Shown: positions 1 through 26,890 of the stretch, one piece after another | Numbering within the stretch: position 1 is the stretch's first letter | Layout of the letters: each line of letters starts with the position of its first letter | IMG/VR virus record: IMGVR_UViG_3300036778_000027 | Coordinates: 1-26,890 of that record | DNA: 26,890 nucleotides | Strand: one strand, 5' to 3' | From: a virus | Taxonomy: Duplodnaviria; Caudoviricetes | Translations under genes and position numbers: made by a program | Notes under the pieces: model-generated | Database searches by the model: none | The model's input: the letters and a program-made list of their open reading frames with translations, nothing else | Told to the model about the DNA's origin: nothing

Positions 1-1
1 A

Positions 2-805
2 GGGGGGGATTCTGGGAATCCGCCACCGCCGCCCCCCGGCCACAACCGGCCGCACCCCGGCACCCTCACGCCCGAGCAGTTGCGCGAGTTTCTGCTGGAC
101 GCGTGGTCCGAGTTGATCCGTCGCAGGGACGAAATCCTTGGCGGCATCGACCGGGCGACCGCCCAGTACGAGACCATCCCCAACGAGGACGTGCTGGCGA
201 AGATGACCGACTTTGTGAGCAGTCAGGGGGTGATAGGCCGCTTCCTAGCCGCCGCCGACCACCAGCACGACGAGGAGAAGGCGCCATTCCTCGCCTCCGG
301 CCGGGTGATCGACGGCATGTGGCACGAGATCATCGACAAGGTGAAAGCCGGCCGCGAGGTGCTGCTGTCCCGGATGACCGCGTTTGCCCGGGCGGAGGAC
401 GAGCGAAAGCGCAAACTGGCGTTCGAGGCTGCCCAGAAGGCGGCGGAAGAGGCGAAGGCCCTGGAGCGCAAGGCGGAGCGCAGCGGCGACGAGGAGGACT
501 TCGAGGCAGCCGCGGCCAAGTACCATCAGGCGGAAACCGCGATCGACCTCGCCAATGCCCGGCCGGCCGAGCGCACCCGCACCCGGGGCGAGTTGGGCAC
601 GGTGGGCAGCCTCCGGGGCACCTGGAAATTCTTCCCCGAGGAGAGCGAACTGGCCGCCCTGGTCAAGGCCGCAGCCGCGCCCGGCGGGGCATCGCTGCTG
701 CGGTATCTCGCGTTCAACGACAAGGCGATCGGCTTTGGCGTGCGGTCGGAAAAACTCCGGGAACTGCCGGGATGCGTCATTCGGGAGGAGCGGAAATATG
801 GCTGA
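2..805 (+). CDS. Phage coiled-coil protein (Gam/Gp157-like, tentative); 5' end lies outside the window
   Basis: Frame is open from base 2 (GGDSGNPPPPPPGHNRP...), upstream of the tracked TTG at 80. GHNxP motif, EKAPFLASGRVID, long Ala/Glu/Lys helices and a C-terminal RELPGCVIREE resemble proteins found next to phage recombinases. Confidence 0.6.
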   Translation, partial: GGDSGNPPPPPPGHNRPHPGTLTPEQLREFLLDAWSELIRRRDEILGGIDRATAQYETIPNEDVLAKMTDFVSSQGVIGRFLAAADHQHDEEKAPFLASGRVIDGMWHEIIDKVKAGREVLLSRMTAFARAEDERKRKLAFEAAQKAAEEAKALERKAERSGDEEDFEAAAAKYHQAETAIDLANARPAERTRTRGELGTVGSLRGTWKFFPEESELAALVKAAAAPGGASLLRYLAFNDKAIGFGVRSEKLRELPGCVIREERKYG

Positions 806-1340
806 CGATCCGGTCGAAATGCCGACGCCCGAGGAGATGCTGCGACACTGCGCATCCGATTCGGCGGCCGGGGCGATCCTTGGCGTTGGCAGCGCCGACG
901 CGGAGCAAGGCTACCAAGCGCTTTTTACCACCATCCATCTGGTCCTGACGCTGCTGGAGCGCACCAAGAACGGCCGCCCCTTCGCCGCGATGGTGGACGT
1001 GCTGGCGAAGCAACTCCTCGAATCCGGTCCCGATCCGGACGCGCGCGAGCACTTCCGCGATTCCTGGCACCACCGGGCAGCCGACGAGGACGAGATCACG
1101 GTACCGGACGCATTCTCCGGCCCGATGATCAATGGGAGCGCGCGGGCGGCAGTCACCGGTCTGCGCATGGCCTTGGGACCGCTGCCAGCCCCGCTCTACG
1201 CTATCGCTCTGGCGACCATCGTCGCATCGACCGCCGAAACCCTGACCGAGCGCGGCAGCGACGGTCACCGCACCATGCCGACGGTGGCCAAGCTTCTACA
1301 GAGCGCCGCCGCCACCCGGAAACCACGCACCCTGAACTGA
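798..1340 (+). CDS. Hypothetical helical protein (MADDPVEM...)
   Basis: ATG at 798 follows GGAGGAG and overlaps the upstream stop; the tracked 384 start is an upstream extension. Confidence 0.7.
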   Translation: MADDPVEMPTPEEMLRHCASDSAAGAILGVGSADAEQGYQALFTTIHLVLTLLERTKNGRPFAAMVDVLAKQLLESGPDPDAREHFRDSWHHRAADEDEITVPDAFSGPMINGSARAAVTGLRMALGPLPAPLYAIALATIVASTAETLTERGSDGHRTMPTVAKLLQSAAATRKPRTLN

Positions 1341-1346
1341 GGCACC

Positions 1347-1961
1347 ATGCCGATCACCCTCTATTTCGACACCGCCACTACCGGCCAATGGGCATACCGA
1401 GAGCCGAGCGACGCGCCAGGGCAACCCCGCATGTGCCGCCTCGCCTACGTGCTGGCCGAGGACTCTGGCGAGGAACTCGATTTCTACAGCGCGCTGGTCC
1501 AACCAGAGCCGGACTGGCCACCGTTCCAGGAGACCGCCACGGTATCGACCGGCATCAATCTCGCGATGTGCGCCGACTTTGGGACACCGCTGCGCGAGGT
1601 AATTGCGCGGTTCAATGGCGCCATGCTGCAAGCCAGCCAGACCTGCTCCTACAACACCGAATTCCACTGGCGCGTGGTGCGCAACGAGTATCGCCGCATG
1701 CACGATGGCGCCGACATGCCGATGCCGGCAGAGGTGACCGACCTATGCGCCATGCGGTACTGCACCGACGTGGTGCGCAAGCCGCGAATGAAGCCCGGCG
1801 GCGGTTACCAGTGGCCGAACCAGCGCGAGGCATACCAGCACTTCGCCGGCATCGCGCTGCCGCCCCCAACCGAACATGATCCGATCACGCGCGGACTGCT
1901 GATGGCCCGCGCCACCCGCCTGATTGCGGAAGGTAGCCGCAAAGCAAAGAGGACCACCTGA
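1347..1961 (+). CDS. DnaQ/DEDDh 3'-5' exonuclease-like protein with degenerate active site
   Basis: LYFDTATTG (ExoI-like), ALVQP, STGI, SYNTEFHWRVVRNE (ExoII-like), LCAM, WPNQREAYQHF match the phage DnaQ-like layout. Confidence 0.7.
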   Translation: MPITLYFDTATTGQWAYREPSDAPGQPRMCRLAYVLAEDSGEELDFYSALVQPEPDWPPFQETATVSTGINLAMCADFGTPLREVIARFNGAMLQASQTCSYNTEFHWRVVRNEYRRMHDGADMPMPAEVTDLCAMRYCTDVVRKPRMKPGGGYQWPNQREAYQHFAGIALPPPTEHDPITRGLLMARATRLIAEGSRKAKRTT

Positions 1962-1963
1962 AC

Positions 1964-3775
1964 ATGTCTGGGACCAACGTCACCGCTATGCCGTCGCGCG
2001 AGGCCGAGAAGCCGTTGCGCGAAGTCACGCGCTTCGCCGACCTCATGACCAACGCCGAATTCAAGCGCCGCCTGACCGAGTGCGTGCCCAAGGTACTGAC
2101 CGCGGACCAGATGCTGCGCTCGCTCAATCAGGCCCTGCGATCGTCGCCGAACCTCGCCAAGTGCGACGTGCTGGACGTGGCCGGCAAGGTGTTCATCTGC
2201 GCCCAGGCCGGGCTGGCCATCAACACGCCCCTTGGCCACGCCTATCTCGTGCCGTTCCAGAACAGCGTCCGCGATCCTGTCACCCGGCAGTGGGGCAAGA
2301 AATGGGTGTGTCAGGTCATATTCGGCTACCACGGACTGCTCGACCTCAGCTTCCGCAGTGGCTTGGTCGGCGCGGTATCGGCGCGGCAGGTCTGGGAGGA
2401 GGAGGTTAACGCCGGCCAGTTCTCATTCGAATACGGCACCGGCCGCCACCTGAAACACCGGCCGATGGGCCGTCCGCACAACGAGACGCCCGAGGCACAG
2501 GCTGCCGGCACGGATGACAAGCCGGTATGGGTCTGGGCGCACGCCACCATGACGGAGCGGCTTGGCGACGCGTTCGAGGTGCTGCCATGGGGCGAGGTTG
2601 AACAGGCCCGCAACCGCATCCCGGCCTATCAGTTCGCACTGTCGATGCTGGCCGACGCGCAATCCAAGGGAGAGAAACTCCCCAAGGGATACACGGAGGC
2701 GCCTTGGGTCCGGAACCGCCAGCAAATGGCGTGCAAAACCGCGTTCCGGCGCCTCAGCAACTGGCTTCCGAAATCCATCGAACTGGCGTCCGTGCTGGCC
2801 GTGGACGCGAAGCAGGACCGCGCGCCGATCGACATGGGGCCGATCATCGACAGCACGGACTACATCGCCGCCGCTGCCGACGCGGCAGAGGAGAGCGGCG
2901 ACCCTGGCGCGGCCTATGGCGTGCGCGACAACCAGGAGAGCACCGAGACCACCACGGAGGACAAGAAGCCGCCCCGGCAGACGCGGCAGACGCGCGCACA
3001 GAGTCCACAGCCGACGCCGACCCCGACGCCCACACCAACGCCCACGCCGACCCCCACCGCCACGAAATTCGATCACGTGCTGGTGGACCACGACGGAGAG
3101 ATCATCGAAGACACTTTCGGCACGCCCCTGTCGTTCGCCGAGGCGATTGCGCTCGCGTGGAACGAGGCTTTCCCGGCCGACCGCGGCGCGCTGCTGGAGA
3201 ACAACGCAGAGGCGATCGAGGCTGCCATGCAGGCATCGGCGCCAGCCGCCAACGTGCTGCGACCCATCATGCAGGACGAGGGAGCAGCTAACGAGACTCC
3301 AACGAGCACCGCGCCGGCGCTGATCACGCCGACCATGATCCGGGACAAGGCATCGTGGCCGCAGTACGTGCGCGACATGGATGCGGCGATCTACCAACTC
3401 ACGCCAGGGAATTTCGTGGACTGGTGCGCGGTGCAGGAGCCGCAGATCATCAAAGCGCCGCCGTCCACCCGAATGAAGATCATGGCATCGCTGGCCCGGC
3501 GCGCCGAGCAGATCGGCATGCAGCCCCCGGTGTTCGGCACCAATCAGGCGGCGGCAGAGGAGACGAAGGAGGAGACCGATAAGGACCAGAAAACTGCGGA
3601 CGAATTCTGCGCCCACATGGACACGATCCAGGAAATCCACGCGCTCCGGCAATTCGTGCAGGGTGGTACCGTGTCCGTGCTTATGCGCCGCTGGGAGCAG
3701 GACCGGCCCGAACTGTTCAGGCAGGTCAACGAGCACTTTGCCGCCACCGAAGCCAGCTTGAGAATGGGCGCGTGA
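1964..3775 (+). CDS. recT: RecT-family ssDNA annealing protein with about 300 aa C-terminal extension
   Basis: LGHAYLVPF, CQVIFGYHGLLDLSFRSG, PW...QMACKTAFRRLSNWLPKSIE are RecT family motifs. Confidence 0.9.
   Translation: MSGTNVTAMPSREAEKPLREVTRFADLMTNAEFKRRLTECVPKVLTADQMLRSLNQALRSSPNLAKCDVLDVAGKVFICAQAGLAINTPLGHAYLVPFQNSVRDPVTRQWGKKWVCQVIFGYHGLLDLSFRSGLVGAVSARQVWEEEVNAGQFSFEYGTGRHLKHRPMGRPHNETPEAQAAGTDDKPVWVWAHATMTERLGDAFEVLPWGEVEQARNRIPAYQFALSMLADAQSKGEKLPKGYTEAPWVRNRQQMACKTAFRRLSNWLPKSIELASVLAVDAKQDRAPIDMGPIIDSTDYIAAAADAAEESGDPGAAYGVRDNQESTETTTEDKKPPRQTRQTRAQSPQPTPTPTPTPTPTPTPTATKFDHVLVDHDGEIIEDTFGTPLSFAEAIALAWNEAFPADRGALLENNAEAIEAAMQASAPAANVLRPIMQDEGAANETPTSTAPALITPTMIRDKASWPQYVRDMDAAIYQLTPGNFVDWCAVQEPQIIKAPPSTRMKIMASLARRAEQIGMQPPVFGTNQAAAEETKEETDKDQKTADEFCAHMDTIQEIHALRQFVQGGTVSVLMRRWEQDRPELFRQVNEHFAATEASLRMGA
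3011..3058 (+). repeat. (Pro-Thr)8 linker in RecT
   Basis: ccgacg ccgacc ccgacg cccaca ccaacg cccacg ccgacc cccacc; the codons are diversified. Confidence 0.9.
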
Positions 3776-4008
3776 GCCGTCCGGAACTCGACGAACAGCG
3801 TGTCGGCGCGTTGATGCGCCGGCACCTGTTGGTGATCCGGGACCACTACCTGGACGGCACCCCGCAGCGCACAAAGGTGTTCGAGCAGTTGAACGCGCTC
3901 GCGGCGGCTTCCGCCTATGTGCTTGCCGGCACCGATGGCGAGGCCGAGCATTTCTTCCGCGAGGCCCTGGCGCACAATCTCAGCGAGATAAAGGCGCGCC
4001 ATGGCTGA
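3772..4008 (+). CDS. Hypothetical protein
   Basis: GTGA start/stop overlap with recT; 78 aa, helical. Confidence 0.7.
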   Translation: MSRPELDEQRVGALMRRHLLVIRDHYLDGTPQRTKVFEQLNALAAASAYVLAGTDGEAEHFFREALAHNLSEIKARHG

Positions 4009-4183
4009 CCTGTTTGCGCCGACGCTGCCCGAGATCATCATCGAACTGAACCGCGAGATTCAGATGCGCCAGCGCGTGTTCGGAGGGATGGTCCGCGCCG
4101 GCCGGATGAAGGCAGACGACATGGACCGTCGCATCAAGCTGATCGAGGCAGCGCGCGACATGCTGTTGAAGATCACCACATGA
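4001..4183 (+). CDS. Small conserved phage hypothetical protein
   Basis: ELNREIQMRQRVF..MVRAGRMK pattern is typical of a 60-70 aa phage family; overlaps both neighbours. Confidence 0.75.
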   Translation: MADLFAPTLPEIIIELNREIQMRQRVFGGMVRAGRMKADDMDRRIKLIEAARDMLLKITT

Positions 4184-4368
4184 GCCAGCCGAAAGCCGCG
4201 GACGATTTCTCCGCCATCGCCGCAAGGCTGCGCGAACTGGAGAAGGAACGGGAGACCACGTCGTGGTGCGAGCGCTGCAACCTGATTTACCCACCGGGCC
4301 ACGGCCGCCGGTGCCCTGGATGTGGAGAAACCTTCCAGACCAAGAAGCTGACCGGCAGCCTCTGGTGA
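4180..4368 (+). CDS. Small Zn-ribbon protein
   Basis: ATGA coupling; CERC...CPGC pair. Confidence 0.65.
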   Translation: MSQPKAADDFSAIAARLRELEKERETTSWCERCNLIYPPGHGRRCPGCGETFQTKKLTGSLW

Positions 4369-4631
4369 CGCCGCCGATCGACATCCTGGAGATCGCGCTG
4401 AACCGCGTGATGGCCGCGCGCATGGCCTACGCCGTCGCGCGGCTCCGCAACTGGGATTTCCAGTCAGGCGTTGCGAAGGATGCGCTGGAGGACGCGAAGG
4501 TAGACCTCGACCGCGCGTATGACTTCATCGAGTGGGCTAATGGCTTGCCGACCGTGCCTGCCGCCCTGTCAGCATCCTTTCGATCCGCACTTCGAAGGCG
4601 CCCAAATCAGCCCGGAACTCCTCCCGCGTAG
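4365..4631 (+). CDS. Hypothetical helical protein
   Basis: GTGA coupling at 4365-4368; VTPPIDILEIALNRVMAARMAY... The 3' end overlaps the convergent gene. Confidence 0.55.
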   Translation: MTPPIDILEIALNRVMAARMAYAVARLRNWDFQSGVAKDALEDAKVDLDRAYDFIEWANGLPTVPAALSASFRSALRRRPNQPGTPPA

Positions 4632-4887
4632 GAACCCGGGCCAGCCGCTCTGTCATCGCCTGCGTCACCGCCGCAAGTTCGCGTTGCGTCGATCGGACCT
4701 CGCGCCAGATTTCGGCGCGATCGTTGCGGCCTTCATCAAACCGTGCCTGCATCTCTTTACGAAGCCCCTCGACTTGTTCGGCGGCTTCCTCGCGCACCTC
4801 TTTCACGAAGCGGTAAAGAAAGCCGAACAGAGCAGAGACGACTGTAAAGCAAATACCAAGAATCCAGAGCAGGACGGGTTGATCCAC
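4537..4887 (-). CDS. Single-TM coiled-coil membrane protein (possible holin/lysis accessory)
   Basis: GTG at 4887 with AGGA upstream; N-terminal TM (VLLWILGICFTVVSALFGFLY) followed by a charged coiled coil; last gene of the late operon. Confidence 0.6.
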   Translation of the reverse strand: MDQPVLLWILGICFTVVSALFGFLYRFVKEVREEAAEQVEGLRKEMQARFDEGRNDRAEIWREVRSTQRELAAVTQAMTERLARVPTREEFRADLGAFEVRIERMLTGRQARSASH

Positions 4888-4970
4888 GGTGGTAGATTCC
4901 TGGTGAGGGGGCGCAGCGCGGCGCCTCATTACCTTCCGGGACCATAACACATCGTTACAACGCCCTCATT

Positions 4971-5858
4971 TCACGCGTTGGCAAAGATAATCTTGTTGAC
5001 CACCGCCACGGGAATCATGTTCTGCGAACCGCCCGCGCCCGCGTTGGCGATCGTCACCGCCGTGGTGTTGGTGGCCACCGTCACGCCCGTTGGATCAAGA
5101 CTCGTCGCTGGATTGTCGTGCAGCGGGATGCCGCCAGGGACGTTGCCCACATTGCCGGACGTGCTGCCACCGTCGCCGTCCTGAATGGCGCCGATCATGG
5201 TGTGCTGGTGGCCGGCGTCGTTGACCATGTGGCCGTGCCCAGGGTCCGTCAGCGTGTGATTGTGCGTCTGGAGCGCCTGATTGCCGCCGACGCCGCCCAA
5301 GGTGACGCCAGAGATGCCCGAGACGCCAGCCGTCACCCGGTTGGCCGCCGAGCCGCCCATGTCATCCCGGCCGATCGTGCCACGGCCGCGGAAGTCCGGC
5401 AGGTTGAACGTCGTGGAGCCGTCGCCGCTGCCCCATATGACGTTGATCGCCGTGAACAGTTCCGAGTACGTCGTGCGGCTGACCGCGGAGCCGTCGCACA
5501 GCAGCCAGCCGGTCGGCACCACGGGGCCGCACAGATCAATGCTGCACCCCACGGACGCCGCACCCGAGATCGGCAGCGACGGACCAACCGGGTCCATCGT
5601 CCATATCTCGACATCGTTGGCGTCCGTGAGCGCGACCTTGTAGGCGGGCGAGCCGAGCAGGAAGACGTTGCCGAACTGACCGAGCGAATCCGCGATGACC
5701 GGGTTTGTGTTCGGCGTGCTCAGGTTCACGTCCGAATAGGTCGCCTGCGGCGTTGTCGTGCCGGTCTCATAGAAAAACAGCTTGGCACCAGCCCGCGGGC
5801 CATCGGCGCCGATGGTGAACTGGTTCGGAATGACGAAACGGTTGCCACCACCAGCCAT
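4971..5858 (-). CDS. Tail fibre: podoviral virion-attachment domain plus tail collar domain
   Basis: AGAKLFFYETGTTTPQATYSD...NTNPVIADSLG attachment domain; PTGWLLCDGSAVSRTTYSELF...GDGSTTFNLPDFRGR tail collar; HNH/HGH/HQH His repeats; occupies the position of P22 gp9. Confidence 0.9.
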   Translation of the reverse strand: MAGGGNRFVIPNQFTIGADGPRAGAKLFFYETGTTTPQATYSDVNLSTPNTNPVIADSLGQFGNVFLLGSPAYKVALTDANDVEIWTMDPVGPSLPISGAASVGCSIDLCGPVVPTGWLLCDGSAVSRTTYSELFTAINVIWGSGDGSTTFNLPDFRGRGTIGRDDMGGSAANRVTAGVSGISGVTLGGVGGNQALQTHNHTLTDPGHGHMVNDAGHQHTMIGAIQDGDGGSTSGNVGNVPGGIPLHDNPATSLDPTGVTVATNTTAVTIANAGAGGSQNMIPVAVVNKIIFANA

Positions 5859-8800
5859 CAGCGATTCCCCTCTTCGTTTGCGACAGCGCCGATCGCAGTC
5901 GGCAGGAACCGCCGCTGAAACCGCGCCCAGGCGACGCTGCCCGGCTTCTGGCCAGCCTGCTCAAGCACGAGCCGGCCGAGCCGTGGATTGTTCGCCATCT
6001 CGACCGCCAGGCGTTCAGCGTTGGAGATGCCGGCCGCCCGCATGGCGCGCAGCTTGTTGGCGCCCAGGATGCCGACGATCGACGCGATGCCGGACGCAAA
6101 GCCGTTGTGAAACCCAGCCGTGCTGGCAGCCGCGCGACCGGCCGCCTCGCCCGCCATCGTGGATACGAAGTCCGAGGCACCCTGCTGCGCCCGCTCTTGA
6201 TGCGCGATCAGGTCGGCAGCCGTGGTCGGAGACCCTGGAACCTTGGACGCGTTGGCCGCACGCGCGCCCATCATCATGTCCTTGGCAACGTCCTGGATCA
6301 CCCGGGTTTGGTCCGGCGTGAGCACCGCCCGCATGACCGCCTGCACCTTCGGATCGGCCGCGAGCATCTTGACCGTGTTCTCGCGCAGCTTCGTATCGCC
6401 CGAAGTCCCGGCTTCGTTGGCCGAGCGGGCGCGTTCCAGGAACCACTCGATCACGTTGCGCCGCAGTCCGGAGACCGCCGCCGGTTCGTTCGCTGCGCCC
6501 TGCATAAGCTGGCGCGCCGCAAGGCCGGGATTAGGCGAGTTGATCAGCTTGTCGATCGCCGCGTGATTGGTCGGCGCCTCCTGCCCGTTCTTGGCCAGGA
6601 AGAAGCGGGCGGCGGAATTCTCATAGTCATCGAGCCGCTCACGGGCCGCGACCGACGCAGTCTCTGCCGTGCGCTGCGCCTCTGCGATGGTGGCAAACTG
6701 GCGCCGCAGTTCCGGGAATTTTTCGAACACCGGCGCGTATGCGTTCATGAACCGATCGTGCGCGGCAGCCGTGAAGCCACCCGGCCGGTTGATCACCGTG
6801 TTGCGGTAGAGGATCGCCGGATAGTCGCCCAGCAGCCGCTGCGCTGCCTCGACGCTGCCGGCCGCCTGGATCAGGTTGTCCGCCCGCGTCGCACCCGCCG
6901 GCCCTTGCGCGAAGAGCTTCGCCGGCGCGGACGCAGCGCCGATCCGGAAGCCGCCAGCCTCGTTGCCAGTCGCCAGCACCTCGCCGACCGCGCCGCGGCG
7001 AAACGTCTCCTTGTACTGGGCATACTCGCGCCGCAGCCGGGCGAGATCGCCGGCTTTCTCTGGCGGCAGGTATTCGGCACGCCCCGTCCCGAGCGGCGCT
7101 TCCGCCTGCCGGGCAAGGGGTGACACCCCGGGCCGCAGGTTCATCGAATCAATCTGCGCATGGCTGTCCAGCAGCCGGTCCTGGTCCGAACGCAGCGCGT
7201 CCCGGACTGCCTCCTCCGGATGGATGCCGTCGCGGGCCACCAGGAGTTGCGCGTGGGCAAGCTGTTCCGGCGTCATCCGCTGGCCCAGGCCGTGCTCCGC
7301 CTCCTGCACCTGATTGCGGGCATCGAGCATCGCCTGTTCCTGCAAGCGCTGCTCGCGCGCCGCTTGGGCGTGCATGTCGCCCTCAGCCTGTTCGTGCGCG
7401 CGGTAGACCTTGTTGCCGCGCAGTTCATCGTCGATCCGGTTTTTCAGGGCGTGATCGTCGGCGTCCGCCTTCAGGAAGCCTTCCGCTATGGCCCCCTCGC
7501 GCAGCGTGTTCAGCGAATTGCCGCGCTGCCCGTTGTTCACCAGCCGGCCGCCGGCGCGATGGTGGTATTCGTCGGCGCCCATCGTCGTCAGGTCACTGTC
7601 CCCGCGGACGCCCCCCTTGGAGATGATCCAGTCCAGAAGCGACTGCGGTGCCCGGCCGCCGTTCGCTGTCTGCTCGCCGGCGGCAGCCTCGATGCGCCCG
7701 AGCGCCTCATTGTAGGCTGGCCGGCCGCCCGTGGCCTTCCGCTGCGCAGCAATGATCGCATCGACGAGATCGGGCCGGGCGTGGTCCTGCGCCCACCGGA
7801 TAGACCGGATCGCGCCCTCTTCGTTGAACCCGCGTGTGCCGGCCGCCCGTTCGAAGGCGTCGCGCGCTACAGAGCCGTTGGGATGTTGGGTGGCTTCGGC
7901 CGCGAAATCTGATGGTGAAGGCGCCACGCGACCACCGCCTGGAGCGCCTCCTGCACCGCCGGCGTTTGGTGCCCCTGGCGCAGCACCTGCTCCGCCTTGT
8001 CCAGGCGTTCCAGCCGCTGATCCTCCGGGAACCGTAGGACCCACTCCTGCACCATTTGGGGAAGGAGGAGGGGGGGGAGTGCCTCCGGCATTCGCCTGCC
8101 TATCCGCTTCGTTGAGCGTGTCGATAATACGCTGCCCGGGCGGGTTGCGCGATGCATCTTCCGCGAGATGACGGGCCGCCGCTTCGTCGATCGACCGCCC
8201 GATCGCGTCTTCCACCTGCGACATGCGCCGATAGGCCATGCTCTCAGCGCCGTATTTCGGATCAGACCGGATGCCGCGCTTCGTCTCCGCGATGGCCGAT
8301 TGCAGGAGCCGCATCTGGTCAAAATCCTGCACGCCGCGGCGGCCGGCGGCATCGTCCAGGATTTTCTCCTCGCCCGGATAGAGCGGCGTGGCGTCGATCA
8401 TCTCGCCGCGAATCTTCGCGACCTGGTCCGCCACCGGCGTCGCGTCATAGGCGAGATTTTTGTCCTTATTCAGCAGGTCATACTGCTGGCCCAGACGCGT
8501 CTTTGCCGGCCGCTGGATCGCCTGCAAGCCCTCGCGCATGCCCTGCCCGGCTTCCTGGATCGTGCCCAGGCCGCCATGCACGCCGGCCGCTGACGCAGCG
8601 AGATCGGTCTGCGTTCCGACATTCGCGCGCGCCGTGTCCGCCTCGCGCTGGGCATCCTCGCGCAGCGCCCGGAAATAGTTGCCTGCATGCTCGACGAATT
8701 CCGGCGTTTCCAGGTTGCTGATCGCTGACTTGCGCGCCAGTTCGTTCAGCGCCTCGCGGGTGTTGAAGGTCTCCCGACCGTATCCGCTGTTGCGCAGGAT

Positions 8801-9973
8801 GCCGCGCTCGAAGATCAGTTGCCCCGGATTGCCGGTCACCTCGCCGATCGTCGGCACCGAGCCGGGCACTGTGGACGGATTGGCCGGGATCGCGGCTGCC
8901 GCCTCGGTCGGCGACATGTTCATCGACCCCGCGGTCATCTCTGCCGCTTTGCGCTGTTCCCACGGCGTCGCCTGAACGGTGCTGGGACCCTCCTGTGGCG
9001 CCGGCCCGACGCGCTGGAACCCCTGCCCGGTGGTGGGATCGACGACGGTTTCCCGCCTGCCCATACCCAGGCTGCCGGCATAGTCCCGGCCGCGCTCGAC
9101 CGCCCGGGCGCCGACAGCGCCGCCCAGGTTCGCCGCATGGCCGCCCACGATGTTGCCAACGAGGCTGCCCACCTCCTGATAGGCCGGCGGCAGGTTTTGC
9201 GCGGCTGCCTCGCCAGCGACCGCCCCGGTGCCCCCGATCGCGGCTTGCGTCAGAATGCTGCGCACCGTGTTGCCAGCGCCGGCAGGCCCGAGGATCGCCC
9301 CGCCGATCGCACCCTCGACGCCAGCCCGAACAAGCCGCGTGGTCGGACTGTCGCTGGTGACCTCCTGCGGGGCCGGCAAGCCCACCGCGTGCGCGCCGCG
9401 CGTGATCAGTTCCGTGCCGGGCGCCCTCTCCATCGCGACATTGGCTTCGCGATCCGCCTGCCGCACTTCGTCCGGCGTCTGGTAGTGCAGATTGGTCTGG
9501 CCCGGCACCGGCTGACCGTTCGCATCCAGCCTTTGGCTCCAATGCGCCGGCTGCTGTTCGCCATAGCCGAGCGCGGGCGCAACCGTGTCCATCACGAAAT
9601 TGCCGAGCGCCTCGACCGGCTTGCCCACCAGATAGCCGAAGGGATCGCTGGCCACGTTGAGAGCGCCGGCCACGCCGCCTGCGACGGCTGCCCCCATGTT
9701 GGGCCAGAAGCCGGAAGGCTTGGGCGCTTCAGTTCCCGGCGCCGCGGGTGCGGCTGCCGGCGCGCCAGGGCGCCGCGCAGTCACCGTCATGGTGGGCACG
9801 CTCTTCGCTTCCTTCGCCTGCCTATCCAGTTCGTCGAAGGGAATGCTGTCCTGCTTCGTGCCGCCCGCTGGCGGAGCGTTGTCGAAAGTGCTGACCCCAA
9901 CGCCGCCGCGATCCTTCGCCGCCGCGTTGCGCGCTTGCTGATCCAGTTCGTCGAAGGGGATCGAACCGCTCAT
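5858..9973 (-). CDS. Large ejection (DNA transfer) protein, P22 gp16 position
   Basis: 1371 aa, Ala/Gly-rich and helical, N-terminal PFDELD repeats, Gly-rich hydrophobic segments; third of three coupled ejection genes. Confidence 0.75.
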   Translation of the reverse strand: MSGSIPFDELDQQARNAAAKDRGGVGVSTFDNAPPAGGTKQDSIPFDELDRQAKEAKSVPTMTVTARRPGAPAAAPAAPGTEAPKPSGFWPNMGAAVAGGVAGALNVASDPFGYLVGKPVEALGNFVMDTVAPALGYGEQQPAHWSQRLDANGQPVPGQTNLHYQTPDEVRQADREANVAMERAPGTELITRGAHAVGLPAPQEVTSDSPTTRLVRAGVEGAIGGAILGPAGAGNTVRSILTQAAIGGTGAVAGEAAAQNLPPAYQEVGSLVGNIVGGHAANLGGAVGARAVERGRDYAGSLGMGRRETVVDPTTGQGFQRVGPAPQEGPSTVQATPWEQRKAAEMTAGSMNMSPTEAAAAIPANPSTVPGSVPTIGEVTGNPGQLIFERGILRNSGYGRETFNTREALNELARKSAISNLETPEFVEHAGNYFRALREDAQREADTARANVGTQTDLAASAAGVHGGLGTIQEAGQGMREGLQAIQRPAKTRLGQQYDLLNKDKNLAYDATPVADQVAKIRGEMIDATPLYPGEEKILDDAAGRRGVQDFDQMRLLQSAIAETKRGIRSDPKYGAESMAYRRMSQVEDAIGRSIDEAAARHLAEDASRNPPGQRIIDTLNEADRQANAGGTPPPPPSPNGAGVGPTVPGGSAAGTPGQGGAGAAPGAPNAGGAGGAPGGGRVAPSPSDFAAEATQHPNGSVARDAFERAAGTRGFNEEGAIRSIRWAQDHARPDLVDAIIAAQRKATGGRPAYNEALGRIEAAAGEQTANGGRAPQSLLDWIISKGGVRGDSDLTTMGADEYHHRAGGRLVNNGQRGNSLNTLREGAIAEGFLKADADDHALKNRIDDELRGNKVYRAHEQAEGDMHAQAAREQRLQEQAMLDARNQVQEAEHGLGQRMTPEQLAHAQLLVARDGIHPEEAVRDALRSDQDRLLDSHAQIDSMNLRPGVSPLARQAEAPLGTGRAEYLPPEKAGDLARLRREYAQYKETFRRGAVGEVLATGNEAGGFRIGAASAPAKLFAQGPAGATRADNLIQAAGSVEAAQRLLGDYPAILYRNTVINRPGGFTAAAHDRFMNAYAPVFEKFPELRRQFATIAEAQRTAETASVAARERLDDYENSAARFFLAKNGQEAPTNHAAIDKLINSPNPGLAARQLMQGAANEPAAVSGLRRNVIEWFLERARSANEAGTSGDTKLRENTVKMLAADPKVQAVMRAVLTPDQTRVIQDVAKDMMMGARAANASKVPGSPTTAADLIAHQERAQQGASDFVSTMAGEAAGRAAASTAGFHNGFASGIASIVGILGANKLRAMRAAGISNAERLAVEMANNPRLGRLVLEQAGQKPGSVAWARFQRRFLPTAIGAVANEEGNR
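9824..9958. repeat. 18-bp exact direct repeat (9824-9841, 9941-9958) encoding PFDELD
   Basis: atccagttcgtcgaaggg occurs twice. Confidence 0.85.
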
Positions 9974-12900
9974 TCGGCGTCCGCCATTTCAGGCGTGACC
10001 GGCGTCATGTGCGGGCGTGGCGGATCGCCTTCATTGCCCGTGAAGCGGAGCGTCCGACCGTCCGGATGGCGGTAGTCCACCCCCATCTTGAGACCGGACG
10101 CACCATTCTTTGGCCACGGATAGGGGATCACACGCGACGCATAGACCTGCACCGGATGCTGCTTGTCGAACTCGCGCAGCATGCCTTCCATCGACTGATG
10201 GCCGAGGCCGCCCTGCGAAGTCGGAGACACCCAGTTCTCAGCGAAATCGTAAAGCGCCTTGTCGCGCTGGATGCCCTGCCGGATCGACTTGATGATCGCG
10301 TCGTAACCGCCTTCCGACAGCGTCAGCGACGGATTGATGCGCTGGATTTCCTGGAACACGGACGCCGCCGCATTGCTGTCCATAGTCCGCGTCATCTCAG
10401 CGGCAAGCTGTCCGCCCACCTTCGAGATCAGCGTGCTGCCGACATTCATGTCTTTCAGCCACTGCGGCGGTTCTTTCCCGGCGTAGCCGAGCAGGTCAGC
10501 AAATCGCGATGCGAGCGCAGCCTTCGTCTCGCCCGTCGCCCCCGTGCGGAAGTAATTCTCGCCCGCGTTGGCGAGCACTTCCAGGTTTTCCAGCTTCATG
10601 GCCGACGCTTGGCCGGCCTTGGCGATGCGTTCGAACTGTGCCCCATACGTGGCCGCACGAGCCAGTCGCTCCGCCTCCTGAACCCGCAGGTCCGTCTGTG
10701 CCTGCGGCGATAGCTCTGGCGCCCCGAGATAGGCCCCGGGAGGCGCTTCCTGCCCGGTCTGTGCCCCGACAGTCGGAGGCACCGCAGCGGTCGATGTAGG
10801 CGCCGTGCGATCCTGCCCCGGCCCGGGCGGCTGCCGCGGATCAGGACGCTGTTGCTGCGCGAGCCGGTCATACTCTGGCGTGCCGCGTAGCGGCCCGAGG
10901 CCGAACGTCTTCACCGCCTCTTGGGCAAGCTGGCCGACCGTGTAGTTCGCCAGTTGCGGATTGGTCTTGACCACCTCGGGCGAGATATTCGCCACCGGCG
11001 TGTTTGCATCAGCGTTCATCAGCTTGGCCAAGCCATCGCCGCCGAACCAGTGCGCCAGCCGCAACGATGCGCCGTTCACCGGGATGTTGTTCTGCCGCAG
11101 CTTCGCAGCATTCTCATCCGTGAACCGGTCAACGAGCCTGTCTTCGAGAGCGCGGTCGCCCTGGAGCGCCATGATCTGCGCATCTGTCTTGCCTTGCGCT
11201 AGTTCCGGCGCGTTGCGCTTGACCTGGTCCAGCCACGTGCGCGGAAGCCACTGGTAATAGCTGCCCGCATTCGTGCGTCCGTTGAGCGCACCGGGTCCGC
11301 CGCCTTCGGCTTTGACCAGTCGGTCCCGATAGTCCTGCCGTTCCAGCGGCGCGGTCGATCGCGACGGGCCACCCTGTTGCGTCTGTATCTGCGGCGGAGG
11401 CCCAGGCGGCCCGCCCGGTGCAGCACCGGCCCCGCCAGCGGGCTGATCGGAATACCGCACTGCGGACGTGGGCACCTGCCGGTCGATCGTATAGGTGCGC
11501 CCGTCCGTGCCCTGCACGTTGGCATGGACCGTGGTCATCGGCTGGCCGGTTGCCGCGGCACGCCTTGCCGGGTCCGACCAGTCCTCCATCGCAATTTGCG
11601 CTTTGCGGTACTGGCCCGGGATGATCTTGCCATCCTCACCGCGCACCGGGACCGTAACCTCGATCGGTGGCTTGGTCGCCATCACGGTCGGATCGGGCAC
11701 GATGTTGCCCTGTTCGTCTCGCTTCAGGCCAGCGCCCAGTAGCGTTGTCTGGAACGACTGCATGTTCTCTGGCGACTGGAGCGCACGCACCGTGTCATCG
11801 CGATACGCTGGCGAGAACTTGCCGCGCAACTTCGAAAATTCGTAGTTCGTCAGCCAACCATTCTGCCAAAGCGTCAGCAGATTCTGGTCCCATTCGGTCC
11901 CGTCGCGCGACTTTTGCGCAGCCGTGGCGATGGTCTGGTTGCGCAGTTGGTTCACTTTCTCTTTGACCGCGACAATGTCGGAACTGCCGTTGGCTATCGC
12001 CATTTGCACCCCGAACTGCACGGAGCGCGGCACCATGCCGATATCGGTCATCACGCCATTCTCGGAGCCACTCGTTGCCCATTTCTGGAACGCTGGATCG
12101 CCCGGCTTCTCCCACACCTCGCGCTGCGGAGCGGGTGCGGCTGGAGCAGCCGGCGCGGCTGGTGCTGGCGCTGCGGCTGGAGCCGGCGCTGGCGCGGCGG
12201 GTGCAGCAGGCTGCGGAGGCGAGAGTTGATTGCCGACAGGCTGCCCGGCCGCGACCTGCGGCTGCGCTGGTGCGGCTGCTGGAGCGCCTGCGGCCACCTC
12301 TGGCTCCGCGCCCCCTTCGAGATAGCGATAGTCCGCAGTCTGCGGATACGTGCCCGGCGCCGCCCGGTTCAGTTGTCCGGACCTGCCAAGTTCCGCGCGC
12401 GTGCGATCAATCGTCTGCTGCAACTCGCTGGGAGGCGGCGCGGCCTTTACTGCCGCGGCTGCCGCAGCGGGATTGAGAGCATTCGGCGCCGGCGCAGCGC
12501 CCAGGGCGTTCGGCTGTGCCGCTGGTGCGGCAGCGGCAGGCTGCGCTGCCGGTGCCAGCGTGTTCGGCGTGTAGTTTCCCGCCACCCGCTGCGGCGGGAT
12601 GCCGGCACGCTGCACGTTGGCGTTCCAGCCAGGCGCAATCTCTTCCGTGTCGGCGCGCGTGGCATACAGCGCGAGGGGATTGCCCGTGGTCTCCGCCGAG
12701 AGCGGTGTCTGCGGTGCGGACAGGATGTCCGTCCCGGTCACCCCCGAGGGAGTAAACGCCGGCGGCAGGCCGCCCCCGGGCGGCACAGGAGTGCCAGGAC
12801 CGGGCGTGCCTGGAGGCGGAGGAGGATAACTGCTGCCGGTCTTATCCGGCTGCGTCAGTTCAAGCCCGATCCGCTTCTGCTGATTGGCGATTTGCGCGCC

Positions 12901-13146
12901 GACCGTCTGTTCCCTCACCAGCCCGGTTTGCGCGCCATACAGGCCGCCACGCGCCCGCGTCTCGCCGGCTTGCGCGTCATACAGGCCGGTCTGCGCCCGC
13001 ACATTGGCCGGCCGCTCGTGCTCCGTCGCCGTCAGCGCCTCGGTTTGCTGCCCGGTGCGGTAGGCGTTGAGCAAATCCTGCCAGGACCGGAGAACCCCGA
13101 TCGGGTTCGCCGGCTGGATCATCGTCGGGAGGAGTGTGCCGCTCAT
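9970..13146 (-). CDS. Ejection protein (gp20 position) with lysozyme-like/lytic transglycosylase domain
   Basis: 1058 aa; RLVKAEGGG...NAGSYYQWLPRTW...LRLAHWFG...VVKTNP at about 11335-10920; Pro/Ala-rich linkers. Confidence 0.8.
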   Translation of the reverse strand: MSGTLLPTMIQPANPIGVLRSWQDLLNAYRTGQQTEALTATEHERPANVRAQTGLYDAQAGETRARGGLYGAQTGLVREQTVGAQIANQQKRIGLELTQPDKTGSSYPPPPPGTPGPGTPVPPGGGLPPAFTPSGVTGTDILSAPQTPLSAETTGNPLALYATRADTEEIAPGWNANVQRAGIPPQRVAGNYTPNTLAPAAQPAAAAPAAQPNALGAAPAPNALNPAAAAAAVKAAPPPSELQQTIDRTRAELGRSGQLNRAAPGTYPQTADYRYLEGGAEPEVAAGAPAAAPAQPQVAAGQPVGNQLSPPQPAAPAAPAPAPAAAPAPAAPAAPAAPAPQREVWEKPGDPAFQKWATSGSENGVMTDIGMVPRSVQFGVQMAIANGSSDIVAVKEKVNQLRNQTIATAAQKSRDGTEWDQNLLTLWQNGWLTNYEFSKLRGKFSPAYRDDTVRALQSPENMQSFQTTLLGAGLKRDEQGNIVPDPTVMATKPPIEVTVPVRGEDGKIIPGQYRKAQIAMEDWSDPARRAAATGQPMTTVHANVQGTDGRTYTIDRQVPTSAVRYSDQPAGGAGAAPGGPPGPPPQIQTQQGGPSRSTAPLERQDYRDRLVKAEGGGPGALNGRTNAGSYYQWLPRTWLDQVKRNAPELAQGKTDAQIMALQGDRALEDRLVDRFTDENAAKLRQNNIPVNGASLRLAHWFGGDGLAKLMNADANTPVANISPEVVKTNPQLANYTVGQLAQEAVKTFGLGPLRGTPEYDRLAQQQRPDPRQPPGPGQDRTAPTSTAAVPPTVGAQTGQEAPPGAYLGAPELSPQAQTDLRVQEAERLARAATYGAQFERIAKAGQASAMKLENLEVLANAGENYFRTGATGETKAALASRFADLLGYAGKEPPQWLKDMNVGSTLISKVGGQLAAEMTRTMDSNAAASVFQEIQRINPSLTLSEGGYDAIIKSIRQGIQRDKALYDFAENWVSPTSQGGLGHQSMEGMLREFDKQHPVQVYASRVIPYPWPKNGASGLKMGVDYRHPDGRTLRFTGNEGDPPRPHMTPVTPEMADAE

Positions 13147-13904
13147 TAACCGAACGCCGGCAGGTTGCCGCCCACCGCTCCCCCGCTGCCACTGGCTCCG
13201 CCGCCACTGGCGAATTGCCGATTGATAAACGAGCCGAGTTGATTGGTGGTCCCGTAGCTACTGCCGTAGATGCCGCCCGCCGGATTTCCGCCATAGCCGA
13301 GCAGCAGCGGGATGTTCGAAATCGCTTGGTTCGTCGCGGTCTGCGCACCCACGATGCCGGCCGCGTTGGCATTGCCGATCGCGGTCTGGCCGGTCAGCAC
13401 CTGATTGCCGCTCGACGCGCCAGTTTGCGACAGGATGTTCTGCGAGGTTGGCCCAAGGTTAGCAAGCTGGGACAGCGCATTTACGTAATTGCCGAAATTC
13501 GTAGATGCGTAGTTCTGTCCATACTGCTGTATCGCGTTCAGCGTGCCGGGCGAGAGCGACAGCCCTTTCGAGGCTGCCGAGCGATCCATTGCCTGGATGC
13601 CCTGCTGCAACGGGAACTGATAGGTCGGCAGCGAGGTGAACTTGTTGTACTGGTCCAGCACATTCGGGCTGGTGTCCGAGCCGGACGGAGACGGCAACCC
13701 GTAGATACCAGCGACAGCCGACAACGCGTTCGTGCCCGTGGTCAGATACGGCTGGAGGTTGCCTTGCGCCGTGCCATAGACCTGCTTGGAGAACTCCACC
13801 GCCTTGGAGACCGCGTCCGCTTGCGCTTTCGCTGCATCCTTGGCCGCGCCGGCGGAACCCAGCCCGCTGATAAGCCCGGTCACCCCGGAAATGATGTCAG
13901 CCAT
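13146..13904 (-). CDS. DNA transfer/ejection protein, P22 gp7-like
   Basis: Start MADIISG at 13904 (TGATG coupling); AAKAQADA, NLQPYLTTG, PTYQFPLQQG...SAASKG..SPGTLNAIQQYGQ. Confidence 0.85.
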   Translation of the reverse strand: MADIISGVTGLISGLGSAGAAKDAAKAQADAVSKAVEFSKQVYGTAQGNLQPYLTTGTNALSAVAGIYGLPSPSGSDTSPNVLDQYNKFTSLPTYQFPLQQGIQAMDRSAASKGLSLSPGTLNAIQQYGQNYASTNFGNYVNALSQLANLGPTSQNILSQTGASSGNQVLTGQTAIGNANAAGIVGAQTATNQAISNIPLLLGYGGNPAGGIYGSSYGTTNQLGSFINRQFASGGGASGSGGAVGGNLPAFG

Positions 13905-14365
13905 CAGTCCAGCCTCTTCCAGAAAAGCGCGTCCACAGGCTGCATCCCCATGCGTTGTGCGAGCGCTGCCGCATTGCGACCGCGACCCACACGGATGTTC
14001 AGGAACAGTTCGTCGGCACCCTCGCGCACACACGCCATCTCCGCCCTACGGAGCAGCGTGAAGCCGGTCAGGCCGCGGCGATGCGATGGCGCGAGGTAAT
14101 AGAGATCGGTCTGCGCCAGCAGCCGCCCGCGATGGTGCAGCGATGGCTGCATGATGCAGACGGCATAGCCGACCAGGGCGCCCCACTCGCGCGCCGTCAC
14201 GCAGACCTCGCAGCCCGCTTTCTCGATCGCGGCGTAGTAGTCCCAGTGCATATCGAGCGGCACGTGGTAGTCCGCAGCCGCTTCCAGCCAGTGCGCTGAC
14301 AGCAGCGGCCCCGCCTCCTGCCGCAGTGTGGTGAATGGCTGTTCGCCGAATGCCACAGCCATCAT
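13904..14365 (-). CDS. GNAT-fold acetyltransferase-like protein (P22 gp14/T7 gp13 position)
   Basis: GALVGYAV, TDLYYLAPSHRRGLTGFTLLRRAE, LAQRMG. Confidence 0.8.
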   Translation of the reverse strand: MMAVAFGEQPFTTLRQEAGPLLSAHWLEAAADYHVPLDMHWDYYAAIEKAGCEVCVTAREWGALVGYAVCIMQPSLHHRGRLLAQTDLYYLAPSHRRGLTGFTLLRRAEMACVREGADELFLNIRVGRGRNAAALAQRMGMQPVDALFWKRLD

Positions 14366-14703
14366 CAGGACTGCACGACACCGCCGGCGGAGATCACCAG
14401 CGCAGACGCGGACGAGGCAATCACGCTGATAAAGTCACCCGGCCCGAGCACCTTCCCCGCCTCATTCGGCGACAGCCAGCTTTTGCCGGGCGGCACGGCT
14501 TGCGCCTTGGTGGTCAGGTTCGAAGACGCCGCCGAGCCGCCGAAGGTAACCAGGTTGATGCTGATCGTCCGCGGCACCGTGTCGATGTTGGTGACCGTCA
14601 GCGCATCCACCCGCACGATGGTACCGTTCGGCGCCGTGAACATCGTCGTCTGCGATGCCGGTGCGAACGTCGGTTGGATGATCGGGGCAAGCGAGAACGT
14701 CAC
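14365..14703 (-). CDS. Small beta-sandwich virion protein (tail needle knob-like)
   Basis: Probable GTG start at 14703 (alternative 14718); TTMFTAP..RVDALTVTNID...LGPGDFISVIASSASALVISAGG. Confidence 0.7.
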   Translation of the reverse strand: MTFSLAPIIQPTFAPASQTTMFTAPNGTIVRVDALTVTNIDTVPRTISINLVTFGGSAASSNLTTKAQAVPPGKSWLSPNEAGKVLGPGDFISVIASSASALVISAGGVVQS

Positions 14704-14792
14704 AAGGCACCATCCCAACAGGAGGGTGCGAGCCGTTCCTAAGCCCGCCGCTTCAGCGACTTAGCCCGGTTGGACGCGAGATCGCAACAGGA

Positions 14793-15707
14793 TCAGCGCC
14801 GCCGCGCCTGGAGCAGCCCGTATGCCGCGAGCGTTCCGGCAGCGAAAGCCACCTGCATTGTCGCGAAATACGTGGCAGCCGCCGTCACCCTGGCGCCGAT
14901 GATCGGCACGGTGGGATCAGCGCCGAATGTCGTGAGGCTGACGCCGCCCAGGTTCAGGTTGCTGAACAGGCCGGGCGTGGTGGAGAGCGCGACGGTCGTA
15001 GTGCTGATCGATGCCTTGACGCTGTTGATGGTGGTCGCACCGGCCCCGGTCAGAGCCAGTTCGCAGCCGATATCCCAGTCGCCGGCGCCGAGCACGATGG
15101 AGCCGACATTGGCGATGGTCCCGGTCACCAGGGCCACCGCGGAGCCGGAGGGAATGCTGGACGAGATGTACTCGCCCACGAAGCCGGCCGATGCCGTGGT
15201 CGTGGTACGCTCGACCTGTTGCTGGATCGAAGCCGTCGCCGTGACCGTGCCCGCGATCGTCGGGTTTGTGCCGATGCCGAGCGTCTGCGACGAGATGACC
15301 AGATTGTCCGGGTTGACCGCGGTCACGCTGCCCGCGTTCCACTCTGGCACCGAAGAAGAGCCGGACACCGCACCCGCCGCCGGCGTGTAGACCAGCGATT
15401 CACCCGGGGCGAACGTCCCCGCCTCGACGACGCGGATGGTCCCGTTGTTGTTCAGTTCGAGCGTGATGTCATGCGCGATCGTGTCGTTGTTGAACACGCG
15501 CAGTTCGTTCACCAGCCGCTGGATACTCGCCCCCGGCGCGGCCACCGCCGTGACCACCGTCGTGCCGTTGGTGATCGTGTCGCTGGCACCGGGCGTGAAC
15601 AGCGCGCCGGCATAGTCGCCGAAGCTGGCCGTCACATCGCAATTGGCCGTGCTGATCGGCTCCCCGAGCAGCACCTGGAGCGATTTGAGGGTGCTATCGA
15701 GGATCAT
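14793..15707 (-). CDS. Two-domain tail-tip/structural protein
   Basis: N-terminal beta-sandwich; C-terminal AGFVGEYISS...SIVLGAGDWDI...LQARRR domain of the kind seen at phage fibre C-termini; ATGA coupling. Confidence 0.7.
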   Translation of the reverse strand: MILDSTLKSLQVLLGEPISTANCDVTASFGDYAGALFTPGASDTITNGTTVVTAVAAPGASIQRLVNELRVFNNDTIAHDITLELNNNGTIRVVEAGTFAPGESLVYTPAAGAVSGSSSVPEWNAGSVTAVNPDNLVISSQTLGIGTNPTIAGTVTATASIQQQVERTTTTASAGFVGEYISSSIPSGSAVALVTGTIANVGSIVLGAGDWDIGCELALTGAGATTINSVKASISTTTVALSTTPGLFSNLNLGGVSLTTFGADPTVPIIGARVTAAATYFATMQVAFAAGTLAAYGLLQARRR

Positions 15708-16069
15708 GGCCCGAAGAAGAAGCCAATGCCGAAGGCGGTTTCGAAGGAGCAGCCCGGGATGTTGACCGGCGCCGGCGGGACAGGAGCAGAACCGCCGGAC
15801 AGGGCAGCGATTTGCGCCTCGATCGTGGCGATTTCGTTGTTGATCGTGTTGATTTCAGCCTGGATCGTCGAAACATCCGCCACGATGGTGTTCACCACCG
15901 TGATGACCGTGCCGATGTTCGTGGTGTTGGCTTGCTGCGCGCCGGAGATGCGGCTGGCCCACTGGTAGAACTCCATCGACGGCCGGCCGCTGTCGATATC
16001 GACGATGGGCCGATCGCCGTAGGGGATCGTGGTGCGAGGGACAGAGGCAGGGTCGATCGTGCCGCTCAT
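15704..16069 (-). CDS. Tail needle/plug-like protein (gp26 position)
   Basis: PIVDIDSGRPSMEFYQW N-motif, then an Ile/Val heptad coiled coil (IVADVSTIQAEINTINNEIATIEAQIAAL); directly follows the gp10-like gene. Confidence 0.65.
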   Translation of the reverse strand: MSGTIDPASVPRTTIPYGDRPIVDIDSGRPSMEFYQWASRISGAQQANTTNIGTVITVVNTIVADVSTIQAEINTINNEIATIEAQIAALSGGSAPVPPAPVNIPGCSFETAFGIGFFFGP

Positions 16070-16070
16070 C

Positions 16071-17252
16071 TCAGTTCGTGCCCTCCTCGGTGTCCAGGTA
16101 GAACCCTACGATGTTGCGGCGCACCGGGTCTGTGATTTCGAGCTTGAGCATGCGGGTGCGCGCCTGTCCCAGCTTGAGCCATCGCACGCGCTGCTGATAC
16201 TCGCCCTCCCGGCCGAGCGACCGAGGCTTTACCAGGGTGGAGAAGGTCCGGCCGCCGTCGAATGACTGCGACAGCCAGATGGTGGGATCGACGCCCTGCG
16301 GGTCGTTCGGGTCCGCGATGCCCGGGGTGAAATTGTCCGAGCACGTCGGACGACTGCCCGCATCGTCCAGGCTGCCCGCCAGGGTGAAGGTGCCCCCGCC
16401 ACCGCGGTTGAACGCGAACAGGTCAGGATTGGCGCCATCGGCCCGGCTGAAAAACACGTCGGGCACGCGATTGAACGGCAGGCTGCCGTTGCTTCCCAGG
16501 TAGGGCGTGGAGATATCGGCGCCGACGAACTTGCGACGGTTGGCTGCATCGGTCAGGTCAACGAACGACGGCGTGGCCGAGAACCACAGGTCTCCCACGC
16601 GCCCGTGCGCCTCTGCTGGCCCTTCCGGCCGGAACGCCACGCAGACCGTCTGGCCGGCGTTCAGCGTCGCGAAGTTAGCCGCCAGATTGTTGCCCTCGGT
16701 GCCTGCCTGGACGAGGCGCGGGGGAGCGGTGCCAATGTTGCCCCCGACGATCGTGCCGCCAGCAGGACCGCCGCCCACCTTCAGCCCGAAATTCGAGAAG
16801 GCGGTAGGGGCGCCCGGATTGCTGGGATAGTCGATCGCGACGCCGCAGGTCACATGGTTGCTGGTGAGGCCCTGCACAGTCAGCAGCGCCTCGAAGTAGA
16901 AGAACCCTGTCGTGTAGCCGTCCGCGGCCCGCGCCAGCCCCTGCACGCTGGTGGCGCCATAGTGCAGGTTGCCACCAGAGACCGAGGCACCGGCCCCCTG
17001 CACCGTCGCGGGGTCCAGGGTCGTGAAGCCGCCGCCGGCCGCTGGACAGCCAGAGGCGCCCGCAGGAACCGTGAAGCCGAATGGCGTGGCGCCGAAGTTA
17101 AGCGTCCAGCCGCACGTCCCAGGACCGCCCACGGTCGGATACATGACCTGCCCGGCCGTGCCAGCCAGCGTCATGCCGCCGACGCCCGTGGCGGGATTGG
17201 CCGAGGCATCCCCGTTCCAGAAGCCGCCGTCTACGCGCGTCCAAAGCGGCAT
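16071..17252 (-). CDS. Tail hub part B: permuted SPRY-like domain, C-part of ConA-like domain, and gp10-like C-terminus
   Basis: GGAGG 9 nt before the ATG; ends DPTIWLSQSFDGGRTFS...SLGREGEYQQRVRWLKLGQARTRMLKLEITDPV, the canonical gp10-family C-terminus. Confidence 0.8.
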   Translation of the reverse strand: MPLWTRVDGGFWNGDASANPATGVGGMTLAGTAGQVMYPTVGGPGTCGWTLNFGATPFGFTVPAGASGCPAAGGGFTTLDPATVQGAGASVSGGNLHYGATSVQGLARAADGYTTGFFYFEALLTVQGLTSNHVTCGVAIDYPSNPGAPTAFSNFGLKVGGGPAGGTIVGGNIGTAPPRLVQAGTEGNNLAANFATLNAGQTVCVAFRPEGPAEAHGRVGDLWFSATPSFVDLTDAANRRKFVGADISTPYLGSNGSLPFNRVPDVFFSRADGANPDLFAFNRGGGGTFTLAGSLDDAGSRPTCSDNFTPGIADPNDPQGVDPTIWLSQSFDGGRTFSTLVKPRSLGREGEYQQRVRWLKLGQARTRMLKLEITDPVRRNIVGFYLDTEEGTN

Positions 17253-17253
17253 G

Positions 17254-18945
17254 TCACCCGACCTCCGGCGTGAGGTGCCAGGGATGGCCGCCCAGGTTGG
17301 CGATCGGGTTGCTGCTGGACCACGTTTCCACGTCCGGCGTGACCACCACGTCGTTCAGGCAAAGCTGGATCACCTGATTCGCCGTGTCGATCGACAGCAT
17401 CACGGAGACCCACCCGGACCAAGCGCTGGTGTCGTACTGCAGGAGCACCACGGCAGCGTTCGAGGCGTCCCAGCCACGCACCTCGATTTGCGGCGTGGCC
17501 GTGTCATCGTTGGACACGCGCACGAACAGGCCAGGGTTGTGCGAGCCGAGCGTGTTGTCGTCCTGGTTTGACCAGATAAGCGATTGCGGATCGCCGCCAT
17601 CTGGCAGGAACACCCAAAACGACAGCAGCATCGTGGTCATGTCGGCAGGAGCCGTGCTCAGTTCGCCGGCGCTGGAGATCGCGTCAGCACCCGCCATCTC
17701 GATCGGGTTAGCGCAGTAGCTCACATCGACGCCGCCGATCGCACCGGGCAGACCGACGCCCGATTCCACCTCGATTTCGAAGCGGTTCAGGAACACCCGC
17801 TTCCGGTCACTGTGGATAGGCGGCCCCACCAGCATGCCGCGCATGGGTTGGCCGAAATCCACATAGCTGTTGACGTTGAGCTGATCGACGCGGCCCGAGA
17901 GGCTGTCCCCGATCAGGATGCGATCGTAGGCATAGATCGCGCAGTTGCCGCGGTAGCGGCCGATCGACGCATCGGCGCTGGAGCCGTCCCAGCTTTCGCG
18001 CTCGTGCCAGCGCTTGGTTGCCAGGTCCAGCACCCACGTCGCGTGCCCCGAGGGGAACGTGAGCGTCACCATCTTGTGGCCGAAGACCGTGTAAACCATG
18101 GCCTTACAATCGGTCATGGTCGGATAGCGCTGCCAGATTTGCTCGACCGCGTGATTGCTCATCCGCTCTGGCACGAAGCCAGAGAGCCGATAAAACATGC
18201 CATCGTCGCCGAGAAAGAAGACCGTGTTGTCTTCGAGCACCGTGGCATAGGGCGCGATCAGCCCGCGCTGGACGATCGCACCATCGGAGCGCTGGAACGG
18301 GAAGGTCGGAGGCGCGTTGCCAGCGTCATACCAGACCTCAGTTCGCCGCTCGCCGAACAGGTAGAGTTGCTCGTGCGTGTTGACGATCGTCAGCAGGTTG
18401 TCGCTGGTGGCCTCCTTCGTCGCTGACAGCAACGGATCGAACGGGATGATTGCGTTCTGCGGCGACAGGTAGAACTCGCGTGTGCCCCGCTTGCCGAAGC
18501 AGAAATACGTGTCGAAGAAGGTGACGGAAAACGAGGGGAAGAAATTCGGATCGACTATCTGCTGGACGCCCGAATCCTGCGACCAGTACCAGCCGACCTG
18601 CCCATCCACCCAGACGATCTGGATGCCGTTGTTATCGACCGAGATGCCGGACGTGGAAACGTTGGCCGTGCCCAGGTTGATCGTGCCGCCGTCCGGGTTG
18701 ATCTGCCAGAAGGCGTCCGCCGTGATCCCGTAAAGCTGGCCGTCCAGGATGTTGAAGCCCATCACTGGGCTGCTGCCGAGCGTGCAGAATGGCGAGGAGC
18801 CAGGGCAGCCCCACACCGGCACCGGGGTGGACGATTTCGCGTCCTGCACCTCGATTTCGGCGAACATGTTCACAGCGCGGCTGGAGTTTGCCGGCTTCGA
18901 ATAGGACTGATAGCTCTGGGCGATCCAATCGAGCACTTGCGGCAT
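17254..18945 (-). CDS. Tail hub part A: P22 gp10-like packaged DNA stabilization protein (N-terminal about 400 aa) plus N-part of ConA-like domain
   Basis: SYQSYS..SRAVNMF, DNNGIQIVWVDG, VTFFDTYF, LFGERRTEVWYDAG..FPFQRSDG, TWVLDLATKRWHER, FEIEVESGVG. Confidence 0.9.
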   Translation of the reverse strand: MPQVLDWIAQSYQSYSKPANSSRAVNMFAEIEVQDAKSSTPVPVWGCPGSSPFCTLGSSPVMGFNILDGQLYGITADAFWQINPDGGTINLGTANVSTSGISVDNNGIQIVWVDGQVGWYWSQDSGVQQIVDPNFFPSFSVTFFDTYFCFGKRGTREFYLSPQNAIIPFDPLLSATKEATSDNLLTIVNTHEQLYLFGERRTEVWYDAGNAPPTFPFQRSDGAIVQRGLIAPYATVLEDNTVFFLGDDGMFYRLSGFVPERMSNHAVEQIWQRYPTMTDCKAMVYTVFGHKMVTLTFPSGHATWVLDLATKRWHERESWDGSSADASIGRYRGNCAIYAYDRILIGDSLSGRVDQLNVNSYVDFGQPMRGMLVGPPIHSDRKRVFLNRFEIEVESGVGLPGAIGGVDVSYCANPIEMAGADAISSAGELSTAPADMTTMLLSFWVFLPDGGDPQSLIWSNQDDNTLGSHNPGLFVRVSNDDTATPQIEVRGWDASNAAVVLLQYDTSAWSGWVSVMLSIDTANQVIQLCLNDVVVTPDVETWSSSNPIANLGGHPWHLTPEVG

Positions 18946-18979
18946 GATGGTCCGCCTATATCACGAGGAGACACGACGC

Positions 18980-19282
18980 ATGGACGAAGCGACGCTGGAG
19001 AAAGAGATCATCGGCCGCGGACTGACCGCACCGCGCCTGACACCCGACCACATCGACAGCGTGATCGACGTGGCGCATTACCACGTGATCGACGGGACCA
19101 CCTGCACCGTGTGCGCGCTTGTTCTGGTCAATGGCTTCGTGGTGATCGGCAAAAGCGCTGCCGCGAGCATTGAGAACTTCGACAAGGAGCTTGGCCAGCG
19201 GATCGCGTTCGACGATGCGCGCCGGCAGATTTGGGCACTGGAGGGATACCTGCTTCGCGAAAAGCTGGCGCAAGGCGCCTAG
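18980..19282 (+). CDS. Phage Gp49-family protein (N4 gp49/Sf6 gp66-like)
   Basis: GAGGAG RBS; APRLTPDHID, TVCALVLVNGFVVIGKSAAASIENFDKELGQRIA...IWALEGYLLREKL. Confidence 0.9.
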   Translation: MDEATLEKEIIGRGLTAPRLTPDHIDSVIDVAHYHVIDGTTCTVCALVLVNGFVVIGKSAAASIENFDKELGQRIAFDDARRQIWALEGYLLREKLAQGA

Positions 19283-19816
19283 ATGGCGGAGCGCTGGCGC
19301 GCTGCACACGGCTTCCCGGCTTACGAGGTGTCCAACCTCGGCCGGGTGCGCCGGGCCGCACGCGAGGGAACCAAGCGCCACCTCCCGGCCAAGATCATGA
19401 GGCCGGCCGGCAGACACTACCTGCACCTGGACCTCCGAGACACAGCAGGAATCAAGCGCACCGTCGATGTGCACCGGTTGGTTCTTGAAGCATTCCGCGG
19501 CCCACGGCCGCCCGGGCGCGTCAGCAACCACCGAGACGGCAATAAGAAGAACAATCGAGTGGGCAATCTGGAATGGATCACGCGATCCGGGAATGCCCAG
19601 CATGCGCTTCAAGTGCTGGGTTTCCAGCCCCGCCACGGCGATGAACACCCACACGTGCGCCACAGCGATGCGGATGTTGCCAAGGCCCGAGAGATGCGCC
19701 GCCAGGGCGCGCTGATACGCGAGATCGCTGAACGCTTTGGAACCAGCACCGGTTGGGCAAGTGACGTTGTGAACCACCGGTCGCGTCGCGGCGCTCAGTC
19801 GCGGGCCGAAGGGTAA
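19283..19816 (+). CDS. NUMOD4-HNH homing endonuclease with C-terminal HTH
   Basis: WRAAHGFPAYEVSNLGRVR (NUMOD4); VHRLVLEAF...NHRDGNKKNNRVGNLEWITRSGNAQHA (HNH); IREIAERFGTS (HTH). Confidence 0.92.
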   Translation: MAERWRAAHGFPAYEVSNLGRVRRAAREGTKRHLPAKIMRPAGRHYLHLDLRDTAGIKRTVDVHRLVLEAFRGPRPPGRVSNHRDGNKKNNRVGNLEWITRSGNAQHALQVLGFQPRHGDEHPHVRHSDADVAKAREMRRQGALIREIAERFGTSTGWASDVVNHRSRRGAQSRAEG

Positions 19817-21474
19817 TTCGACAGCCCGATGTAGATTGACTGAGGCTCACGATCCCAGTTCTGGGCCAGCATCAGCCGCTCTGCCGCACCCGCGGCCAGG
19901 GCGCTTATGTCCCAGTCCGCCTTGGGCATCTGCGCCCGCTTGTCCACGTACTCGGGCCACATCTCGACTGCGAGGTTCCACACCAGCGCCTGCGTCCATT
20001 CGGCCGGGAAGTCCTGCACTGAATCGAGGGTTTCGAACGTGTTCAGCGGGCGCTGCAAGGTGAACTCGACCGCACGGCTGTTGTTCGACGGTGCGGGCCA
20101 CACGTGCATGATCGCGGTCAGGTAGGGCGTCTGCCCGGAGCGCGGATCGAAATAGAAGGCCGTGGTCACGCCGGGCGTGGTGGGGTTGGGCAGCGCGTTG
20201 TAATCGAGCCGCGAATAGACCTGCATCGGCGTCTTGATCGGCTGGCCACCGGGAGGCGCGAACAGGTAGCTACGCGTCGCCGGCACCCGCAGCGGGCGGT
20301 TCAGCGCCGTGGTGTAGCCGACCACCTGCCCGAGCGCTGCGGCCGGCCCGGTCAGGGCAGCCGCCAGCGTGATCGTGCTGCCGGTCGGCGTGCCTGACAC
20401 CGTGGTCCAGAACGTGGTGCCACCCGTCAGCCACACCCCGATCTGATCGCCATCGTCGAAGCCGACAATCGACTGCACCGTGATCGACGTATCGCCTTGG
20501 GCGGCGTTCGAGGCGAGGAGCGTGAGCACCCAATCGCTGGAGAGCGTCGCGTGATCGGGCGACGTGGCGCCAAGCTGGTACTCGATCTGATTGGGTTGCA
20601 GGAACAGCATCGCTTCCTGCTGCGCCCACACGTGTATCTGCATCGCCTGCCACGCCTGCACCATTTGGTTCAGCGCATAGAAGGCGTTGAGCACCTGCCC
20701 GTATTTCGGGATTTCCTGCCCGGAGACACCGCCGCACAGCCGCAGCGCGCGGGCGATGATCTGGAACACCGGCTGCGGGAACGGATACGTCGTGGTGCCC
20801 TGCGCCTCGACATCCCATTCCTGAACGATCTTCAGCTTATCGTCGGCGAGCGTCTTGATCGTCTCGAAGCGATCTTTGGTCAGGCCGTATTCGGGCGCCA
20901 TCTCGACCGCCAGCGCGAAGCGAAGCGCGCTCGACCACTCGATCGGCAGGTCAGCCGTATCGCCTTGGCTTACGAAGTCCTGCAACGGTCGCTGCACGGT
21001 CGCGCGGAGCACCTGTGAGGTATCGACCGGCGCCGGATAGACATAGAGCGAGCCGAACGGAATTTGCGGATCGTAGAAGAAATTGCGCGGCGGCCCTGGC
21101 GTCGCGGTGTTCGGCACATTGGCGAAGTCCAGTCGCGACATCGGCACGAGCGGCGTCTGCTCGCCCGTCAGGTTCGAGACCAGCTTTGCCTCGGACATCC
21201 GCAGCGGACGCACCACCTCGGTGCCACCGGAGCCGATGCCGATCACGTACTGCACTTGCGTGGCCACCAGCGCGACCTCGATCGTCTCTTGCGTCCACAC
21301 GTGCAGGCCGTTGACCTGCCACGCCTTCACCAGTGCGTTGAGAGCCAGCAGCGCGTCAGCATACTCATCCGCCGGCGGGGTTTCACCGCTTTCGATCGCG
21401 CCGCAAATGCGCAGCGCGCCGCAGATAATCTGGAACGTATTCGGGTTGAACTCATAGACGCCGCTGCTGGCCAT
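19795..21474 (-). CDS. Head-tail adaptor, P22 gp4-like, tandemly duplicated
   Basis: Two complete copies of FQII..ALR.CG / ALN..V.AWQ...HVW / RPLR / SRLD / PAP / QRPL / EW..AL...LAVEM.PEY / WD.E. Confidence 0.85.
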   Translation of the reverse strand: MASSGVYEFNPNTFQIICGALRICGAIESGETPPADEYADALLALNALVKAWQVNGLHVWTQETIEVALVATQVQYVIGIGSGGTEVVRPLRMSEAKLVSNLTGEQTPLVPMSRLDFANVPNTATPGPPRNFFYDPQIPFGSLYVYPAPVDTSQVLRATVQRPLQDFVSQGDTADLPIEWSSALRFALAVEMAPEYGLTKDRFETIKTLADDKLKIVQEWDVEAQGTTTYPFPQPVFQIIARALRLCGGVSGQEIPKYGQVLNAFYALNQMVQAWQAMQIHVWAQQEAMLFLQPNQIEYQLGATSPDHATLSSDWVLTLLASNAAQGDTSITVQSIVGFDDGDQIGVWLTGGTTFWTTVSGTPTGSTITLAAALTGPAAALGQVVGYTTALNRPLRVPATRSYLFAPPGGQPIKTPMQVYSRLDYNALPNPTTPGVTTAFYFDPRSGQTPYLTAIMHVWPAPSNNSRAVEFTLQRPLNTFETLDSVQDFPAEWTQALVWNLAVEMWPEYVDKRAQMPKADWDISALAAGAAERLMLAQNWDREPQSIYIGLSNYPSARD

Positions 21475-21483
21475 TTCGATCCG

Positions 21484-21885
21484 CTATGCCGAGACGATGC
21501 TGAACCAGACCGCCGCGTCCTGAAGGTAGCCCATATACACGAACAGGATGGTCTGCCCGGGCACGACGTGCAGCGGATCGCCGGCGCTCGCCACACCCGG
21601 CAAGCCCACGCCACTGATTCTCACCGATGGACCGTTGCCGCTGCCGTCGCTGGGATAGATATCGCCCTCGTGCTCGCCGAGTATCCAGAGGAGCACTTCG
21701 TCGCCCTGATAGACGGTAGGGCCGCACCACTCATACGGATTTGGCAATGCGGCGCTCAGGTCATCGTCGGCGAACGTCAGCGTGTACATGTTGCGAGGAG
21801 CCACCCGAGGCAGGCTCACCCTGCCGGCAGTGACCGTGAAGTCGGAGACGCCAGTCGCGAGACCCTGACCGGTTCCGTAGATCAT
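21484..21885 (-). CDS. Hypothetical virion-associated protein
   Basis: GGAGG RBS; beta-rich, 133 aa; lies downstream of the fibre gene. Confidence 0.65.
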   Translation of the reverse strand: MIYGTGQGLATGVSDFTVTAGRVSLPRVAPRNMYTLTFADDDLSAALPNPYEWCGPTVYQGDEVLLWILGEHEGDIYPSDGSGNGPSVRISGVGLPGVASAGDPLHVVPGQTILFVYMGYLQDAAVWFSIVSA

Positions 21886-21894
21886 TGCAGCCTC

Positions 21895-24129
21895 CTATCG
21901 CCAGCCACTCAGACCGAGTTGGGTTGAGTTGCCCCCGGTCGTGGCAAGGGTTGTACCCACGGCGATCGTAGCGGAGGCTGCGCTGACAAGCGTGTTACCG
22001 TTGGAGAGGCTCTCCGTCAGGATGACGCCGTTCACGTTCGGCACGTTGATCGCGAAAGTGCCGGTTTGGTCAGTGCGGCCGACCATGACCGCATAGATAG
22101 TCCCCGGCTGCATGGTGACCGGTGGACTGAACGAAAAGCCCGGCATGTACTGCGCGCCCTGCGACACGCCCGTGATGATTGCCGAGAGATGCGCGACAGA
22201 GACCGTCCCGCCATTGCTGCCATTGAACTCGCTGATCGCAGCTTGATAGGTGCCAGCCGACGCCATGTTGGACAGCGGCACGAAGACCTCAGTAATCGCG
22301 ACCGTATCCACGGCAGTGAAGACGCCGCCGCGCCAAGCGGTCGCGATCGAATTGGTGCTGCCAAGCGCGTTGTTCCAAATCGTCGTCCGGATTGGCTGCT
22401 TCGCCGCGATCGTGCCGGTGTTGATGCTGATGCCCGTGCCAGCAACCAGATTGGCACCGGTCGCCGACAGCGTGCCGCCCGTGGTCAGTGTCAGCCCGGA
22501 ACCGATCGCCACATCGGTCGGCGTGGCAGCCGCAGTGCCCGGGTTGCCCATGATCGTGCTGGCCGTGCGCGTCGCCAGCGCCACAGTGCCCGAGGTGGTG
22601 ATCGTGCCGCCGGAGAGGCCGGTGCCCGCGACGATGGTCCCGATGCCGCCCGTCGCGTTCAGCGTGCCAGAGGTGACCGACAGGTTCGTGCCGATAGCGG
22701 AGAACGGCGTGCTGGCGCCGACCGCCAGCGTGCCCATCAGCGCCCGGCCGTTGACCTGTAGGAAGCTGGTCCCGTCGTCGCTGGCCGTGTTGATCAGCAC
22801 CCGACCGCTGTCCAGCAGCGACACCGCCGTGATCTGAGTCAGGCCGCCCGCCGGCGTGACCAGCAAATCGAGACGCGTGCCCGCTACCAAGCTGGTCCAG
22901 TTCTCGATCGCGACCGCTTGCACGAAGGCCGAAAGCTGGACGTGATAGGGCGAAACTACCGTGTTGAAGCCGCCCATCGCGAGGCCGCCGAGCACATCGC
23001 CGCTTGCGGTCGGGAGCGAGCCGCTTTGCGTGGTGGCGCTCTGCCGCACAGCCGCGTGGTACGCAGCAGCCCGGTGCGAGATGACCTGGTTGTACACCGG
23101 GAAGGTGTCCAGCCCGTAGATCATCATCGCCGAGCCGCCCGGCGTCTGGAAATTCAGGTTAGGCGAGAATGTCGCGGTGCCACCGCTGCTGGTTGAGAGG
23201 ACCGTGGCAGGCGCCGTCCCTGTGACGGTCGTGCCGGTCTGTGTGACCTGGATCGTCGGCCCCTGCTTGAACCCGAGCGTGCCGCTGCTGACCAAGAATG
23301 CGTTGGCATTGATCGCGGTCACCGAGCCAGTGACGCGCCAGTTCGGCGTCAGCGTGCCCGTAACGAGCGAGATGCCGGCGCTCAGCGGGATATCGGACGG
23401 AGCCGCAGCAGTCGTCCCCGGGTTGCCCATCAGCGTGAGCGTGCCCCGGTTGTCCAGCAGGATGGTGCCCGTGCCCGTGATAGGGCCGCCCGTGAGGCCC
23501 GTCCCGGTATCGACCTCCGTCACAGTGCCGCCGGAGCCAGAGGCTGTCAGCGTGCCAGCGGTGGACAGCGACAGGCCCGATCCGATCGTTATGTCGGACG
23601 GGATGGCCGCCACCGTGCCGGGATTGCCCATCAGGGTCGAAGCGCCGCGGGTATCCAGGCTGATCGTGCCGGCGTTGGTGATCGGGCCGCCTGTGATGCC
23701 GGACGCCGTGGAGACCTTGGTGACAGTGCCCCCGGAGCCGCCGGCCGTCAGGGTGCCGCTGGTAAGCGTCAGGCCGGTGCCGATGGCGGCCACCGTGCCG
23801 CCGCGCCAGTCCGCCGACAGGACGCTGCCAGTGACGCCCAGGCCGGTCCCGACCGTGGCGATCTTGTTCGCTTGCCAGTTGGCCGAGACGGTGCCCGAAA
23901 CCAGCGTCAGGCCGCCCCCGAGATCAGTGACCGGTCCCGCCTGCCAGTCCGCAGTGACCGTGCCAGCGTTCAGGTCCAGGCCGGCACCGGCCACGCGCGC
24001 GACGATCGTGCCATCCGAGTCCGAGCCGAGCAGGTCGGCGCTGTCTGGAATGGTGATCGCGCCGAAGGCTGCGTTCAGCGCCTCAGCAGTGAGCGTCGTG
24101 TTGGGCTGGAAAGGACCATCGTCCGGCAT
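21895..24129 (-). CDS. Gly/Thr-rich repeat fibre protein
   Basis: FQPNTTLTAEALNAAF N-terminal anchor; 23-aa W..G.V...GL repeats; about 66-aa GGPIT..GTI...LMGNPGT repeats; beta-rich C-terminal domain. Confidence 0.8.
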   Translation of the reverse strand: MPDDGPFQPNTTLTAEALNAAFGAITIPDSADLLGSDSDGTIVARVAGAGLDLNAGTVTADWQAGPVTDLGGGLTLVSGTVSANWQANKIATVGTGLGVTGSVLSADWRGGTVAAIGTGLTLTSGTLTAGGSGGTVTKVSTASGITGGPITNAGTISLDTRGASTLMGNPGTVAAIPSDITIGSGLSLSTAGTLTASGSGGTVTEVDTGTGLTGGPITGTGTILLDNRGTLTLMGNPGTTAAAPSDIPLSAGISLVTGTLTPNWRVTGSVTAINANAFLVSSGTLGFKQGPTIQVTQTGTTVTGTAPATVLSTSSGGTATFSPNLNFQTPGGSAMMIYGLDTFPVYNQVISHRAAAYHAAVRQSATTQSGSLPTASGDVLGGLAMGGFNTVVSPYHVQLSAFVQAVAIENWTSLVAGTRLDLLVTPAGGLTQITAVSLLDSGRVLINTASDDGTSFLQVNGRALMGTLAVGASTPFSAIGTNLSVTSGTLNATGGIGTIVAGTGLSGGTITTSGTVALATRTASTIMGNPGTAAATPTDVAIGSGLTLTTGGTLSATGANLVAGTGISINTGTIAAKQPIRTTIWNNALGSTNSIATAWRGGVFTAVDTVAITEVFVPLSNMASAGTYQAAISEFNGSNGGTVSVAHLSAIITGVSQGAQYMPGFSFSPPVTMQPGTIYAVMVGRTDQTGTFAINVPNVNGVILTESLSNGNTLVSAASATIAVGTTLATTGGNSTQLGLSGWR

Positions 24130-24132
24130 GTC

Positions 24133-24669
24133 TCAGCCCAGCACGTTGAAATTGAGAATGTCCGAACCGGGCTGATTCAGGATGAAAATCTGGTCAGCAC
24201 CGGGCGAGAGCGCCAGCACCATGTTCTCGATCGGATCGCCGTAAAGCGTGCCGACCGAATATGGCAGCGGCTGCGGCAGCGTGATGTCATTGCCCACGAT
24301 GGCAGAGATGGACGTAACGAAATTCACCCCGCTGTCCAGCATGATCTGAATGCGCTGCGCCACCACGAAGCCGCCGGCATTGGCCACCGTGATGACCGTA
24401 TCGCCGCGGGCCGAAGGGGCAGCCACCTCCGTCCCGAGCACCGTGAAGCGGTTCGGCTGGCGCGGCCGAGGCACCGGGACCGACTGGTCATCCGGGATGC
24501 CACGCACGAAGTCCTGCGGCTGCTGTGGCTCCCAGCGCTCCGGTGCCACGATCGCGTTGCCGGTCTGCCCGCCAGGGATGCGGCGCGAGCGCTTCGCCCG
24601 GATTTTGAAACCCGAGATATCATCGAGCTGGTAGTAGTCACCGCCGACGTAGTGGCGATCGTCTGCCAT
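24133..24669 (-). CDS. Conserved podoviral neck/head protein with added beta-domain
   Basis: DDISGFKIRA...WEPQQPQDFVRG.PDDQSVPVPRP family motif; GGAGG RBS. Confidence 0.7.
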   Translation of the reverse strand: MADDRHYVGGDYYQLDDISGFKIRAKRSRRIPGGQTGNAIVAPERWEPQQPQDFVRGIPDDQSVPVPRPRQPNRFTVLGTEVAAPSARGDTVITVANAGGFVVAQRIQIMLDSGVNFVTSISAIVGNDITLPQPLPYSVGTLYGDPIENMVLALSPGADQIFILNQPGSDILNFNVLG

Positions 24670-24680
24670 GGCGCCTCCCT

Positions 24681-25127
24681 TCAGTTCTGCGGGATGCCCT
24701 TGGTCATGTAGAGGATCACCGTGTAGCTCGACATTTCGGTGCCAGCGCCGGCGCCCACCGTGGTGAAATTGATGCTGCCGGTGGCGCCCGTGGTCATCGG
24801 GTTGACGAGGCCCTGGAACCCAGCCCGATCATCCAGGAACCAGAAGGGTCCGGCACCCGCACCGGACGCCACGAAGGCATCCACGTCCACCGTCGCATCC
24901 CACTGGATACGCAGGATCAGGTTGTGAACGTCATAGACGAGATCGACGATTTTGAGGTGCGTCTGCGGATAGAAGGTCTGGCCCTGCACCGAGACGCCAA
25001 GATTGCCGGACGACGTGGCATCGACCTTGGTGACCGCGGTTTCGTCCGTGTCGCCGAACAGCGTGAACTTGGCCACCACGCGGCGCGGGCCGTTTTCCAG
25101 AAACTGCGAGGTGACGACGGAAGCCAC
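24681..25127 (-). CDS. Conserved virion structural protein
   Basis: VTSQFLENGPRRVVAKFT...ETAVTKVD...GATGSINFTT...YTVILYMTK, typical of genes downstream of this capsid type. Confidence 0.75.
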   Translation of the reverse strand: MASVVTSQFLENGPRRVVAKFTLFGDTDETAVTKVDATSSGNLGVSVQGQTFYPQTHLKIVDLVYDVHNLILRIQWDATVDVDAFVASGAGAGPFWFLDDRAGFQGLVNPMTTGATGSINFTTVGAGAGTEMSSYTVILYMTKGIPQN

Positions 25128-25134
25128 GCCGGGC

Positions 25135-25521
25135 TTATCCCTTCAGGATCGCGAGCTTGTAGACCTGAGCCGCAGTCGGCGTGACAGCCACCGTGGACGA
25201 ATTCATGAAGTTCAGGCCGACCGTCCCCGCCGAGGCGACGCGCGCGCCGACCACGCCGATGCCAGCCTGCACGGTTGGCTTGGTGACGGACAGGATGGTG
25301 TCCGCGGTGCCCAGGTTGGCGATGGCGAAAGTCTGCTCCGCCGACGTGCTGGCAGCGACCTGTGCGGGCGTAAGCGTGGCGTTCTGCACCACGATCGCGC
25401 CCGCCACCACGGTGCCATTGATCGACAGCACGTCTGCCTCGACCGTCCCGGCATTGACCAGGACGGCATCCAACTCGACCCCGGCATCGACGCCGTTGGG
25501 AAACTTCGTCAGCCCCGCCAT
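25135..25521 (-). CDS. Capsid-associated structural protein
   Basis: LTKFPNGV N-motif; LTPAQVAASTSAEQTFAI beta-domain; immediately follows the MCP gene. Confidence 0.7.
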   Translation of the reverse strand: MAGLTKFPNGVDAGVELDAVLVNAGTVEADVLSINGTVVAGAIVVQNATLTPAQVAASTSAEQTFAIANLGTADTILSVTKPTVQAGIGVVGARVASAGTVGLNFMNSSTVAVTPTAAQVYKLAILKG

Positions 25522-25524
25522 GGG

Positions 25525-26430
25525 TTAGACCCCCTGGTTGCCGTAGAGACCGCGCCAGTCCGCCCAGAACCCACTGTACCGCTCATAGCAGGCGGCCTTG
25601 GCGTTCTTGGTGTCGAAGTCGTTGTCTTGGTCGAAGCTGATCGGATCACGCTCGAAATACGTGAGGCTGTTCGGCACGTCGGTGCGGATGAAGTACGCCG
25701 TCGCGCTGGTCAGGTAGTGATTGACCACGATCCCCTTGGGGAACGCGCCGGTGGCCCGCAGCACGTTGATCGCGTTGTTCGCCGTGTCGTTCTGCAACAC
25801 CGAATTGTAGATACGATTTGCTTCGAACCACTGCTGCGGCGACACAATCAACGACATAGGCATGCCGCTGATCCGCATGCCGCGGTTGTTCTGCATCTGC
25901 ATGATCTGGATGACCAGGTCTTCCACGGCGGTCTCGGAAATATCCGCGGCCACACCGAGGTTGGACTGGTTACCCGACAGCGTCGGGTGCGCATTCGAGA
26001 TCAGCGAGACGCCGTCGCCGCCCAGCGCGGAGCCGGAGAAGGCGAGATTGTAGACGCCAGCGAGCACGTTCTCCTTGGTCTGGCGCATGGAGAACGCAAG
26101 CTGTGAGGCGCGCCGCTTCGAGACGGTCTCATAGAGATCGTCGCGCAACTCCTCGTACGTCACGATGTAGCCGAGCGCATAGGCCACGTGCGTGAAGCGC
26201 GAGACGGCACCCTGCGCCTCGATATCGTAGAAAATCTGGGTGCCCTGCGGCTTGACCGGAGCCAGCCCGAACCCGGTGATTTCGACTTCCTCTTCGTACG
26301 CCTTGTCGGAAGTCTGCTTGTCGAACAGGTCGGGATACTCGGGACGATGCTCCGTATAGGAGCGCCCCCACCAAGCCTTGATGCCGGGCCACAGAGCCTT
26401 TGGATGTGCGCCAGTGGTGATCGTTGCCAT
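25525..26430 (-). CDS. Major capsid protein (Mu gpT-like, HK97 fold)
   Basis: KALWPGI, SDKAYEEEV, GFGLAPVK, ALGYIVTYEELRDDLY, GGDGVSLISNAHP, DFDTKNAK...ERYSGFWADWRG; AGGAG RBS. Confidence 0.92.
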   Translation of the reverse strand: MATITTGAHPKALWPGIKAWWGRSYTEHRPEYPDLFDKQTSDKAYEEEVEITGFGLAPVKPQGTQIFYDIEAQGAVSRFTHVAYALGYIVTYEELRDDLYETVSKRRASQLAFSMRQTKENVLAGVYNLAFSGSALGGDGVSLISNAHPTLSGNQSNLGVAADISETAVEDLVIQIMQMQNNRGMRISGMPMSLIVSPQQWFEANRIYNSVLQNDTANNAINVLRATGAFPKGIVVNHYLTSATAYFIRTDVPNSLTYFERDPISFDQDNDFDTKNAKAACYERYSGFWADWRGLYGNQGV

Positions 26431-26448
26431 TGAACTTTCTCCTGGCGC

Positions 26449-26889
26449 CTAGGTGATCGAGGCCGCAGCGGTGAAGTACGAAATGCCCTGGTTGAGCTTC
26501 ACCAGCCACTTGGCGAAGTTGCCTATGGCGTTGTCGGTTTCCTGGAGAAGCTGGATCAGGCGCACCTGCTTGGTGCCGTCGCTGCCGCCCGACGCAACCG
26601 TGCTGCTGTCCAGCAGCCAGCCGGACTGGGAATAGATCGTGTTCCCGCTGCCCGCGATCAGGTTGCCGTTGGCGCCGGCCGAGGCGTCCGACGTGATCGC
26701 GCCGCCCACCGAATCCTCCTGGATCGCATAGAGGAGGAACGGATCGTCGCACACGTCGATATACGCCGCCTGCCCGGCCGCCAAGTACGGCGTCTGGTTT
26801 TGCAGGAGCGTGATCGTCTTCTGCCCGGCGTTGTTGGTGATGCCCTGGAACACGCCCAGGATGAAACCGCCCGCGCCTGCCGTGGCAAT
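26449..26889 (-). CDS. Capsid decoration/cement protein, 5'-truncated by the window edge
   Basis: Frame is open to the window end (IATAGAGGFILGVFQG); VCDDPFLLYAIQED, DNAIGNFAKWLVKLN; immediately upstream of the MCP gene. Confidence 0.75.
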   Translation of the reverse strand: MATAGAGGFILGVFQGITNNAGQKTITLLQNQTPYLAAGQAAYIDVCDDPFLLYAIQEDSVGGAITSDASAGANGNLIAGSGNTIYSQSGWLLDSSTVASGGSDGTKQVRLIQLLQETDNAIGNFAKWLVKLNQGISYFTAAASIT

Positions 26890-26890
26890 C

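Follow-up and report, generated by a model that had tools for sequence, protein, structure and literature searches.

The two adjacent open reading frames at positions 16,071 to 18,945 raised the question of whether one tail hub is encoded here as two interlocking chains or whether a single hub gene has been broken. They belong to IMG/VR record IMGVR_UViG_3300036778_000027, of which the whole stretch analysed, 26,890 nucleotides, is called the window. The phage is uncultured and short-tailed, and on the minus strand of the window the genes for capsid, adaptor, hub, ejection and fibre proteins follow a P22-like order. The Ad3 adaptor gene and the capsid lie upstream of the hub and a DNA ejection gene lies downstream, which is the placement of a P22 gp10-type hub. 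The ORF call, PHROG and a PDB sequence search identified ORF A (17254..18945, minus strand; 563 aa) as hub chain A, which consists of a gp10-type body and the N-half of a LamG domain. ORF B (16071..17252, minus strand; 393 aa) is hub chain B and consists of a variable head, the LamG C-half and the hub C-terminus. We consider it very probable that a P22 gp10-type hub is made here from two neighbouring genes, with the break inside a LamG insertion, that the chains assemble one-to-one in each ring subunit, and that chain B likely presents an exchangeable head for host binding.

Profile searches were performed to locate the hub homology in the two ORFs. The first-pass annotation, made from the letters alone, had placed the end of the gp10 homology at EVESGVGLPG and its continuation about 1.4 kb further on, at the end of the next ORF, and both placements were borne out. 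PHROG 578 (head closure Hc3) matched A 9-399 at profile positions 10-400 with E 4.5e-74, and B 322-391 at positions 404-472 with E 5.6e-7. The two pieces are thus neighbours on the profile, with A reaching position 400 and B beginning at 404. EVESGVGLPG corresponds to A392-401 (17772-17743), and VDPTIW begins at B321 (16292), at a separation of about 1.45 kb. The hub body (A1-401; 17743..18945, minus strand) comprises N-terminal platform strands and a beta-propeller, domain names that were inferred from the Sf6 and Pa223 papers. ORF A also matched the PDB sequences 9vyg_M (E 3.9e-13) and 7eeq_1 (E 6e-10). The hub C-terminal piece (B319-393; 16074..16298, minus strand) gave Z 4.5 and 31% identity in a structure comparison with Pam1 7eeq 327-438. 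It likely completes the adaptor-docking platform domain, as the profile match, the Pam1 comparison and the predicted contacts with chain A suggest. In the case of Pfam, ORF A had no match at E 0.01, and none was found for ORF B or for the separate parts of A and B, including both LamG halves and the SPRY part described below; PF11134 was present on close homologues of ORF A. A match of ORF B to auracyanin in the PDB sequence search (E 0.007) was discarded as low complexity.

Both hub pieces lay in a single open frame, mostly of about 470 aa, in 39 of 47 related viral loci. In the remaining eight, the C-piece was undetected in seven and the contig ended in one, and no locus had a C-piece in another frame. 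The C-terminal platform segment of the P22 gp10 type is present in the window but lies in ORF B, and the hub is not a single polypeptide. Because body and C-terminus are encoded by two ORFs, the hub is a variant of the P22 gp10 type. The alignment of A+B to the gp10 family also spoke to the outcomes that the first-pass annotation had named as counting against its own reading. None of them was found: ORF A alone did not hold the full fold, and the C-terminus of B aligned to the family.

The stretch between the hub pieces had been described as a ConA/LamG-like insert shared by ORF A and ORF B. Both halves were recovered, but a SPRY domain at B1-212 had been missed. The LamG N-half (A~404-563; 17257..17736, minus strand) was placed with our own HMM and with the model of P0083, a natural single-chain homologue. 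The C-half (B215-308; 16329..16610, minus strand) was placed by profile matches and by complex contacts with A409-562. In P0117, the profiles of the two halves matched one after the other, at 497-618 and 638-718; region 493-646 of this protein is Pfam Laminin_G_3 (E 1.7e-28). The corresponding stretch of P0083 was modelled with pLDDT 75 and matched pentraxin and laminin-G structures, with serum amyloid P as the best (Z 13.8, rmsd 3.1, 190 aligned). With Foldseek, the same model matched mostly jelly-roll domains from the binding fragments of neurotoxins, at an identity of about 10%, which meant a shared fold only. According to these models, the N-half and C-half of the insert together form a jelly-roll of the LamG/pentraxin fold. 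Neither half had a match in 50,697 GenBank phage records.

The head of chain B (B1-212; 16617..17252, minus strand) was SPRY/B30.2-like. Its atlas features reached 0.96 to SPRY clusters. In VIA, the model at 76-212 aligned with the TRIM67 PRYSPRY domain (Z 8.5, rmsd 2.6, 114 aligned), and the top 29 rows for the B model were all of SPRY, PRYSPRY or NEUZ type; Foldseek on the B model returned nothing at E 0.001. The C-half of the SPRY fold is at B1-72 and the N-half at B73-208. This order is the reverse of that in the free SPRY proteins P0181, P0177 and P0120 and in the SPRY insert of the fused protein P0142, so the head appears to be circularly permuted. When B was folded alone, the SPRY core was confident and the LamG C-half was poorly defined, with pLDDT mostly below 55.

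Complex prediction was performed for A and B together with controls. The A+B complex scored 0.87, and the best of three controls scored 0.00. The runs showed at least 90% contact agreement, and the partner pLDDT was at least 73. The same mark was attained by 116 of 157 solved complexes and by 2 of 215 mismatched pairs, a calibration that is only rough for this case, since halves of split genes tend to pass by their likeness to solved single-chain hubs (7eeq) and our own alignments were used. For the same reason, the score supports the model and does not demonstrate binding. Two interfaces were predicted. The LamG interface joined A409-562 with B213-307, with the top pairs between A440-444 and B222-224, and the platform interface joined A21-46 and A361-401 with B318-393. 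B1-212, the SPRY head, was absent from the predicted interface. The break lies inside the inserted LamG domain, so that two folds would be shared across the chains: B215-308 is predicted to complete the LamG sandwich and B319-393 to complete the platform domain, the latter being complemented by a second chain as in split nozzles. The proposal that hub and lectin folds are each completed in trans was thus upheld by the prediction with its controls and by the precedent of phage A1002.

Cysteines flank the insert at the positions first noted, Cys A411 at 17713..17715 and Cys B304 at 16341..16343, both on the minus strand. Chain A has 7 cysteines in total and chain B has 5. Both border cysteines were present in 8 systems and neither in 9, with a mismatch in 0 of 17, although few of these changes were independent; P0083 was unaligned in this test. 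The border cysteine was also present in 3 of 3 second B copies. This co-variation suggested that Cys A411 and Cys B304 are likely partners in a cross-chain disulfide.

At the junction of the two genes (17250..17266, minus strand), the sequence contains the layout first reported, namely a stop, a one-nucleotide gap, a start and a well-spaced SD. The SD-like GGAGG is at 17266-17262, the TGA stop of A is at 17256-17254, and the ATG of B follows after one base at 17252, 9 nt past the SD. Such a junction could be produced by a sequencing or assembly indel, or by a recent inactivating mutation that breaks one gene. Coverage was low, with a contig depth of about 7, and the sole run found, a soil metagenome, may be the window's own source. 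A Logan contig of that run, X1, spans 16000-17346 including the junction with 0 differences at depth 6.85; it is a reassembly, possibly from the same sample, and so is not independent support. The decision came from other loci. The hub bears the LamG N-half in 12 distinct loci whose DNA was compared, namely the window, L048-L056, L094 and L099; copies were not counted separately (L095-96 of L094, L100 of L099, and L101, which repeats L056). Eleven of the 12 were split after the same strand, and the Gluconacetobacter prophage L049 was fused. The shared break persisted in 10 distinct loci other than the window, down to about 30% identity in the insert. It was also seen in a close relative: P0004, with 91% identity in the insert, shares its last residues with A, and P0012, which has 89% identity to B, shares the starting Met of B. 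These two presumably belong to one locus, whose contig was not among the matches in the metagenome scan. In addition, GC3 was 0.82-0.87 throughout every part of ORF A and ORF B. The same break in so many loci effectively refutes an indel, to which we give almost no probability.

A programmed +1 ribosomal frameshift at the junction would instead yield a single fused hub, with free A as a by-product. The window has the elements for it: the GGAGG stands 2 nt before a GGG codon, which is followed by the TGA stop and C, and B is in the +1 frame and open for 12 codons upstream of its ATG. We take this arrangement to resemble the release-factor-2 shift site, and fused relatives are known. However, the signal was not conserved. 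In the 10 loci with a readable B, the frame offset from A to B was +1 in 4 and -1 in 6, and the last codons differed. Every one of these junctions had a start codon near the stop (-4 to +8), with B starting at +1, -1, -4 or +8 after TGA or TAA; at L048 the B gene leaves the contig after TGA-C-ATG. A second B gene lies behind an intact B gene, out of reach of a shift from A. Moreover, a stop, one nucleotide and an ATG recur at the gene junction that comes next in the window. Varying offsets, stops and gaps at a conserved break argue against both a sequencing error and a conserved frameshift, and programmed shifting is therefore quite improbable as the explanation, even if low-level +1 shifting may occur in this phage. 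Read-through of the stop was ruled out, since 0 of 10 LamG-split junctions were in frame. These results supported the claim that the split of the hub gene evolved and is not an artefact.

Fused, split and insert-free homologues were searched for, as the first-pass annotation had advised, and all three were found. A set of 181 proteins was gathered, largely with B as the query. Among them, 124 have no hub body and yet finish with the hub C-piece, which is no unbiased frequency because they were collected by searches with B; 112 of these start with Met, and some may be gene fragments. The LamG C-half is carried by 96 of the 124, and the rest of the set includes 12 single-chain hubs and 4 A-like proteins. 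A class with SPRY and the hub C-piece but no LamG also exists (P0106, P0116 and others). The heads of B chains were highly variable: besides the permuted SPRY there were a second LamG, domains of cadherin-like, Ig and FN3 type, and several unassigned ones. Four loci (L050, L054, L055 and L066) had a tandem pair of B genes. Natural headless B chains of 177-194 aa were also observed, and the second B of L055 (178 aa) and that of L050 (194 aa) have no real head. In L051, L052, L094 and L099, the same split LamG was placed about 55 residues earlier in the hub, at a second site, and the hub was split without a LamG split in L057-L063, L066, L075 and L091. To judge from these sequences, uncultured P22-like phages often have a split hub, the break falls in at least two different loops, and an essential piece appears tied to exchangeable surface domains.

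A midpoint-rooted tree of the hub core with 67 rows was used to examine the history of the split. Fused LamG forms were basal in a supported clade of 13 rows, within which a supported clade of 9 rows with the window held 8 split rows and 1 fused row. The site-2 split rows formed a separate clade with one fused row. AU tests were performed on 49 of the 67 rows, after long branches and near copies had been dropped. A single clade for the LamG-split rows of both sites (12 vs 37 rows) was rejected with p 8e-55, and a single clade for all split rows (18 vs 31 rows) was borderline with p 0.047. These tests do not count origins, because re-fusions break monophyly as well, and repeated fission and re-fusion are indistinguishable by them. 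The simplest history inferred from the sequences is insertion, nested insertion, fission and occasional re-fusion. LamG would first have been inserted into a hub loop, and a second domain would then have been inserted into LamG. Gene fission at that LamG loop would have freed an N-terminus, and some lineages would later have fused again. With the N-terminus free, B could exchange its head for one of whatever shape, or be duplicated.

The function of the LamG-SPRY arm was considered separately from the two-chain structure. Its folds and its variability suggest that the arm binds the host surface, which is the most likely function, held with moderate confidence. It is possible, with clearly lower probability, that the chains are two and that the arm serves fibres or other parts of the tail as a place to dock or as a spacer. 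In the available text on A1002, fibre dimers dock on the N-terminal part of the second chain, and in that on Pa223, fibres are anchored by a hub loop near the same region. The window itself holds fibre-like genes of 744, 304 and 295 aa, which are possible real receptor binders, and headless B chains occur. The SPRY matches in the PDB are, we assume, largely protein-binding domains. However, unrelated folds (SPRY, a second LamG, cadherin-like, Ig and FN3) replace one another as heads, in contrast to the conserved anchor, and such exchange is typical of host-facing modules. We therefore preferred the reading of a host-binding arm.

The two-chain hub was compared with known systems. According to the available text of the A1002 report, the nozzle of this Pseudomonas podophage consists of gp42, the nozzle-base, and gp39, the nozzle-rope, which were seen by cryo-EM to be joined by beta-strand complementation (PMC13730344). 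The base has 398 aa, and the second chain gives the missing platform strands by its C-terminus and an accessory arm by its N-terminus, as is proposed here. Unlike here, gp39 adds two partial propeller blades, it has as its arm a rope of 300 A, with an Ig-like domain, on which fibres dock, and that text mentions no LamG or lectin (PMC13730344). In the window, the N-terminal part of B is a compact SPRY fold in place of a rope-like fibre dock, the break falls within an inserted LamG, the two genes are coupled by stop and start, and both variation and duplication of heads are seen in the family. A1002 was not among the matches listed in the phage searches. In the case of Pseudoalteromonas phage phiRIO-1, the available text describes the nozzle homologue, tubular tail B, as two polypeptides, gp44 and gp40, with separate bands on virion gels (PMC4819975). 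The two are separated by other genes, and an inserted binding domain is not described in that text. Such splits were called uncommon by the phiRIO-1 authors (PMC4819975) and unique in the portion available for A1002 (PMC13730344). The window shares the feature of a split nozzle, N- and C-parts in separate genes, at the level of the genes. As split nozzles are in print, the hub here is a variant of a known arrangement.

The single-chain hubs of P22 (gp10), Sf6 (gp8) and Pam1 (PHROG 578 Hc3; PF11134) resemble the window in the homology of body and C-terminus and in their place between adaptor and ejection genes. They differ in being one chain of about 470 aa, with no LamG or SPRY. In the Gluconacetobacter diazotrophicus prophage (ACI52198; P0001 at L049), hub, LamG N-half, nested insert, LamG C-half and hub C-terminus follow in the same order, but in one chain of 1209 aa with another nested insert and no border cysteines. 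The available text of the Ar-KM preprint describes no split nozzle. The literature searched, which took in few subscription journals and no supplements, held no P22-type hub split inside LamG and no duplicated second chains. The split nozzle as such is already known from A1002 and phiRIO-1, and the hub split inside LamG with variable heads appears to be a new form of it.

These comparisons suggested how the two chains may work together. Coupled stop-start translation would provide chains A and B in matched amounts. In Sf6 gp8, as far as the available text describes it, the N- and C-terminal parts together make up the apical hub domain, which docks on the adaptor (PMC9728967), and the available part of the Pa223 preprint gives the same hub layout with a fibre-binding loop at 354-387 (10.1101/2025.06.11.659172). 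By this layout, chain B likely supplies an essential piece and carries its fused head onto the tail. Chain B would provide the platform piece, and it is likely essential because the platform would dock the hub on the adaptor. The disulfide between Cys A411 and Cys B304 would staple the stalk, and the hexamer would extend six LamG-SPRY arms that bind the cell surface. A bolder idea, which we regard as tentative and rather unlikely, is that repeated fission turned an essential hub segment into a plug-in anchor. Any domain placed before the LamG C-half and hub C-terminus would then be forced onto the virion six times and locked by the cross-chain disulfide, and phages with two B genes would form mosaic hubs or mixed virions. 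If the idea of the plug-in anchor is true, host range would diversify via the conserved hub, not via fibres or spikes; the hub is usually treated as a conserved single-chain structural part.

In a standard annotation, chain A would pass for a truncated hub and chain B for a hypothetical protein. The natural split jelly-roll and its headless 178-aa partner offer a clean system to study complementation. Parts of the proposal are made testable by the Gluconacetobacter prophage and by the cultured Xylella phage Xfas53 (GQ421471). In Xfas53, the hub body is in gp36 (14-390, E 2.6e-76) and the C-piece is in gp37, which has 72 aa (E 1.5e-23). It differs from the window in having an arm of about 250 aa on chain A, which is not LamG. 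The gp36 and gp37 genes overlap by 4 nt, and this split hub is unannotated, with gp37 labelled only as a conserved phage protein.

Tandem second B genes, the genes encoding the variable head, the LamG C-half and the hub C-terminal piece, were found in four related loci (L050:7180-7764, L054:4868-6511, L055:7102-7638 and L066:6242-7357), and two of the four were almost without a head. Upstream of the hub gene, SPRY-containing genes were located at L050:79-1314, L056:1-534, L059:3372-4172 and L061:3252-3884. These genes could be sources of the SPRY heads. Further large insertions were observed close to hub residue 55-120 at L017:2216-5126 and L037:3998-6478, and also in the related proteins P0005 and P0006. 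This region appears to be a third permissive site for insertions. A split hub, gp36 + gp37, was also identified in the cultured Xylella phage Xfas53 (L123 = GQ421471, 27411-29554), whose record carried no split-hub annotation for these two genes.

The head-tail adaptor of the window (21474-19795, minus strand; 559 aa) matched phrog_12985 (Ad3) in three stretches and looks like a tandem fusion of two adaptor copies. The equivalent in L050 was 557 aa. GP4 and Bcep22-like phages are described as having dual adaptors encoded by separate genes. Between the adaptor and hub genes, a Phage_gp49_66 gene and a NUMOD4-HNH gene were placed on the plus strand (18944-19816), and a gene in L050 (3115-3639), judged by eye to be HNH-like, lay at the equivalent place, likewise on the opposite strand.

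Family searches gave no match for a repetitive, Gly/Thr-rich fibre-like protein of 744 aa in the window (24129-21895, minus strand). A GNAT acetyltransferase gene (14365-13904, minus strand) was placed between the tail and ejection genes, and the early region contained a RecT-family gene of 603 aa (1964-3775, plus strand).
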